From IMG/VR virus record IMGVR_UViG_2029527005_000007, positions 10,046-74,045 of that record: a stretch of DNA of 64,000 nucleotides; one strand, 5' to 3'. Positions 1 to 64,000 of this stretch are shown here, piece after piece; positions within the stretch are counted from its first letter, which is position 1; the number at the start of each line of letters is the position of its first letter. The translations under genes and the position numbers were made by a program. A model generated the notes under the pieces. It ran no database searches. It was not told the DNA's origin and worked only from the letters and a program-made list of their open reading frames with translations. This stretch comes from a virus.

Positions 1-1017
1 GTTTGAGTAAAGGTTTTGGTTGAGGTAACTGGATTGTCCCTCAGGGTAGAGCCCTTCACCTTCACGATAAGCACCCACAGTTTCGTAATACTTCTGAATC
101 TGTTGCTGCGTTGGGCTGCCGTTGGTAACCTGTGGGTTGGCGTTAATCTCTTGCGCTGCACGCGCCATGAGGTTACGCACCAACGTTGAACGCTCTTTCA
201 CCGTAATGGTGTTGCCTTCTGGCCAGTTTTCATCCGCATCTTTCAATGCGTTGATCTGGAAACGGTGTTTACGGGCACCGCGTGTTACTAAACGAAACAG
301 GTCAACTGTACCGTCAGCATAGACCACGTCGCTGTACAAGCGGTTTAGCATGGCGATTTTGTTTTTGTTGCTGTCGCCCGGTGGTATGCCGTGTAACGTA
401 TCAGTCTGTGCTTTAGTGTTGTTGGGTAACACGGGATCAATGTAACCCAGTTTCACCATGATGTCGTTTAGCACGCCCGACGCCATCTGAATGTATTCTG
501 GCATGGCACCTTTCACCGTATAGAAACGGTTCTTGGGTGAATCCATCAAGAACTGCAAGAACTGCAGACTGACGCTGGCAAGCTGCATTGGCCAAAACGC
601 AACCGATGTGATTGCCTGACCAATATAGAAACTGAGATGAGGACGACGACCTTTGTTTGCCATAATCGCCGACACGGGGTCAAACATGTTGGTTAAGAAA
701 CTCAACAGTCCTGCGAATTCAGGCACGCCCGGAACCAATGTCAGTATCGTGGCGTTGTCATCGTACAACTCTTTATACAACACACCCATGCCGCCTTCAG
801 AACTTTGTTGATAGCGGTCATAGCGTGGATCGGTGGCAGGTGAGAACTGACTCACCGGGTTAACAAAGCGGTTATCTCCCGTAGCGCTACTAAAAACGTT
901 AAAGTAATTGCTCCAGTTAAAGTTGTCCAATAAAGGACGGTTATTTAACTCGGACGACAGCATTCTAAAAGAACGGGCAAGAATGTCCTTGTCCTTAACT
1001 GCCACTTTATTTGCCAT
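1..1017 (-). CDS. Virion structural protein, phiKZ gp182-like (runs off the window edge)
   Basis: ATG at 1017 with GGAG upstream. Translated by hand as MANKVAVKDKDILARSF...QFSPATDPRY...GGMGVLYKELY...GVPEF. Lies directly downstream of the gp181-like tail gene. Missing from the ORF track because it is truncated. Confidence 0.7.
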   Translation of the reverse strand, partial: MANKVAVKDKDILARSFRMLSSELNNRPLLDNFNWSNYFNVFSSATGDNRFVNPVSQFSPATDPRYDRYQQSSEGGMGVLYKELYDDNATILTLVPGVPEFAGLLSFLTNMFDPVSAIMANKGRRPHLSFYIGQAITSVAFWPMQLASVSLQFLQFLMDSPKNRFYTVKGAMPEYIQMASGVLNDIMVKLGYIDPVLPNNTKAQTDTLHGIPPGDSNKNKIAMLNRLYSDVVYADGTVDLFRLVTRGARKHRFQINALKDADENWPEGNTITVKERSTLVRNLMARAAQEINANPQVTNGSPTQQQIQKYYETVGAYREGEGLYPEGQSSYLNQNLYSN

Positions 1018-1027
1018 GTTTAACTCC

Positions 1028-1057
1028 AAAGAAAAGGTGGGGGTATTTCACCCCACC
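1028..1057 (-). terminator. Intrinsic terminator after the tail protein gene
   Basis: GGTGGGG-GTATTTCA-CCCCACC stem, followed on the minus strand by TTTTCTTT. Confidence 0.6.
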
Positions 1058-1062
1058 CGTTT

Positions 1063-4000
1063 TTATTTCGGTATAACCGAAGGCGTGTTACTGTTTTGCT
1101 GCTTAACAACCTGAATCAGCTGCTTCAACAGCTCTTCCACACCGCCTGAACCGGCTTTCATGGCTGAGGCCAATACTTGCGGATCCAGTGGGTCTGCGGC
1201 TGGCGCTGCAGGAGCAGCAGCTGGCGGAGCCATTGGCGTGGTTGGTGCCGGAGCTTGAGCAGCGGCTGCCGCTGGCGCTGCGGCAGGAGCACTTGGTGCA
1301 GTCGTAGTCGGAGCCGGTGCGTTACCGTCCGGAGCAGCCATTGCGGCTTCTGTTGTAATACGACCCATCTGAGCCAGTGAAGCATTACCCACTGTGCGCA
1401 TGTACTTGTCAGCAGCTGCATCACTCTCGAAGTTAAAGTGAATGTGGCCGCCGGTACCGGCTGCAGTTTTAACCCGGTATTCGTTGATGACTTTGTAATC
1501 CGCTGGAGACATCCCGGCGTCACTCATCATCTTCTGTACCGTAGCAGCAGCTTGGTCAGAGGTTCCTACTCCACCTTGAATGGTGAAGTCCAATGCCAGT
1601 CCCACAGCGTGTTTACTGCGCGGGTTAGCTTTGTGGTGGTATGCGTCGTTCAATGCCGTGAAGCGAATGAAGTCTTGCACCCGTGCCTGGATCTCTTGAC
1701 ATGCACGAACGATACCTGGGTGTACAGGTCCGCCTGCGGTGGTTTCCGCGGACTTCAGCTGCAAACCCGTGTAGGTATTGGTGCGGTTACCCGAGGCCAC
1801 AGAGGTAGCGTTAGCTACGTTCTGGAACCCTGCACCTGCACCACCGTTCGGACTACCGCCACCCAGACCATAACCCGACATCGGCGGAAGCTTGCCACCA
1901 CCCAACCCAGGGTTCTGTGGAATGGAAACTTCTGTTGTGCCAACGTTAAGTGGGTTCGGTCCTGGTAGCTGCGGATCTTTACGCTGAATTGTGACTTCCT
2001 GTCCGCCGGTAGCGGCTTCAGTTTCAGCACGACCTTTTGCTGCCAGGTCATCGCCTTCTGTGCCGTCACCACCTGCCGTTAACGTACCGTTGCTCAAACG
2101 AGCCAGGTAGTCTTTGAACATGGCGAATCGCTTCTCCATGCCCGGCAGTGCATTGCCGCCGTTCAATCCGCGTGCTGCATAACCAAAGTTGTTGTTCTGC
2201 GTGATAGACTGGAGCTGTTTGTTATCCTTGATAAAGGCCACTGCCAGCTTCGCCATGACTTTAGGGTCAGTAGAGGCCAGCTGTGGATTCTTCTCAAGGT
2301 CAACACCAATCATCTTACCGAACTTACGATAGTTAGCACGACCAGTGAGTTGGATAAATCCACGCCCACGGTAATCCCAACCATCATTCTCGTTGATGTT
2401 GCCCAACGAGGCCCCTTTGGCGCCACCGTAAACAAAGTTTGCGATAGCTTGCGGACCAGCCTGTACCAGTTGCTGTGCAGTTCCCATGTCAGTGACATTA
2501 CGGAACAGCTGCATTAACCTTGCCGGGTCACGGTAACGCATATTCTCGGTGGTCTGAGTATAGCCCTGTGACTCGTAGTTGGTTAACGCCAACGCCTCAG
2601 CAATCAGGCGCGGGTCAGTTAATCCTTCCGCAATCATCTCACGGATAATCAACTGCTCGGCAGCATTGCGCGGTACATTCACCCCAGTGTCATTACCTGC
2701 AGCAGATGGTGTGACTCCACTGAGGTTGACCTTGTTGATGTCAGAACTGCCTTTGATCGGTGCGTAGGTTTGCGCAGGCATACTGAACTGCGCGTCCATT
2801 GCAAGCTCGTTACGGTTCTGAGGATTACCTCCCGCACTGAGTTTATCCGTTGCAGCTCCACCCACGGCGTGTGCAGTGGTTTGGTTCACCAACTGTTTGG
2901 CACTGGTTTGCTGGGCTTCCAGAATCGGGTTGCGCAGCTTGGCTTTGTTGCTCAGCTCCTGCAATGCATTCAACAGCTTATCGACTTCCGGCAACTTGCC
3001 AACAGAGATCCCGTTTTCAAACGGTGAAGTTTTCACACTCCAAACCGGAATAAAGGTTTTCTTCGGCGTAACGTTGCGGGTATCAATAACACCCAGTGCG
3101 ATCTGGTATTTCGCTGTTGCCGTCAAGTTCATCCAGGCACTGCCCGGTGCACCATTACCGTAGCCGTTATAGAGCTTATAGTAGTTCATAAGCACTGGCA
3201 GGAAACGATCACGGAACCACAGGCACCAGTCATCGGCTTTCTCATCTTTGATGCGGAATGCGGCTTTGAACTCGTGGAAGAGATCACCGGTTTTACCCAG
3301 GAAACGCGCATCTTTACCAATGATTTTGATCATGCCCTCAACACGGCGCTCAAGGTGAGCCACCGCCTGGAACTTCCACGTTGGGAAGAGTTCCGTGCCG
3401 TACTCTTTGCCAAAGCTCAGGGACAAGCCATAAGCGTTCATACGGATAAGGGTGAATGGATCAATAATGCCGTTGTCAGGGATCAGGTCTTTGACGTTGA
3501 CCTGTCCCGCTACTTTGCCCGGACCATAGGCGTCGTTGAGCTTACCGACTTCTTCATCGATCTCTTTGAGGCGAGACTTCGCACTGCGCTGTTCGAGATA
3601 GCTGGTTTTGCCGTCAAGCCCCCAGAAGCTGGTGTTCTTGAGTTTCTCTTGCAGCTCTTTACGCTCTTTCTCCAGACCCTCTTTGCTCTCTACCTTCATG
3701 GTCACATCGCGGACTTTTGCGGTGTTATCACTTTTATCAAGATACTTCTTCAGCTCTTGCAGGTATTTGCCCACGCTCGCTATGGTTTCGTCTTGCCCCA
3801 TGAGCTTGTCGTGTGGATCGATGCTTGGCGTCACTTGATAAGGAGAAGGCTGAATACCCGCGATCGCCTGTGACGCCTGATAGGCGATGTCATACGCCCG
3901 TTTGTCGGTGAGCTTGTCAAACTCTTCGAGGCTCTTGAGCTTCAGAGTATCCAAGCAGGACATGTACGTCAGGAACACCGGTTTAAAACGACCATTGAAC

Positions 4001-7000
4001 CAGCTGAAAATATCACCCAGCTCGCCTGACTGTTTGCCGTCATTCCCCGCCTGCAGCAGTTGGAACACTTGCTGAATCGGCGTATCGGTTGCGAAAGAGG
4101 CAGAACCGTTGTTGATCACTACGTGCTTGGTCAACAGCTGTTCAATCGTAAAGATCTTTTTGCCTAAGTCGCCGTCAGGGTCTTCTAAACCGTACTGTAC
4201 AAAACGAATGTCAACCTGTTTGTACTTGCCTTTGGTGTACCACTTGTAGATGCCGTAACCGGCCAAGCCCACGCCAGCAACGGCCAGGCCCGCCAACACC
4301 ACAGGTGAAGCGAGAACGGTGGCTGCTGCGGTACCCGCTGCGGCTAAACCACTGCCTGCAGCACTCGCTAACGCCCCCACACCGATATCCACACCTGCGG
4401 CACCTGCAATAGACGAAGCCAGTGAATACCCCGCCCACACGTTGCCTGCGGTGCTGATCGCCTCATTGTCCATGAGCTCACCTGCCGCCTGTCCACCTGC
4501 ATAGATCAAGCCGGCTTTCAGGATAGCAGTCCGTGGGTTAAACGAGCCACCAAAGTTATTGGCTGCGTTCTTTAATCCACTGAAGCGACGTTTACGACGT
4601 ACACGATTCCGACGTCCCCGGTTACGCATATCACGTTCCAGGTCTGCATCAGTACCACCACCACCTCTTAAACGTTCGGTGCGCTCACGCTCACGACGAG
4701 CACGGTTCTCTTTCTTCTTGCGTTCACGCTCTTTACGCTTCTTGCGCTCATCGCCTGACTCGCCTTCAGAACCTCCGACTTCGTTGTCTTCACCAATGAG
4801 ATCTTCGATGCCCTGGTCACGCCCACCACCCCCAGTAAAGAAGCTGGCCAGCTTAGTGATGCCGCCACCGATAATTGGAAGGGCTTTAAGTCCCGCACTG
4901 GCAAACTTAAACATAGTGCCGAAACCGTTCACGATGGTTTTGCCAAAGAACTTCTCGGCCAACCCTTTGACCATCCCAATGCCACCAAACAGCAGACCCA
5001 GTAACCCTTTGGGTTTCTTCTTGTCTTCTTTCTTGTTGGCAATACCACCTAACGAATCACTGATGTTGATGATTGCATCCTGGACCTTCTCGTTCTTTTT
5101 CTCTTTGGCTTGACGACGTTCATCTTCCAAGGAGTTCAAACGCACCTTTTCCTTAGTGGCTTCGGTTTCTTCTGGCTCAGGTTGTGACTGCAGATGTTTT
5201 ACCACATCCATCTTTTCCACGATGCTGATGTCTTGCGGCTCGATACCGAACTTCTGACACAGCAGGTGGTAGATGCGATCCACCGAGTTTACAATAGGAG
5301 AATAGTCGGCTTTAACCAACTGGGAGGTTTTGTCGTAGGCTTTCTTACCGCCGGCGATAGCGCGGTCTTTGAACTTGCCCAACAGATCCAGACCAAAGAT
5401 ACCGGCACGCTTGCTGGCTGCGCCGAGCTTGGTGATGCTTACACCCATTGAGGTAACCAGACCGCGGTCAAAGTCATCTTGAGTGATCAGCGTTTCGCCA
5501 TCTTTGTCATACACCGGACCGTCGATTTCATTCCAGCCTTTGATCTCTACGGCTTTGTCGTTGGCATCCAGCTTGTAGTACCAACCTTTGCCCATCTTCT
5601 TGCCCAGCAGCACTGGCGACTTCTCACCCTGACGAAATACATCCATCTGGTAGAAACGTGTAGACAGTGCCTTGCCGAGTTTCGATGCACGACCAAACGG
5701 GTCAATGGCGTTGAACAGCTTCATGCCCATTTCCCGCAGTTTGTTTAAACCGCGCAACAGACGGGCCCGACCATCTGCACCAAACAGCTTTTGCGCCAGC
5801 TGACGAGCAGTGGCTACGATATTGCCCGCTTTGTCAATGATCGCACTGGTGACGTCATTCCAGGTCTTGAGGACCTTACGGGTAGCGCTGTCGAAGTAGT
5901 CGCCATTACGTAAGCGCTCACCACGCAGTAACGGCTCTTCGTCGCCTGGATTTTCATACAGGTCTTCGGTGTCAGCAAAACGATCGCTGTTCAGGCTACG
6001 GATTTTGGAGTAAGCGGCCATGGCTAAGCCACCTGCTCCTACCAGCGCAGCCGCTTTGGGATCATGCAGTGCGTACGCACCCAAACCACCCAACAAACCA
6101 CCCAGGATCAACGGCTCGTTGTTCAACAAGGTTTCTACACCTTTATTAAACAGGTTCCGTGGCGAGAAGCCCTTAATACGATCCAGAATGGTTTTCTTGC
6201 CCTGCTCTTCCTCTACCTGTTCTTTCTTGGAACGGCGAATGATCGTAGGTTGTTTCTCCAGGATCTTTTGGAACAGGTCAGTGTGGCTGGTTTGAATCCC
6301 AATCAACTTATCCAGCTGGGTGTTCACCAAGCTCAGGCTTTGCGTATAGTCCGCACCCCCACCACCTTTACCCCCGCCATTCTTGATGGTTTGGTTGAGT
6401 TCAGTTAACGTGGTGTTGAGATTGTTGAAATTGTTGTTAACCGTGTTCTTAACGGTTCCACCCTTCCAACTAACAGTATCACCTTGCTCGATGTCGTAGC
6501 CCTGCTCCTGCTGCTCACGAAGCTTCTTGTCGAAGTTATCGTCAGTCTGCTGGAGACGGAACATCTTCCACATCTTCTCATCATCAATCTCTTCGCGTCC
6601 GTTCTTATTAATGATGATGCCAGCGTCACGTAATGCCTGATAGTGACCAGAGTTACGCAAGCGGTCGATGTTGTCGTTGGTATCGTAAATACCCCGCTTG
6701 ATGTCCTGGACGTACGGCAGGGCTTTGTTAGCCAGCGCGGCACCTTTGCCCGGCATAACCGACAACAGCTTGGCGCGGTCAGCGTCATTGCCGTTCTGGA
6801 AACGGTCGATCTGTTCCTGAGAAATACCAAAGTTCTCCAGCGTCATTGCACGGATCTCTTCAGCAATCTTTGGATCAACCCCTTCCTTTTCCAGGTTTAA
6901 CAAATGATAAGGAGAGAAACCCATAGCAGAATCAGACTTCTTGGCTAACTGATAACCCAGCTCCTGCTTGGCTTTATCGGCCAGTACCCCTTTTTCATCC

Positions 7001-8706
7001 ACAACGTCAGCAGCAGCTTTAGAGCTGTACACCGCACTTCCCAACACATGAGATCCATAGACCTCGCGCGTTGCCATCGCCTTGGCGCCTTTGGCAGAGA
7101 TAAACTTGCCTTTGGTCCAGTCGTAGGTTTCTGGCTGCAGGTTGTTGTTACCGGTACGCATTTTCTCTAACGAGAGATGAAGACGCGAGAACCAGGCAGG
7201 AATAATTTCGGTGATGGTACGATCCGTTTGACGGGTATACACATGCGGCTCAGCACCATCCGCATACGTACGTCCGCGCAGATCGTATTTGGTTTTGCTG
7301 GAACCATAGGTGTTGTCGAGAATAACACCTAAACCTTTATTAGCGTTCTTCTTGGCCCAGCGTTGTGTTTTCCACACAAACTCAGGAACGGGTTTCTGTC
7401 CAGGAGGCAGGGACGCTTTGTAGTCCTGGTACGTCATGGACTCGTCGTCGTCGTCACCGAACAGGTTACCACCTTGATAGTTGGCGCTCAGGGTGTTAAA
7501 CAAACCTTCCAGGTTGTTCAAACCATAAGACACCTGATGACCCAGCGTGTTCAGCTTGTCATACTTCCCACCTATCTTTTTCGAGAACTCTGGGAAAGCT
7601 TTAGCAAAACGCGCACGCATGGCGTCGCCGGTCTTGCCTTTCAGTAAGCGAGGTAGGGCATCAATGGCACCACCACCCAGCATACTCCCCATCATCTCTA
7701 CCAGATCACGTGAGCTCATCCCATCGGTCATGCCGCCAACCATGGAGAGCTGGCTCGTGAGGTTGTTTAAACCGTAGTAGCCGTTCTGACGTGCTGCCTT
7801 GCCTACACGATCATTGATCAAACCCATGATCCCGCCAGCGCTATTACGCAGGGTATTGAACATCGACCCGCGAATACGCTTACGGACTTCATCACCCATC
7901 GACATCTTTTGGAAGTCAGACATGCGACTGGATTTGGCCACGTCTTTCACTTCAGCGATTAACCGGTGGTTAGCGGCTTCCATGAATTTGTAGAACTTGG
8001 CATTGGTGAGATGCATACGTGCCAGAAGGTTGATTTTCATTGCGTCATTGCGCTGTTGCACTCTGAGCTGGAAATCCACCATCTGTTTTAAATAGCCATT
8101 GGTCTTGGCAACACCAACCGCGATACCCTGCATGTTGGCATTCTGGGAAGCGCCGGTGACCACTAATGCATCAGTGATCTCTTTGCCCAGTGTGCGCAGA
8201 CCAGACATGGTCATGATGCTGCCAGCTCGCGTAGCTTCTACAACATCGTTGACGTCTTCGTCGCTCGTCCCGTCCATTGTGGGCTTGTCGTCGGAGCTTG
8301 AACCCCCACTACCATCCCAGCTGGAAAAGTCGTATTTCGAGAACTCGTCAATTTTGTTGGAAAGCCCATTAGGGAGCTTAGACTTTATTGCCTCTTCTTT
8401 TTGACCCACGAGATACTGCAAGTCTCTCATTGAGTCGGCAGTCTCTCTCTTTACTTCTTCCTTGATATCAGTATACAGCCGTCGCGTGTCATTGATGAAT
8501 TGGAAAGTCCCGTTAAACGACTCGGGAAGTACCATTTTAACTGTTTTCAGTTTCGCATCAGTGCTGCCAACGAGTGCATCTTTCGCCCCACCCAGAAATC
8601 CTATGGCGAACGATTTTAACTTGGACCCTTTTTTATCAGAATCAAAGTCAGAATCGAAATTGAGATCTCCGTCAAAGGGGTCATCGAAATTGAAATTATC
8701 ACTCAT
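1063..8706 (-). CDS. Tape-measure/tail-tip protein with peptidoglycan hydrolase domains (phiKZ gp181-like)
   Basis: 2547 aa with hydrophobic Gly/Ala segments. GH19 motif YRGRGFIQLTGRANY; M15-type motifs SKHAVGLALD and GHIH. Divergent from the vRNAP genes, as gp181 is in phiKZ-like phages. Confidence 0.85.
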   Translation of the reverse strand: MSDNFNFDDPFDGDLNFDSDFDSDKKGSKLKSFAIGFLGGAKDALVGSTDAKLKTVKMVLPESFNGTFQFINDTRRLYTDIKEEVKRETADSMRDLQYLVGQKEEAIKSKLPNGLSNKIDEFSKYDFSSWDGSGGSSSDDKPTMDGTSDEDVNDVVEATRAGSIMTMSGLRTLGKEITDALVVTGASQNANMQGIAVGVAKTNGYLKQMVDFQLRVQQRNDAMKINLLARMHLTNAKFYKFMEAANHRLIAEVKDVAKSSRMSDFQKMSMGDEVRKRIRGSMFNTLRNSAGGIMGLINDRVGKAARQNGYYGLNNLTSQLSMVGGMTDGMSSRDLVEMMGSMLGGGAIDALPRLLKGKTGDAMRARFAKAFPEFSKKIGGKYDKLNTLGHQVSYGLNNLEGLFNTLSANYQGGNLFGDDDDESMTYQDYKASLPPGQKPVPEFVWKTQRWAKKNANKGLGVILDNTYGSSKTKYDLRGRTYADGAEPHVYTRQTDRTITEIIPAWFSRLHLSLEKMRTGNNNLQPETYDWTKGKFISAKGAKAMATREVYGSHVLGSAVYSSKAAADVVDEKGVLADKAKQELGYQLAKKSDSAMGFSPYHLLNLEKEGVDPKIAEEIRAMTLENFGISQEQIDRFQNGNDADRAKLLSVMPGKGAALANKALPYVQDIKRGIYDTNDNIDRLRNSGHYQALRDAGIIINKNGREEIDDEKMWKMFRLQQTDDNFDKKLREQQEQGYDIEQGDTVSWKGGTVKNTVNNNFNNLNTTLTELNQTIKNGGGKGGGGADYTQSLSLVNTQLDKLIGIQTSHTDLFQKILEKQPTIIRRSKKEQVEEEQGKKTILDRIKGFSPRNLFNKGVETLLNNEPLILGGLLGGLGAYALHDPKAAALVGAGGLAMAAYSKIRSLNSDRFADTEDLYENPGDEEPLLRGERLRNGDYFDSATRKVLKTWNDVTSAIIDKAGNIVATARQLAQKLFGADGRARLLRGLNKLREMGMKLFNAIDPFGRASKLGKALSTRFYQMDVFRQGEKSPVLLGKKMGKGWYYKLDANDKAVEIKGWNEIDGPVYDKDGETLITQDDFDRGLVTSMGVSITKLGAASKRAGIFGLDLLGKFKDRAIAGGKKAYDKTSQLVKADYSPIVNSVDRIYHLLCQKFGIEPQDISIVEKMDVVKHLQSQPEPEETEATKEKVRLNSLEDERRQAKEKKNEKVQDAIINISDSLGGIANKKEDKKKPKGLLGLLFGGIGMVKGLAEKFFGKTIVNGFGTMFKFASAGLKALPIIGGGITKLASFFTGGGGRDQGIEDLIGEDNEVGGSEGESGDERKKRKERERKKKENRARRERERTERLRGGGGTDADLERDMRNRGRRNRVRRKRRFSGLKNAANNFGGSFNPRTAILKAGLIYAGGQAAGELMDNEAISTAGNVWAGYSLASSIAGAAGVDIGVGALASAAGSGLAAAGTAAATVLASPVVLAGLAVAGVGLAGYGIYKWYTKGKYKQVDIRFVQYGLEDPDGDLGKKIFTIEQLLTKHVVINNGSASFATDTPIQQVFQLLQAGNDGKQSGELGDIFSWFNGRFKPVFLTYMSCLDTLKLKSLEEFDKLTDKRAYDIAYQASQAIAGIQPSPYQVTPSIDPHDKLMGQDETIASVGKYLQELKKYLDKSDNTAKVRDVTMKVESKEGLEKERKELQEKLKNTSFWGLDGKTSYLEQRSAKSRLKEIDEEVGKLNDAYGPGKVAGQVNVKDLIPDNGIIDPFTLIRMNAYGLSLSFGKEYGTELFPTWKFQAVAHLERRVEGMIKIIGKDARFLGKTGDLFHEFKAAFRIKDEKADDWCLWFRDRFLPVLMNYYKLYNGYGNGAPGSAWMNLTATAKYQIALGVIDTRNVTPKKTFIPVWSVKTSPFENGISVGKLPEVDKLLNALQELSNKAKLRNPILEAQQTSAKQLVNQTTAHAVGGAATDKLSAGGNPQNRNELAMDAQFSMPAQTYAPIKGSSDINKVNLSGVTPSAAGNDTGVNVPRNAAEQLIIREMIAEGLTDPRLIAEALALTNYESQGYTQTTENMRYRDPARLMQLFRNVTDMGTAQQLVQAGPQAIANFVYGGAKGASLGNINENDGWDYRGRGFIQLTGRANYRKFGKMIGVDLEKNPQLASTDPKVMAKLAVAFIKDNKQLQSITQNNNFGYAARGLNGGNALPGMEKRFAMFKDYLARLSNGTLTAGGDGTEGDDLAAKGRAETEAATGGQEVTIQRKDPQLPGPNPLNVGTTEVSIPQNPGLGGGKLPPMSGYGLGGGSPNGGAGAGFQNVANATSVASGNRTNTYTGLQLKSAETTAGGPVHPGIVRACQEIQARVQDFIRFTALNDAYHHKANPRSKHAVGLALDFTIQGGVGTSDQAAATVQKMMSDAGMSPADYKVINEYRVKTAAGTGGHIHFNFESDAAADKYMRTVGNASLAQMGRITTEAAMAAPDGNAPAPTTTAPSAPAAAPAAAAAQAPAPTTPMAPPAAAPAAPAADPLDPQVLASAMKAGSGGVEELLKQLIQVVKQQNSNTPSVIPK

Positions 8707-8730
8707 GCTAAAACCTCTTAGGAGTTTTTA

Positions 8731-10356
8731 ATGAAACCCACTAACGTGTCTTTATTAGACCCGAAAAGTATTATCCCTGGACTGTACGGAGAGGTATCGT
8801 CCACGGATAGCTTTGAAGGGATGACACAGAACTTAAACCCTGACGGATTGTTTTCTGTGGAAATCTTCGGTCGGGTAGGCACTGATAAGCGTGACACAAC
8901 GGAAGCGTTTATCAGAACCTACTTGCCCATTTTTAACCCCACCTATTTTGACGCCCTGGTTAAACTGAAATCCCTTTATTTGGGGATCATTAAAGGGGCG
9001 ACATATGCCGTATGGGACGCTAGCGAGAAAGACTTCATAAAATCCAACATCCTGGACGGTGAAACGGGTTTTGCTTTTTTCATGAAGCACTTCGGACAGC
9101 TGGATCCAAAAGAGAACTCTTCTCCACGCCGTAAACAGCGTATCACGTTAGTGAAAGAGAAGTTTGATTACGCTCTCCATACTCGCATGTTGGTTATTCC
9201 GGCTGGTTTACGTGATGTTGAATTCACGCCATCCGGTGAATCGACCAAGGTGGTTGAGCCTGAGATCAACGAACTGTACCGCAAGCTGATGTTTAAAACG
9301 CGTGCCGTGCAGAACATTCCTGCCGGTGATGAAGATAACCCGCTGTACGATAACGTGCGCTGGGGTATTCAGAGTGCCATCAATGCCATCGACGATTACC
9401 TGTTTGACATGCTCGACGGTAAAGGTGGTGTATTACAGAGCAAGCTGGCAACGCGTGGCGTGGTTGGGGGTGTACGAAACATCCTGACAGCTCGTAAGGT
9501 ATCACGTAGCGATCTCGATGACGACGATGGTGTGAACCCTAACTCGTCGGATATTGGATTGTTCCAGGGTTTGATGAACTTCCAGTATTCCTGTATTCAT
9601 GCGCTCATGAAGAACTTTATTGAGCATGTGTTTACTTTGGGCTCCAACAACGTCAAGTTAATCGACCCCAAAACCTTGAGCTATACCTATGAAGAACTGA
9701 ACCCCGCGGTGATTGATAAGTGGACCACAGTGGAAGGTTTGGTAAAGCTCTTCAATGGTTTCAAGGCGCAGAACCTCCGCTTTAAACCCATCACCATTAA
9801 CCAATGTTACCTTGCGCTTGTCTATGACGATGGCAAGGACGTTATGGTGTTGTTCGATATTGAAGAACTCCCCGCTGACCGTGATCGTAAATATGTGACT
9901 CCACTAACTTATGTGGAACTCTTCTATATTTACTGTCATGACGCCATCACTAGCAACATGATGCAGCAAACACGTTACCCTATTATCGGTATTGGCTCCA
10001 TCTATCCTAGCTTTGTTAACTTAAAGACGATTCAGGGCGCGAAACCGCGCAACATCATCTCGCCTTACGGGGAAGTGATTACCCGAGTTAACAACTACCC
10101 GCATAAAGCTGAACGCACAGACTTCTTTGACTCATTGTCGGTTGACCCCACTCGTATCTCGGGATTGGATGGTGACCACGATGGTGACCAGTTAGGCTGT
10201 AACGGTTTGTGTACGGAAGAGAGCAAGGCGGAAGTTAGGGCGTTGTTTGGTCGGCGTGATTACTACATCGACGGCAGTGGTGAGTTTCTTTATGACCCGC
10301 TTTCTGAACCGGTGGTCTTTCTGTTGAAGGCCGCGACCAGTGGATTGAAATTATGA
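8731..10356 (+). CDS. Virion RNA polymerase beta-prime subunit (catalytic part, gp180-like)
   Basis: PDGLFSVEIFG, LVIPAGLRD and the Asp triad DHDGD (10174-10188) are RpoC-like motifs; adjacent to the beta subunit. Confidence 0.9.
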   Translation: MKPTNVSLLDPKSIIPGLYGEVSSTDSFEGMTQNLNPDGLFSVEIFGRVGTDKRDTTEAFIRTYLPIFNPTYFDALVKLKSLYLGIIKGATYAVWDASEKDFIKSNILDGETGFAFFMKHFGQLDPKENSSPRRKQRITLVKEKFDYALHTRMLVIPAGLRDVEFTPSGESTKVVEPEINELYRKLMFKTRAVQNIPAGDEDNPLYDNVRWGIQSAINAIDDYLFDMLDGKGGVLQSKLATRGVVGGVRNILTARKVSRSDLDDDDGVNPNSSDIGLFQGLMNFQYSCIHALMKNFIEHVFTLGSNNVKLIDPKTLSYTYEELNPAVIDKWTTVEGLVKLFNGFKAQNLRFKPITINQCYLALVYDDGKDVMVLFDIEELPADRDRKYVTPLTYVELFYIYCHDAITSNMMQQTRYPIIGIGSIYPSFVNLKTIQGAKPRNIISPYGEVITRVNNYPHKAERTDFFDSLSVDPTRISGLDGDHDGDQLGCNGLCTEESKAEVRALFGRRDYYIDGSGEFLYDPLSEPVVFLLKAATSGLKL

Positions 10357-13300
10357 CTCAACGTCTGCACACGTACAGTGAGTTTTATCGCGCATACGTT
10401 CTGCGCAAAAAGAATGACCTGTTATCTCCGCGCTACCATGCCGTAGGTGACATCGTTCTACCAAAAGGTTCTGTTATCCACTACATGCCTTCGCATGACC
10501 AGGATGATGGCCCGAGCTATCCAGAAGCCTTTATTAGTAATTATCCGGGCGACGTCTATATTGATTTCCGTATGGGTTTCTCTCCGGTGTTGGGCGCAGG
10601 TCATAACGTTAACTTTAGTTTGCCGCCTGCGATTAAGTTTTACCGTAACCGCTTTTATCAGTACAAGTGGGCAAAAGATTTAGGTTTTGCCTATCGTCAA
10701 GAAAAGAACCTTGTTGTTCAGAACCATGCGTTGGCGTTTCGCACGTTCCGCTATACCGCTAACCTGTTTCTGAATTTTGTTAAAGCATATAACTCGCTGA
10801 ACCTGCTCGTTAACAGTGTGAACGAAGCTGGGAAAAACTACAAACAACGTCAGCAGTTTGTGCGCTTTGACTTGCCTGTTAACATGCCGAGTTTTAAGAT
10901 GTTAACAGAAGACACGGTCCGCTACGCAAAATCATTCAAGGATGGAAAGCCGCACGTCGACAACACAGTGCTTCGTTCGACCAAAGCAGAAAACTGCTAC
11001 TGGTTACTCGATTTACTGATGTGGCTGCGTGGTGACAAGGAACACACACTGTTTGCACACCTGGATCGCGACACCCTGAACAACGTCCAATTCATGTTTT
11101 GCTCCAACAGCCGTGTGTGGATCATTAATGCAGGTCTACTGTTATCATGGTTAGAACCAATTTGGTCCAAGCCCAACAAGATCGAGAATGCGGTTAAACG
11201 TATTTATCTTGACTTGATGAACTTGGTCAATGGTTCTTCGCCTGATGCTGCCCTGGAGCAGAGCAATGAAGAACAAATCAGTGGAGAACTGGCTGAAGGA
11301 GCGGGAGCTTCTACGAACGATAGCACTGGAAAAGATCAAGCACAATCCGGACGCGCTGGTCAAGGCAAAGCTGGCAAGGATGAGTCTGAAGAAGCTACTC
11401 CTGACCATGTTGATCTTGTCGATCTTTTCAGGACTAATCAAAAAGATTCTGCTAAGTCATCAGGAACCAATGGAACTGCGGGAAGCCCGAATGATGCAGG
11501 CGGCGCAGTGGACTTATCGGGAGCAGCAGAAGGAGCGACTTCAGGAGATGGAGCGGAACCCGGCTTTGAAGCTGGAAGCGGAGAAGGTCAGCAAGTAGAA
11601 CTCGACTGGTTAAGTCCGATTGACGATTTCTTGTTGGAGCCTGCCGTTGTCAGTGAAGCGATCAGCACGATCAAAGACGTGTTTGATTCTCCTACTGCGG
11701 GCATTAACTTAGCGCTGGAAGAGATGGCGCGTGAAGGTACACTGACGGTTCGTCAGAAAGCCTATTACGAAGAGAAAGCCAAAAGCTTCCAGAAGATCGC
11801 CATGCCAAACGGTCAGACTTTAGAAGAGTTCATCAAGATCTCTGATGAAGAACTGAAAAACATTGGCGGAGAGATCAAAGGTAACTTCCCAACGGTACGT
11901 GATAAAACCATGCTGCGTCAACGTGTGGTGGCTCTGCGTAACGACTATGCCAAGAAGTTCATGCACAAAGATATCGCCGCGGCGGTGTTGAACTTGCAGA
12001 ACGCCGGCATCATCCTCAGTGACTACGCCGTTGATCAGGTAGAGGACATTGAGGGAAGTTATCAAGTCCTGCGCATGCAGCTGATGCCTGTTAAAGGTAA
12101 ACCGGCTGTTCGCTCCTTCCCTATCCCCACCGTAGATGAAAACGGTGAGTTCCTGGTTGATGGAGTCAAGCAGTACTTCCAGTTCCAGCGTATCGAGAAA
12201 CCGATTCGTAAGATCAATGAAAGTCGTGTGGTACTGACCTCTTACTACGATAAGAAAGTCAACATCACGCGCAGTGAGATGGAAGCGGATAACTACGGCA
12301 GTAAACTGATTCGTCAGATTGCGCTGCTGGCCGAAGCCAAGAAACTCACCGTAAGCAACGCCAACTTGATTGATCGCAGCATCAAGTGTCCGCGTTACGT
12401 TACCATGCTTAACCGCAAATACCGTTTGATCAAAGTCAATGATGACCCGTTTGGTTTGGAGTTTAACTTCGATACCGACGCACTCATTGAGAAACACCCT
12501 GAGTGGAAATCCTTGAAAAAGGAAACCAGCTGGCCGGTGGGTGAGTATCGCGGTAAGCCAATGACTATCGACAGTCACGGTGTGGTGTATTTAGACGGTA
12601 CCGCTATGGGATCGTTTGAAGAACTGGTAGGCGTGGATGCAGGTAAACTGCCGATCGAACATGCGGTGATCAACGTCAACGGTTATAAGTTCCCTGCGGG
12701 TGTGGTGCTTTGCTACTACTTCGGCATTGACAAACTGTTGAAAGTGTTGCGTCCGACTTATCGCACTATTCCGGCGGGTCAACGTTACAAGTTAGCGGGT
12801 GATGAATTCGCTTTGACCTTTAACGATGAACAGCTGATCTTTAGCAAGCGTGAAGGTCTGGCGTCACTGGTGTTTGGTGGGATGGCTAAGCTGTCGAATA
12901 TGGTAAACTTCTCGCGCAGTGACCTCAACAGTCGTGGCGTGTGGGTGCCATTGATGGCGGATCCTAAAGTGCGTCCTCAGCACTTTAATGAGATGAAGAA
13001 CATGTTTGACCTCTTCATCGACCCTATTACCAAAGAGCGCCTGCGCAACATGGGGTATAGCGTAAGCTTCCACTACCTGTTGATTGACGGCATTAAACTG
13101 TTGTTAAACGATTTCACCACACACGAGGTGGAACTCGAAGAACAGCTGATCGTGGGTTACGAGCGTTTTGTCAGTCACATCTACGCTGAACTGTGTAAGA
13201 GTAACCGCCAGTTCAAGAACAAGACTGAGACAGGCAACCAGACGTTTGACCTTAACCCGCAAGCGGTGATTACCAACATCATTACCGACAGCTCTGCTGC

Positions 13301-14723
13301 ACTGGTAAAAGAGATGTCACCTTTCCACGTCGCGAAGTCTCAAGAAGACATTACCTTTGGTGGTTTCAAAGGGCGTGACGAACAGACCATGTTGAAACGT
13401 ACGCGTGCTCAGCTGAAGTCTTATAAAGGTGTAATCGGTGAGGCGAACAAGGATAACGGTAAAGTAGGCTTTGTGGGCTATACCGTAAGCGATCCGCGTA
13501 TTGCCGACTTCCGTGGTGCTGTGGATACCAAAGAAGATTCCCGTGATAGTCAGCTGCTGTCCTCTATCGGTAACCTGAAATACGGTACATGTCTCGATGA
13601 CCCGAAACGTTCATCATTCGCCAGTATTCAGAGTAGTCATGCGATCTCTGCGCGTAACTACACCCCGAACATTGTTCGTACCGGTCAAGACAACCTCTTT
13701 GCTCACCGCTTAGGTCCAACCTTTGCCAAGGTCGCGAAGAAGGCTGGTAAGATCGTTAAGATCACACCTGAAGGCATTGCTGTGCAATATGAAGACGGCA
13801 CGCTGGATAGTTGTGAACTGGGTCTGAAGCTGGGGCGTGCAGATGGTGAAGTCTACCGTCACACGTTAGTCACGGACATGAAAGAAGGGAAAACGTTTAC
13901 TGAAGGTGAAGTGTTGGCGTGGGATGATGAGTGGTTTGCTAAAGACCCGTATTGTCCTGGTCAGGTATCGGTTAAAACCGGTCGCATGACACGCGCTGCC
14001 TTCATGGAAGACCAAACGGTATACGAAGACTCCATGGAGTTCTGGAGTGGCTTGGCTGAAGAGTTCGTTACTCCAGTGCCAAAAGAGTTCACCTTCTTCG
14101 TTGATGCAGGTGAGACTATTAAGATTCGCCGCAAGGTTGGTGATAAAGTTGAGTTCGACTCGATTTTATGCGAAGTTTTGGATAGCTATGTCGACAACTT
14201 TGAAAGTGAAGACGATGTCCTAAATGAAATTAACCGAGCGGGTATCAAGCAAATCAAATCTTCCTACGCCGGAGAAGTTATCGCAATTGAAGTTGCGTAT
14301 AATGCTGTGGAAGAGGAGATGAGCGACTCTGTGAAAAAACTAGTGCGCGAGCACGACAAGAAGCGTCGGGACCTGTCTACCTTCTTAGGTAAAGGTGCCA
14401 TGAACAACCGCGTAGGTACCGGTATCAACGTGAAGAAACCGAGCATTCCTTATGGACGTGTTCGCATCAGTATTTACGTTGAAGGTCTGAGTTCAGCTAC
14501 TGTATCAGATAAGTTTGTCTACGGCAACCAGATGAAGGGAACCGTGGGTCATATCGTATCACGTCAGATGCATACTGAAGATGGTCGCCCTGTGCCGTTG
14601 AAGTTCAGCTTCAAGTCAATGTTTAAACGTATGGTTATCAGCTTGCGGAACAAAGCTTGCTTAACCGAGTACTCTTACGGAGTTAAAGACCAGTTCATCA
14701 ACATCTATAGAGGAAATGCGTAA
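10353..14723 (+). CDS. Virion RNA polymerase beta subunit (gp178-like)
   Basis: RpoB-like motifs FLVDGVKQYFQFQRI, DDPKRSSFASIQSSH, AFMEDQTVYEDS, DKFVYGNQMKGTV; 1456 aa. Confidence 0.9.
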   Translation: MTQRLHTYSEFYRAYVLRKKNDLLSPRYHAVGDIVLPKGSVIHYMPSHDQDDGPSYPEAFISNYPGDVYIDFRMGFSPVLGAGHNVNFSLPPAIKFYRNRFYQYKWAKDLGFAYRQEKNLVVQNHALAFRTFRYTANLFLNFVKAYNSLNLLVNSVNEAGKNYKQRQQFVRFDLPVNMPSFKMLTEDTVRYAKSFKDGKPHVDNTVLRSTKAENCYWLLDLLMWLRGDKEHTLFAHLDRDTLNNVQFMFCSNSRVWIINAGLLLSWLEPIWSKPNKIENAVKRIYLDLMNLVNGSSPDAALEQSNEEQISGELAEGAGASTNDSTGKDQAQSGRAGQGKAGKDESEEATPDHVDLVDLFRTNQKDSAKSSGTNGTAGSPNDAGGAVDLSGAAEGATSGDGAEPGFEAGSGEGQQVELDWLSPIDDFLLEPAVVSEAISTIKDVFDSPTAGINLALEEMAREGTLTVRQKAYYEEKAKSFQKIAMPNGQTLEEFIKISDEELKNIGGEIKGNFPTVRDKTMLRQRVVALRNDYAKKFMHKDIAAAVLNLQNAGIILSDYAVDQVEDIEGSYQVLRMQLMPVKGKPAVRSFPIPTVDENGEFLVDGVKQYFQFQRIEKPIRKINESRVVLTSYYDKKVNITRSEMEADNYGSKLIRQIALLAEAKKLTVSNANLIDRSIKCPRYVTMLNRKYRLIKVNDDPFGLEFNFDTDALIEKHPEWKSLKKETSWPVGEYRGKPMTIDSHGVVYLDGTAMGSFEELVGVDAGKLPIEHAVINVNGYKFPAGVVLCYYFGIDKLLKVLRPTYRTIPAGQRYKLAGDEFALTFNDEQLIFSKREGLASLVFGGMAKLSNMVNFSRSDLNSRGVWVPLMADPKVRPQHFNEMKNMFDLFIDPITKERLRNMGYSVSFHYLLIDGIKLLLNDFTTHEVELEEQLIVGYERFVSHIYAELCKSNRQFKNKTETGNQTFDLNPQAVITNIITDSSAALVKEMSPFHVAKSQEDITFGGFKGRDEQTMLKRTRAQLKSYKGVIGEANKDNGKVGFVGYTVSDPRIADFRGAVDTKEDSRDSQLLSSIGNLKYGTCLDDPKRSSFASIQSSHAISARNYTPNIVRTGQDNLFAHRLGPTFAKVAKKAGKIVKITPEGIAVQYEDGTLDSCELGLKLGRADGEVYRHTLVTDMKEGKTFTEGEVLAWDDEWFAKDPYCPGQVSVKTGRMTRAAFMEDQTVYEDSMEFWSGLAEEFVTPVPKEFTFFVDAGETIKIRRKVGDKVEFDSILCEVLDSYVDNFESEDDVLNEINRAGIKQIKSSYAGEVIAIEVAYNAVEEEMSDSVKKLVREHDKKRRDLSTFLGKGAMNNRVGTGINVKKPSIPYGRVRISIYVEGLSSATVSDKFVYGNQMKGTVGHIVSRQMHTEDGRPVPLKFSFKSMFKRMVISLRNKACLTEYSYGVKDQFINIYRGNA

Positions 14724-15593
14724 ATGATTAATTCCGGCGTCAATGCAATTAAAGACCTGCAAGTGGGACTGTCTGAGTCACGTTTGTACAATGGTCGTAT
14801 TGATGGCGTCTGGGGTAAAGGCAGCACGGATGCTGTCAACTTGCTACTCGCTACCGCTGCTAAAAAGCGTAACGTTGTTGCTCCGGTGGGGGGACTTGTT
14901 CCCTCCGCTTCCCCAGAAGCGATTTTAATGGATATTCAAAAAGCCCTGACAGCCCTTGGCCTGTACACTGGTCGTGCTGACGGTTTGTATGGTGACGGCA
15001 CATCGCTGGCGTTTTACACCATCAACAAAGAGTATCGTCAAGACAACAATCTGCCGGAGTGGGATATCTGCTGGAGCGCGCGCGTTTCTACGGACTTTAC
15101 TCAGGCCGTAAAAGATTGGGCTGATAAAGCCGGTCTGGGTTGGCGTGGCGCGCATTGCGCAATGGGCTGTATGGGTTTTGAATCCGCAGGCACTTTCCGT
15201 CCGGATATCCAAAACATGGCGGGTGCTCAAGCTTACGGTTTACTGCAGTTCATGGCGCCTGCTGCTTCTGACCTCCGTACCACTGTGGATGCGCTCAAAT
15301 GCATGACTCAGATGGAGCAGCTGCAATACGTGTTCAAGTATTTCGACATGCGTCAGCGCGCTTACGGCATCTTTAAACGCCTGGATGATTTCTATCTGAG
15401 CGTGTTCTATCCGAAAGCCATCGGTCATGCGCCGAATGAGATTATCTTCCAGAAAGGCACTAAAGGCTATACGCAAAACGCCGGTCTGGACATGAACCGC
15501 GATAACCTCATCACTATCGGTGAAATCTCTGCCCGCATTTATGCCTCCTACTACGAAGGCATGCAGCTCAACAACAGGAAGATCAAACAATGA
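14724..15593 (+). CDS. Peptidoglycan-binding plus lysozyme-like (transglycosylase-fold) hydrolase
   Basis: Two PG-binding repeats (LYNGRIDGVWG, LYTGRADGLYG), then FES...GLLQFM lysozyme-like core and a C-terminal DMNRDNLIT EF-hand-like loop. Confidence 0.75.
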   Translation: MINSGVNAIKDLQVGLSESRLYNGRIDGVWGKGSTDAVNLLLATAAKKRNVVAPVGGLVPSASPEAILMDIQKALTALGLYTGRADGLYGDGTSLAFYTINKEYRQDNNLPEWDICWSARVSTDFTQAVKDWADKAGLGWRGAHCAMGCMGFESAGTFRPDIQNMAGAQAYGLLQFMAPAASDLRTTVDALKCMTQMEQLQYVFKYFDMRQRAYGIFKRLDDFYLSVFYPKAIGHAPNEIIFQKGTKGYTQNAGLDMNRDNLITIGEISARIYASYYEGMQLNNRKIKQ

Positions 15594-15763
15594 GCAACCC
15601 GTCTTTTGTAAAGAACGTTGTCGCCATCGCTATTACCACTCAACTGGTAAAGAAGGCCGTCGCCAAACTGGGCTACGAACATATCGCGCCGCTGGATCCT
15701 GCTATTCAGGATGAAAAGATCAGCAAAGCCATTAACCAGAAACTCCGTCAACTGCCGCAGTAA
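15590..15763 (+). CDS. 57-aa hypothetical protein
   Basis: ATGA overlap with the upstream stop; MSNPSFVKNVVAIAITTQLVKKAVAKLGYEHIAPLDPAIQDEKISKAINQKLRQLPQ; fills the gap before 15773. Confidence 0.65.
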   Translation: MSNPSFVKNVVAIAITTQLVKKAVAKLGYEHIAPLDPAIQDEKISKAINQKLRQLPQ

Positions 15764-15772
15764 GGAACTCGC

Positions 15773-17302
15773 ATGTTAACTACTAAAACTTTAGCTATTG
15801 CCGAAGCGTTGGCTGTCAGTGTACCCAATGCAGACGTAATGGCCCAGGTAAGCCCGGTGGTGGTTGCCCTGGCAGATAACCTGGAAGGTGTCCTGCCGCT
15901 GCAGCCCGATACCTACATGGCGCGTATTCCTGAGCTCAGTGCGACCTCTCCTGAGTACGGTGTGATCAGCGATGAAGTCACTACCGCGCTGGCGGAAAAC
16001 CTGCGTGCTACGTTGGAACAGATTCGTGTGTACGGTCGCGGTGTCTCTGGCGCAATCAGCTCTGCGCTGAACCAAAGCGATCTGATGATCTCTAAAGCCA
16101 ACCTGATGGCGAAGAACTTCCTGATGGGTTCGCTGGATCTTCAGTTTATCCGTACCGACCATCCGTTCTACAGTTCTCTGTTCTATCCGTTGAAAGCCCC
16201 GGTGCTGGCGCTGAGCTTTGAACAGGTTAGCGTTGACGAGCTGCGTAAAGTGCGCTTTGCTCGTTGGGAAGCCAATCAGATCCAAAGCTGGCTGAATATC
16301 GACAACCCGGAAATCAACGAACTGTTGATGAGCTCTAACGTTGACGTGACTTCAGCCCTGACCGGTCTGGGTGAAGCGTGGGATCTGCCGTTTGAATTTG
16401 ATCACGACAACAACACCATCAACTTCACCAAGCCGAAAATGAACTACGCCGAAACGCTGTTCATTCAATACATCCTGCTGAGCAAAATGGTTGCGGAAGA
16501 TGCACCGTTTGAAGGTCTGGTTGCTGGCGGTCTGGAAGAGTATCGTTCGCACATCGGTTTCCTGCACGCTGCTTACCAGAAAGCACTGGTTGAACTGAAA
16601 GCCATGGTGTCGACCCTGGTTACTCTGCCGATTCGTATCGTGGAAAACGGTGACGTAGCTCTGCGTGAAGCGACTCCGGTTGAAGGCAGCAAAATGTTCA
16701 AGCGCGTGCGCGCCAAAGCCACTGTGTATTACAACGCAGCCGGCCTGGATATGTGCATGAGCACAGGGATGAACTTCTCTGATGTGGCGGTTGCCTATTT
16801 CTACCGCAAGTACCTGAGCCTGGATCCGTCCATTGCCGCGGGTTACGTTAACGACATGGAAGGTGCTAAAAGCTATCTCGGAGATCTGACCTCTCAGGTT
16901 ATTCAGGTAGCGCGTGATGCATCTGCTATTGTCTACAACAGCGTGGTTGCGCAGGCCCTGTTCAAGTTCATTGCCTCTTCTCCGGAGCTGGCAGAGCGTT
17001 TCTCTTCTGAAGGCGACACCGCATCCATCCAAATTGCAGTGGATAAATTCATGGGCGAGAAGAGCTACGGCAACCAGCTGTTCCACCTTCTGTCAGAAAC
17101 CAAACTTTCTACAGAAGACGCGGTATTCAGCGCTGACCTGCCAACTGACTTCCTGCGCTTCATCGGTTGTCACGATGCCTGCTCGGTACTGGGCATGACC
17201 ATTACCCTGGGCAACATCGACGACTGCGAAGTGACGCGTCGCGAAAACCTGCATGTCGCGGTGATCAATCACTTCGTTAATAAACTCTTTACGGCGGAAT
17301 AA
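15773..17302 (+). CDS. Virion head-associated protein (gp177-like position)
   Basis: 509 aa, strong high-expression codon bias, lies between vRNAP and the protease as in phiKZ-like phages. Confidence 0.6.
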   Translation: MLTTKTLAIAEALAVSVPNADVMAQVSPVVVALADNLEGVLPLQPDTYMARIPELSATSPEYGVISDEVTTALAENLRATLEQIRVYGRGVSGAISSALNQSDLMISKANLMAKNFLMGSLDLQFIRTDHPFYSSLFYPLKAPVLALSFEQVSVDELRKVRFARWEANQIQSWLNIDNPEINELLMSSNVDVTSALTGLGEAWDLPFEFDHDNNTINFTKPKMNYAETLFIQYILLSKMVAEDAPFEGLVAGGLEEYRSHIGFLHAAYQKALVELKAMVSTLVTLPIRIVENGDVALREATPVEGSKMFKRVRAKATVYYNAAGLDMCMSTGMNFSDVAVAYFYRKYLSLDPSIAAGYVNDMEGAKSYLGDLTSQVIQVARDASAIVYNSVVAQALFKFIASSPELAERFSSEGDTASIQIAVDKFMGEKSYGNQLFHLLSETKLSTEDAVFSADLPTDFLRFIGCHDACSVLGMTITLGNIDDCEVTRRENLHVAVINHFVNKLFTAE

Positions 17303-17304
17303 TA

Positions 17305-18036
17305 ATGGATATAACTGGACTGGTTAAGAATCCTGAGAAAGTTAAAAAGGCGTTGACTATCCTGGAGGACGGTTCGGTTATAGCCAACCGCAATTTGTTT
17401 ATTCAGATCCCTCGTCGCTTTACTCAGAATGGGTTAGCCGAGATCACTGACTTTGTGACCACGGCGCCCGTGTTGGGCATTATCTTGCCTGACGACTGTT
17501 ACTGCTGTTTCCTGTCGATGCTGAACATGAACTTATATCCCACGGATATGACGGACGTCAGCATCAATGGCGACAAGTACGTGCACATGGAGTTCTTTAA
17601 GGGTGACACGGTGTTTGAAAACGTCCGTAGCTCTATTGACCCCAACATGCCGTATTACTACTTCATGGAGTTTGTGAACTACGCCAAGATTCCGTGGTAC
17701 ATGGACTGGAAAGTTCACAGCACGCTGTTTGACTCCGCGTTAGCAGAACTGGGTAAAAAGGTAGGGGCGTCTCCGCAGGTCATGCGTACTCTTTTCTCGA
17801 TCATCTATCGTGACCCGGATGATTTAGAGAAGCCCTATCGTGGCAGCAAAGCCATGAAGGAGGGCAGGGACCCAGTGATCGTCGGCTTGAACAACCCAAG
17901 CATGTTGATCACTGATAGCTTCTCCCGTTACATTGGCGGCTACTTAAACGATAACCTCCTGTCCAGCATCATCAAGCCAAGTGATAAAGTCACTGGACTG
18001 GATAAAATGATTAGGGGTATTCCAACCGATGAGTAA
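17305..18036 (+). CDS. Virion protein, probable small vRNAP subunit (gp176/SPN3US gp244-like)
   Basis: 243 aa immediately upstream of the prohead protease; assignment from recalled synteny only. Confidence 0.5.
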   Translation: MDITGLVKNPEKVKKALTILEDGSVIANRNLFIQIPRRFTQNGLAEITDFVTTAPVLGIILPDDCYCCFLSMLNMNLYPTDMTDVSINGDKYVHMEFFKGDTVFENVRSSIDPNMPYYYFMEFVNYAKIPWYMDWKVHSTLFDSALAELGKKVGASPQVMRTLFSIIYRDPDDLEKPYRGSKAMKEGRDPVIVGLNNPSMLITDSFSRYIGGYLNDNLLSSIIKPSDKVTGLDKMIRGIPTDE

Positions 18037-18928
18037 CATCTTAACGCCTTCTCGTCAGTTGGTGAATCAACAAGGTCAAACTCTGACCTTTGAGAACACA
18101 CTGCTGGCTGGAAGCGGAAAACGTGGGGTCTTGAGCCCTATGGATGATTCTGGTTACTACATGATGAATGCGGGTAAGTTAAACGCTCCGCTTCGTCTGG
18201 GTCATTCCTATCCCGTGAATGAATACATTATGGAGTGTATGGATCCCAATAGTGACCTGATGCGTCGTGTGGCACGTGGCGAAGTGTATGCCGAGCTCGG
18301 TCACCCGCAACCGTTCTACCTCGAGCGCGTCAACGGTATGGTGGTTCGTACACCGATCACTGAAGCGTTTGAATGGGTCATGCGTCTGCGTACCATTGTG
18401 ATGGACAACGTGTGCTTGCACATTCGTCGTATTCACTTTGATATGCTGGGCGGTCGTTATGACCCGGTGATGATGCGTGCCGAGATCATTCCGTTTGGCA
18501 CGCACAAGCAACTGGCTGAAGATAGCCTGAAGAATCCAGATATCAACACAGCGCTGAGCATGCGTACTGTGACCGCACCGCAGAAGATGGGCGATAAAAC
18601 GCGCATGATTGAATACTTCTGCAACTTTGACCTGGTGTTTGAACCGGGTGCAGCGGAAGCGTGTAAACATCTCACGGCCGGTCTGGAAGATCTGTTGTCT
18701 GGTATGGGTAACAGCTTTGATCCTTCTACAGCGGGTTCCATTAGCTTTACCGTGGATACGCTGGTCGATGCTTGGGAAACGCACCGTAACAATCCTGACG
18801 TTGTGGCACGCTTTGCCGGTATGGAAAGCTTCAACGACATGGATAACGTGATTGCGACTATCAAGCGTAATAACAAAGGCAGCAAAGTTGTCAACACCGT
18901 TAACACCGGTTGCTTTAACCTGTTCTAA
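18029..18928 (+). CDS. Prohead protease (gp175-like, T4 gp21-type serine protease)
   Basis: GEVYAELGHP (His), ALSMRT (Ser), FDLVFEPG motifs; C-terminal AGLE/AGME candidate self-cleavage sites. Confidence 0.85.
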   Translation: MSNILTPSRQLVNQQGQTLTFENTLLAGSGKRGVLSPMDDSGYYMMNAGKLNAPLRLGHSYPVNEYIMECMDPNSDLMRRVARGEVYAELGHPQPFYLERVNGMVVRTPITEAFEWVMRLRTIVMDNVCLHIRRIHFDMLGGRYDPVMMRAEIIPFGTHKQLAEDSLKNPDINTALSMRTVTAPQKMGDKTRMIEYFCNFDLVFEPGAAEACKHLTAGLEDLLSGMGNSFDPSTAGSISFTVDTLVDAWETHRNNPDVVARFAGMESFNDMDNVIATIKRNNKGSKVVNTVNTGCFNLF

Positions 18929-18934
18929 GAAACC

Positions 18935-18970
18935 AATTAAGTTGTGGCATCGCGCCACAACTTAATTTTA
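18935..18970 (+). terminator. Intrinsic terminator ending the vRNAP/head operon
   Basis: Perfect 14-bp inverted repeat AATTAAGTTGTGGC/GCCACAACTTAATT followed by Ts. Confidence 0.75.
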
Positions 18971-18998
18971 AACGATTACAATAAAAAGTTTTATGACT

Positions 18999-19016
18999 CT
19001 ACATTACTTGGGTGAA
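18999..19016 (+). promoter_or_regulatory. Putative early (vRNAP) promoter
   Basis: CTACATTACTTGGGTGAA; variant of the recurring motif related to the phiKZ early TATTAC core. Confidence 0.6.
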
Positions 19017-19042
19017 TGAAACCACTTAATGTCGAGGTAAAC

Positions 19043-19420
19043 ATGAAACGACTATTAGCGTCAATACTGTTAGTGTGTCTTTCAGGCTCTTCTTTTGCCA
19101 ACACCATATTCGAATGCGAAACCGCTCGAGGTAAGGCAGTGTTGGAGAGAGTTCACGGTCGTTTAGTCTTTGATCTTCAAATGTCGACCTGCATGCTCGA
19201 AGCGGAAAAGCTTGAACCTATAGTTAATCGAGGACTGGGTTATGATAGCTGGGAATTACCGTTGGCAAATAATTCGCAACTGTGCTCCTATGCTATAGAG
19301 TTTGTCGACGATGGAACTATGCAACAATACTCTGTGGTGCAATACACTAATGGTCAAAGAACCGAAAGTATTTGCGAAAAAGATTCCGTCGAAGACCACG
19401 TCTTTGATAACCCCCAATGA
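19043..19420 (+). CDS. Exported small protein with signal peptide
   Basis: GAGG RBS; MKRLLASILLVCLSGSSFA signal peptide with SFA cleavage site; Cys near both ends of the mature part. Confidence 0.7.
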   Translation: MKRLLASILLVCLSGSSFANTIFECETARGKAVLERVHGRLVFDLQMSTCMLEAEKLEPIVNRGLGYDSWELPLANNSQLCSYAIEFVDDGTMQQYSVVQYTNGQRTESICEKDSVEDHVFDNPQ

Positions 19421-19435
19421 TAAAAGGATATAACC

Positions 19436-20104
19436 ATGAACCTTCCACAACTTTCTGTGTCGAAACATCAAGAGCTGTATCAGATTACCCAGATTGGCGG
19501 CGCCATTGGGAACGAGAATCTGCTGCGTGCTATGTTTGATGAATCGCGGAAATTCTGGAATGCTGCTGTTGATGCCGCGTCAGGCGCACATCTGATCGAA
19601 GGCATCGTTATGAATAACGAAGCAAAGGCAGCGGCTATTACGGACTACGCGTTACAGCTGAGCAACCTGTTCATCACCAGCCATTACCCAACAATGAGCC
19701 TGATGACCAAGCGCGCTTACAGCCTCAACACTGAGCACCGTAAAAGCGTGGTCTATCGCATGTCTGCGCTGCGTTTCAACAACAACGTTGAACTGTTCCG
19801 CGCGATCGTGGCGGATCTGCTGTGTTTTGATCCGTTTGTTGTTTCTATGGCCCTCACTGATTCTAAAGAGGAAAAGACCCGGCTGCTGACTAAGTTCATT
19901 GCCAGCGCCAACGGTGATTACCTGGCGGAGGAAGATTGGAATCCAACGCATGAAGAACTCTTTGAGAACTTACTGACGATTGATTTCCATGAAAAGCGTG
20001 AGGAGCTGATTAATGCATGCCTCCAGAACAGCATCGGAACCAACCACGGTGTCGAAATCTACCAGCTCCTCGAAGACGCAATCAAGTCCGTGTCAGGAAA
20101 GTAA
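19436..20104 (+). CDS. Hypothetical protein
   Basis: 222-aa ORF with AAGGA RBS. Confidence 0.7.
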   Translation: MNLPQLSVSKHQELYQITQIGGAIGNENLLRAMFDESRKFWNAAVDAASGAHLIEGIVMNNEAKAAAITDYALQLSNLFITSHYPTMSLMTKRAYSLNTEHRKSVVYRMSALRFNNNVELFRAIVADLLCFDPFVVSMALTDSKEEKTRLLTKFIASANGDYLAEEDWNPTHEELFENLLTIDFHEKREELINACLQNSIGTNHGVEIYQLLEDAIKSVSGK

Positions 20105-20230
20105 TCGTCCGCTCACCGATGAAGAGATCGCCTTGATGTTGCCTAGCACTTGTAAGCCGGGCAAGGTCAAGTCTTTCTTCTGCACCGTCGTAGAGATCTT
20201 CTGCATATTCTAATACAGTTTATCTCAGAT

Positions 20231-20248
20231 CTATATTACTTGGATGAA
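20231..20248 (+). promoter_or_regulatory. Putative early promoter
   Basis: CTATATTACTTGGATGAA. Confidence 0.65.
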
Positions 20249-20281
20249 TAAACTTAGTTAATTTAATCAAGGGGTAGTAAA

Positions 20282-20710
20282 ATGCGTAAGTCTCTCTTTA
20301 TCGGTCTGCTGTGTTCTTCTGTTTTCGTTGGTAACGTTATGGCCAAAGACCTGACGCTGTTCCAATGTAACTTTGAACAGGGCGGTAACGTAAAGGCCAC
20401 GCGTGACGCACACAACGTGAAGTTCATTATCACGACTGCGGACGGCAAGAAAGAAAAGGTAGTAAGCTCGCTTCAGGAAACTGGTGTGAGCAATGTGCCG
20501 GCTGTTGACGGTACGGTGGTTGATGGTCTGGATATCCTCGAAGGGGATACTCAGTACTCTATCAGCTACCAGCACGGTAAGATGTTAGACCGCGCACAAC
20601 TGTTGATTATGACTGACAATGAAGAGGGTGATACCTTTGATTGTGATATTAAGAAAACAGTAAACAATCTCGACGACGCCGCATCTACTGCTGGTATCTT
20701 CCGTCCGTAA
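20282..20710 (+). CDS. Exported small protein with signal peptide
   Basis: MRKSLFIGLLCSSVFVGNVMA signal peptide; mature LFQC...FDCD with two Cys. Confidence 0.75.
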   Translation: MRKSLFIGLLCSSVFVGNVMAKDLTLFQCNFEQGGNVKATRDAHNVKFIITTADGKKEKVVSSLQETGVSNVPAVDGTVVDGLDILEGDTQYSISYQHGKMLDRAQLLIMTDNEEGDTFDCDIKKTVNNLDDAASTAGIFRP

Positions 20711-20716
20711 ACAAGA

Positions 20717-20755
20717 ACACTTCTGCCTTCGGGCAGAGGTGTCTCTTTATTTATT
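20717..20755 (+). terminator. Intrinsic terminator
   Basis: ACACTTCTGCC-TTCG-GGCAGAGGTGT plus T-rich tail. Confidence 0.8.
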
Positions 20756-20806
20756 TTTTGTTGCAATACCCATTTATTACTAAGTGCCGCCAAAAATATT
20801 TCACAC

Positions 20807-20824
20807 CTATATTACTTAACTGAA
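20807..20824 (+). promoter_or_regulatory. Putative early promoter
   Basis: CTATATTACTTAACTGAA. Confidence 0.6.
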
Positions 20825-20899
20825 ACAAGAACCCCAGTTCGAGGAGATGCATATGCTACTCCTTTCTTTAGTCCTTACTCAACGATAGGAAAATAAACG

Positions 20900-21346
20900 A
20901 TGTCTTCAATTGTAAACTTCGACGAAATGATGGAAGCCGGTATCACTAATCTGCTGGACACCGCAGAGGTTTCTGACGTTTCTGCTCACGCTACTTTTAA
21001 CCTGCCGGCGGAACTCTTCCCGGAAAACATCACACCGGCTACGCTGAAAGAGCACGTTGATTTTATCAACAACACCACGGCGCAGGTAAACGCAGCCACT
21101 GCTCAGCTCGGTCGCCAGGCTTATGAAGCCAACAACGACATCACCAACTTCGACGGCACGCTGAACCTGGGCGACGCAGTAACGATCAATGCTCAGCACA
21201 TCATGAGCCAGGATCTGGGTGATAGCCAGCTGTACGGCCAGACCACCGTCGCTGCTGACTTCGTTTTCTCTACTGAGCTGAACGAGTGGCAGGATCAGAT
21301 GCAAGTTTCCAATGCGGAACTCGCAGCAAAATATTTCGGCGGTTAA
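20900..21346 (+). CDS. Acidic hypothetical protein, likely highly expressed
   Basis: 148 aa, AGGA RBS, strong codon bias, has its own promoter and terminator. Confidence 0.75.
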   Translation: MSSIVNFDEMMEAGITNLLDTAEVSDVSAHATFNLPAELFPENITPATLKEHVDFINNTTAQVNAATAQLGRQAYEANNDITNFDGTLNLGDAVTINAQHIMSQDLGDSQLYGQTTVAADFVFSTELNEWQDQMQVSNAELAAKYFGG

Positions 21347-21361
21347 TCTAACCTGAAACAG

Positions 21362-21390
21362 ATAAGGTGGCTTCGGCCACCTTATTTGCG
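21362..21390 (+). terminator. Intrinsic terminator
   Basis: ATAAGGTGGC-TTCG-GCCACCTTAT followed by Ts. Confidence 0.75.
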
Positions 21391-21436
21391 GGTATTTATT
21401 TTTTCGTTTATATTTAGAATACATTTCATCTTAGAC

Positions 21437-21454
21437 CTATATTACCTAAGTAGA
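21437..21454 (+). promoter_or_regulatory. Putative early promoter
   Basis: CTATATTACCTAAGTAGA. Confidence 0.55.
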
Positions 21455-21491
21455 TAAAGCGGTATATTTTCTACTTAATTAAGGGGTTTAT

Positions 21492-21977
21492 ATGTTAGAA
21501 GTTAAAGATCAAGCTCTGCTGGAAAACGACGTTTTGGATATCAGCATTCTGCCTGAAGAAAATGAACCAGGGCATTACGATGTGCTGATTGAAATGAAAA
21601 ATGCCTACGTGATGTATAACACACTGACGCAGTGCATCTTCCTCATTTACAAAGCGATGTATGAAGGCGACACCAGAACTGATCTGGTTATGGAACTGCG
21701 TTATGGAAAGGGATTAGCTTTCGATTCCGATAACAACTATCGCGGTTTCACCTTTGTTATTCAACCGAGTGTATTTACTCGCATGCGCAATGACCTGCTT
21801 ACCTCGCTGGTTTCATGCGCTGTTCGTCATTATGATCAAGAAGTGGGTTTGCCGGAAGAGTTTAAAAAGCACGCTGGTGAATTTCCTTTTGTTGATCTCC
21901 TGGAAGAGCAGGCATTAGTCGTTACCGAACCTACCAATCACGACGTTGTTTTTGCTGCTCCACGTTTTACTCGTTAA
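21492..21977 (+). CDS. Hypothetical protein
   Basis: 161-aa ORF with AAGGGG RBS. Confidence 0.7.
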   Translation: MLEVKDQALLENDVLDISILPEENEPGHYDVLIEMKNAYVMYNTLTQCIFLIYKAMYEGDTRTDLVMELRYGKGLAFDSDNNYRGFTFVIQPSVFTRMRNDLLTSLVSCAVRHYDQEVGLPEEFKKHAGEFPFVDLLEEQALVVTEPTNHDVVFAAPRFTR

Positions 21978-21991
21978 TAAGGATAATAATC

Positions 21992-22516
21992 ATGACTCAC
22001 GATAATCTGATGAATGTAGTGTTAGCTGCAGTCTACGCCGTACTGATCGCATTAGTGATCTACAAGCTCACCTGGAAACCGTTGAGCATCACTGTTGAAC
22101 ATTTCCCTACCTTTGTTCGACTGACCTACCAACACGGTTGGAAAACTCGTCGCGCTCAAGTTGCTGTTTCTGAGCGTGTGCACGCACCAACCATTAGTAA
22201 AAACTTCACCCACTTCACCTTCGTATTACCCATGACCATGAAATATGGTGATGCGATGCGCTGGCTGGAGAAAGTGGAAATTAGTGATATGTATGCAGAC
22301 CACGGTCGTGACGCAATTGAACTGTTGCGCGCTATGGCTCTGTATTACTACACTCGCGACTTGGAGAAGTTCAAGCAGTTTGCTCCACGTTGCAACCATA
22401 TGCGTGTTCTGAAAGCAATTCGTAAGAACCGTCATATGTTGAGGACGCTTTTGAAAAATGTAGCGAAGCCTGAGATGTCAGGTGTTCCTATTAAAGCTGC
22501 GCTGGTGCGTCGCTAA
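21992..22516 (+). CDS. Hypothetical protein with N-terminal membrane anchor
   Basis: AAGGA RBS; hydrophobic LMNVVLAAVYAVLIALVIY. Confidence 0.7.
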   Translation: MTHDNLMNVVLAAVYAVLIALVIYKLTWKPLSITVEHFPTFVRLTYQHGWKTRRAQVAVSERVHAPTISKNFTHFTFVLPMTMKYGDAMRWLEKVEISDMYADHGRDAIELLRAMALYYYTRDLEKFKQFAPRCNHMRVLKAIRKNRHMLRTLLKNVAKPEMSGVPIKAALVRR

Positions 22517-22589
22517 TTGAAAGGTTCTGGGGCTCACCTAAGGAAACTTGGGTGAGCGTATCTTTTGGTAAATCACACAGGAGGTTGCT

Positions 22590-22664
22590 ATGACTATAGC
22601 AATGATCATCGGTGGTGTTGTGGTCGCTAAGACTGTTCACCACTTCATCGAAAAATATCTTTAA
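22590..22664 (+). CDS. 24-aa hydrophobic peptide
   Basis: AGGAGG RBS 5 nt before ATG; MTIAMIIGGVVVAKTVHHFIEKYL. Confidence 0.45.
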   Translation: MTIAMIIGGVVVAKTVHHFIEKYL

Positions 22665-22723
22665 TCCATCATTGGAGTAAGAAAAGTGACTACTCAATGT
22701 TTTAATACATTTGGTCAACATAA

Positions 22724-22757
22724 ATAACTCTACTACCCTCACGGGTAGTAGAGTTAT
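22724..22757. terminator. Bidirectional terminator between convergent genes
   Basis: ATAACTCTACTACCC-TCAC-GGGTAGTAGAGTTAT, with A/T runs on both sides. Confidence 0.8.
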
Positions 22758-22776
22758 ATTATTTATTTTTTTTGTC

Positions 22777-23676
22777 TTACGCGATGTAGTTAGGAGCAAC
22801 TACTTTACGAGACTCGGTCTGCATGTGCTCGATTACACCAGAATCTTTGATAGACTCCAGGATAGCCGTACGCTGCATGAACGCAGAAGGCGCCTGTACT
22901 GAACCTGGGTTGTACCAGCTCAGACGAGACAGCATCTTACGCGCGATTTCACGAACGGCGTAGGTGTTGGATTCCACCAGGCCACGGAACGGCATGCTGA
23001 TGTTACGCATTTGGCCCGCTTCGTTCTTGTCACGACGCATTTCGATTGCGATCTTGGTTTCCGGCATCATTCCCACGATCAACTGTGCAGAAGAGATGTC
23101 TTTACCATTACGCGTGGTATCGAAGTAGATGCAGCTTGCACCGATGTCATCCAGCAGGAGATCACCCGGATCACGCAGGATAACGGCGTTCGGCATGCCG
23201 GTGTCTGGGTTGATCATACCCCAGTTGCCCCAGGCTTCGAACATGTAACGGAACGGTTCACCTTCGAGATCGTAGGTGTCGTGCGTTACCTGACCGAGAG
23301 TACGCGTTGCGCCAGACGGGAAGCTCAGACGGTGACCTGTCCAAGTAACGTCGGCGAATTCGAACTCAGTACGGTCGCTCAGACCTTCGAACTTCAGTGA
23401 GCGGTTCTCGAAGAAAGACTTACACATGGAGTGCAAGCGGTTTCCGCCGGGAAGACGACTGAAGATGTTCGGCGTAGACAGCACGATACACCAGCTCTGC
23501 TGCTGAATGTGCGGCTGCACATTCAGGTAGTCGAACACGTTGTGTGTCCAGCCACTGATGTCGCCAATGCCCGGGTTGATTACCGGGCGGTTCTGCAGAC
23601 CCATCGCCTGAACAAACGGATCGCTCTTACCAAGCAGCGTCTCGTTCTTGCGATGGATGTAGTTAGAATCTGCCAT
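22777..23676 (-). CDS. Tail tube protein (phiKZ gp30-like)
   Basis: 299 aa directly downstream of the sheath; YLNVQPHIQQQSWCIVLSTP, FFENRS. Confidence 0.75.
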   Translation of the reverse strand: MADSNYIHRKNETLLGKSDPFVQAMGLQNRPVINPGIGDISGWTHNVFDYLNVQPHIQQQSWCIVLSTPNIFSRLPGGNRLHSMCKSFFENRSLKFEGLSDRTEFEFADVTWTGHRLSFPSGATRTLGQVTHDTYDLEGEPFRYMFEAWGNWGMINPDTGMPNAVILRDPGDLLLDDIGASCIYFDTTRNGKDISSAQLIVGMMPETKIAIEMRRDKNEAGQMRNISMPFRGLVESNTYAVREIARKMLSRLSWYNPGSVQAPSAFMQRTAILESIKDSGVIEHMQTESRKVVAPNYIA

Positions 23677-23694
23677 AACAGTTTCCCTTTATCC

Positions 23695-25836
23695 TTATGC
23701 CGCGTCGGCGGTGTAGTTGGTAACGTTATCCGCGAACAGATCGAACTCCATCATGTACTTGGCTTTGTTGAAGTAGCAGTACGCCACTACTTTCATCACA
23801 GCTTCGCCACCCTGGACGTTCTCAACCGGCTGAACCACAACGTTACACTTCACGTAACCACCGAGGTTGTCACGGACATCACGTTCGATGGCATCTTTAA
23901 CCAGCGCGGCGTAGTTCTCTTCGCTGAGAGTGGTGTCACTGCACACCAGACCCCACTTGCTCTGTGCGATCTTCTCAATGGCGATACAGATCACAACAGG
24001 CACCTGATCTTTGATCACTGAGTCGATAGACGTTGCATAGCCGGTCGGCAGCGCAGGACGGAAGAAACGACCGCTGTCGTACGGACGCAGTGTGATCGCA
24101 CCCATGTCCAGACCGTTCGCAGAGATGAGGTCATCTTCGAACTCGATGTTCGGCGAGTGCATGGTATCCAGGATACGATAATCACCGTGGTCCGGAGACA
24201 TAGACACTTTGAAGATGCCTTCTGCGTTACCGCCAGCCTGAGCCCACTTGTGAGCGAGGTCCAGGTTACCAGACATCGGCCAGTCGTTGTCTTCGCTGTT
24301 CGGGATCGCTTCGATCTTGTTCACAGAGAAGCGGCAAGACGCGGTGCCCCATTTCTCAGACTCTGGGAAGAGACGAGCAATGGAAGTGATCTGCGTAACG
24401 CGGGAATAGATATCCGCGACTTCGTTGTAACCACCCGGCGTCCAGACAGAGCCGCAGAAACCGATATAGACGTCTTTACGAACGCCCAGCAGTTCTGCTG
24501 CTTTCTCTTTAACTTCCATGGAATAACCAACATCCCACCAGAAGCTCTGACGGTTGATCATCACGTTCTGCTGTTCAGAAGACGCGATGTAAGCGGTCAG
24601 GTCAGCCAGAGTCAGCTTGTCGTTGATTTCCCACGCCTGCGCCTGGGTCATCGGCATTTCAACATTCGCCAGCAGACCGAACGGATCTTTAACCGCAGGA
24701 ACGGTTACGTAATCCGGCATTTTGCCTTCGTCGGTCAGGAACGGGGAGATACCGAACTGCGCCTGAATGGCATAGCTCATGTCCCACTTCACAACCACGT
24801 CGGTTTCAGAACCATAGTACGGAACGCCGGTGTGGTCTACGCAGGTGAACGGGTTCATCTGACGGTAGGAGTATGCGCCGGTATCCAGCAGGTTGGTGTT
24901 CAGCGGTTTTTCCACGGCATACATCATCTGGCAAAGCAGATCAATGTTTTCCTGGTAAACGATCGGCTCTTTGAACGGCGTAGGACGCAGCTCGTCAGTA
25001 CCGCTGGTGATACGACCGGTGAAGTTCTGCACGGCACGTTTCAACGAGTACTTGGTATCGTTGTATTCAGTGTCGAACAGCGTCAGCTGGGAAGTATCGC
25101 CGCCGTTAACGGTGTTGGCGTAAACGCGGATACCGTCATCAGTGGTTTCGAACATGCGCAGGTTGAACGGATACACACCTGTCGCAGAAACGAATTTGGC
25201 AGTGTTCTGCATGCTCAGGTTAGAACCGAACACACCGAAGTTGATGCCGTTTTTGTTGTAGGCATCGCCGATACCAGCCGGCAGTTCGAACAGCGGCAGC
25301 ACGTGGGTATCCGGATCTGCTTCAGTCGCACCGTCAATTGTGCGGGTCTGCAGTTCGCCCGGGTTTTTGCCTTTTGCTGTGTCATCGATTTTGATCGAGA
25401 TGTACAGCTTTTCAATGGTACCCGTCGGGATACGGTTGCCGTCTTTATCCAGCTTATACTGACCGGTGGCATCACGCTCATAGGTCGGCATGCTTTTCTT
25501 CTGCACGTAGGCAGAGAGCGGGATACGGGAAACCTGGGTGTTGGCCGTCAGACGACGAATACCTGCACGACCCTGACCACCCAGCGTGAGCTGTTTAATC
25601 AGAACGGCGTTCGGGTTGTAGTACAGCGAGTTGTCACGGAACACGTTGCCGTAACGGGCGGTGAACTGAGACAGGGGCATGAACTGGGTACCTAATTCAC
25701 CCTTCGGAAGAACCATGTGGATCACCGGAAGATGAATCGGGGTTGATGGAGCAACGGGCTGATAATCAGGAATACTGATATCACGAATGCCGTTGTTCAA
25801 CACCTTACCCGGTACGACAGAAGTAGTCGTAGTCAT
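23695..25836 (-). CDS. Contractile tail sheath protein (phiKZ gp29-like)
   Basis: 713 aa; N-terminal NNGIRDIS...PIHLP, FWWDVGYSMEVK; C-terminal MEFDLFA; strong codon bias. Confidence 0.85.
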   Translation of the reverse strand: MTTTTSVVPGKVLNNGIRDISIPDYQPVAPSTPIHLPVIHMVLPKGELGTQFMPLSQFTARYGNVFRDNSLYYNPNAVLIKQLTLGGQGRAGIRRLTANTQVSRIPLSAYVQKKSMPTYERDATGQYKLDKDGNRIPTGTIEKLYISIKIDDTAKGKNPGELQTRTIDGATEADPDTHVLPLFELPAGIGDAYNKNGINFGVFGSNLSMQNTAKFVSATGVYPFNLRMFETTDDGIRVYANTVNGGDTSQLTLFDTEYNDTKYSLKRAVQNFTGRITSGTDELRPTPFKEPIVYQENIDLLCQMMYAVEKPLNTNLLDTGAYSYRQMNPFTCVDHTGVPYYGSETDVVVKWDMSYAIQAQFGISPFLTDEGKMPDYVTVPAVKDPFGLLANVEMPMTQAQAWEINDKLTLADLTAYIASSEQQNVMINRQSFWWDVGYSMEVKEKAAELLGVRKDVYIGFCGSVWTPGGYNEVADIYSRVTQITSIARLFPESEKWGTASCRFSVNKIEAIPNSEDNDWPMSGNLDLAHKWAQAGGNAEGIFKVSMSPDHGDYRILDTMHSPNIEFEDDLISANGLDMGAITLRPYDSGRFFRPALPTGYATSIDSVIKDQVPVVICIAIEKIAQSKWGLVCSDTTLSEENYAALVKDAIERDVRDNLGGYVKCNVVVQPVENVQGGEAVMKVVAYCYFNKAKYMMEFDLFADNVTNYTADAA

Positions 25837-25971
25837 CGATTTTACCTCATAAGGATTTTTTGATCAAAAAATACGCGTCGACGTTTACCAGAAAACAATC
25901 GTATGTAATAGCTTATAGACCTTACACTTGTGTTATTTCATGGCACATAACATTCTATTTAGGAGTCTCTC

Positions 25972-26856
25972 ATGCTTATCAACGGTTATGATACCCTGGT
26001 AGGGAAACCGTTAAAAATCCAGGAGAACATCGGGGAAACGATTAAGATGTTGGCACTCCGCCAGGATCTTATCCCTACCACGAAGGCCGGTGTGTTTACG
26101 ATTAATACCAGCAACGGTATGAATCTCCCTATCTTTCCTCTTCCTATCACTTTGACGGGCTACGACAAAAGCAACATCACCGTTTATGATGAACGTCCTT
26201 TCCGTGATAAAAACAACAAGGTTAACAGTGAAAGCGAATTGAACATCATTCGTTTGACTGCCTATGCGCAACAAGACGCCATTGAAGGCAACCACTCTAT
26301 TCTGGTGTCAAGCAAGTTCATCTGCATGAAAGCCGTAGCGGGTGGGTTGGCTGACAAACTGGGCTTTAATAAAGGCCTGGATATGGAAGAGCGTCAGACG
26401 TTGCAAATTCTGCTGGGTCACTACATCAACTGTTTGTTTGAGGGTGATACTGCGGAGACAGGTTATATCAGTGCAAACGCCATTAAGTCAGTGTTCCGTA
26501 TTGATAACAACTTCAGTCAGCGCATCATTGATGACATTGGTTTCCTGCACGACACTGCCGCAGTAGTCAATGCGATTAAAACCGAACCTTCTTTATTTAA
26601 GCTTAAAAACTTAACCCTCATGGAATTCATTGCCGTGGGGTCGACGTTGAGCTTTATCGGTGCCGGTAAGCGTGTCGTGGGTGTGATGTTGGAGAGTCCG
26701 TTCCTGATGATCGGTTTTGTTTATGCTGCCTGTACTCACAAGCTGTATTCGAAAACCCCTATCGGAACTCAACTTGATCCGAAATACAACCGTGATCTAG
26801 TTGATGGGTTTGTTCGCACGATCTCCTACAACTACGATCTGTCTCGCGTGAATTAA
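25972..26856 (+). CDS. Virion structural protein (gp28-like)
   Basis: 294 aa, divergent from the sheath, first of the gp28-27-26-terminase block. Confidence 0.6.
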   Translation: MLINGYDTLVGKPLKIQENIGETIKMLALRQDLIPTTKAGVFTINTSNGMNLPIFPLPITLTGYDKSNITVYDERPFRDKNNKVNSESELNIIRLTAYAQQDAIEGNHSILVSSKFICMKAVAGGLADKLGFNKGLDMEERQTLQILLGHYINCLFEGDTAETGYISANAIKSVFRIDNNFSQRIIDDIGFLHDTAAVVNAIKTEPSLFKLKNLTLMEFIAVGSTLSFIGAGKRVVGVMLESPFLMIGFVYAACTHKLYSKTPIGTQLDPKYNRDLVDGFVRTISYNYDLSRVN

Positions 26857-26866
26857 GGTAACAGCC

Positions 26867-27499
26867 ATGGCACAAACAACTGCTTTGGGCTCTACGGCGT
26901 TTAACCCTGCCATGGACTATGCAGTGCGTGCGTTGTGGTCTAACCCTGAAAATGACAAGCAGTTTCAGGTTAAGATCTGGCGCGTCACGCCTGACATCGG
27001 AGCTATCAACAGCTTTGGTTACATGGGTTCGCACCGTAAGACCCCGCTGGTAAACAAACGTTTCCATATCTACTCTGTAGCCGGTACGCATCCTGGCATG
27101 TGGAACTTGGGAGCGCGTTTTAAAACGGCTAATCCGTTTAACGTCTGGACCAACGCGTCGGTGATCTCTAAACGACGTGGTGTGCAACTTGACTTTTATA
27201 CGGGTCTGGGCAAGCAATTCCCGCGCACAAAAACCTGGGTGATGTTCACGCAGGATGGCTTGGTGCTGATTGCATTTGAACAGCTGAAGTCTTTTCCTAT
27301 CACGGTTAACGATGACATGCACTTCCGCTGCTACAGTACGGATCTGGATATTACCAAATCCACTGAGGCCATGGATGACAAAGGCAACCCCTACGTCATG
27401 GAAAGCATGTCTTACGAAAACACCACGGAATACGGTCGCTTTAAGCTGCGCTATTCGGCAGTAAAAGGCACGGGCCGGATTTACAGGTGTGTTTGTTAA
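26867..27499 (+). CDS. Virion protein (gp27-like), N-terminal fragment of a frameshifted gene
   Basis: AVRALWSNPENDKQF; terminates just after the +1-frame ORF opens. Confidence 0.6.
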   Translation: MAQTTALGSTAFNPAMDYAVRALWSNPENDKQFQVKIWRVTPDIGAINSFGYMGSHRKTPLVNKRFHIYSVAGTHPGMWNLGARFKTANPFNVWTNASVISKRRGVQLDFYTGLGKQFPRTKTWVMFTQDGLVLIAFEQLKSFPITVNDDMHFRCYSTDLDITKSTEAMDDKGNPYVMESMSYENTTEYGRFKLRYSAVKGTGRIYRCVC

Positions 27500-29477
27500 C
27501 GGCATCTACCGTAAACAGTTCCCTGAAGTCAGCGAGCTGGCGGTTGGTGATATGGTGGAGTTCTGGCACGATCCCACGGTTGAGCGCGTGTTGTATTACA
27601 ACTATGCTGACCTGAAAGATTACTACTCCGACTTGGACAAGCAGCGTAAGTTTATTCTGCATCCACCCAAAGACGGTGACTTCCAGATTCGCTGGTTTGA
27701 TGACAACGACTACTATTTCGTCGATGGCAGTGGCAACGGGGTTTATTATCACCGCAATGCCGAAAGTGCCTGTCGCCAATTAACACATGCTGATGTCGCG
27801 ATTAGCGTGAGTCAGCTGAAAGGTCACATGGAAGCACTGGCGAGTTTGCGTGATATCAGTACAGCGCGCATCATGGTGCTGCAGCGCAAGACCAACTGGG
27901 CCCTGCAGTTGCCGTGGGAACATCAGCGCATCCATCACCTCTATCGTCTCTCTGATGCCAACATCATGAAAGCGTTTACCGGCGAACGTTCAGTTATGCC
28001 TGAGTGGGCGGCGCCCGCGTTAGAGAACGGCCCGGTAATGTCGTTTATGCGCAGTCAGTGGGGACAGATCACGGCAGAAAGCGTTAACCTGGCTTTGGGT
28101 TATAATGCTGAAACGCTGGCGATAAGTGCCACACCAATTTCTGCCGCTTATGACGCTGACACCAAAGGCGTTCCGATTCCGCCTACGTATCAGGAAACGT
28201 CCACGGTCTGGGAGTACGATGCAGAGGGCAAGCTGTTGGGTTACTACTGGCGTACCGGGTCCACGCACCTGATTCCCAAATACCCGACGTGTGCCAAGCT
28301 GGAATTTACTTATGGTAAACCGGCTCGTTCATTGAACTACCTGATCACCAACCAAAACGTCACGTTGCCGACCAAGGGTGAATTCCACGTTTACTCATCG
28401 GCGTACAGTTTCGTGAACGCCAAGATCACGGGCCCGTTGACGCTTCGTACCGGTACTGACTTCTATCATTTAGAGGGCAACCAGCTGGTATGGGATAAGT
28501 TGGATAAAGTCAACCAGCGTGCCATTGTGGTGTATGACGACCAGTTCCTGTGTCATGAGTTCCAGTTAGATCATCTGGATCACTCGCTGTGCTTTAGCAT
28601 CGATGATCTGTATGAAAACGTGCTGGGCAATCTCCCGCTGAACTTTGCACAGATTGACGTGTGGTTGAATGATCATCCGCTGATTGATGAAGTGGATTGG
28701 TTGTTCCGCGATCGTCGCTTCTTTATCAACAACCAACAGTTCCTGGTTGATGGTCCGCAAAAGATCACAGTGCGCTGCGTAGGTCAACACGCCGACATGA
28801 CCAAACCCAAGCAGGAGTTAGAGCTGGGGTATGTGGAAGGGGGAGTGATTGGCAATCAGGCTCGCTACAACATCCGTGAAGACCGCGCAACCCGTATTGT
28901 GGTGGGCGGGAAACTCATGCTGTTGAGTGAGTTAAAGACCGCTGAGACGGACACGCCGGATACCTACGACAATCCGCTTAATGGTTTGCCGTATATGGTG
29001 AAACACACCTACACACCGGTGAAGAACGTCAAGGACTTTGATTTCCACTATCTGTATCAGCGCAGTCGTGACACCGATAAACGGGTGATCGATTACCTGA
29101 CGCAGTATGCTGAAAAGCCCACGATCTCGGTGGACTACAACATGCCGGAAAAATGGTTGTTGTACAGTCCGTTTATGAACGTGGTCGCCAATGCCATTAA
29201 TAATGGTGTGTTGGTGGTGCCAGAGAAACCCGCTGATGAAGAGTTCTACAGTAATCAGGTGGTGAGCGATCTGGTGGAGATCTACAAATGGTGGTTGCCG
29301 TATGACCCGATCGTGTTGAAATATGATCAGCGTTATTTCGGTATTCTGCCGTATGCCAATCAGGAAACCCTGGTCGTGAAGAGCAATGAGTTCACGTTCC
29401 TTAAACAAGTCAATGACCTTTACTTGCACGGCGTGCTGAGCATTGAGGGTTATTTCGAGGTGAGTCACAATGTTTGA
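27489..29477 (+). CDS. Virion protein (gp27-like), C-terminal fragment
   Basis: Frame open from 27465 (KARAGFTGVFVNG); GTG start has no clear RBS; with the upstream ORF it gives about 870 aa. Confidence 0.65.
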   Translation: MFVNGIYRKQFPEVSELAVGDMVEFWHDPTVERVLYYNYADLKDYYSDLDKQRKFILHPPKDGDFQIRWFDDNDYYFVDGSGNGVYYHRNAESACRQLTHADVAISVSQLKGHMEALASLRDISTARIMVLQRKTNWALQLPWEHQRIHHLYRLSDANIMKAFTGERSVMPEWAAPALENGPVMSFMRSQWGQITAESVNLALGYNAETLAISATPISAAYDADTKGVPIPPTYQETSTVWEYDAEGKLLGYYWRTGSTHLIPKYPTCAKLEFTYGKPARSLNYLITNQNVTLPTKGEFHVYSSAYSFVNAKITGPLTLRTGTDFYHLEGNQLVWDKLDKVNQRAIVVYDDQFLCHEFQLDHLDHSLCFSIDDLYENVLGNLPLNFAQIDVWLNDHPLIDEVDWLFRDRRFFINNQQFLVDGPQKITVRCVGQHADMTKPKQELELGYVEGGVIGNQARYNIREDRATRIVVGGKLMLLSELKTAETDTPDTYDNPLNGLPYMVKHTYTPVKNVKDFDFHYLYQRSRDTDKRVIDYLTQYAEKPTISVDYNMPEKWLLYSPFMNVVANAINNGVLVVPEKPADEEFYSNQVVSDLVEIYKWWLPYDPIVLKYDQRYFGILPYANQETLVVKSNEFTFLKQVNDLYLHGVLSIEGYFEVSHNV

Positions 29478-31194
29478 TAGTAGCCCTATTAGTCAAAACA
29501 CTCGTGCCGCCGGAGCCAGCAGCCCTTCTGTCACTGCAAGTGGATTGCGTAAAAACATCCACTGGTTAGGCAACATCTGGAATCCAGATACCATGCCTGC
29601 CGCTGACTTTGACAAGTACGTGGTCCCCAAGGAGGGGGAACTCGTATGGGATCTGCAAGACACCGTGATTGTCTGGTACTTTGTTTACAAGGTTTACCAG
29701 AACACGTCTGAACTCCGTCGCGCCACGATCTTTAGCGATGAAGGTCAAACCACTGAAGATCAGGAAGCGATCTTTGGTGAGAAAGGTGGACCGTTAAACG
29801 GCGAAGGCATCATGGGGGTGGATTACTCTGTGCGCCCTAACCGTGCGCGCATTGACTCTACAGTAATGCGTCCTGGTGCCGCTTACGCTCTGTTATTTGC
29901 GGGTGACAATATTGACCCAGATAACGGCGGTAAGATTATCTCCGCGGTGTATGACAAATCCAACAACATGGTGAACAACCAAGTTCCCGTGATGCTGGCG
30001 GCGATCAACAACTACACCAATGCGGCAGTGATGACCACGGACGCCTTTAGCGTAACGTTAAACGCGGATGCGTTGCCCAACGGTTCACGTTGTACGCTGG
30101 TGTTCTTTGACCAGGGCGACATGGTGATCACGCCATCGCAGCGCATCGTGGTTCAGCACTGTTCCTATCTGCGCAACCGTGAGAAAGGCATTCGTTATAT
30201 CCTGGACATCGAACTGGTATCTGCTTGGTTTACTGATGCCAACGATCCGGACAAAATGATTCTGCCAATCACCACGCCGATCACCGGTATTGAGTTCCGC
30301 GCAATCGTTCACTACAGCAACGGTGATAAAGCAGAGCTGGCCGTGAACGGTAACAAGTTCCAGCTGATTGGTTTGGATGAGTACCGTCCGAGCTATCCGG
30401 GGCAAACCGCTGAACTGAGTCTGGTGTATACCTTGTCTGACGATGAGCAGTACTACATCGCACAGCCGGGACAGAGTGGGCGCAAAACCCGCGTGTACCA
30501 GATCATGGCCGGTGCAGCTCAAGGTGCCTATGCGCCGAAGATCTATACCTACCCGATTTGGGACAGCAAGGCGAGCCAGTGGTCGCTGCGTCACTTCATG
30601 TATGACCTGGATCGTAAGGCCTATGTGGAAGTGACAGATCTGGTTACCTTGAACGAGAGTTCACCTCCGTTCAAACCGAAATCATACAACACGTTGCAGG
30701 ACCTGACCTTTAACTTAATCCTTAAACAGGTCAGCCCTGAATACAACGCGACGATTTACAAGCAAGATACGTCAATCGTTCTGTATAAAGATGTCAATGG
30801 CCCGGATAAACGCTGGGGTGTTCAGTATGCGCAAGACAAGCCGATTTATGACGCTCTGTTTGCGAAAACAACGAACGCTGGGGCAACCACTAAGGTTAAC
30901 CTCACCAACGGCTACACCAAGTTTGATGACTGGTTACAGGCATTGTACTGGTCGGTGGTGCCGAGCTTTGACACCTTTAACGAGGAGAAAGCGCCTACTC
31001 CAAACATCGTGTACGTGATGTTGCAGGACGGCAAACGCTTCCCGCTGTCGCTGACAGACTGGAACAAGGATCTTACTATCGGTGCCGCTCAGGGCAAAGG
31101 TCAGACCTTGTTGCTGTGCTGGGCACAGAAGGACGCCAACGGCAGTGAAAAGCAGTTGGCTATGACGGGTGTTACTGTAGATCTCGCTTCTTAA
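29470..31194 (+). CDS. Virion structural protein (gp26-like)
   Basis: 574 aa immediately upstream of the terminase. Confidence 0.6.
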   Translation: MFDSSPISQNTRAAGASSPSVTASGLRKNIHWLGNIWNPDTMPAADFDKYVVPKEGELVWDLQDTVIVWYFVYKVYQNTSELRRATIFSDEGQTTEDQEAIFGEKGGPLNGEGIMGVDYSVRPNRARIDSTVMRPGAAYALLFAGDNIDPDNGGKIISAVYDKSNNMVNNQVPVMLAAINNYTNAAVMTTDAFSVTLNADALPNGSRCTLVFFDQGDMVITPSQRIVVQHCSYLRNREKGIRYILDIELVSAWFTDANDPDKMILPITTPITGIEFRAIVHYSNGDKAELAVNGNKFQLIGLDEYRPSYPGQTAELSLVYTLSDDEQYYIAQPGQSGRKTRVYQIMAGAAQGAYAPKIYTYPIWDSKASQWSLRHFMYDLDRKAYVEVTDLVTLNESSPPFKPKSYNTLQDLTFNLILKQVSPEYNATIYKQDTSIVLYKDVNGPDKRWGVQYAQDKPIYDALFAKTTNAGATTKVNLTNGYTKFDDWLQALYWSVVPSFDTFNEEKAPTPNIVYVMLQDGKRFPLSLTDWNKDLTIGAAQGKGQTLLLCWAQKDANGSEKQLAMTGVTVDLAS

Positions 31195-31198
31195 ACTC

Positions 31199-31233
31199 TA
31201 AGGTTACGGCGTACGCCGTAACCTTATTCTTTT
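31199..31233 (+). terminator. Palindrome/terminator before terL
   Basis: TAAGGTTACGGC-GTAC-GCCGTAACCTTA then TTCTTTT. Confidence 0.6.
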
Positions 31234-31246
31234 TATGGACTGAGAC

Positions 31247-34200
31247 ATGTTTGCTGCTGAAATGAAAGAGAAAGATATTGCTGCGGATTTGCAGGCATAT
31301 CTGGGGATTGAAAAGCTCCCCAAGTACTTTGTGGACGATATCCGCAAAGAAATTGACACGGAAAAAAAGAGCGATGATGAAGTGTTGCTCCAGCATTTCC
31401 GCGAAGACAGCTTGCACGGCATCAAAACCGTTCGCTTTTTAAAAGACTTCTATCACTACAACGCAAAGCCGGATATCACCACCAAGAATGAAAGCTTTCG
31501 TCGTACGGCAGACCTGTTCCGTCAACAGGGGATCAAGAACTATTACTTTATCCTGCAAATCAACAACCCTGCACTGATCGGGGTTAACCCACGTGATGAA
31601 GCCAATCTCACCAACGAACAGAAGGTGTGGATTCACAACGAGTGTAAAGAAAACTTCTGGTACTGCTTGCGTGAAGTGCTGTGGTTAAAAGCCGGCCAAC
31701 CGTTTAAGGCCAACCGCGGTAACATCTCCTTTATTTGGGCGTACCTCAACCACGTTACCACGTACAACATCATGCCGCGTCAGCAGGGTAAGGCGCAGGA
31801 CGTCAAAAGCAAGGTGCGTGTTAAGCAGAACAGTGAATTCGACCCGGTATGGAAAGAACTGGGTGATATTAAAACTGGTGACATCATCATCGACCCGCAT
31901 GGCGAGGAGTCATTGGTCAACGGCGTCTGGCCACAGGGTTATCTCCGCACTTATGAAGTCGAGATGAGCGATGGACGTAAAACCCGTGCTGCCACCGACC
32001 ACATGTGGCGTTACCGCACCAATGCCGACTGTGGGGAAAACAGCTGGAGCGAAACCACCACGGCGTTCTTCTTGGAACTGTTAAAGCGTGAGGATTATGC
32101 CAAGGACCCTATTGAGATTCCGCTGATTGAAAATCTCGAGAACAGCCGCAAGAAACGCGATCGTCTGGGATACCTTATGGGGGCGTTTCTCAACGCCGAA
32201 GGTTCTGTTGCAAGCGTTCCTTTGCCTAACATCAATGCAAGTCACCAGGAGGCGTTACAGGCGCTGCTAGACCGTGATTGTCCCGGTAAGTTCTCTGTAC
32301 GTGTTGTGGGTGAAGGTTTAGAGATTGCGCGCGCTGATGGCGTTAACTTTGAGATCAACAACAGCATCGGCCTGCCGGTTAACCTGTTGGACAGTAACCT
32401 TGAAACACGTCAAGAACTGCTGCACGGTGTACTGGATGCGGTGGCGGAAGTAGGTCATGATGGTTTGCTGATTAAAACCAAAGACACTATCGGCATGCGA
32501 CAGATTCAGTATCTGGTGCGTAGCCTGGGCGGAACGGCACGGTATGAGAAGAAGATTGAAAAGCTGATTATTACGCTGCCTGATCAAGTTCCCTACTTCC
32601 GTTTCCGTGATGAGTCTTTGCCTGTTTACGAAAACCGTTTGTTTGTTAAGAAGGTGTCGTTTTCAGGCGATCGTCCTTGCGTGTGTATCGAGGTCAACAA
32701 TGATGATTCCACTTATATCACGGATGACTTCATTGTAACGCACAACACGGTGTCGGTGCAGGTCATTGACTTCTGGTTAACGTACATCATGGGTCGTAGC
32801 TACAAGACGCACCTGGTGACGCTGAAGTCGGATAACCGCGCACAGTTCATTGAAGCGATCAAGAACATCCGTACGCAGATGCCGAGCTACCTGGTTAACC
32901 CGACCTACAAGGACAAGGACAGTGGTAACTACCTGACCTATCGTAGTTTCGGTGAAGGTCAAGCCAACGTCTTAACCATCTCGGTTCCGCAACAGTCTGA
33001 AGCTGCAGCAGGTGACTTGGGTCGTGGTCTTACAGTCGGTACAACCAACTTCGATGAGCCCGGTTACATCAACTACATCGAATCGATTGTCAACGGCTGT
33101 ACTCCGTCTGCTCTGACAGAGATGGAGAACATGCGTGAGAAAGGGTTGCCTTATGCAATCAACTATATCACCACGCCGAACACTATCAAGCATCCGTCTG
33201 GTGCGTACATGTACCGCAACATCATGAACTCCACGGAATGGCGTGAGAAGTTCTTTGACTGTTACAGTGAAAGTCATCTGGTGCACAAGTTGATTAAGCG
33301 CAGTCCGGTCAAAACCACATCGCCTTCGGTGGCCATGATCTATAACTACCTGAAGTTAGGTAAGAGCAAGGACTGGGTGACCCGCACCATTGACCAGCTG
33401 AAACTGACGCTGTCTAAAGCCAAAATCGACTTGCTGTTGATGTGGGTAGAAGACGGTGAAGACCGGCTGTTCGATGACGTGACGCGCGAGAAGTTGAGTG
33501 ATAACAAACGTGATGCGGTGTGGAGCAAAGAGTATCGGGAAAGCAACCTGTACGTGGACTTCTTTGTTACTAAAGAAGAACTCGCCAAGATGTGCAGCCC
33601 GGATTACAACGACCACATTATCATCGGCTGTGATACCTCGTCGGCAATCAATAAAGACGCCTGTACGGTGGTGTTGCGTAGCATGGTAACCGGTGACACC
33701 ATTGGGGTGGGACGCTATCCTTTGGCCTTCCTAGATGATGTAGCGGACATTGTAGTGGATCTGCTGGAATCGATCAATAACAGCATGTTGATTATTGAAC
33801 GTAACTACGCGCACCACTTCATTGACAAGCTGCTGATTACTCTGCAAGCCAAAGGGTTGGATCCGTTTAAGAAAATGTTTAACCGCATTTACGACAACCC
33901 TGTCAAGTACGCTTCACAGTTTGAAGAAGTTAAACGTACCCGTGCCGGTGGTCGCACCAAAGAGTTCTACCTGCGTTTCAAAGAGTTCTTTGGCTTTAAC
34001 ACAACTGCTTCTACGCGTAAAGAGCTGTATGACTTTATCCAGGAGGCGGTGGCGACAACAGGTGCAGGTCTGCATTACGATAAGCTCATTGACGAAATCA
34101 TTGCGCTGAAAATCAAGAACGATCGTATTGACCACGAAATAGAAGGTCACGATGACTTGGTAATCGCGTGGCTGTTGAGTTACTGGTTTATCAAAGTAGG

Positions 34201-34525
34201 TAACAGTAAGAGTTACTACGACATCATGCCGCATATGGCGTTAACGCGCACCAAGAACCTGTTGGCTGGCGGTGAGAAAAGTGTGTTCGAAGATCCGAAA
34301 GTCATGGACATGATTGACCAAGTTCGTAAGCGCATTATTAAACTTACGGAGGAGTACATCAAAACCAATGACAATATTCTGGCAATGCGTTTGGAGTTTG
34401 AGATCAACAAGCTCACCAAGCTGTTACCGAAAGAGGCGAAACGAATCCACACCATCGATACCACTATCGAGCAGGCCAAAATAGAGCGCAACCAGCGCAT
34501 AATGAAACATCGCCAAGCGGCGTAA
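31247..34525 (+). CDS. terL: Terminase large subunit (gp25-like), intein-containing
   Basis: Walker A MPRQQGK/T split by an intein; TNFDEPGYI Walker B; RNase H-like IIGCDTSSA, LIIERN and GHDDLVIAW. Confidence 0.9.
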   Translation: MFAAEMKEKDIAADLQAYLGIEKLPKYFVDDIRKEIDTEKKSDDEVLLQHFREDSLHGIKTVRFLKDFYHYNAKPDITTKNESFRRTADLFRQQGIKNYYFILQINNPALIGVNPRDEANLTNEQKVWIHNECKENFWYCLREVLWLKAGQPFKANRGNISFIWAYLNHVTTYNIMPRQQGKAQDVKSKVRVKQNSEFDPVWKELGDIKTGDIIIDPHGEESLVNGVWPQGYLRTYEVEMSDGRKTRAATDHMWRYRTNADCGENSWSETTTAFFLELLKREDYAKDPIEIPLIENLENSRKKRDRLGYLMGAFLNAEGSVASVPLPNINASHQEALQALLDRDCPGKFSVRVVGEGLEIARADGVNFEINNSIGLPVNLLDSNLETRQELLHGVLDAVAEVGHDGLLIKTKDTIGMRQIQYLVRSLGGTARYEKKIEKLIITLPDQVPYFRFRDESLPVYENRLFVKKVSFSGDRPCVCIEVNNDDSTYITDDFIVTHNTVSVQVIDFWLTYIMGRSYKTHLVTLKSDNRAQFIEAIKNIRTQMPSYLVNPTYKDKDSGNYLTYRSFGEGQANVLTISVPQQSEAAAGDLGRGLTVGTTNFDEPGYINYIESIVNGCTPSALTEMENMREKGLPYAINYITTPNTIKHPSGAYMYRNIMNSTEWREKFFDCYSESHLVHKLIKRSPVKTTSPSVAMIYNYLKLGKSKDWVTRTIDQLKLTLSKAKIDLLLMWVEDGEDRLFDDVTREKLSDNKRDAVWSKEYRESNLYVDFFVTKEELAKMCSPDYNDHIIIGCDTSSAINKDACTVVLRSMVTGDTIGVGRYPLAFLDDVADIVVDLLESINNSMLIIERNYAHHFIDKLLITLQAKGLDPFKKMFNRIYDNPVKYASQFEEVKRTRAGGRTKEFYLRFKEFFGFNTTASTRKELYDFIQEAVATTGAGLHYDKLIDEIIALKIKNDRIDHEIEGHDDLVIAWLLSYWFIKVGNSKSYYDIMPHMALTRTKNLLAGGEKSVFEDPKVMDMIDQVRKRIIKLTEEYIKTNDNILAMRLEFEINKLTKLLPKEAKRIHTIDTTIEQAKIERNQRIMKHRQAA
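31793..32746 (+). mobile_element. Class 3 intein (318 aa) with degenerate LAGLIDADG domain
   Basis: Starts at Ala (AQDVKS); block B TRAATDHMW; block F CVCIEV; ends FIVTHN before Thr+1. Confidence 0.88.
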
Positions 34526-34535
34526 AGAGGAACCA

Positions 34536-35585
34536 ATGCAACACGATGAATTGATTGACCAAGGGATTGAGGATATCTTTTCGGGCAACGAAAGTTATGC
34601 TGGACGTTATATGCAAGGTCAGTTGTATGCGCATGACGCCATATCTTTTTCCCATCTCTCTGGTAATGAAGGTTTTGTTGGAGCAATTTGGGAAAAGATC
34701 AAGCAGTTCTGCACATGGCTAGCCGGCCTGTTTACGGGTAAGAAAGGTACGGGTGAAGCTGCTCGTGAAGTTGGAGCGAAAACCAATCTGCCCAAACCCA
34801 CCAAAGAAACCATCAAGGTCACTCCGGTTCCGGTGTCCAAACTCAAAAAGAGTGAGAAAGCACCGAAAACCCACGCACCTACTCCTGAACAGAAAAAGTC
34901 TGATCGTGTCACCATGAAAGTGGAGTCTTTTCATGAACAGTTGGATCGCGCAGTTAAGGAGTTGAAGGAAGAGGCGGGTGAGCAAAAAGAGGTGACGCTG
35001 GTAGAAGTGCCGACAAACATGGACGGCATGTTCCAGAACTTGAACACGGTAGGTAATGATCTCAAGGCTGCACTGGATCGCCTGGGTGGTTCTTACGTCA
35101 TTACTTACGGCATGGTTAATGCGATAAAGGATGACGTCCCGGCTGATGTCTGGCGGAATATCCGCACTCCAGAACCCACGCAAGTGTTGAAACCGTTTGA
35201 AGATATCAAGAAAAGACTTACCAAGTTTGCTCCCTCGGCGGCTGAGAAAGAAGCCATGACGCGTGATAAGGTGATGTCCGTGGCCGATCACGATGTGACT
35301 GGTGTCTGTCAAGCCATCATCGCGGCGGTAGAAAAGGTGCGTATTTTTACCGACACACATGCTGCTAACAATGACGTTGAGAAAAAGGAGTTTATCGAGA
35401 AACGCTTTAAAACGCGTATCGAGAAAGTCGACGGTAAACGTCAGGGTCAGTTCGCCAGTTTGCTGTTCCGCATGGGCAAATGGGATTATGATTGCTATTG
35501 CCTGCTAGAACTGGCTGACTCGTTTGCTCGTATTAAACAGCGCATCTATAAAGGTGACTATTTGGTACGTGCGCCGCAAGCATAA
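34536..35585 (+). CDS. Probable processed head protein
   Basis: N-terminal SGNES and SGNEG candidate protease sites followed by an amphipathic helix (FVGAIWEKIKQFCTWLAGLF). Confidence 0.55.
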   Translation: MQHDELIDQGIEDIFSGNESYAGRYMQGQLYAHDAISFSHLSGNEGFVGAIWEKIKQFCTWLAGLFTGKKGTGEAAREVGAKTNLPKPTKETIKVTPVPVSKLKKSEKAPKTHAPTPEQKKSDRVTMKVESFHEQLDRAVKELKEEAGEQKEVTLVEVPTNMDGMFQNLNTVGNDLKAALDRLGGSYVITYGMVNAIKDDVPADVWRNIRTPEPTQVLKPFEDIKKRLTKFAPSAAEKEAMTRDKVMSVADHDVTGVCQAIIAAVEKVRIFTDTHAANNDVEKKEFIEKRFKTRIEKVDGKRQGQFASLLFRMGKWDYDCYCLLELADSFARIKQRIYKGDYLVRAPQA

Positions 35586-35595
35586 ACATAAATAA

Positions 35596-35627
35596 TAACT
35601 ACTACTCCCGCGAGGGAGTAGTAGTTA
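35596..35627. terminator. Bidirectional terminator
   Basis: TAACTACTACTCCC-GCGA-GGGAGTAGTAGTTA between convergent genes. Confidence 0.8.
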
Positions 35628-35637
35628 GTTTATTAAC

Positions 35638-36075
35638 TTAATTCAACAGCGACTTCAACGGCGTAAGTAACGGAACCGTTACCTTGATCAACTGCGGTTC
35701 AACCTTGACGTTCATGCCCATGATCAGTCCAGCATTTACGTGCTTTTCAACCAGCAGGGATTCGCCAAAGCTTTCCAGCAGGCTAACCATGGAAAGACCA
35801 ACGTCCGACAGCTTAACAAAGTCCAGACCCTTTGACTCCAGGGTATAGATCAATGCAACACCGTCGCCATTCTTAGCCAGAGCAGTTTCGCTTTTAAACG
35901 TCAGATCATTCATGACTGCGGTATGATCTTTAACCCAGCGCTGAATGGTGAGGTTATTGATGTGGCCGTTAAAGGCTGAGATCACCTGCAGGCTAAACCA
36001 CGCCTTTAAATGATTTACCGCCATGGCCGCATAGATCGGTGTTGCTAAATCAGTTTGCTGTGTGTTTAAATTCAT
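35638..36075 (-). CDS. Hypothetical protein
   Basis: 145-aa ORF translationally coupled to tmk. Confidence 0.65.
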   Translation of the reverse strand: MNLNTQQTDLATPIYAAMAVNHLKAWFSLQVISAFNGHINNLTIQRWVKDHTAVMNDLTFKSETALAKNGDGVALIYTLESKGLDFVKLSDVGLSMVSLLESFGESLLVEKHVNAGLIMGMNVKVEPQLIKVTVPLLTPLKSLLN

Positions 36076-36623
36076 GCAAGTTCACCTACAGGAATGATCA
36101 TGGTTTTATTGCTGACGCGTTGCAACAGTGAACAGGCTTCACGGTAGCGACGCGCTTTGCGATCAAATTTCTCTCGGTCTTTGAGTTCGATCTCAATGAC
36201 TTCGAGGTTCTTTTTCTTGGCGAGGCGTTTCAGATAAGTTTCATGTGAAATGCTCAGCAAATAAATGACGTCGGGATGGTTAGGATTGTTATGACCCAAT
36301 ACCCCCATCATTCCCATGGATTCCTGGTAGACCATGGAACTAACAAAGTTGCGATCACTGATGACAATCTTGCCAGCTTCCAGCGCAGGGCGAATAACCG
36401 AATGCCAAAGATAATCACGGTTCTCTTTGTACAAACGATACAACTCGTCGCTGTTGGTGGTTTTCTCTTTCAAGAAGTCGCGGATCTTCTGACCAGTGGG
36501 ATGCCCCATAAACGGTTCGGTGACCGTAATAATTTCTTTGCCGGTTTTAGCATAAAGCTTCACGAGCTTTTTAATGTACTCTGACTTACCGACTAAGTCT
36601 TGTCCTTCTACGACGACGTACAT
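36072..36623 (-). CDS. tmk: Thymidylate (dTMP) kinase
   Basis: VVVEGQDLVGKS P-loop, TEP, SDRNFVSSMVYQ. Confidence 0.88.
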   Translation of the reverse strand: MYVVVEGQDLVGKSEYIKKLVKLYAKTGKEIITVTEPFMGHPTGQKIRDFLKEKTTNSDELYRLYKENRDYLWHSVIRPALEAGKIVISDRNFVSSMVYQESMGMMGVLGHNNPNHPDVIYLLSISHETYLKRLAKKKNLEVIEIELKDREKFDRKARRYREACSLLQRVSNKTMIIPVGELA

Positions 36624-36718
36624 TTGCGACTCCTTTGCAGGAGTTTACCCCAGGCATTGCCAAGCTTTTCAACCGGAGTAGGTTTATAGTTACGGTTGGG
36701 TCTGTACTTGGTCGGCAT
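36608..36718 (-). CDS. 36-aa basic peptide
   Basis: GGAGG RBS; MPTKYRPNRNYKPTPVEKLGNAWGKLLQRSRKCTSS; overlaps the tmk start. Confidence 0.45.
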   Translation of the reverse strand: MPTKYRPNRNYKPTPVEKLGNAWGKLLQRSRKCTSS

Positions 36719-36839
36719 GATCAACCTCCGGCTTAGCAGGTTGCTGATTTTTAACCAGCGTGCGGAAGAACTGATTCAGGATCTGTCCGTTACGACCCAT
36801 GCGTTTAACACGGTTTTTAGCGATGCGTTTAGTAGCCAT
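36690..36839 (-). CDS. 49-aa basic peptide
   Basis: Start overlaps the upstream stop (TAATG); MATKRIAKNRVKRMGRNGQILNQFFRTLVKNQQPAKPEVDHADQVQTQP. Confidence 0.5.
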   Translation of the reverse strand: MATKRIAKNRVKRMGRNGQILNQFFRTLVKNQQPAKPEVDHADQVQTQP

Positions 36840-37471
36840 TATTGAGTCACCTTAGAAAGTTTGAACATGATCCAGTTGTTGGAGCTCATGCTGGACCCGC
36901 AAGGAACGAAGAGGGCATTATTGGCTGTGTTGCGCAGCACGAAATAGTTGCCGTCTTCATGAATAACGATTTCACGACGCAAGCACTGGCGATGGTCAAC
37001 CCAGTCTTCGCAACGAATGAAATCTGCTTCGCCTTTAAACAACATGTCCATGGCGATGCCGAAACTGACCCGATCTTCAGCGCTAGGAACTTCCGCCCAA
37101 CGTCCTTTGTTCAGGTTATCCAGAGTGATGTTCCACTCTTCCTCACGCCCGTCTTTGTTACGAACGTAAGGCTGATAATGAGTGCGCTCTAAACCCTCGA
37201 CTGGTTTAGTGAACAAACGGCGACCGACAACCCCTTTGTCGAAGTTCTGTATTTCAGGGATGTTTCCGTTAAGGAAACCGTTAAATAAAGCTGCCGTATC
37301 CTTAGGCTCTTTCAGCTTACGCTGATTATCCATGTGATAGTTAACGAGTTCGCGAATTTCTTCGACGATAACATCGCGAACCTGTTCAACTTGAGGACCC
37401 GAGAGGTCTGGCAGTTTGCTGGTGAGTACTTCAACTAAGTTATACTCAACCGTTTCAACATTGTCAGTCAT
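36839..37471 (-). CDS. Hypothetical protein
   Basis: 210-aa ORF in the operon. Confidence 0.7.
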   Translation of the reverse strand: MTDNVETVEYNLVEVLTSKLPDLSGPQVEQVRDVIVEEIRELVNYHMDNQRKLKEPKDTAALFNGFLNGNIPEIQNFDKGVVGRRLFTKPVEGLERTHYQPYVRNKDGREEEWNITLDNLNKGRWAEVPSAEDRVSFGIAMDMLFKGEADFIRCEDWVDHRQCLRREIVIHEDGNYFVLRNTANNALFVPCGSSMSSNNWIMFKLSKVTQ

Positions 37472-37480
37472 AAACCCGCC

Positions 37481-38833
37481 TTATTGATAATTATCTCTTG
37501 TTATAATTCGTAAGCACATATAAACAAGAAATGCCGTTCTCAGTGAAATTATAGTGCTCGGTGTCCGGATACCTGTTTGTGAGGTTACCAGCTCATCACC
37601 GAACTGTCGCAGAAACAGTACTGTCTCATTAACGGAGCGAGGTGAGTTATACGCACCTTTCATTTTTCGCGCTACGTCAACAACATGAGTCTTCAAAATA
37701 TTGTTAACACGCATGTATTCAAAGAGATGCACAGTGAGTTCATCAACAAACTTGTGTGCCGGTTCGGCGCCTTTCTTGCTGTTGTAAATGCCCGGGAAAG
37801 CACGCACAACATACGCCAGCTTGTCAGTCCCACCGAACTCAGCGATCTTGCAGGCATAACGAATCAGCTCTTCTTTGTAGAAAGCCTGTTCAGATACCAG
37901 GACGCTCTCAATATAGTTTTTATATTGAGGGACTTCTTTGCTGACGTTCTTAATAGTGACGCCGTCTTCCAGATTAACTGTGTTACCTTCGATGCTCAGG
38001 ATATCGGTTTTATTCTTAACGTCATGGAACACTTTGTTGATGTCGTTAATTACACCGCGTAAACGGTCCTGGATGTCACCGATCATGTAAACGACTTTAG
38101 CATCGTTCTTCATGGTGGTGTAAGCATCAAAGTGGATACCGGTGCGGGGGTCGAGGATAAACTCAGCACGCGCTTCGATCAGTGCACGCCATGAACCATA
38201 ACGCTTGATGTCATATTTCAGAGACAGGCGGTTATAAGTTTCAATAGCGACTTCTTTACGAGCCAGGAACTTGTAGTCGTTGGCAATGATACTGGTTAAA
38301 CACTTGTAGTGATACATGCAGATGATATCAACCATAGCCTGGTGCTTGGTCTTGTCATCCATGTTCTTGGAGTGGTACGCCTGGCAAAGCAGGTACGCGA
38401 CCGACATGTTCCAAACGTCGGATACGACGTGCCACTCTTTCTTAACCACGCCAGAAGCAATCAGTTCTTCATAGAGCTGATCTTCATCCGCATCGTAGAT
38501 CTCGCTAAACCACTGGTTGCGGTCAGCAGTAGTGAACACGATCTTCTGCAAGCCGAGGTAAGGCGAACCAAAGAACTCGGTGTAATCAGTCATGCCTTGT
38601 TTGCGAGTGGTGAACGTATAGACGTAGCGACGAAGACGTTGCGCCCACTTCGCATCGTAATCTTCCTGGTCCTGCTTGAAATAGATGTCGAAGATCTTGC
38701 CAGCACCGGAAACGCTATAGGCTTCCAGTCCCGCATACTGCATCAGGAACTGTTCGAAACCTGCCCGGTTCTCTTCGAACATGAAGTGTTGTGCATCAAA
38801 GTTTTTCATTGGGATTACTCGTGAGATTATCAA
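37481..38833 (-). CDS. Conserved jumbo-phage hypothetical protein
   Basis: 450-aa ORF; alternative start ATG at 38809; FFGSPYLGLQKIVFTTADRNQWF. Confidence 0.7.
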   Translation of the reverse strand: MIISRVIPMKNFDAQHFMFEENRAGFEQFLMQYAGLEAYSVSGAGKIFDIYFKQDQEDYDAKWAQRLRRYVYTFTTRKQGMTDYTEFFGSPYLGLQKIVFTTADRNQWFSEIYDADEDQLYEELIASGVVKKEWHVVSDVWNMSVAYLLCQAYHSKNMDDKTKHQAMVDIICMYHYKCLTSIIANDYKFLARKEVAIETYNRLSLKYDIKRYGSWRALIEARAEFILDPRTGIHFDAYTTMKNDAKVVYMIGDIQDRLRGVINDINKVFHDVKNKTDILSIEGNTVNLEDGVTIKNVSKEVPQYKNYIESVLVSEQAFYKEELIRYACKIAEFGGTDKLAYVVRAFPGIYNSKKGAEPAHKFVDELTVHLFEYMRVNNILKTHVVDVARKMKGAYNSPRSVNETVLFLRQFGDELVTSQTGIRTPSTIISLRTAFLVYMCLRIITRDNYQ

Positions 38834-39689
38834 CGGTTTTATTTAAAAGCTGAACAGCGTTATTAACGTAGAGAATGATCTCGGTGATAAGTTCGAGATT
38901 GGTCAGGGTCAAGACCAGAAGCTCATGTACGTGGTGTTCAGCCAGTTCTTTTAATTTGGTTTCAGGAAACGCTTTGGGTAACAACAGGCTTACATCATTT
39001 GCCGCCCACTGTTTCTTTCCTGTTAATAAACCAGGGAGTGTTGCAATACCTACGAAAGCACGCATCAGGTTATTAAGTTGATCACTTACGCTGAAAAACG
39101 TTAGGGTCGCTGACGGGTAGAGCGACGACCCGGTGTAATCCGCTTTCAGACGTTCAATAGCCGCTGTGACTTCTTCACCCGCATTAACCACCACATCCGC
39201 CGCTGGTTTGTAAGACAGTTCGACGGCACCATTTAATAATTCTTGTATGCGTTTGGTGTTAGCGAGATAGCTGTCAGTGCGCAGCATAATAAATGTTTGT
39301 GTCTCAACCACTTTGGTTAAGCTCTCCACGTATTCTTGCAAGTTAATTACGCGGTAGATGTTTGCGAGTTTTATGACATTGGCATTCTTGAAAGTATCAT
39401 AAAGACGATAAGGCCCCACCAGTTCATTATAACGATGAACAGTTTTGGTCCACAGGTTTGCATACCAGTTATAGATATAACCTATACGAACATCGTCTTC
39501 GCCGTAAAAGCGACCAGGCATACCGATATTAAAAGCAGATGCCTGACCGTGCAAGAACAGTTGTCCGCAGACGTAACGTGCATCGAAGCTTTCACGATCC
39601 AAGCAATAATCTTCCAGCCCGTCGACTAAGCGATCAACGATACTCTTAGTTGTGTTTGGCATGTTTGCCTCGAATAAAGTTAGTGACAT
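38796..39689 (-). CDS. Hypothetical protein
   Basis: 297-aa ORF. Confidence 0.65.
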   Translation of the reverse strand: MSLTLFEANMPNTTKSIVDRLVDGLEDYCLDRESFDARYVCGQLFLHGQASAFNIGMPGRFYGEDDVRIGYIYNWYANLWTKTVHRYNELVGPYRLYDTFKNANVIKLANIYRVINLQEYVESLTKVVETQTFIMLRTDSYLANTKRIQELLNGAVELSYKPAADVVVNAGEEVTAAIERLKADYTGSSLYPSATLTFFSVSDQLNNLMRAFVGIATLPGLLTGKKQWAANDVSLLLPKAFPETKLKELAEHHVHELLVLTLTNLELITEIILYVNNAVQLLNKTVDNLTSNPNEKL

Positions 39690-39693
39690 AAAA

Positions 39694-39721
39694 CTGATTA
39701 GGAGGCGAACCCCCTAATCAG
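39694..39721 (-). terminator. Hairpin/terminator
   Basis: CTGATTAGGAGG-CGAA-CCCCCTAATCAG, followed on the minus strand by TTTT. Confidence 0.6.
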
Positions 39722-39725
39722 CTGG

Positions 39726-40568
39726 TTACATTCTTCTTGGCACGATTGCTGCAATGGCGTTGGCTACACGACGTACATCGGAATAACCCATGGCTTGTGT
39801 CCAACTGGTTTTAAACAGCTCACGGTACTGGTTCCACGCATCGCGGTATTCAGAGATATCGTCACGGATAGCATCCAGACTTACCCCGCTACGGCGCACC
39901 GCTTCTTCCGCAGGACGTTTGCACGTACGGAAGATGTAGTTCTTGGTCGCGAGAATACAGAGATCACCAAACAGATCCCAGGAACGTGGGTCGATCACAG
40001 AAAGTGAATCGTCGTATTCCAGAATCATTTTGGCACACATGGAGAACAGCGGATTTGTCATGCCTTCGATAACGAACGAGTTGTTACCGTTCATGTGAAT
40101 GGTGGTAAACGAAGTAGGCATAGCGCGACTGCTTTGCAAGCTATCCAACATCCCGCTTAACATCTCATTCATTACACCTTGCCCGCACATTGACGCAGAG
40201 GAGTTTAAACCCAGCACACCTGTAACGGAGTTCAGTGAACCCAAGTACACCTCGGTGACGTTCACAATGTGACGACCGCCTGTGATATGAAGTGGGCATT
40301 TCACTTCAACGCAACCGTCACCCATGTCGCGTACACGACTTCCATAGAGATCAATGAATTCGGTTTTACCGCCATTGATTTTGCAGGAAGGCAGTACCGA
40401 TGCATGAATAACCTTTTCGCGTATGCCTTGCTCAACAGTGGTCTGGTCCACGTAGTCGTACCAGTTACCTGCAAAGTTACCGTTGGGATTAGCAAAGGCA
40501 AGCTCGAGCAAATACTGGTCGATGTCCGAGTTCTGAACCATGTTGATAGCGTGTTCAACGCAACTCAT
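39726..40568 (-). CDS. Conserved phiKZ-like probable virion protein
   Basis: 280 aa; GAGGG RBS; TATG motif upstream resembling phiKZ late promoters. Confidence 0.55.
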   Translation of the reverse strand: MSCVEHAINMVQNSDIDQYLLELAFANPNGNFAGNWYDYVDQTTVEQGIREKVIHASVLPSCKINGGKTEFIDLYGSRVRDMGDGCVEVKCPLHITGGRHIVNVTEVYLGSLNSVTGVLGLNSSASMCGQGVMNEMLSGMLDSLQSSRAMPTSFTTIHMNGNNSFVIEGMTNPLFSMCAKMILEYDDSLSVIDPRSWDLFGDLCILATKNYIFRTCKRPAEEAVRRSGVSLDAIRDDISEYRDAWNQYRELFKTSWTQAMGYSDVRRVANAIAAIVPRRM

Positions 40569-40624
40569 GTTTTCTACCCTCAGTAATGACTGTCATAGCA
40601 TTTATAATAGAATTAATCTGAAAC

Positions 40625-40642
40625 CTATATCATCTGGGTAGT
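40625..40642 (+). promoter_or_regulatory. Possible variant early promoter
   Basis: CTATATCATCTGGGTAGT at the start of a plus-strand gene cluster. Confidence 0.35.
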
Positions 40643-40680
40643 GTAAAATTATTTAAGCCGTTTTCGGTAGGAGAAAAGAA

Positions 40681-40977
40681 ATGAATATCCCAGCACCACG
40701 ACCTGTCAGTGATTTCACTGAAGAAGAAAAGCGTTACTTAGACGTACTTGACTTCCTTCAAAACACAAAAACACTGTATCGCATATTGCTTAATCGCCCT
40801 AACGTAAAACGCCACACCAAGGCCGAGATACGTCAGGCGCTGTATCAGATGGATGAAGTCGGTGATCGTTTAACCCGTAACTCATCCATGAAAGATTTGG
40901 ATGAGGGTTGGGTAACTATCCAAACGCATTTTAATCGTTACTGTGCGTTTTCTCAGCGCACCAGAAACCGGAGATAA
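40681..40977 (+). CDS. Hypothetical protein
   Basis: 98 aa, AGGAG RBS. Confidence 0.7.
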   Translation: MNIPAPRPVSDFTEEEKRYLDVLDFLQNTKTLYRILLNRPNVKRHTKAEIRQALYQMDEVGDRLTRNSSMKDLDEGWVTIQTHFNRYCAFSQRTRNRR

Positions 40978-40982
40978 CTACT

Positions 40983-41615
40983 ATGAGCATTCTTGACATT
41001 TTGGAGGATTACAACGGCACCGTATACCGGATGTCCGACAGTCGTTTTGCGTTAACCTTTTGGTTTGCCTTGCCTGAACGTAATGGCGGGGGTGAATTAA
41101 AAACCGTGTTCTTTGCAGATGCCGCTAACTGTAACCGTTTCGCTGCGGAACAAACGCAAGACAACTTCAAGCCCACTGTTTATAATCTGGGCAAACCGCA
41201 GTACGATGAGCAGTTTGGTTTTTCTGCTTACGGCGTAATTTCAAAGAACTTACGCGAAGCTTTTTGTTATCGTTTATTGCATCCTTCCAAGGACATTTTG
41301 AAAGGAACGATTCTTACGCGGGATCAAGTTGATGAGCGAATCAAACGAGGGCTGTCGGTAACTATGCAGTCTCGGTGCGAAGACGATCGGGAGGTGTGCT
41401 TCTTCACGGACAATTGTTTGTTCGGCTACACTATCCTGCCTGCGTCTTTTGTTTCAACAACGTTCTCGAGTCCTTTCCGGGTTACTCCACAAGAAGGCGT
41501 CGAGCACGGCTATATTACGGATGTCGACCAGTTCCTTAAAGTCTATGGTCAAGACGTAAAGATCCTGTGGGATATTAACGGGTTGTTGGATGAACTGAAT
41601 ATTCCAGAGGAATAA
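40983..41615 (+). CDS. Hypothetical protein
   Basis: 210 aa, GGAG RBS. Confidence 0.7.
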   Translation: MSILDILEDYNGTVYRMSDSRFALTFWFALPERNGGGELKTVFFADAANCNRFAAEQTQDNFKPTVYNLGKPQYDEQFGFSAYGVISKNLREAFCYRLLHPSKDILKGTILTRDQVDERIKRGLSVTMQSRCEDDREVCFFTDNCLFGYTILPASFVSTTFSSPFRVTPQEGVEHGYITDVDQFLKVYGQDVKILWDINGLLDELNIPEE

Positions 41616-41659
41616 ATAATAACAAATGGGCAAAGTGTCCCATCATTGAGACTAGCATC

Positions 41660-42019
41660 ATGATTATTGCATTATTCGTTACGACAATCCTGCTCATTGT
41701 TGGAGTGGTGATGTATTCACTGTGGTCTGTATACACCACAGATGAAAGTATCCGTCGCAGCATTGAGATCCAGCGCGGTAACAAGATCGTTGCCAAAGTA
41801 ACGCGTGGGAAGACGCTGTATCGCTTCACACTTCCTTACGACGAGCTAAGTGTTGGGTTATCTGACCTTACGCTTAAACTCATGGTAGAAGACGCGATAG
41901 TGCGTGCAGTACATGCATACAAACCCGGGAAAGAGAACACGGAACACGAATTCTTTTTAACGACGCAATATGCTACTAAGCACGCGCCTTTTCATGCACA
42001 ACGGATAATTCCCGCTTAG
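41660..42019 (+). CDS. Membrane-anchored hypothetical protein
   Basis: N-terminal TM helix MIIALFVTTILLIVGVVMYSLW. Confidence 0.65.
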   Translation: MIIALFVTTILLIVGVVMYSLWSVYTTDESIRRSIEIQRGNKIVAKVTRGKTLYRFTLPYDELSVGLSDLTLKLMVEDAIVRAVHAYKPGKENTEHEFFLTTQYATKHAPFHAQRIIPA

Positions 42020-42045
42020 GCTTTATTAGTAAAAATATAATCTGA

Positions 42046-42075
42046 CACTGCAGAGGGAAACCTCTGTGGTGTTTG
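42046..42075 (+). terminator. Hairpin/terminator
   Basis: CACTGCAGAGG-GAAA-CCTCTGTGGTG followed by TTTGT. Confidence 0.5.
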
Positions 42076-42107
42076 TCTGTCTGTTTGTTTTAATAATGGG
42101 GTAGTAA

Positions 42108-42491
42108 ATGCTTAATATAAAAGTAGATTCGATGGAAGAAGAAGGGCGTAACTCCAAACTCGTTGCGCGGGTTAGAAACAAATTCTTCATTGTAACGTTA
42201 GTGCGTAAAACTGACAAACCCACTGATGAAGAAATGCTTAAAGTTATTTCAGCAGTAATGGGTGATTATCAACAGCTTCTCAAATCCGAACAACATTCAC
42301 TTGGGACACCTACCAAAGTTGTGGAAGTTGAATACTTTTGGGATTGGGAGAGAGATAAAGAAAGTGGTAAAATGAGCGGTAGTTTATTTGACCATCCGCA
42401 TTTCAATGGCGTTGCTGGGATGAAATACTTTTCTCCGCTGCAAGCTGAAAAATTATTACCTATACTCGAGGAGGAGTTTGGAAATGAGTAA
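42108..42491 (+). CDS. Hypothetical protein
   Basis: 127-aa ORF with GGGG RBS. Confidence 0.65.
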   Translation: MLNIKVDSMEEEGRNSKLVARVRNKFFIVTLVRKTDKPTDEEMLKVISAVMGDYQQLLKSEQHSLGTPTKVVEVEYFWDWERDKESGKMSGSLFDHPHFNGVAGMKYFSPLQAEKLLPILEEEFGNE

Positions 42492-43002
42492 CACTAAGAA
42501 GTTGTCTGACATGCTTACCTGGGTTAATCACGGCGAACGGTTTGTTGAGGGTATGAACGGTAACCTGGTCCCGCACGTGAAAGAAGCCTACCGCTTGATC
42601 CGCGATGCGGTGAAAAAGGAGATGGTTGATCTACCGGAGCTCGACGGACTGGTAAAGAGCATGAAACAGATGCAGCAGAACGGAACCAATCCTTATAACG
42701 GTTATGAGCAGAGCGTTCTGATTGACCGCTACCGGGAACTGAAGCAAGCTCTGTGGGTTCAACGCTGCGACTACCTGGCAGCACTGAAAGCTGTGGAGCA
42801 CACGCTGTCTGACAAACTCAGCGAGCTGCTCCGCCTGGAAGCAGGTAATTGGCAGACCGTTACTTCTGTTCGCACCGAGCTGGATGCTGTGCGTGACAAG
42901 ATCAGTGGTGTTGAAGAGCAAAAGGAAAACGTGTTTTTCAAACAGCGCATGATCAAAGAAGCCGTTCTACTCAACAAGTTTTACGCAGGAGAAAAGATCT
43001 GA
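42484..43002 (+). CDS. Coiled-coil hypothetical protein
   Basis: GGAGGAG RBS; helical heptad-like composition. Confidence 0.7.
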   Translation: MSNTKKLSDMLTWVNHGERFVEGMNGNLVPHVKEAYRLIRDAVKKEMVDLPELDGLVKSMKQMQQNGTNPYNGYEQSVLIDRYRELKQALWVQRCDYLAALKAVEHTLSDKLSELLRLEAGNWQTVTSVRTELDAVRDKISGVEEQKENVFFKQRMIKEAVLLNKFYAGEKI

Positions 43003-43042
43003 AAGCGCACTTCACAACAGGAAGGTTGATTAATTAATAAGT

Positions 43043-43070
43043 GCTACTCACTCCACACGGAGTGAGTAGC
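43043..43070 (+). terminator. Stem-loop upstream of the HNH gene
   Basis: GCTACTCACTCC-ACAC-GGAGTGAGTAGC, directly before the RBS. Confidence 0.55.
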
Positions 43071-43085
43071 TTCATAGGAGCAGGC

Positions 43086-43865
43086 ATGAATACAGTAAAA
43101 GATTTATTAACAAAAGAAGAGATGGGGGAATATGACGCAATAGGTTTTCCTGGCAACGTAAGGGTGTTACACAACGCGTTAATAAAGAAGTTGGAAACTG
43201 ACCCAGATTATGAGGTGTGGGTTCCTACACGCTATTACAGCTACGGTGTGAAGGATCAGACCAATGCACTGATCGATTTAAAAACGGTTCACTACATGGT
43301 GAGCAACAAAGGAACAGTTAAAAGTATCAGGCACAAAAAAGAACTCAAGCCAGAACACAGTTCTTCCTACGTCAGGTACAAGTTTTATATTGAAGGTAGC
43401 GTATTCAGAATGCGGACACATCGTTTAGTGGCTTCGTGTTTTGTTCCGCGTAAAGAACCTTTTGAAGAAACTCCTTTTAGTGAATTGGAAGTAAACCACA
43501 TCGACACAGATAAACTCCACAATGACTTCCGTAATTTAGAGTGGTGTAGTGGTAAGCATAATTTAGCTCACGCTAAAGAAAATGGCTTGTACGTTACCGC
43601 TCCTTTGCTGGTGGAAGTTTGCATCGAAGGCAAGTACAAAGGTTTTAAGTTTACGGTTGATTCAAAGAGGAAAGGTTGCGAATTCCTCAAAGGCGGATAT
43701 TACAAAGGAATTAATCGATCAATCGAACATGGTTCCATCATTAAGGGATGTAAGTGGAGTTTCGCCTCTATCGAGGATATCGAAAAGTTCGGAGGTGTGA
43801 TTGTTCCTCTTGAGTTGAGAGAGATGATAATCAATCATAATCGTCGAAATATCACACCTCCTTAA
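43086..43865 (+). CDS. Free-standing HNH homing endonuclease (NUMOD4-HNH type)
   Basis: YMVSNKGTVKS, THRLVASCFVP, EVNHIDTDKLHNDFRNLEWCSGKHNLAH; AGGAG RBS; A-rich codon use unlike its neighbours. Confidence 0.85.
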   Translation: MNTVKDLLTKEEMGEYDAIGFPGNVRVLHNALIKKLETDPDYEVWVPTRYYSYGVKDQTNALIDLKTVHYMVSNKGTVKSIRHKKELKPEHSSSYVRYKFYIEGSVFRMRTHRLVASCFVPRKEPFEETPFSELEVNHIDTDKLHNDFRNLEWCSGKHNLAHAKENGLYVTAPLLVEVCIEGKYKGFKFTVDSKRKGCEFLKGGYYKGINRSIEHGSIIKGCKWSFASIEDIEKFGGVIVPLELREMIINHNRRNITPP

Positions 43866-43920
43866 CGGGGGTGTTTTATCTCGTTTTAATATTTTTTCAT
43901 TGTATTTACTAATCTTATGG

Positions 43921-44180
43921 ATTCCTTTGGGGGAAACCCCAGGAAGGGGGCTATTCACCTTACTTACTATATATTACTATTATTACTAATTACACTAGGT
44001 AAAGTAAGGTGAATCATAGTAAGAGGGATTGGCACGTTACTTTATATATTTATAATAAGTATTACTATATACACTAGGGTAAGTAACGTGGGTAGGAAGA
44101 ATTAGAAAGCTCTGTAGGGAAGAAAAAGACTACCATTAACTATACCTTCTCTAACTCCGTAAAAGGGGTTAGAAAGGACA
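43921..44180. repeat. AT-rich locus with two related inverted-repeat units
   Basis: 13-bp IR 43953-43965/44002-44014 and 10-bp IR 44033-44042/44081-44090, each around an AT-rich spacer. Confidence 0.75.
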
Positions 44181-44201
44181 GAGATAAAAAAGATTATAGA
44201 T

Positions 44202-44219
44202 CTATATTACTTGGGAGTA
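44202..44219 (+). promoter_or_regulatory. Putative early promoter
   Basis: CTATATTACTTGGGAGTA. Confidence 0.6.
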
Positions 44220-44302
44220 GTAACTGTAATAAAACATAACTCTATTGCTTATTAAGGGTAGGGTCCATAAACGAACTTAACAAGGATTGGAGGAAACGTT
44301 TC

Positions 44303-44746
44303 ATGCAAGAGGTTATTAATACCGCTGAAGATTTAGTAGTGGCTGTTAAGCGGGATGTTAAGCTGTTAACCGACAAGGTACACCATATCCGTAATACCGA
44401 GGACATTGGTTTAAAGACCATGGCGAAGTTGCACGGCATTTTGATGGACTGTAAGGCGCGACTTCAGCAGGTCAAGCGTTGGGAAGGACAACTCATGGAT
44501 ATTGAGATCGTCCGTGCTGAATGGACGCGGTTCAAGGGTTGGTTAAAAGATACCTGGGCAAAAGTAGATACCATCATGGAGATGGATCGAGTGATTACCG
44601 TAGCGGATTGCGAAGCCGCGGAGAAGCAAGAGCCGTGGTATCAGCCGATTAAGAACCGCAACAGCATTGTGGGTGGGTTGTTAGTGTTGTTTGCGACTGC
44701 CATGGTAATCATTGCCATTTCGAACCTGTCTTACATTTTGGCATAA
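44303..44746 (+). CDS. Hypothetical protein with C-terminal TM helix
   Basis: GGAGG RBS; IVGGLLVLFATAMVIIAISNLSYILA. Confidence 0.7.
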   Translation: MQEVINTAEDLVVAVKRDVKLLTDKVHHIRNTEDIGLKTMAKLHGILMDCKARLQQVKRWEGQLMDIEIVRAEWTRFKGWLKDTWAKVDTIMEMDRVITVADCEAAEKQEPWYQPIKNRNSIVGGLLVLFATAMVIIAISNLSYILA

Positions 44747-44758
44747 TAAATAAAAAGA

Positions 44759-45172
44759 GTGATAATGGATAGCTTTAAAACCGGTAAGCGAAAATCACAC
44801 CCCTATCTAAACGTAGGGGTCTGCTTCAATTCGAGTGTGGGGGTGCGTACATTAAGTTTTATTCACCCCTTTACTCACAAACCGTTTGTGCTTTTAACCG
44901 ATATACAACCGCACCACGTGTGGGGACAAGATGAACAGGACCTTTATCTCGAAAACATAAACGCTTTGTTGGAGTTGTACGCCCACGAGCAAGCAGAACC
45001 GCATATCAGCATGTACGAGTGCAACAGGGTGGGTCAAGCTATGCCTGTAAACACACCTATCGAAAAAGATATCGCGCGCAGGGCATTTAGAAACGAACTC
45101 AACTGGCTAACTAACATAACCATACAGCGGGATAACCGTTGTATGCAGTTACTATCAATCGTAAACATTTAA
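44759..45172 (+). CDS. Hypothetical protein
   Basis: 137-aa ORF. Confidence 0.6.
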   Translation: MIMDSFKTGKRKSHPYLNVGVCFNSSVGVRTLSFIHPFTHKPFVLLTDIQPHHVWGQDEQDLYLENINALLELYAHEQAEPHISMYECNRVGQAMPVNTPIEKDIARRAFRNELNWLTNITIQRDNRCMQLLSIVNI

Positions 45173-45188
45173 TCAAAAGGACAGTACC

Positions 45189-46439
45189 ATGATTCAGACC
45201 GCTTTCGACTTAACCAACCTCAATATGCGCCACGTTACCCTGCCAAACTTGGGCCCGGTATTCCTGGTGGATAACTTCGGCTTTGTCGCTGCTTCTTCAC
45301 AAGAAGGTGTTATCCAAACTATCGCTCATTACCTGGGTAAGCATCGCCAACCCAAACCCTTAAACTATTTGGTGAGAGAGCTCTACGAGATGGGGGCTGT
45401 ACCATTGCTGGCCGCAGTAAACCACTCCGCCTATGCTATTTACAAGCTCGAAGATCATTGGGGTATTGAGTTTGTCGGCACCAATGCTCTTTATGAAGTG
45501 ACTTCCCAGGAACACGTCTTTGCAGTATTAAGACATGATAACGTGCGCCGCGAATTAGGGGCTAACAGGATCAGTGACCGGAGTAAGTTACCTGACCCTA
45601 TTTACGTGGGCTTTACCGCGCTTGGCATGACACAGTCCCGCATGATGCCAATGGGGGTGACGGTTACACGTATCCCGGCGAAAGCTAACAGCAAGGCGAT
45701 ATGGGACACAGGTGCCATCGCAGAGGCGCTCGATAAAGCCACACAGAGCGAACCTGCTGAAGCTAAACCCAAAGACGATCACGAAGCAAAGTTACTCGCT
45801 AAGTTATCGGCTTCGTTAGCAGATTATAACAACCCTTATCACGGTAATCGTTCAGAGGCGCTGAAATCTGTTGTTGAAACCATCAACGAGATTGAACGCC
45901 TGTACCCGCGTGAAAAGAAAACGTCTTTACCTTCATCGCTGGGCGAAACATTGCTGGGGTACGGTCAACTGCCTTTCTGGTTAGGAACCTTCGGGAACGA
46001 CCACTCCCAACATCCGATGGCGCAGATTTACCAGTTCCCGTTACAAACGGTTTCGGAAACTTTGACTGCCATCCTCAAGCGTGAAGAGCACGAAGCTGGA
46101 ACTACGAAGAAACCTGGTTTCTCTATCAAACATATCAACGAGCTCTCCTCAGTGATTACGGATAAAACGTTTGGCGGTAAGCTGACGATTTATTACGCCA
46201 ACGCAGAAGAGAAAGACAAACTGTTTGAGCGTTTGAACAGTCTGGTAGAACTGATCCTCACCGGTGAAAACTTTATCAAGTTCTCCTTCGACATTCTTGA
46301 GAAGGGTGTGCAAGATACCTGGGTGTTCGAAAACGTTACCATCAGTGGTCCGGTAATGCTTACTGGTCGCATGGTGTTAACCAACATCAATCTGCATTCA
46401 GGAAGCTATTGCGAAGCGACCATGACAGGCTGGAAGTAA
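45189..46439 (+). CDS. Hypothetical protein
   Basis: 416 aa, AAGGA RBS. Confidence 0.75.
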   Translation: MIQTAFDLTNLNMRHVTLPNLGPVFLVDNFGFVAASSQEGVIQTIAHYLGKHRQPKPLNYLVRELYEMGAVPLLAAVNHSAYAIYKLEDHWGIEFVGTNALYEVTSQEHVFAVLRHDNVRRELGANRISDRSKLPDPIYVGFTALGMTQSRMMPMGVTVTRIPAKANSKAIWDTGAIAEALDKATQSEPAEAKPKDDHEAKLLAKLSASLADYNNPYHGNRSEALKSVVETINEIERLYPREKKTSLPSSLGETLLGYGQLPFWLGTFGNDHSQHPMAQIYQFPLQTVSETLTAILKREEHEAGTTKKPGFSIKHINELSSVITDKTFGGKLTIYYANAEEKDKLFERLNSLVELILTGENFIKFSFDILEKGVQDTWVFENVTISGPVMLTGRMVLTNINLHSGSYCEATMTGWK

Positions 46440-46446
46440 TCTACAT

Positions 46447-46475
46447 GGGGAGTTTCGACTCCCCTAATCTTTTAA
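46447..46475 (+). terminator. Intrinsic terminator
   Basis: GGGGAGT-TTCG-ACTCCCC then TAATCTTTT. Confidence 0.6.
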
Positions 46476-46586
46476 CTGTTTAAGTGATGAGAAGACAGCA
46501 ATAAGTGGACTTTTCAGAGTCTATTTAATCTTTTTTCACTGACAACTTATCTTACTGTAACTGAACCGCATTTCTAAGGATTCCAA

Positions 46587-47246
46587 ATGGGCATCAACCT
46601 GTTAACCGCGACCGAGATCAAAGTTGACCGTTTAAACCGTGACACCAAAACCACCCTGCACAGTAAAGCCATTACGGTCGACCTGTTATGGCAGGAAAGA
46701 CACGGCGGCTTCTCAGGTAAGGTTATGTATTTGCCAAACGAAAAGAAACGCTACCTGGCCGTGCCAATGCAGTTCTATAACGTTATCGGCAACCATAACA
46801 AGGTCGTGATGTTAACGGAAGGCTTTGGGTCTATCGTAACCCGAGCAAGCGAAGAGGCATTAGGTGGTCGCTACAGTTCCAAGCTCTTCCACGCTACTCT
46901 GGTGGATGATGCTAACGCTTTGCTGGACAATGAGGATGTGCGTAAGAGACTCAATCTTACTTACCTTTTCAATGCCGGTGATCTTAATTACCCCTCAGTT
47001 ATCATAGGGGATAACAAAAAGGTCCGCACCTTCATGGAGGCGATGGACCCAGAACAAGCAAGTTTAGACATGTTTGGTGAATACGCCAAGTTGGGGAAAC
47101 TGGTTTGTATTCATCGTAAATCGAAAAATGCTGCACCAGACTCAGTTATTTTTGGTCTACTGACTGCCACTGGTATCTTATACCGTTTAGAAGTTGAAGA
47201 CGAAAAAGTTATCGGTTACGCAGCAATCGGCTGTATAGACCTTTAA
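46587..47246 (+). CDS. Hypothetical protein
   Basis: 219 aa, AAGGA RBS. Confidence 0.7.
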   Translation: MGINLLTATEIKVDRLNRDTKTTLHSKAITVDLLWQERHGGFSGKVMYLPNEKKRYLAVPMQFYNVIGNHNKVVMLTEGFGSIVTRASEEALGGRYSSKLFHATLVDDANALLDNEDVRKRLNLTYLFNAGDLNYPSVIIGDNKKVRTFMEAMDPEQASLDMFGEYAKLGKLVCIHRKSKNAAPDSVIFGLLTATGILYRLEVEDEKVIGYAAIGCIDL

Positions 47247-47305
47247 GAAAAATCCACCATACGTAGTAACTTTGATCAATTCTTTTACTTAATAAGGTAA
47301 TACCC

Positions 47306-47938
47306 ATGACTACAATTGTTTATGCTGATGGCGTTCTGGCTTCCGATTCTCAGGTTACTCAGGGTTTCAACATTAAGCTTCCTACCAAAATGCAGAAGAT
47401 CTACGAACCTGCGGAAGGCAAGCGCTGGACTCTGTACGGCAAACGTATCCTGGCAATCGGCGTAGCTGGTGACGCAGCAGGTATCTACGAACTGATGGAC
47501 CACCTTGAAAAAGGCATCATGTTCGATACCAAAGGTAAACAAGACGCGTGGATCAACTGTATTGCCGTCGCTGACGACAAATCCATCTTTATCCTGGACA
47601 CCTATGGCGATCGCAAACACGCGATGTTCGTGAACCTGCCGGCGGATGCGAAGTACTCTCTGGGATCTGGTGGTGAAATCGCAACGGCGTATCTGGCAAT
47701 CGGCAAAAAGCCCGCGGAAGTAATCAAGCTGACCTCTAAGCTTGATAGCTTTACTGGTGGTGATGTGCAGGTGTGGACCTTCCCTGAAGTATTGCCGGCT
47801 GATGTTAAGCCAGCTGAAATCCCGGCCGACCAGCAGGCGCTGATCACTAAAGTTGCAGGTGAACTTGATGCGATCCGTCATTCTGCGCTGGAAAAAGCAA
47901 CTGCTGAAATCCTGGAACGTACCAAAGCTTCAGCATAA
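47306..47938 (+). CDS. Ntn-hydrolase, HslV/proteasome-beta-like protein
   Basis: M-TTIVYADGVLASDSQ, KIYE, LGSGG, DSFTGG match the Thr1/Asp17/Lys33/Ser129/Asp166 pattern. Confidence 0.7.
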   Translation: MTTIVYADGVLASDSQVTQGFNIKLPTKMQKIYEPAEGKRWTLYGKRILAIGVAGDAAGIYELMDHLEKGIMFDTKGKQDAWINCIAVADDKSIFILDTYGDRKHAMFVNLPADAKYSLGSGGEIATAYLAIGKKPAEVIKLTSKLDSFTGGDVQVWTFPEVLPADVKPAEIPADQQALITKVAGELDAIRHSALEKATAEILERTKASA

Positions 47939-47957
47939 GCAAAGAAGTCATACGACC

Positions 47958-47989
47958 ACTACCTACCCCCGCAAAGGGTAGGTAGTTTT
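47958..47989 (+). terminator. Intrinsic terminator
   Basis: ACTACCTACCC-CCGCAAA-GGGTAGGTAGT-TTT. Confidence 0.75.
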
Positions 47990-48049
47990 ATGTATGATTT
48001 TTTACTATTCCGTTTATCCCTTGTGTTATTAACTACTGAGTACAGTCAT

Positions 48050-48580
48050 ATGTCGAACCTCAACGAACAACCGATTCTTAGCTACAACGAACAGCAAGTC
48101 CTGAACCAGAAGATCAGCTCATTCCTCAACGTCTTCTTTGGCGGACTGCAACAGAACCAACAAGCATTCGTGCTGCGCACGCCAATCGGCATGTTCCCTG
48201 TGACCGGTGAGTCTTTTGATTTCGATGCACACACCTATCTGGTGCTGGAGCCTGAGAAACAAGCAGGCGTAGAAGAGATCACTGCGGTGGACGATACCGT
48301 TGTCTTCCACACCGGCGATGAAATACTATGTATTCAGAAATTAAAAGGCGCCGAGCATTACTACGGGTTCCGCATGGAGCCGACTCGTTCTGTTGATTCA
48401 GAATGGTTGTCAGCTCTTCAGCTGCTCGTGACTTATGCGATGATCGCTTTGAAAGGCCGAGCGCGTAATACGCTCATTACCTATCAAAATGCTGGTTACA
48501 AAATCATTCCCGTCTCGCCGATAGTACTGGAAGATAAATACAACCCAATGTTCAAACGCGCAAAACTCATCCTCGCCTAA
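48050..48580 (+). CDS. Hypothetical protein
   Basis: In-frame ATG downstream of the terminator (the track start at 47990 abuts the terminator tail). Confidence 0.65.
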   Translation: MSNLNEQPILSYNEQQVLNQKISSFLNVFFGGLQQNQQAFVLRTPIGMFPVTGESFDFDAHTYLVLEPEKQAGVEEITAVDDTVVFHTGDEILCIQKLKGAEHYYGFRMEPTRSVDSEWLSALQLLVTYAMIALKGRARNTLITYQNAGYKIIPVSPIVLEDKYNPMFKRAKLILA

Positions 48581-48584
48581 TTCA

Positions 48585-48630
48585 ATAAGTGTTCCCCGCC
48601 AAGGGAACACTTATGATATACGTTTCTTTT
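48585..48630 (+). terminator. Stem-loop/terminator
   Basis: ATAAGTGTTCCC-CGCCAA-GGGAACACTTAT. Confidence 0.6.
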
Positions 48631-48682
48631 TTTGTTTTTACTGGAAAGGCTATTAGTTAGAACTATTCATGAGGTATTAACT

Positions 48683-49285
48683 ATGGAAGAACGTTTTAGT
48701 AACGAAGTCATCGACATCGTTAGTGCCGCGCTGAATAAAGCCCGCACAGCCCCGCTTGATCATCCTGATATGCCGTTCAGAGCAAAGATCAAAGTTGAAC
48801 AAGCCAAGATACAATACAAGATCAAAGACCACCAACCCCCGCTTAATGATCACTCTTGGACGGTTGACTTCATTGAAGAGATAAGAACTTCTCGCGAATT
48901 CTACGAAGCCTACATCGACTGTTGTAGGCGTTTCAAGAAGAAACCCGCTGAACCGCACTATGTTAAAACGCTGTTGACCATCCAGTTCCTTCAGGGCATC
49001 ATGCAGAAAGCTTGGCCCGATACCAGCTTTCAAGTTCACGTTAGTGGTGTGCATGCCGCAACCAAAGGAAACTTTGCTACGTCAACGATCATTGGTCGGT
49101 TCATTATCGGTCGTCGACCACGTCGCCTCTCATTCTTGATGGATGGTCGCGTAGAACTGTCAGAGGCCATGGAAGAAGTTTTGGCTGAATACGGGAGCGC
49201 GCTTTCTCTTATGCAGTCAGGTGAAACCACTAACCTCGTCATCCCGTATGCGGGCTTTTTGGACTATGCAGTTAATTATATGTGA
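48683..49285 (+). CDS. Hypothetical protein
   Basis: GAGGT RBS before ATG 48683. Confidence 0.7.
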   Translation: MEERFSNEVIDIVSAALNKARTAPLDHPDMPFRAKIKVEQAKIQYKIKDHQPPLNDHSWTVDFIEEIRTSREFYEAYIDCCRRFKKKPAEPHYVKTLLTIQFLQGIMQKAWPDTSFQVHVSGVHAATKGNFATSTIIGRFIIGRRPRRLSFLMDGRVELSEAMEEVLAEYGSALSLMQSGETTNLVIPYAGFLDYAVNYM

Positions 49286-49438
49286 TTGAGCACCCTTACC
49301 GCGCGCTAAATCATTACTACCCATTATCTACTTTGTACAAGTCATCCCTTTAGATGATCGGGCGGGAGACAAACGCTGCTTATGTCTCTCGCTCTTTTTT
49401 ATTAGGTAATAGTAGTAGTTAGTATATTATGTTTCTCT

Positions 49439-49515
49439 TGCTCCATAGCTCAAATAGGTCGAGCGGCGCACTGTTAATGCGTAGGTTACTGGTTCGAGTC
49501 CAGTTGGAGCAGCCA
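49439..49515 (+). tRNA. tRNA-Asn (GTT)
   Basis: Acceptor TGCTCCA/TGGAGCA; anticodon arm GCGCA-CTGTTAA-TGCGT; T-loop GGTTCGAGTCC; encoded CCA. Confidence 0.93.
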
Positions 49516-49586
49516 CATTATGGAAAGGTCGCAGGCAACACGCCTGGGTGTTAACCTCAGTCTGCGGCATTTCCGCCCGATTATAT

Positions 49587-49676
49587 AGAGAGTTGGATGA
49601 GAGGCTTAAGTCGCTTCCCTGCTAAGGAAGTGTGGGATTAGTTCCACCGAGGGTTCGAATCCCTCACTCTCTGCCA
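49587..49676 (+). tRNA. tRNA-Ser (GCT)
   Basis: Acceptor AGAGAGT/ACTCTCT; anticodon arm CTTCC-CTGCTAA-GGAAG; long variable arm; GGTTCGAATCC; encoded CCA. Confidence 0.93.
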
Positions 49677-49697
49677 CATTAACGATAACGAGATATT

Positions 49698-49949
49698 ATG
49701 AAAGTCACTATCTACGGTAAAGAAGGTTGTGCGTTCTGCACTCGTGCTAAAGACCTGTGTCAGGAAAAAGCCATTGAGCACGAATATATCGACTTCATTG
49801 CAGCTGGCATGAACAAAGCTGATCTGGAAGCCGTCGTTGGTAAACCGGTTAGCACCGTTCCGCAGATCTTCGTAGATGGCGCACATATCGGCGGTTACGT
49901 TGAGCTGGCAAGCCTGGTAGCAAAACAGCAGCCGCAGGCAGCTGAGTAA
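49698..49949 (+). CDS. grx: Glutaredoxin
   Basis: GKEGCAFC active site, TVPQIFVDG..IGGY. Confidence 0.92.
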   Translation: MKVTIYGKEGCAFCTRAKDLCQEKAIEHEYIDFIAAGMNKADLEAVVGKPVSTVPQIFVDGAHIGGYVELASLVAKQQPQAAE

Positions 49950-50473
49950 TAATATGTATTTCTAGAACACTTCAATTCAAGATAAAGCGCGTACTGGCAA
50001 ATGCCACTGCAATTTGTACGGGCTACCCCTTGACGCTCATTTGAGTGGGTTCGGGTTATTGTTATTTGCGACGGTGAATTAACGATTCACAGTTTTTGAT
50101 TAACAGCCGATCTTATCGCACAGTTACTGATGAGGTTTCTTCGCTGTCGCAAACCCTATTACTTCTCCCGAAGTGATAAACTCCTTGCCTATCGGTCCGC
50201 GTAGGTCAAACAAGGATAGAATACGGGAATGGGAACTTTCACGCCCATGGCCCCAGCGGACACTATTATTTTTTACTGCAATACCAACATTTATGTAGAC
50301 AGCTGTACGTTAAGTAACTCAAATACTTACCGAACCACTGTCCCAAGTGTTTCAGCGAGTACTTTTTCACTATCCCTGCGCGAACGGGATAATACGGATT
50401 GTTATCCCATTCGATTTTATCGCGCAAAAGAATTTCAACTCTGTATTATTAAGGTGTAATGAACAAACCATTT

Positions 50474-50698
50474 TGATGGATGTCCTGTGGTCGCCCTGGC
50501 GACATGAGGTTCGGTAACAGGCGGCTCCTGCTGAGCGGCACGCGGCCTGAGCCGATCTACTAAGCGATCCCTGAGCTGGGGGTGCGATTGCCTATTGAGA
50601 GCGAATCGCATATGCGGAAGGGTAGAAGAACACTGCGGCGAGCGCCGCTGTTGAGGGTGTTCTCCCAGACTGCTAGGGCGACCTCAGGACCTTCATTG
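50474..50698. ncRNA. Candidate multibranch structured ncRNA (unidentified)
   Basis: About 25-bp closing helix plus several internal hairpins, GC-rich, no ORF. Confidence 0.55.
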
Positions 50699-51017
50699 AA
50701 AGTTCATTATCTCTCTCAAAGATAATAACAGAGTGGAATAAGGATGTTCCACAATGTTTCCAACTCACTAAAGGTAAATATGTTTTTCATAGCTTATTTA
50801 CCCTTACTGGGTAAATTTCAGTTGACGGAACAAACGATGTTCAATCTCGTGATCGCTGCGATACGAGGTTACATTATAACAGAACCTTCCAACGAGTACT
50901 CCCCAGGCTCGGAAGTCATTGCAGAACCATTCGCGCCGAAGCGAAGATCCCAAATAGCGTGGCAGCACGCCATATGGGGTTTCCGATAGATGTGCTGACT
51001 GGGGATTATAAGTTACC

Positions 51018-51060
51018 GCCTGACCGCCAAAGGCGAGTCAGGCACAACTTCTTATTTTTT
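51018..51060 (+). terminator. Terminator closing the tRNA/ncRNA region
   Basis: GCCTGAC-CGCC-AAA-GGCG-A-GTCAGGC then a T-rich tail. Confidence 0.6.
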
Positions 51061-51102
51061 GTCTTTTTAAATAATCTTTAAATCACTGTTATTTTTTCAA
51101 GT

Positions 51103-51120
51103 CTATATTACTTAGGTGAA
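51103..51120 (+). promoter_or_regulatory. Putative early promoter of phuZ
   Basis: CTATATTACTTAGGTGAA. Confidence 0.7.
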
Positions 51121-51170
51121 TGTAGTACAATAATCGTAACTTAAAGCTTTATTAACAACGGAGTAGTAAC

Positions 51171-52151
51171 ATGTCTGAACTTATGGTCATTGGTTGTGGC
51201 GGTACTGGTATCAACATCATGAAAGATGTGATCGATGCTCCCGGAACTCGCATTCTGAAAGAAGCGAAGTACCTGGCATTCGACAGTTCCGACAGCAACA
51301 GTTCTGATGGTAAATTCGAAGTGCTGCACATGAACTCGGCCAAGAACCCGGGTCAGAAAGCTCAGGGGTCTGGTAAAGATGTCACGCTGAACTTTGAAAA
51401 CCACGCGCCGTTCATTGCGGAGTCGTTCAAAGTTCACAAGCCGGGCAAGTTCTGTATTGTAATCATGTCGGCCGCTGGCGGTACCGGTTCTGGTCAGGGC
51501 TTTGCTGTTCTGCGTTATCTGCTGAGTCGCGGCATTCCTACCGTGGGCCTGTTCGTACTGGATCACACCTCTTTGGTTGAGCGTCGTAACTCTACCAAGA
51601 TCATGGTGTCGATCTCTAACCAGGTGCAAGAACGTTTCCTGGGTAAAGTCATTCCTCACATCCGTATCGTGAACGATGACCGCACCCGTCGTGAAATCAA
51701 CGACGAAGCGATCCTGAACCTGAACTACGTCAGCCTGTTCCTGACCGAGTCCAACGAAGAGCTGGACTTCGAAGATATTGCCAACGCACTGCAATACTCT
51801 AAAGTCACTGGCCTGCCGCCGGCGCTGTCTGAAATCAACTTCCTCACTGACGACGCAGTTACCAGCTACAACGGTAAACCGCCGGTGTCATTCTGCTCGA
51901 TCTTCGATCATCGCGACAACGCACGTCCACTGTTCAAAGACTCTGCGTACCGCGCGACCGGTGTTATCAATCCGGACAACAACCCGCCGAACGCCAAGAC
52001 CATCGTCATGATGCTGGATCACGGCGAAGCGGTTGAAAAACTGGAAGTGGAAATGGAAGAGCTGGAAGCTACCCAGCAGAAAGCGAAGTCTTCCTTTATT
52101 AAGCAGAAAGACCTGTCGTCTAATGCTGATGAAAGCGGTTTCGACTTCTAA
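51171..52151 (+). CDS. phuZ: Phage tubulin PhuZ
   Basis: IGCGGTGINI, tubulin signature AAGGTGSG, NDEA T7 loop, acidic-aromatic C-terminal tail. Confidence 0.92.
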   Translation: MSELMVIGCGGTGINIMKDVIDAPGTRILKEAKYLAFDSSDSNSSDGKFEVLHMNSAKNPGQKAQGSGKDVTLNFENHAPFIAESFKVHKPGKFCIVIMSAAGGTGSGQGFAVLRYLLSRGIPTVGLFVLDHTSLVERRNSTKIMVSISNQVQERFLGKVIPHIRIVNDDRTRREINDEAILNLNYVSLFLTESNEELDFEDIANALQYSKVTGLPPALSEINFLTDDAVTSYNGKPPVSFCSIFDHRDNARPLFKDSAYRATGVINPDNNPPNAKTIVMMLDHGEAVEKLEVEMEELEATQQKAKSSFIKQKDLSSNADESGFDF

Positions 52152-52173
52152 GTAATAAAACACTAAAATGAAT

Positions 52174-52210
52174 ATACTACTAGGGGAAACCCTAGTAGTA
52201 TTATTTTTTT
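52174..52210 (+). terminator. Intrinsic terminator
   Basis: ATACTACTAGGG-GAAA-CCCTAGTAGTAT-TATTTTTT. Confidence 0.8.
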
Positions 52211-52231
52211 CTTTCAAATGAGGTCATTAAC

Positions 52232-52525
52232 GTGTCTAGATCGTTCATTGTTGAATTATCTCGGTTGGGTCCAGGTGATCCTATGAGTCAATCAGATAAA
52301 CCCTTAGAACGTGACAGGCAGCGTTTTCTGTTGTGCCGGGGTTTAGAAGATTTAGGTTTTTCTATTGAAAACAATGTATCCATGGGAATGTTGACGCCAA
52401 ACGAAGAGTTGGTGCTTAATTCTTTATCCGATACGTTGGCTAATAAAGCTTTGGGCGTACCAGCCGACGCGCTTGTGCGCATCACTCCTTTGGGTAATAC
52501 CTTCAGGGTCTTGTTTTTATTCTAA
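52232..52525 (+). CDS. Hypothetical protein
   Basis: 97 aa, GAGGT RBS, GTG start. Confidence 0.55.
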   Translation: MSRSFIVELSRLGPGDPMSQSDKPLERDRQRFLLCRGLEDLGFSIENNVSMGMLTPNEELVLNSLSDTLANKALGVPADALVRITPLGNTFRVLFLF

Positions 52526-52540
52526 GAGGCTTTACCATAC

Positions 52541-53068
52541 ATGTTGCATCCCATTCACACCATCGACCTCCTTTATTACAAAAAGATGTTTGCCTATCTT
52601 AATAACAAAGCAAACGTTGATAAAGAAGAGGACCAAGAACTCAGTCCGCAATTTGTAATGTCGTTTGTCGAACGCGCCTTTGCGTTTGTTGAGGAAGTCT
52701 ATAACAGCAGCAACACGTTCCACCTCGATGGCTTGCAGCAAGTTATCGCGGAAACTGGATTCGTGGGTGAGTTGGTTGATTACGTTGAGATCGAAATTGC
52801 TAAGCTTCGGGAGAAAACGCTTCATGCAGGTTGGGATCCACGTATCAAAATCAAAGTCACCGAACGCCGCATTGCTTCTGCTCAACAGATATTAATGTAC
52901 AGCATGGATCTGGACGCAACGCACGAGGCGATGACAGAAGAACCAGTCGTAGAAGTTTATGACAGTGCCTTCACTGATAAAGACATTATCGACAACCCAA
53001 GCGTGGACCAAATCAATGACTGGTTCGACAGAGAACTACAATCCAAGAAGGCTACAAAAGACACTTGA
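52541..53068 (+). CDS. Hypothetical protein
   Basis: 175 aa in the phuZ-DNA polymerase block. Confidence 0.7.
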   Translation: MLHPIHTIDLLYYKKMFAYLNNKANVDKEEDQELSPQFVMSFVERAFAFVEEVYNSSNTFHLDGLQQVIAETGFVGELVDYVEIEIAKLREKTLHAGWDPRIKIKVTERRIASAQQILMYSMDLDATHEAMTEEPVVEVYDSAFTDKDIIDNPSVDQINDWFDRELQSKKATKDT

Positions 53069-53411
53069 CCTTCGCTCGTTCGACAGCGTAATTGAGAACG
53101 AATTAGCTAGACGCATTCCATTTAGTCTGGGGGAAACACGGTCAATTTATTTCATGCCGGCTATCTACCAGCGATTGGCCAACGAGCTTTCCTATTATAA
53201 AGGAACGTTCTACTGCAAGCAGCGTTACGACACCAAAGCTTTCCGCACGGCTTACCAACACGAAGATCAAGAAGAAATTATTGATGAACTGGGTTGTGAA
53301 TTAAGTATGCGTTTGTGTGCTTTGTTAGGCGTAACACGACTGCAGTACGGTGTGCGAATTGAATTCATAACGCATAACCAATGGCTGATTAACTACATCG
53401 AGGAGCACTGA
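53016..53411 (+). CDS. Hypothetical protein (start uncertain)
   Basis: Fills the gap; stop/start coupled (TGATG) to the next gene. Confidence 0.55.
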   Translation: MTGSTENYNPRRLQKTLDLRSFDSVIENELARRIPFSLGETRSIYFMPAIYQRLANELSYYKGTFYCKQRYDTKAFRTAYQHEDQEEIIDELGCELSMRLCALLGVTRLQYGVRIEFITHNQWLINYIEEH

Positions 53412-53716
53412 TGATTACTCAAAACCTGTATGTTGGCAACTTGATCTCTGCCATCAATCAGTTTACAGACGTAGGAGATGACGTCTGCGAGTGGGGCGAA
53501 TGGATGGTGAGTTATGCAGTGGACTGCGCGATATCCAACAAGATCCCTGACTACCGTGAAAAACTCATCGGTATTGCGGGTGAAGAGTTCGCTGATGAAA
53601 TTCTTTCTGACCACATGCGTGATTTCCGCCGCATTGAACTTGCTGTTCGTAACTTGAAAGATGATTTCTTTGATTATAGCGTAACGTCCCTCGGCGTTAA
53701 CTTCGTAGGACATTAA
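53411..53716 (+). CDS. Hypothetical protein
   Basis: 101 aa, GAGGAG RBS. Confidence 0.7.
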   Translation: MITQNLYVGNLISAINQFTDVGDDVCEWGEWMVSYAVDCAISNKIPDYREKLIGIAGEEFADEILSDHMRDFRRIELAVRNLKDDFFDYSVTSLGVNFVGH

Positions 53717-53717
53717 C

Positions 53718-54020
53718 ATGCAAAACCGACTGGTTTCTGTTCTTAACCTGGTTCGTGACCTGAACCTGGCACTGGGTGACAATACCGGTGAAGAAATCCT
53801 CTGCAACTTAGTAGGGGAAATGGTGCACAGTCGCAACGTCGATCTGGACGCCTACTTCAAAAAGGTGTTTGAAACCGAATGGGTTCGCCACAAAGTTCTG
53901 ATGGATCTGCGTCCACGTTTAAATACGTTGGCGTATCAGATCAATGTGATGAAAGATAAATTTACTGTAAATTCATATAGTGTCAGCAATTTAGGAGCAA
54001 CGTTCTATGGCGAGCAATAA
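53718..54020 (+). CDS. Hypothetical protein
   Basis: 100 aa, AGGA RBS. Confidence 0.7.
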   Translation: MQNRLVSVLNLVRDLNLALGDNTGEEILCNLVGEMVHSRNVDLDAYFKKVFETEWVRHKVLMDLRPRLNTLAYQINVMKDKFTVNSYSVSNLGATFYGEQ

Positions 54021-54324
54021 AAAGCGACATGACATTACTGTCGCCTTCCCTGTTAACACCAACCTCGAAGATTTCGTTTTCCACTATGCTGCGCTGTTTG
54101 CTGCCCATGGTGTGAAACACAATCTGCCGGCCTGCACCAGTCCGCACACTCGACTCACCAATGCGGTGAAAGAGTCACAGGATCGTTTACTGCGCGACTT
54201 CCAAATGGTGAACGATCGTCTGTACCAGTGGAAGAACGAAGTGCACCTCAATGGTGACATCGAAGTAGTCGAAATGAAGGTGACAGGCAATTCTGTGCGA
54301 ATCAGTTTCAACATCGGAAAATAA
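54007..54324 (+). CDS. Hypothetical protein
   Basis: 105 aa, AGGAG RBS. Confidence 0.7.
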   Translation: MASNKKRHDITVAFPVNTNLEDFVFHYAALFAAHGVKHNLPACTSPHTRLTNAVKESQDRLLRDFQMVNDRLYQWKNEVHLNGDIEVVEMKVTGNSVRISFNIGK

Positions 54325-54327
54325 GCC

Positions 54328-54663
54328 ATGCAATACACGCTCCTTAACGACACCAAGCTGTGTTACTTAAAGCTGTGGGAGTTGCTTAAAGATGACGACG
54401 CTTTTGTGGATACTCCGGTTGTGTCCGTTAAGGAAGAGTGGTTTTACCAGAAACTCGACATGGCAATTGAACGTGCCATGAATCACGGTGAGTCGTCTCC
54501 GTTGTATGAGGCGATTCTCATGCCAGTGCAACATCTGGCAGAAAGTGACTCGGTGCTGGTAGAACCCACGTTATCTTTGCAGCTTGCCTATTCGTTGGAT
54601 ATCGGTGATCAGGTAATCAACCTTCCCTATATTCGCTACAACATCACCCTCATCGTTAAATAG
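54328..54663 (+). CDS. Hypothetical protein
   Basis: 111 aa, tightly packed in the operon. Confidence 0.65.
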   Translation: MQYTLLNDTKLCYLKLWELLKDDDAFVDTPVVSVKEEWFYQKLDMAIERAMNHGESSPLYEAILMPVQHLAESDSVLVEPTLSLQLAYSLDIGDQVINLPYIRYNITLIVK

Positions 54664-54671
54664 GAGCTCCA

Positions 54672-55088
54672 ATGATCACCGTAAATGAAGGTGACATCGT
54701 TGACTTCAGTTTGATGACCGACACAATTCTGGGAGGTAAGCGCACGGGTGTTACTGTGACAGCCCCTCCCATGAGTTACAGTGCGGCATCCAGACTGGAT
54801 CCCAACCTGAACAACAAGCACAAAAACATGTTTCCCTTCTTTCGTGAAAAGGTAGACAATGTTGATGATCCGGCGAAGTACAAATACTTTGCGGTAGAGA
54901 ACGCCAATGGCACGATGGAGGTTATCGGCGTGCCGTGGGTAATGGATACTACCTACAAACCTATTCTCACACGTGAGGTCACTTATGTGATTCACAACTT
55001 CCGTGAAGAATGGCGTTCGACCATCGAGACGATGTACAAAAACCTCGGTGCGACATTTACCTCACTCGATAACACGGATGTAAAATAA
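54672..55088 (+). CDS. Conserved hypothetical protein upstream of the DNA polymerase (gp49-like position)
   Basis: 138 aa, AGGAG RBS, IGVPWV motif. Confidence 0.65.
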   Translation: MITVNEGDIVDFSLMTDTILGGKRTGVTVTAPPMSYSAASRLDPNLNNKHKNMFPFFREKVDNVDDPAKYKYFAVENANGTMEVIGVPWVMDTTYKPILTREVTYVIHNFREEWRSTIETMYKNLGATFTSLDNTDVK

Positions 55089-55100
55089 AGGTAAATTATT

Positions 55101-55140
55101 ACTGCTATTCCCATGGTAGGGAATAGCAGTTTAACTTTTA
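55101..55140 (+). terminator. Intrinsic terminator
   Basis: ACTGCTATTCCC-ATGGTA-GGGAATAGCAGT-TT. Confidence 0.7.
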
Positions 55141-55160
55141 TTTTTTTCTCTGAGGTATTT

Positions 55161-57242
55161 GTGGAAACGACAATTAATCCATTTAAAAATGCCGACTATA
55201 CCGCAGACCGAGATTTTCTTAAGTTCTACCATGAGCAAATAGCGTACTACCTTTCACATCATTATAAGACCTCATCGGCCAAGATGTTGAAGTGGGTGAA
55301 GCATGTTTTCAAGGTAAATCAGAACGGCTTTAATGAAGTTAAATTTAAAGTATTAGAGAAAAACAAATACGGCGACCGTGAAGTCAAAATCAAAGGTGCG
55401 CGAGAATTCTTCGCGGGTGTAGAGGAAAAGAACTTACACCTTAGCCCCTCGTTTGTAGGTTATACTAACTACGACGAATGTCCGTCAGTCAACGCCCTGG
55501 GTACCGAGAAGTACATTGCAGATCGCGGCAAATATAAGAAGCTGCGTAGCAAGGCCAGTCTTGAGAAAGACGACTACGGTTATAAAACGTATAACGAAAT
55601 CCAGAACGCCTTGAAGATCTTTAACAACGCGCAGTCTGGAGCGATGTCATCAAACGGGACACCGATTCGTAACAAGTCGGGACACACTACGTTAACCAGT
55701 ACCTGTCGTACGGTAACGTCAACCGTGAACTTAATGAACGAGCGTCTGTTGAACGGCAACCGACTCTTCATTAACTATAAGAAAACATTGCAGCACATGG
55801 TGGCAGTGCTACGATCAACGGACTTCCCGAAACTGCTTGCGACAATGGAGCGGTTGAAGATGGTTCACGCCACCGTAGATCAGGTTATGGATATGATCTA
55901 CCGTTGCACCAAGTATTATTGGAGCAACAAAGAGAACTACGCCAAGCTGCGTGAATTCGTGGAGATGTTGAATCCCGAAGAGCGTACCGCGGTTCTGTGT
56001 ATCGGTGACTTGCAAGGTTTGTTCGTCACTAACCACAATGTAATTCGTGAGTTCCTGGATGACTGGATGAAGGTTCCAGAGATTCCAGAAGGGAAAACCA
56101 AAGACGACTTCATTGCGCCGTCTGATGGTGACTACTACACGCTGTGTATCACGAAGATCGGACAGGAAAGTTCTAAGCTTGAACTCAATGCGTTGAACCA
56201 ATATCATCTCGACGTTGAGAAGAAGTGGTTTGACTTTATTGAAGTGTTCTTCAAAACCAAAACAGCGGTGAGTGATGTTTACTCCGTGACTGAGATGGTG
56301 CGTGAAGCAGTGCTGACCTCAGATACCGACTCCTCTATTTATAGTGCGGACGATATCTGTAATATGTACGGCGGAACGCCAGAAGCCATGATCAAACTGA
56401 ACGGTGTGTTGACGTACTTTATTCGCCTGATGGCGATTCATCAGCACGCACAGCTCAGCAAGAACATGAACGTTTCTGATCGTAACCTCTATAACCTGAA
56501 CATGAAGAACGAATACCTGTTCGGTTCATATGTTACCACGCTGATGTCCAAACACTACTATGCAACTCAGCTGATGCAAGAAGGTGTAATGCACTCCAAG
56601 ATTAAAATGGAGATCAAGGGCGTTCACCTGCGTTCGTCAAAAGTGGCCAAGGTTATTAAAGACTTTGCTCACAAACTCATGCGCGACATTCTCGATGTGA
56701 TTTATCACAAACAGAAGATGGATCCTTCTACACTGTTGTATAATGTAGCGGAACTGGAACGTATGGTTATCGACGGCATCAACGGGGGAGATTGGGTGTG
56801 GCTCAGCAAGCAAACCATCAAAGACAAGGAAGTGTATTCCAACCCAGAAGGCAGCATCTATCAGTACCATGAGTTGTGGGAAGAAGTATTTGCTGACAAG
56901 TATGGCGCGGCACCACCAATCCCGTATGTTGGGGTTAAGGTGAGCACAGACTTGACCACGAAGGCGCGTTTGGAAGAGTACCTGGATCTGTTGGGCGATT
57001 GCGAAATCAAACATCGGTTGAAGGCGTACTTAGAGGCGAGAGGCCAGGATAAGTTAACAACGTTCTACGTTCCAGTTGACAACCTCCTGACAATTCACAC
57101 CATTCCGCAGGAGATCATTAAAGGCACAGACACCCGTCGTATCGTGAAGCAGAACTTGAAATCTGTGTACGCGGTATTGGAATCTGCGGGCTTGTATATC
57201 TCCAACAAAAACATTACTCGTCTGGTGTCCGACGAACATTAA
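55161..57242 (+). CDS. Family B DNA polymerase, polymerase part (phiKZ gp50-like, split enzyme)
   Basis: GAGGT RBS and GTG start; motif B-like KIFNNAQSG; motif C TSDTDSSIY; KGV. Confidence 0.85.
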   Translation: METTINPFKNADYTADRDFLKFYHEQIAYYLSHHYKTSSAKMLKWVKHVFKVNQNGFNEVKFKVLEKNKYGDREVKIKGAREFFAGVEEKNLHLSPSFVGYTNYDECPSVNALGTEKYIADRGKYKKLRSKASLEKDDYGYKTYNEIQNALKIFNNAQSGAMSSNGTPIRNKSGHTTLTSTCRTVTSTVNLMNERLLNGNRLFINYKKTLQHMVAVLRSTDFPKLLATMERLKMVHATVDQVMDMIYRCTKYYWSNKENYAKLREFVEMLNPEERTAVLCIGDLQGLFVTNHNVIREFLDDWMKVPEIPEGKTKDDFIAPSDGDYYTLCITKIGQESSKLELNALNQYHLDVEKKWFDFIEVFFKTKTAVSDVYSVTEMVREAVLTSDTDSSIYSADDICNMYGGTPEAMIKLNGVLTYFIRLMAIHQHAQLSKNMNVSDRNLYNLNMKNEYLFGSYVTTLMSKHYYATQLMQEGVMHSKIKMEIKGVHLRSSKVAKVIKDFAHKLMRDILDVIYHKQKMDPSTLLYNVAELERMVIDGINGGDWVWLSKQTIKDKEVYSNPEGSIYQYHELWEEVFADKYGAAPPIPYVGVKVSTDLTTKARLEEYLDLLGDCEIKHRLKAYLEARGQDKLTTFYVPVDNLLTIHTIPQEIIKGTDTRRIVKQNLKSVYAVLESAGLYISNKNITRLVSDEH

Positions 57243-57262
57243 AACAAACATAATACTATGTG

Positions 57263-57287
57263 TAGCTACTGGCATTGCCAGTAGCTA
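57263..57287. terminator. Bidirectional terminator
   Basis: TAGCTACTGGC-ATT-GCCAGTAGCTA between convergent genes. Confidence 0.7.
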
Positions 57288-57291
57288 TTAT

Positions 57292-58383
57292 TTATGCGTT
57301 CATTAGGTCAAGTTGTTTTAACATGGCGATAGCGTGTTTACGGAAATCAACATCATCAATCTGTTTCCAGCGGTTTTCTACCAGCGGAGCAAAACGCTTT
57401 AAGGTTCCGGCGATGCTGTTGGGGGTATAGCTTAACTCATTGCACAGCGCGAAATAGATCTGATAATACTTAACCGCATTGAGCTCAAATCCCCAGATAA
57501 CATTCGGGTTGTAATTGAGGTCGTACTGTTGAGCATTGAAGAAACCTACCAGCTCTGGCGTGAGTTCAGTTTCCAGATAGTTTTGCAACAGCTGATGGGT
57601 TTTCCAGGTACTGGCTTTCATGCTCTTAACCTGATAGGTCAGCATGGCGGTCAGTCCTTTACGCACGCCCACGATGTTGAAGTCCAGCCCTTCACCTTCC
57701 AGCAGTTCACTGTAGCCCACACGATTTACAATGTGCGCGTGCAGTGCATTGAAGTAAGCGAGTTGGTTATGCTGCAAACCAAACTTGGGCGTCACAATGT
57801 TTGCCAGATAGTGATGGATGCCGTGACCGTCATACCGCGGGTCATTCATGTACTTCCACCAACCCACAGCCAGTTCCACAATGTTAATGCCGATATAGGC
57901 AAAGTCATTGCTGTAGTCAAACTGCTGAACACGTTCCCGTTCTGCACTGGGGTTATAAGTCCAGTTTGTCAGGGTAGAGTAAATAGGAACCAGGGGATTC
58001 AACTCCATGAGTTCCAGCTTAGAGAGGTCGCGAGTTTTTTCTAACAGGCAGAAGCATTCTGTACAGCCACCGTAGAACAAGGTATCTTTGTGCACGCCTT
58101 CACGGTTACTGTTAGAGATGATCTTGAACGCAGAACATAAAGAGCGACTGCGGAACTTGGCGTAGGTCATCACGTACTCCAATGTCCACGTGGGGTCAAC
58201 AGCCAACGTTTGCAGTAAGCCAACCAGCATGTTCTGGTTAAACAGATTCAGGTTCTTTTCACCAATACGCTTCCACATTTGGCGAACGTTGTAATTGTTA
58301 TTACGAACGATGTCATTAATGAGCGGGTAACGCATTGGGGAAAGTCGTGAACTGTCTGTCGTATCGACTAAAATAGTTTGCAT
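57292..58383 (-). CDS. Conserved phiKZ-like protein (gp52-like position)
   Basis: 363 aa; opposite-strand gene between the DNA polymerase and chimallin. Confidence 0.65.
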   Translation of the reverse strand: MQTILVDTTDSSRLSPMRYPLINDIVRNNNYNVRQMWKRIGEKNLNLFNQNMLVGLLQTLAVDPTWTLEYVMTYAKFRSRSLCSAFKIISNSNREGVHKDTLFYGGCTECFCLLEKTRDLSKLELMELNPLVPIYSTLTNWTYNPSAERERVQQFDYSNDFAYIGINIVELAVGWWKYMNDPRYDGHGIHHYLANIVTPKFGLQHNQLAYFNALHAHIVNRVGYSELLEGEGLDFNIVGVRKGLTAMLTYQVKSMKASTWKTHQLLQNYLETELTPELVGFFNAQQYDLNYNPNVIWGFELNAVKYYQIYFALCNELSYTPNSIAGTLKRFAPLVENRWKQIDDVDFRKHAIAMLKQLDLMNA

Positions 58384-58504
58384 AATTTTTTACCAGCATT
58401 ACCTATTATATGTACACACATGCGGGCAACCGTGTGGGCCTCGGGGTTACACGCATATTTCGTTATTCACATAACATTTTGCACTCCCCAAAAATATTTC
58501 AAGT

Positions 58505-58522
58505 CTACATTACTAGAGTGTA
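58505..58522 (+). promoter_or_regulatory. Putative early promoter of chmA
   Basis: CTACATTACTAGAGTGTA. Confidence 0.6.
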
Positions 58523-58626
58523 TAAACCATAATGATATTTCATTGACTGTATATCTTATTGTGTTTCTACATTCGAATGTAACAAGAAACCTTAATTAAT
58601 CCAATAGTAGATAATGGAGAAGTACA

Positions 58627-60609
58627 ATGGGCGTTAACCAAAACAATGGCGGTAACAATGCGTGGGAAGACAACGGCGACAACGGTCGTTCCAACGATAA
58701 CCGCAACACCCAATCAAGTGGGCTGACGAGCCTGCTGGGTCTGCTGGGTCAAACCTCTTCGACCTTCACCGGTCGCGCTATTCCGGAAATGAACAAAGTT
58801 CAGGAAGAGCTGCAGAAAGTTTTCAAACAGCGTGGCGAAGATCGTCTCAATACGCTGAAAGCAAAAATCGTCCCGGGCATCGATCTGATCGATCCGAACG
58901 TTTCTCCGATTCTGCCGGGCCTCGTGCTGTGGCTGAAACAAGAGAACACTATCTACATCGCACCGTTCCTGTTCTACGCTAAGAACATGATCGTTGACGT
59001 TGAAGAAGTGGTGATGTACACCGCACAAGCTTCACACCGCGTAAACGTACCGCGTACTCCGTCGGCGTACATTGACAAGCGTCTGAACCACGAGCTGGTC
59101 AACACGTTCAAAACCAACCACGGCAGCTCCCTGAACATCGTTCAGATCGCGGCCGGCGTAATCAACCTGGAACTGTACGGCGACATCCGCAACGATGAGA
59201 AGCGCGTTGTTGACAAGATCCAGGCGTACATGGACCGTGAGTGGGAAACTGGTATTCTGATCGAACTCGTTCGTCAGACCGCTAACACTCCGAACGCCAA
59301 GCTGCCGTCTCCGTTCTTCGGTAACCAGCCTTACGGCGCGAACGGTACTGCTGATGCGCGTATCGCTGCAATCACTACGCCGGTTCACGGTGAAAACGGT
59401 GTCATCCTGCCTGCCAACATGGAAGTAGCGGTGGTTACCACTAACCCGAACCAGTACGGTCAGAACAACCCGAACTCTGACTCTACTCCGCGCGAAGTCT
59501 GCCGCGTTCACGCGAACGTGTCTCTGCTGCCGGTAAACCACGGTGAGTACCTGACCAACATCCGTCGTGCCAACATCAACCCGCTGGGTCTGGGTGGTCC
59601 GATGAACGATGGTTATCGTCCGTTCCGTCCGTGTATCGCACTGAACAACGCGATCGCTGGTCCGCAGATGAACTCCAACGGCGGTATCATTCCGTTCCTG
59701 ATGGGCCTGTACGTGCTGATGTGTGCGAACAACCGTTACGCCTTCGCTGACGTTCTGCGTCGTCCGAAGTGCGGTGTGCGTGGCAACCTGGCTAACCTGG
59801 AGCCGCGTCTGGACAAACTGTTCCAGGACAACCACATCCCGCGTATCGTTGGTCAGAACAGCACCAAGCTGGACAGCAAAACCATCATCGATATCGAGCT
59901 GGTTAACCGCTGGATTCAGCAGCACATCATGCAGCAGGCGATCTTCACTGTGCCTGTGCTGCCTACCGGCGCCAACTCAGCTCTGACCAAACTGCTGATC
60001 GATCTCAATAACCCGACCACTCGTGCGGATGCGGTTAAAGCGATCATGTCTGCAGCGGATGCCATCTCCAACAACGCTTTCTCTAAAGCGGCGGCGGCGA
60101 ACTCTGGCACCGAAGGCAAAGGCTGGAACCCAAGCAAGCCGATCTACCACGCATCTAACATCCTGGTCGTCGACGGTACTGCGCGCTTCAACGGCGAGCT
60201 GTTCAACCTGGGCGAACTGGACGAGATGTCGGTACATCACTTCGCTGGCCCGAACGGCGGTGCGAACGCAGACGTGTTCCTGCGTACCATGTATCAGCAG
60301 AACGATCGTGAAAACCTCAAAGCTCGTCAGCAGCGCCTGCGCATCATGCTGACCGAAGCGATGAACCTGACCGATCTGGAAATCAACGGCTTCGGTCGTG
60401 TAGCTGTGATGGACCCAGGCTTCATGAACCTGCTGGGTACTGTGTTCTCTTCTATCGGCACGCTGAACACCAGCTCTATCTCTGGTAACTTCATGAACAA
60501 CGAAGCAATCTTCGCGCCGGGCACTTCTCTGGCAGTTGATTACGTCGCTGGCGTGAACACCAACCAGCAGGGCGGTGCAAGCTGGGATGCTTACGGCGTT
60601 ATCGGATAA
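58627..60609 (+). CDS. chmA: Chimallin, major nuclear shell protein
   Basis: 660 aa; very strong codon bias; own early promoter and terminator; sits between the gp52-like gene and nvRNAP beta-prime as phiKZ gp54 does. Confidence 0.8.
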   Translation: MGVNQNNGGNNAWEDNGDNGRSNDNRNTQSSGLTSLLGLLGQTSSTFTGRAIPEMNKVQEELQKVFKQRGEDRLNTLKAKIVPGIDLIDPNVSPILPGLVLWLKQENTIYIAPFLFYAKNMIVDVEEVVMYTAQASHRVNVPRTPSAYIDKRLNHELVNTFKTNHGSSLNIVQIAAGVINLELYGDIRNDEKRVVDKIQAYMDREWETGILIELVRQTANTPNAKLPSPFFGNQPYGANGTADARIAAITTPVHGENGVILPANMEVAVVTTNPNQYGQNNPNSDSTPREVCRVHANVSLLPVNHGEYLTNIRRANINPLGLGGPMNDGYRPFRPCIALNNAIAGPQMNSNGGIIPFLMGLYVLMCANNRYAFADVLRRPKCGVRGNLANLEPRLDKLFQDNHIPRIVGQNSTKLDSKTIIDIELVNRWIQQHIMQQAIFTVPVLPTGANSALTKLLIDLNNPTTRADAVKAIMSAADAISNNAFSKAAAANSGTEGKGWNPSKPIYHASNILVVDGTARFNGELFNLGELDEMSVHHFAGPNGGANADVFLRTMYQQNDRENLKARQQRLRIMLTEAMNLTDLEINGFGRVAVMDPGFMNLLGTVFSSIGTLNTSSISGNFMNNEAIFAPGTSLAVDYVAGVNTNQQGGASWDAYGVIG

Positions 60610-60635
60610 CACTGTAGGTTAACCACAAGGACAGG

Positions 60636-60665
60636 TGAGTTGGGGGGAAACCTCCAACTCATTTT
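60636..60665 (+). terminator. Intrinsic terminator after chmA
   Basis: TGAGTTGGGGG-GAAA-CCTCCAACTCA-TTTT. Confidence 0.75.
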
Positions 60666-60692
60666 CCTCTTCTTTATTTTTTATGGTGAAAT

Positions 60693-62336
60693 ATGTTTCC
60701 AACTCCGTCTCCTGAACTCGAAAGAGTGATCTCTAAACTGACCTCTCCTGATTTGGTTGATGTTAACCCAATCGCTAAGTTCCGTGAGTATGCAAAAGGT
60801 GTTGAACATCGTCTTCCCGATGATTTGAAATTTATGTCACCGCATTACCCTGACTTTGAGGATTACAACTATCTTCATGATACGTCGGAATCTACCCCGA
60901 TCTATCTGAACGATTATGACCTCAACATTGAAGAAGATCGCTCTCGGTTAGCTGAGTTGACCCGTATGGAGTTCAACGGCAATACCTTTATGCAGGTCGC
61001 ACAATGTAGTCCGGGTTGCGGAACGCTGAAAGGTAACTACCTTGTGGGTAGTGGCATCAGCTGTCCAAACTGTGGTAACACGGTAGAACTTCATTATGAC
61101 AAACAGCATGAAGTCGGCCTGTGGATTAAAACTCCTGAAGGCGTTGACGCATTCGTGAGTCATTCTTTCTATAACACGTTCTTCTCTTCTATCTGTGTGG
61201 TGAAACAAGGTTCCCAGCGCATTATCATTGCGCGCTATTTCATGGACCCGACCTATCGCCGCGAGATCAAGAAGAAGCACGCCGTTACAGAAATGTTGCT
61301 GTTGAACATTCTCAAGGAACTGGGAATCGACGATATCAGCATGAATGGTTTCTATCGCAATTGTGAATTGCTCATGGCCTACTTCCTCACCGGCCCTGGT
61401 GCAAAACACACGGGATTAAAAGAACGATCGCTCGAAGCCTGGACATTCTGGAACCGATTTAAGCACAAGGCATTCTTCAACTACCTCAAAGTACCGAGCC
61501 GCTTCTCCACAATTCTGGAGCACAACGAGCGCGGCACCTGGGGTGTAGAAGGACAGCCGGAAACCAAACAGATCTACTACACCATCGCAGGGTGTAAACG
61601 ATCCAGTGAGTTCTACCAACTTACTGAGCAGGACAAACGCCGAAACTGTGGTATCGTGGGCGCCAAAATCATTGAGCTCACCGATATGTATATGAAGAAG
61701 TTGAACCGACGCAACATCTTCCACAAAAAGGCAATCAGTCGTAAACACATCTGTTCGGGTAACTTGCCTGTAACAGGTCGTCGTGTTATCACCTCTATCA
61801 CAGGGTTGATCGATCCTAACAAGATCGTGGTGCCGTGGAAGCTGGCTGTGTCGGCACTGGCAGTACACATCACCAACGAGCTTTACCGCAGAGGGTTTAC
61901 GCCACTCAAAGCAATGCGCCATCTCAACATCACCGCCTACAAAGTGGATGACGTTGTTGATGATTTCCTGCGTCGCATGGAAGAGCAGCGTAAGATCCTG
62001 GGTAAGTCTCACCGAAATCCATCAAACGAATATCTGAGTATCAAAGCGTTCTGGGTTGCTGTGAACCGCAGTTTGGATGACGAAAGTCTGAAGATCTCGA
62101 TTCTGGCATGTCCGTCGTACAACGCTGACTTCGATGGTGACCAGATGCCAATTCGTTTCTGTTTGGATAAAGAATCAAAAGCGAAAGCTTATGGTTCGTT
62201 CGGCCATCACCAGACCCTGGATAAGAATGTTCCGTTCCGTGTAAGTGGACTGGCGGGCATGCCGGCTACCCACCTCATGAACCTGAACATGATGATGCAT
62301 GCGATTAAACCGGAATTGGATAATGAACAGCTCTGA
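60693..62336 (+). CDS. Non-virion RNA polymerase beta-prime subunit (gp55/56.1-like)
   Basis: Zn-finger Cys pairs (CSPGC, CPNC), HRNPS, catalytic NADFDGD at 62121-62141. Confidence 0.92.
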   Translation: MFPTPSPELERVISKLTSPDLVDVNPIAKFREYAKGVEHRLPDDLKFMSPHYPDFEDYNYLHDTSESTPIYLNDYDLNIEEDRSRLAELTRMEFNGNTFMQVAQCSPGCGTLKGNYLVGSGISCPNCGNTVELHYDKQHEVGLWIKTPEGVDAFVSHSFYNTFFSSICVVKQGSQRIIIARYFMDPTYRREIKKKHAVTEMLLLNILKELGIDDISMNGFYRNCELLMAYFLTGPGAKHTGLKERSLEAWTFWNRFKHKAFFNYLKVPSRFSTILEHNERGTWGVEGQPETKQIYYTIAGCKRSSEFYQLTEQDKRRNCGIVGAKIIELTDMYMKKLNRRNIFHKKAISRKHICSGNLPVTGRRVITSITGLIDPNKIVVPWKLAVSALAVHITNELYRRGFTPLKAMRHLNITAYKVDDVVDDFLRRMEEQRKILGKSHRNPSNEYLSIKAFWVAVNRSLDDESLKISILACPSYNADFDGDQMPIRFCLDKESKAKAYGSFGHHQTLDKNVPFRVSGLAGMPATHLMNLNMMMHAIKPELDNEQL

Positions 62337-62967
62337 TCTTTTTGCATTTGGTATTTCTGGTTCGCAGACTGAACAGTCTATCGGCCAATACCAAGCCTTC
62401 GTTAACCAAAGCAATGCCGTCGCACCCTCCGGTATTTCCTCATGGCTGAAAGACAAAGTTGACGGGTTACAACAGAACTTCATAGGTTTTGTTAATTCCC
62501 GTCTGTGGGAGTACTCAACACGCTTGCTGGGTGAAGGCAGTGGTGAGTACGTGGGTCGGTTTGATATCGGCTATCTCAGAACCATTGAGGGTCTGCAGAG
62601 CGCCGAAGGTCTGATGCAGAACTACATCATGGCAAACCCGAATGTGATGAAACTCTATCAAGATGACATCATTGAAGGTTACGGCGGTAACTTCTCTCCG
62701 CTGTGTAAAGGCATTGGTCGGGATAACTTGTTCTTCCGTCAAGCCACTAATGGTGTAACGCGTCAAGAAGGTGAAGGCGAAGATCGTCACTGGCTTCGCA
62801 CCCACTTCCAAGACTCAATCGGTAATGCGTTGAGTTTCCGCGAACGTGTGGACATCCAAAAAACGTGGATGGCAGTGGATCACCATATCGCAACAACCTA
62901 TCTGGACATTACCAGTCCGTTGGGCAAAGCGCGTAAAGACCACGAAACCGAAACCAAAGAAATGTAA
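62323..62967 (+). CDS. Conserved hypothetical protein of the chmA/nvRNAP block
   Basis: ATG 62323 overlapping the RNAP end; 214 aa. Confidence 0.7.
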   Translation: MNSSDLFAFGISGSQTEQSIGQYQAFVNQSNAVAPSGISSWLKDKVDGLQQNFIGFVNSRLWEYSTRLLGEGSGEYVGRFDIGYLRTIEGLQSAEGLMQNYIMANPNVMKLYQDDIIEGYGGNFSPLCKGIGRDNLFFRQATNGVTRQEGEGEDRHWLRTHFQDSIGNALSFRERVDIQKTWMAVDHHIATTYLDITSPLGKARKDHETETKEM

Positions 62968-62971
62968 GCTC

Positions 62972-63003
62972 AACTACTGCCTCCTCACCGGGGCAGTAGT
63001 TTC
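62972..63003 (+). terminator. Stem-loop/terminator
   Basis: AACTACTGCC...GGCAGTAGTT-TC. Confidence 0.55.
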
Positions 63004-63016
63004 ATTAGGAGTTGTT

Positions 63017-63373
63017 ATGGAAGTACAGAACGTTGAATATGAATTCTCGCAATCCTGCACCACGGCTATGTTGCGCCATGATCCCTCTGCACCTTTGCGT
63101 TTGGCGAAGCTGTGGTACAAAGACGGCAGCAAAGAAGGGCGCACTTGCGACATCGAAATTGGCGACGTGGAATCGCGTATCAAGAAAGGTGAGTTCTTTG
63201 TACAGCGTCAGTACACACTCTCTATGCCAATGAAAGGTTTCAAAGCCGAAGTCTCTGGCAGTATTGATACGGACAATGATATCCATACATGCGATATCGA
63301 AATCTTACGCCAAACCGCCAATGGATGGGAAGTGGTTGCTGATCCCGTCTATACACTGACTCTGTTTTATTAA
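63017..63373 (+). CDS. Hypothetical protein
   Basis: AGGAG RBS before ATG 63017. Confidence 0.7.
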   Translation: MEVQNVEYEFSQSCTTAMLRHDPSAPLRLAKLWYKDGSKEGRTCDIEIGDVESRIKKGEFFVQRQYTLSMPMKGFKAEVSGSIDTDNDIHTCDIEILRQTANGWEVVADPVYTLTLFY

Positions 63374-63425
63374 TCGAATTTGGTTCCCTCGTGGTGAGGG
63401 AGCTTTAACCCAGGAGTAAAGAAGT

Positions 63426-64000
63426 ATGAACCCGAATGACGTTAGTACCGTAATCTGTTATCACCACGATCTTCCTCGCATACAGGAAACGTTTGGTGAG
63501 GGTGTTGTTTTCCCGAAAAATGTTACCAACATTGTGGCTGTTGACGGCACAAGTCGCGCTGTTCTTAAAACCACGCTGCTGCGTAACAAAGAAGGTTTTT
63601 CAGGTAAACCGGTGATCAGTTCAATGATGCTGAAAGGTATCAAAGAAAAACCGTTAACACCTGAGCTCTCCATTAAACACGGTGAAAGCAACCGCGTCGT
63701 TGCCAAGTTAGACTTTGGTGACGTCAGCTTTACGCAGGTGTTCACTCGCTTCCCTAAAGACCGCCATTGTGAATCGGTGTTCTTTGGCGGTAATCTGCTT
63801 GACGTGACAAGCCACCGCTTGTACCAAACGTACTTGCACCGTGAGGCCGTGATGAACAATAACAGTCTGATACCTGTGTTATCTCCACGGTTTGTAAGAA
63901 CAATGCTGCGTCAGCCGGTGTTTAAAATCCTTGGTCCGCATCGTGAAATTCATTACGAAGTTGTTCGCGAAACCACCAATCAGCATGTTGAGAAAATGAA
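63426..64000 (+). CDS. Hypothetical protein (runs off the window edge)
   Basis: AGGAG RBS; open frame MNPNDVSTVICYHHDLPRIQE... to the end of the window. Confidence 0.65.
   Translation, partial: MNPNDVSTVICYHHDLPRIQETFGEGVVFPKNVTNIVAVDGTSRAVLKTTLLRNKEGFSGKPVISSMMLKGIKEKPLTPELSIKHGESNRVVAKLDFGDVSFTQVFTRFPKDRHCESVFFGGNLLDVTSHRLYQTYLHREAVMNNNSLIPVLSPRFVRTMLRQPVFKILGPHREIHYEVVRETTNQHVEKM

Follow-up and report, generated by a model that had tools for sequence, protein, structure and literature searches.

Does the GC-rich segment between a glutaredoxin gene and the gene of the PhuZ tubulin in an uncultured phage encode a functional RNA, and if so, of what kind? The segment lies in a window of 64,000 nucleotides (the whole stretch of DNA analysed here), which is part of a 96-kb IMG/VR viral record that is approximately 42% complete. 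An earlier note on this DNA had proposed an undescribed functional RNA of 225 nt, possibly an anti-defence decoy, a scaffold or a nuclear-export factor, at the core of a 1.2-kb structured-RNA region. Very little work has been done on the non-coding RNAs of nucleus-forming jumbo phages, and a 2026 review goes no further than stating that phiKZ expresses such RNAs (PMC13282480). On the + strand, two tRNA genes and the glutaredoxin gene are followed by a gap of 1.2 kb and then by phuZ:

49439-49515, + strand: tRNA-Asn gene
49587-49676, + strand: tRNA-Ser gene
49698-49949, + strand: glutaredoxin gene, grx (Pfam E 6e-12)
51171-52151, + strand: PhuZ tubulin gene, phuZ

The nearest matches of PhuZ in cultured phages, namely the Erwinia phages RisingSun and Joad and the Shewanella phage FishSpeaker, are only approximately 40% identical, and the window is therefore assigned to an uncultured chimallivirus-type lineage. 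A PhuZ profile search of one genome per prokaryote species returned no match.

Within the gap, the proposed RNA and the sequences that flank it directly were resolved as follows:

50474-50698, + strand: the element, consisting of P1, P2, the P3 domain with the conserved UAUGCGGAAGG, and P4 (folds, compensation, covariance model)
50475-50501 with 50672-50697, + strand: closing stem P1 (MFE fold)
50456-50473, + strand: predicted 5′ leader (P0/P1 pairing in the full-transcript fold)
50699-50715, + strand: 3′ trailer, paired with the leader and probably marking where the folded RNA ends (folds)

In the MFE fold of the + strand, P1 comprises 25-26 bp with two 1x1 mismatches and encloses three or four inner hairpins, arranged as the hairpins P2 and P4 and the branched domain P3. 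This fold reaches −110.6 kcal/mol, compared with −85.3 ± 4.8 kcal/mol for dinucleotide shuffles (z −5.24; 0 of 200 shuffles were as good), and the − strand of 50474-50698 gives −89.9 kcal/mol (z −3.8). Almost all pairings that the earlier note had listed are present where it had placed them and are used by the MFE fold. This holds for all three parts of the closing stem (TGATGGA/TTCATTG, GTCCTG/CAGGAC and GGTCGCCCTGGC/GCTAGGGCGACC) as well as for the inner helices TGCGATT/AATCGCA (50583-89/50604-10) and AGAACAC/GTGTTCT around GCGGC/GCCGC. One further proposal, CAGGC/GCCTG together with GCTC/GAGC, was half right: the former is in the fold, with a register that shifts in relatives, but the latter is unused. 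Similarly, the segment had been described as GC-rich and free of open reading frames. The GC content is indeed 0.60 compared with approximately 0.45 in the flanks, but short reading frames of 47, 56 and 58 aa overlap the element, and these are rejected as coding further below.

The extent of 50474-50698 is real, but the structure reaches further, to 50456-50710. Positions 50456-50464 pair with 50702-50710 (helix P0), and 50471-73 pair with 50699-701, extending P1. P0 and P1 together form a rod of approximately 38 bp in an RNA of approximately 255 nt. Folded as part of the full transcript, the element adopts the same structure.

With regards to known families, only two tRNAs passed the gathering threshold of Rfam 15 in the window. 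At E values up to 10 over 49900-51200, the sole match that overlaps the element was RAGATH-25 on the − strand (16.2 bits; gathering score 49), and the remaining four permissive matches fall outside the element. The elements of the other lineages described below (B-E) gave no Rfam match either. As had been supposed, the element hence matches no known family, as far as Rfam 15 covers them. The conserved CUAAG / UAUGCGGAAGG internal loop was also considered as an 11-nt tetraloop receptor or a kink-turn, and neither register fits.

Homologues and evidence of selection

Relatives were gathered by a PhuZ protein search, from 90% down to 49% identity, and in a second series via the small protein encoded downstream of the element. 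Altogether, 15 distinct homologues were found at the syntenic grx-phuZ place, distributed over five lineages of uncultured relatives:

Group A, PhuZ ~90%: six distinct sequences, including the window
Group B, PhuZ 76% and 67%: five sequences
Group C, PhuZ 68%: one sequence
Group D, PhuZ 60%: two sequences
Group E: one sequence, 351 nt long

The synteny from grx to phuZ is kept throughout the relatives, and the element occurs once in the 96-kb record, once in a 106-kb relative and once in the complete 231-kb genome of a lineage D phage. The sequencing runs in which relatives occur were made from samples of seed, rhizosphere and food fermentation. In cultured phages and plasmids, neither the gap nor the element had a BLAST match, and exact-pattern scans of IMG/VR added nothing beyond the contigs already found via PhuZ. 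So far, the element has been seen in one uncultured, apparently plant-associated clade only, and in no cultured phage. A match of an Iodobacter MAG to a 20-mer of the element core was dismissed as chance, as it lies within the coding sequence of an unrelated gene and the similarity goes no further.

BLAST detects homology of the element within group A only. A covariance model built from group A recovered the elements of group B (E 4e-7 to 4e-5) and group C (E 0.004) at their exact coordinates, on the + strand and as the top matches; on lineages D and E it was not significant (E 3-5, or no match). What links the elements of D and E to the others is their syntenic position, a common architecture and short motifs, and they are thus regarded as probable homologues. 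Aligned together with MAFFT, the lineages gave no alignment good enough to derive a single structure for all.

The earlier note had asked for compensatory changes among syntenic grx-phuZ regions, and these were found. In all 15 sequences, P1 is kept at 23-32 pairs (a closing stem of 25-35 bp), although most of its sequence differs from group to group. Across groups A-C in the model alignment, two to four pair types occur at 17 of the 25 P1 pairs, and the individual cells comprise 160 Watson-Crick, 35 G-U, 1 A-C and 4 other combinations. In independent folds, the outer stems contain 320 Watson-Crick, 62 G-U and 8 A-C pairs, the material for these counts being limited to the 15 sequences from one uncultured clade. 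As a G-U pair would read as A-C on the other strand, the asymmetry of 62 to 8 indicates an RNA of the + strand and argues against an inverted repeat that acts at the DNA level. Fold z-scores of −3.6 to −6.8 were obtained for all eight homologues tested, and the + strand was more stable than the − strand by 7.7-21.7 kcal/mol in each of the eight. Together with the + strand matches of the covariance model, this bears out the strand that had been thought likely.

Group B provides a separate line of evidence. When its members were aligned by sequence only, both sides had changed with pairing kept at 13 of the 71 predicted pairs, compared with 5.5 ± 1.7 in shuffles (0 of 500 reached 13) and 0-3 in slid controls. 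The support spans five helices, that is, P1 and four inner helices. Within group A, 4 compensatory and approximately 12 wobble-compatible pairs out of 82 all fit the fold, the sequences being too similar for more. The group A elements are 88-91% identical, compared with 53-58% at the four-fold sites of phuZ, so that purifying selection acts on the element in its entirety and not on the stem only. Unpaired positions hold more than their share of the variable columns (17/66 versus 19/160, p 0.015). The strong conservation of the interior in this group suggests that the core does more than hold a stem.

Between lineages, the interior is lineage-specific and ranges from 3 to approximately 300 nt, with the long stem always 5′ of the small gene. 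The sole recurring interior motif is UAUGCGGAAGG in groups A and B and UAUGGAAG in group D. At the short end, L016 (PhuZ 57%) has a bare AT hairpin of 19 bp with a 3-nt loop directly before the ribosome-binding site of the small gene, and L017 (PhuZ 49%) carries a long-stem element of approximately 105 nt at the same place, with an interior of approximately 60 nt. The leader and the trailer form a duplex collinear with P1 in groups A, B and C (−11.6 to −15.9 kcal/mol, z −1.8 to −5.0), and the same fold test found no collinear pairing in group E.

The predicted transcription unit and the small gene

The element is the 5′ part of a unit of approximately 600 nt, with a predicted promoter at ~50442 and a predicted terminator at ~51060. 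Its boundaries and further parts are:

50386-50408, + strand: terminator-like hairpin with a U-rich tail, upstream boundary (terminator scan, cross-lineage alignment)
50428-50461, + strand: predicted early promoter of the virion RNA polymerase type, core TGTATTAT at 50442-50449 (weight matrix)
50733-50752, + strand: predicted hairpin with a weak U-tract between the element and the small ORF (terminator scan)
50780-50989, + strand: small protein gene, 69 aa, downstream cistron of the element's unit (open frame in all lineages)
51019-51065, + strand: predicted unit terminator, a hairpin followed by a T-run (sequence; relatives' hairpins)
51104-51111, + strand: predicted phuZ early promoter core TATATTAC, next unit and downstream boundary (matrix score 43.4)

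Given its own predicted early promoter, the terminator-like hairpin upstream, and the 69-aa gene with its predicted terminator, the element is not the core of one 1.2-kb RNA. Of that earlier claim, the structured nature of the 225-nt element stands, but the gap consists of several units, and 50780-50989 encodes a protein.

The promoter was predicted with a weight matrix trained on the phuZ promoters of relatives and five other promoters of the window, the tested sites being left out. The site reached a score of 25.3 in the window, and its counterparts in L008, L012 and L011 (groups B and C) reached 28-37, compared with a 99.99th percentile of 5.0 over both window strands, on which only ten sites exceeded 10. 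It is located 25 nt 5′ of P1 and follows the pattern TTTCA ... TATATTAC-like ... TTAGGTG. This motif is the early-promoter type of phiKZ-like phages, which is attributed to the virion polymerase and centred near −10 (PMC7058600, PMC11512511, PMC7598289), and we therefore infer a start at ~50455-50456. Very probably, the element RNA is transcribed from this predicted promoter. In group D and in L017, the weight matrix found no early promoter in the 1.3 kb upstream, and regulation therefore differs among the lineages.

The predicted boundary hairpins vary likewise. The stem of the upstream hairpin at 50386-50408 compensates across lineages (GGGATAA/TTATCCC, GGGCCA/TGGCCC, GGTCAAC/GTTGGCC, GGGTCT/AGACCC), and its loop is conserved as (A/U)NGGAU with GGAU kept; it may be a terminator or a protein-binding hairpin. 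After the element, groups B and C have a canonical intrinsic terminator (e.g., L008 4538-4564, 12 bp and then T7). Group D has no terminator between the element and the small ORF, and its stem ends 8 nt before the ribosome-binding site. At the position of the unit terminator (51019-51065), every relative has a lineage-specific hairpin with a T-run.

The small protein has 69-73 aa across the relatives, its frame is open in every lineage, and indels occur in multiples of three. A hydrophobic N-terminal half is followed by an Arg-rich stretch and a C-terminal WQxAIWGFR, giving the pattern MFFIxYLP...FNLVIA...(Arg-rich)...WQxAIWGFR. In the relatives, the gene is preceded by a GGAGG ribosome-binding site. 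Searches of Pfam and PHROG gave no match, no relative was found in cultured phages, and an AlphaFold2 model showed two helices at low confidence. Helices were also observed in and around the gene itself. A hairpin at 50796-50816 pairs ATTTACCC with GGGTAAAT over codons 6-13, and its counterparts are TTTACTC/GAGTAAA in L011 and TTTACCT/AGGTAAA in L017, substitutions that alter the protein. In addition, TCCCCAG in the middle of the ORF (50900-50906) pairs with CTGGGGA just past the stop codon (50999-51005), with CCCCGTT/AACGGGG as its counterpart in group B and CCAGGA/TCCTGG in L013. In view of these compensating helices, structure seems to extend to the message of the small gene.

Regarding expression, a relative of approximately 90% identity was found in a seed metatranscriptome, with contig depths of 101 (49412-50177, tRNA-grx), 284 (50505-50998) and 680 (51134 onward, phuZ), and with no contig over 50193-50497. 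The contig with a depth of 284 runs from within the element through the small gene, where contigs of this kind carry no information on ends, strand or level. The uneven depth, and gaps that coincide with predicted unit boundaries, are in keeping with RNA more than with DNA contamination, with the caveat that in DNA-like runs, too, several contigs break there. A food-fermentation metatranscriptome also holds part of the element. With the compensatory changes, the purifying selection and a relative's copy in a metatranscriptome, the proposal of an undescribed functional structured RNA has held, and a new conserved structured RNA of the + strand, linked to the small gene both in position and in evolution, is well supported.

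Proposed role, rival explanations and known systems

Across the clade, the long stem before the small gene is constant, and we therefore read the element as the structured leader of an early unit, or as a small RNA that originates from this leader, and take the double-stranded rod to be its functional part. We hold this preferred reading with confidence and doubt in about equal measure. For cleavage, partner protein and biological role, we infer the following scheme. Transcription would start near 50455, the predicted start, and the first ~255 nt (50456-50710) would fold such that leader and trailer form the ~38 bp rod (P0 and P1). The rod would close a multibranch core that differs in size and sequence between lineages, and would be followed downstream by a hairpin, a true terminator in some lineages, and by the 69-aa gene. 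By analogy, the double-stranded rod would be the working part and the target of a double-strand-specific factor, most likely host RNase III; a phage-encoded RNase III was not found. Cleavage or binding by this factor would release or stabilise the ~255 nt RNA, and would determine the amount of downstream message that is made or translated.

RNase III stems are familiar from the R sites of T7 early mRNA, the flanks of 16S and 23S rRNA precursors and the lambda N leader. As in these systems, the flanks form a long double-stranded stem around a folded RNA or before a cistron, the stem is conserved, and phage early transcripts are concerned. Taking near-continuous double-stranded RNA of at least ~20 bp formed from the flanks as the hallmark of such stems, P1 has at least 23 pairs in 15 of 15 homologues, and P0 extends it in groups A-C. 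The T7 R sites are small hairpins with an internal loop, whereas the stem of the element closes a core of 150-300 nt and is a putative RNase III substrate.

The closest described phenomenon is that of the 5′UTR-derived small RNAs of 201phi2-1 and phiKZ, which were identified by ONT-cappable-seq and have a phage start and then a termination site shortly upstream of a coding sequence (PMC11512511). In both cases, the phages are of the chimallivirus type, a promoter and, shortly after it, a terminator (for the element by prediction) precede the coding sequence and would yield a short structured RNA as well as a read-through message, and the position is conserved among relatives. Here, the promoter score is high, and a terminator is predicted in groups B and C, with a weak hairpin in the window and none in group D. 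The small RNAs of 201phi2-1 and phiKZ are shorter than 250 nt and are simple stem-loops before a tail gene (PMC11512511). In contrast, the element has a rod of 26-38 bp, a multibranch core and a 69-aa gene next to phuZ, it shares no sequence with them, and its ends are predicted.

The main rival, which we regard as possible but rather doubtful, is a free-standing trans-acting non-coding RNA (decoy, sponge or scaffold) that is made early and ends before the small ORF, so that the adjacency would reflect shared transcription only. The element's own predicted early promoter and the canonical terminator right after it in groups B and C would suit such an RNA, as would the paired 5′ and 3′ ends, which are found in many stable RNAs. 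The same can be said of the purifying selection on the entire group A core, beyond the stem, and of the motif UAUGCGGAAGG or UAUGGAAG that is kept across lineages A, B and D. However, the interior is unconserved between lineages and is down to 3 nt in L016, which one would not expect of a core that specifically binds a protein or an RNA. Moreover, the stem in lineage D abuts the ribosome-binding site with no intervening terminator, and the metatranscriptome contig continues from the element into the ORF.

Several known stable RNAs invite comparison in this context. Like GOLLD and ROOL, with which the earlier note had compared it, the element is phage-associated and structured, and GOLLD and ROOL often lie near tRNA genes as well. 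The comparison fails on Rfam score and size: no Rfam match to these RNAs appeared at E values up to 10, GOLLD and ROOL are two to four times larger than the element, and it is the closing stem rather than an ornate core that is conserved here. Species 1 and 2 of T4 (rnaC and rnaD) are likewise small stable RNAs beside tRNA genes in a large lytic phage. They measure 139 and 119 nt and abut the tRNA cluster, rnaC having a tRNA-like T arm, whereas the element has its own predicted promoter, and its covariance model finds nothing there. Bacterial Y RNAs (YrlA) resemble the element in combining a stem of the 5′ and 3′ ends with a folded module. This candidate was rejected, as neither the partial genome nor the complete relative has a TROVE (Rsr) gene, ARAGORN reported only the two tRNAs, and no Rfam Y RNA matched; this concerns phage genomes only, and a host-encoded Rsr is possible. 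Finally, 6S RNA is an unbranched rod with a large central bubble, whereas the element folds as a three- or four-way multibranch, and no RF00013 match was obtained.

A more speculative alternative, which we consider improbable, is that the RNA and the 69-aa protein, with its arginine- and tryptophan-rich C-terminus, form an early ribonucleoprotein, or that the ~38-bp rod acts as a decoy for a bacterial double-stranded-RNA-binding factor or immune sensor in the manner of VA RNA. Like adenovirus VA RNA I, the element is viral, has a length of ~160-250 nt, paired termini that form a long stem, and a structured centre, and is associated with a nucleus-like replication compartment. Unlike the element, VA RNA has no co-transcribed gene after it, and there is no homology; the likeness is an analogy only. 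We know of no bacterial double-stranded-RNA sensor that is the target of such an RNA. If true, a ribonucleoprotein or decoy would mean that nucleus-forming phages possess a novel class of RNA for counter-defence or host takeover.

A riboswitch or attenuator leader that controls terminator read-through into the small ORF is quite unlikely. Although the order of promoter, structured domain, intrinsic terminator, ribosome-binding site and ORF in groups B and C is the classical layout, no aptamer-like core is common to the lineages, the interior is lost in L016, and no Rfam riboswitch scores. Furthermore, the rod with its 26-38 bp is much too stable for switching, the full-length fold does not show the 3′ strand of P1 pairing alternatively with the terminator, and the terminator is missing in lineage D and weak in the window.

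Still less probable is an element that acts as DNA, be it a miniature inverted-repeat mobile element, a cruciform, an origin or a recombination site. Such an element could account for long terminal inverted repeats around a non-coding interior, for the variable interior size and for the GC content of group A, which is unlike that of the flanks. It is, however, at odds with a single copy per record at a constant syntenic place, with a stem kept by compensation in which the excess of G-U over A-C (62 to 8) matters only in + strand RNA, with the better + strand fold in all eight sequences (by 7.7-21.7 kcal/mol), and with the lack of any match in phage, plasmid and genome collections. A miniature inverted-repeat transposable element in particular was rejected, as there is one copy per record and the stem sequence is unconserved yet paired. 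Least credible of all is a chance GC-rich fold or a missed protein-coding segment: reading frames of 47-58 aa do overlap the element, but the fold z-scores and the covariation speak against chance, and the 1-nt indel in L003 inside the 47-aa ORF and the absence, for each of the three ORFs, of any conservation across lineages in amino acids or nucleotides speak against coding.

The locus provides a well-delimited, covariation-supported RNA family with a predicted early promoter and a defined partner gene. Its natural interior variants (3 to ~300 nt) form a comparative series on the action of a long double-stranded leader at the very start of infection, within minutes and ahead of the phage nucleus.

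Other features of the gap

Further observations concern the gap upstream of the element and its equivalents in more distant phages. In L028 (PhuZ 41%), approximately 480 nt of GC-rich sequence with no gene obvious by eye lie upstream of the phuZ promoter, at ~2400-3000. RisingSun has a gap of 650 nt at the equivalent place, which holds only two small hypothetical ORFs on the minus strand, and in FishSpeaker an HslV-like gene abuts phuZ with no gap.

In the window, the block at 50160-50268 (CTTCTCCCGAAGTGA ... GGGAACTTTCAC ... GACACTA) is conserved in sequence between groups A and D and partly in B. It is non-coding, as the 76-aa ORF at 50229-50459 is split by an insertion in L004, and is probably another RNA element. 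L004, a close relative, carries an insertion of 364 nt (~2733-3097, equivalent to ~50268 of the window) that contains a small ORF and its own hairpin. L032 and L033 have a shorter insertion at the same point, which appears to be an insertion hot spot.

The best-conserved block of the entire gap is located at 50292-50345 and was found in all lineages, including L016. It begins with TATG of the phiKZ late-promoter type (50292-50295), followed by a hairpin, GTACGTTAAGTAA ... TACTTACCGAAC, and then by CACTGTCC; in L011 and L016, it lies immediately 3′ of a tRNA gene. Motifs of the TATG type are also present at 49422-49430 (TATATTATG, before tRNA-Asn) and at 49951-49956 (AATATG, right after the grx stop). 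Each is followed by TTTCT, both are fully conserved in group A, and they are possible late or middle starts for the tRNAs and the first part of the gap. Within the tRNA-Asn gene of a relative from a seed metatranscriptome (run X4), 28 nt at 49452-49481 are swapped for 546 other letters, which could represent an insertion or further genes in the tRNA region.
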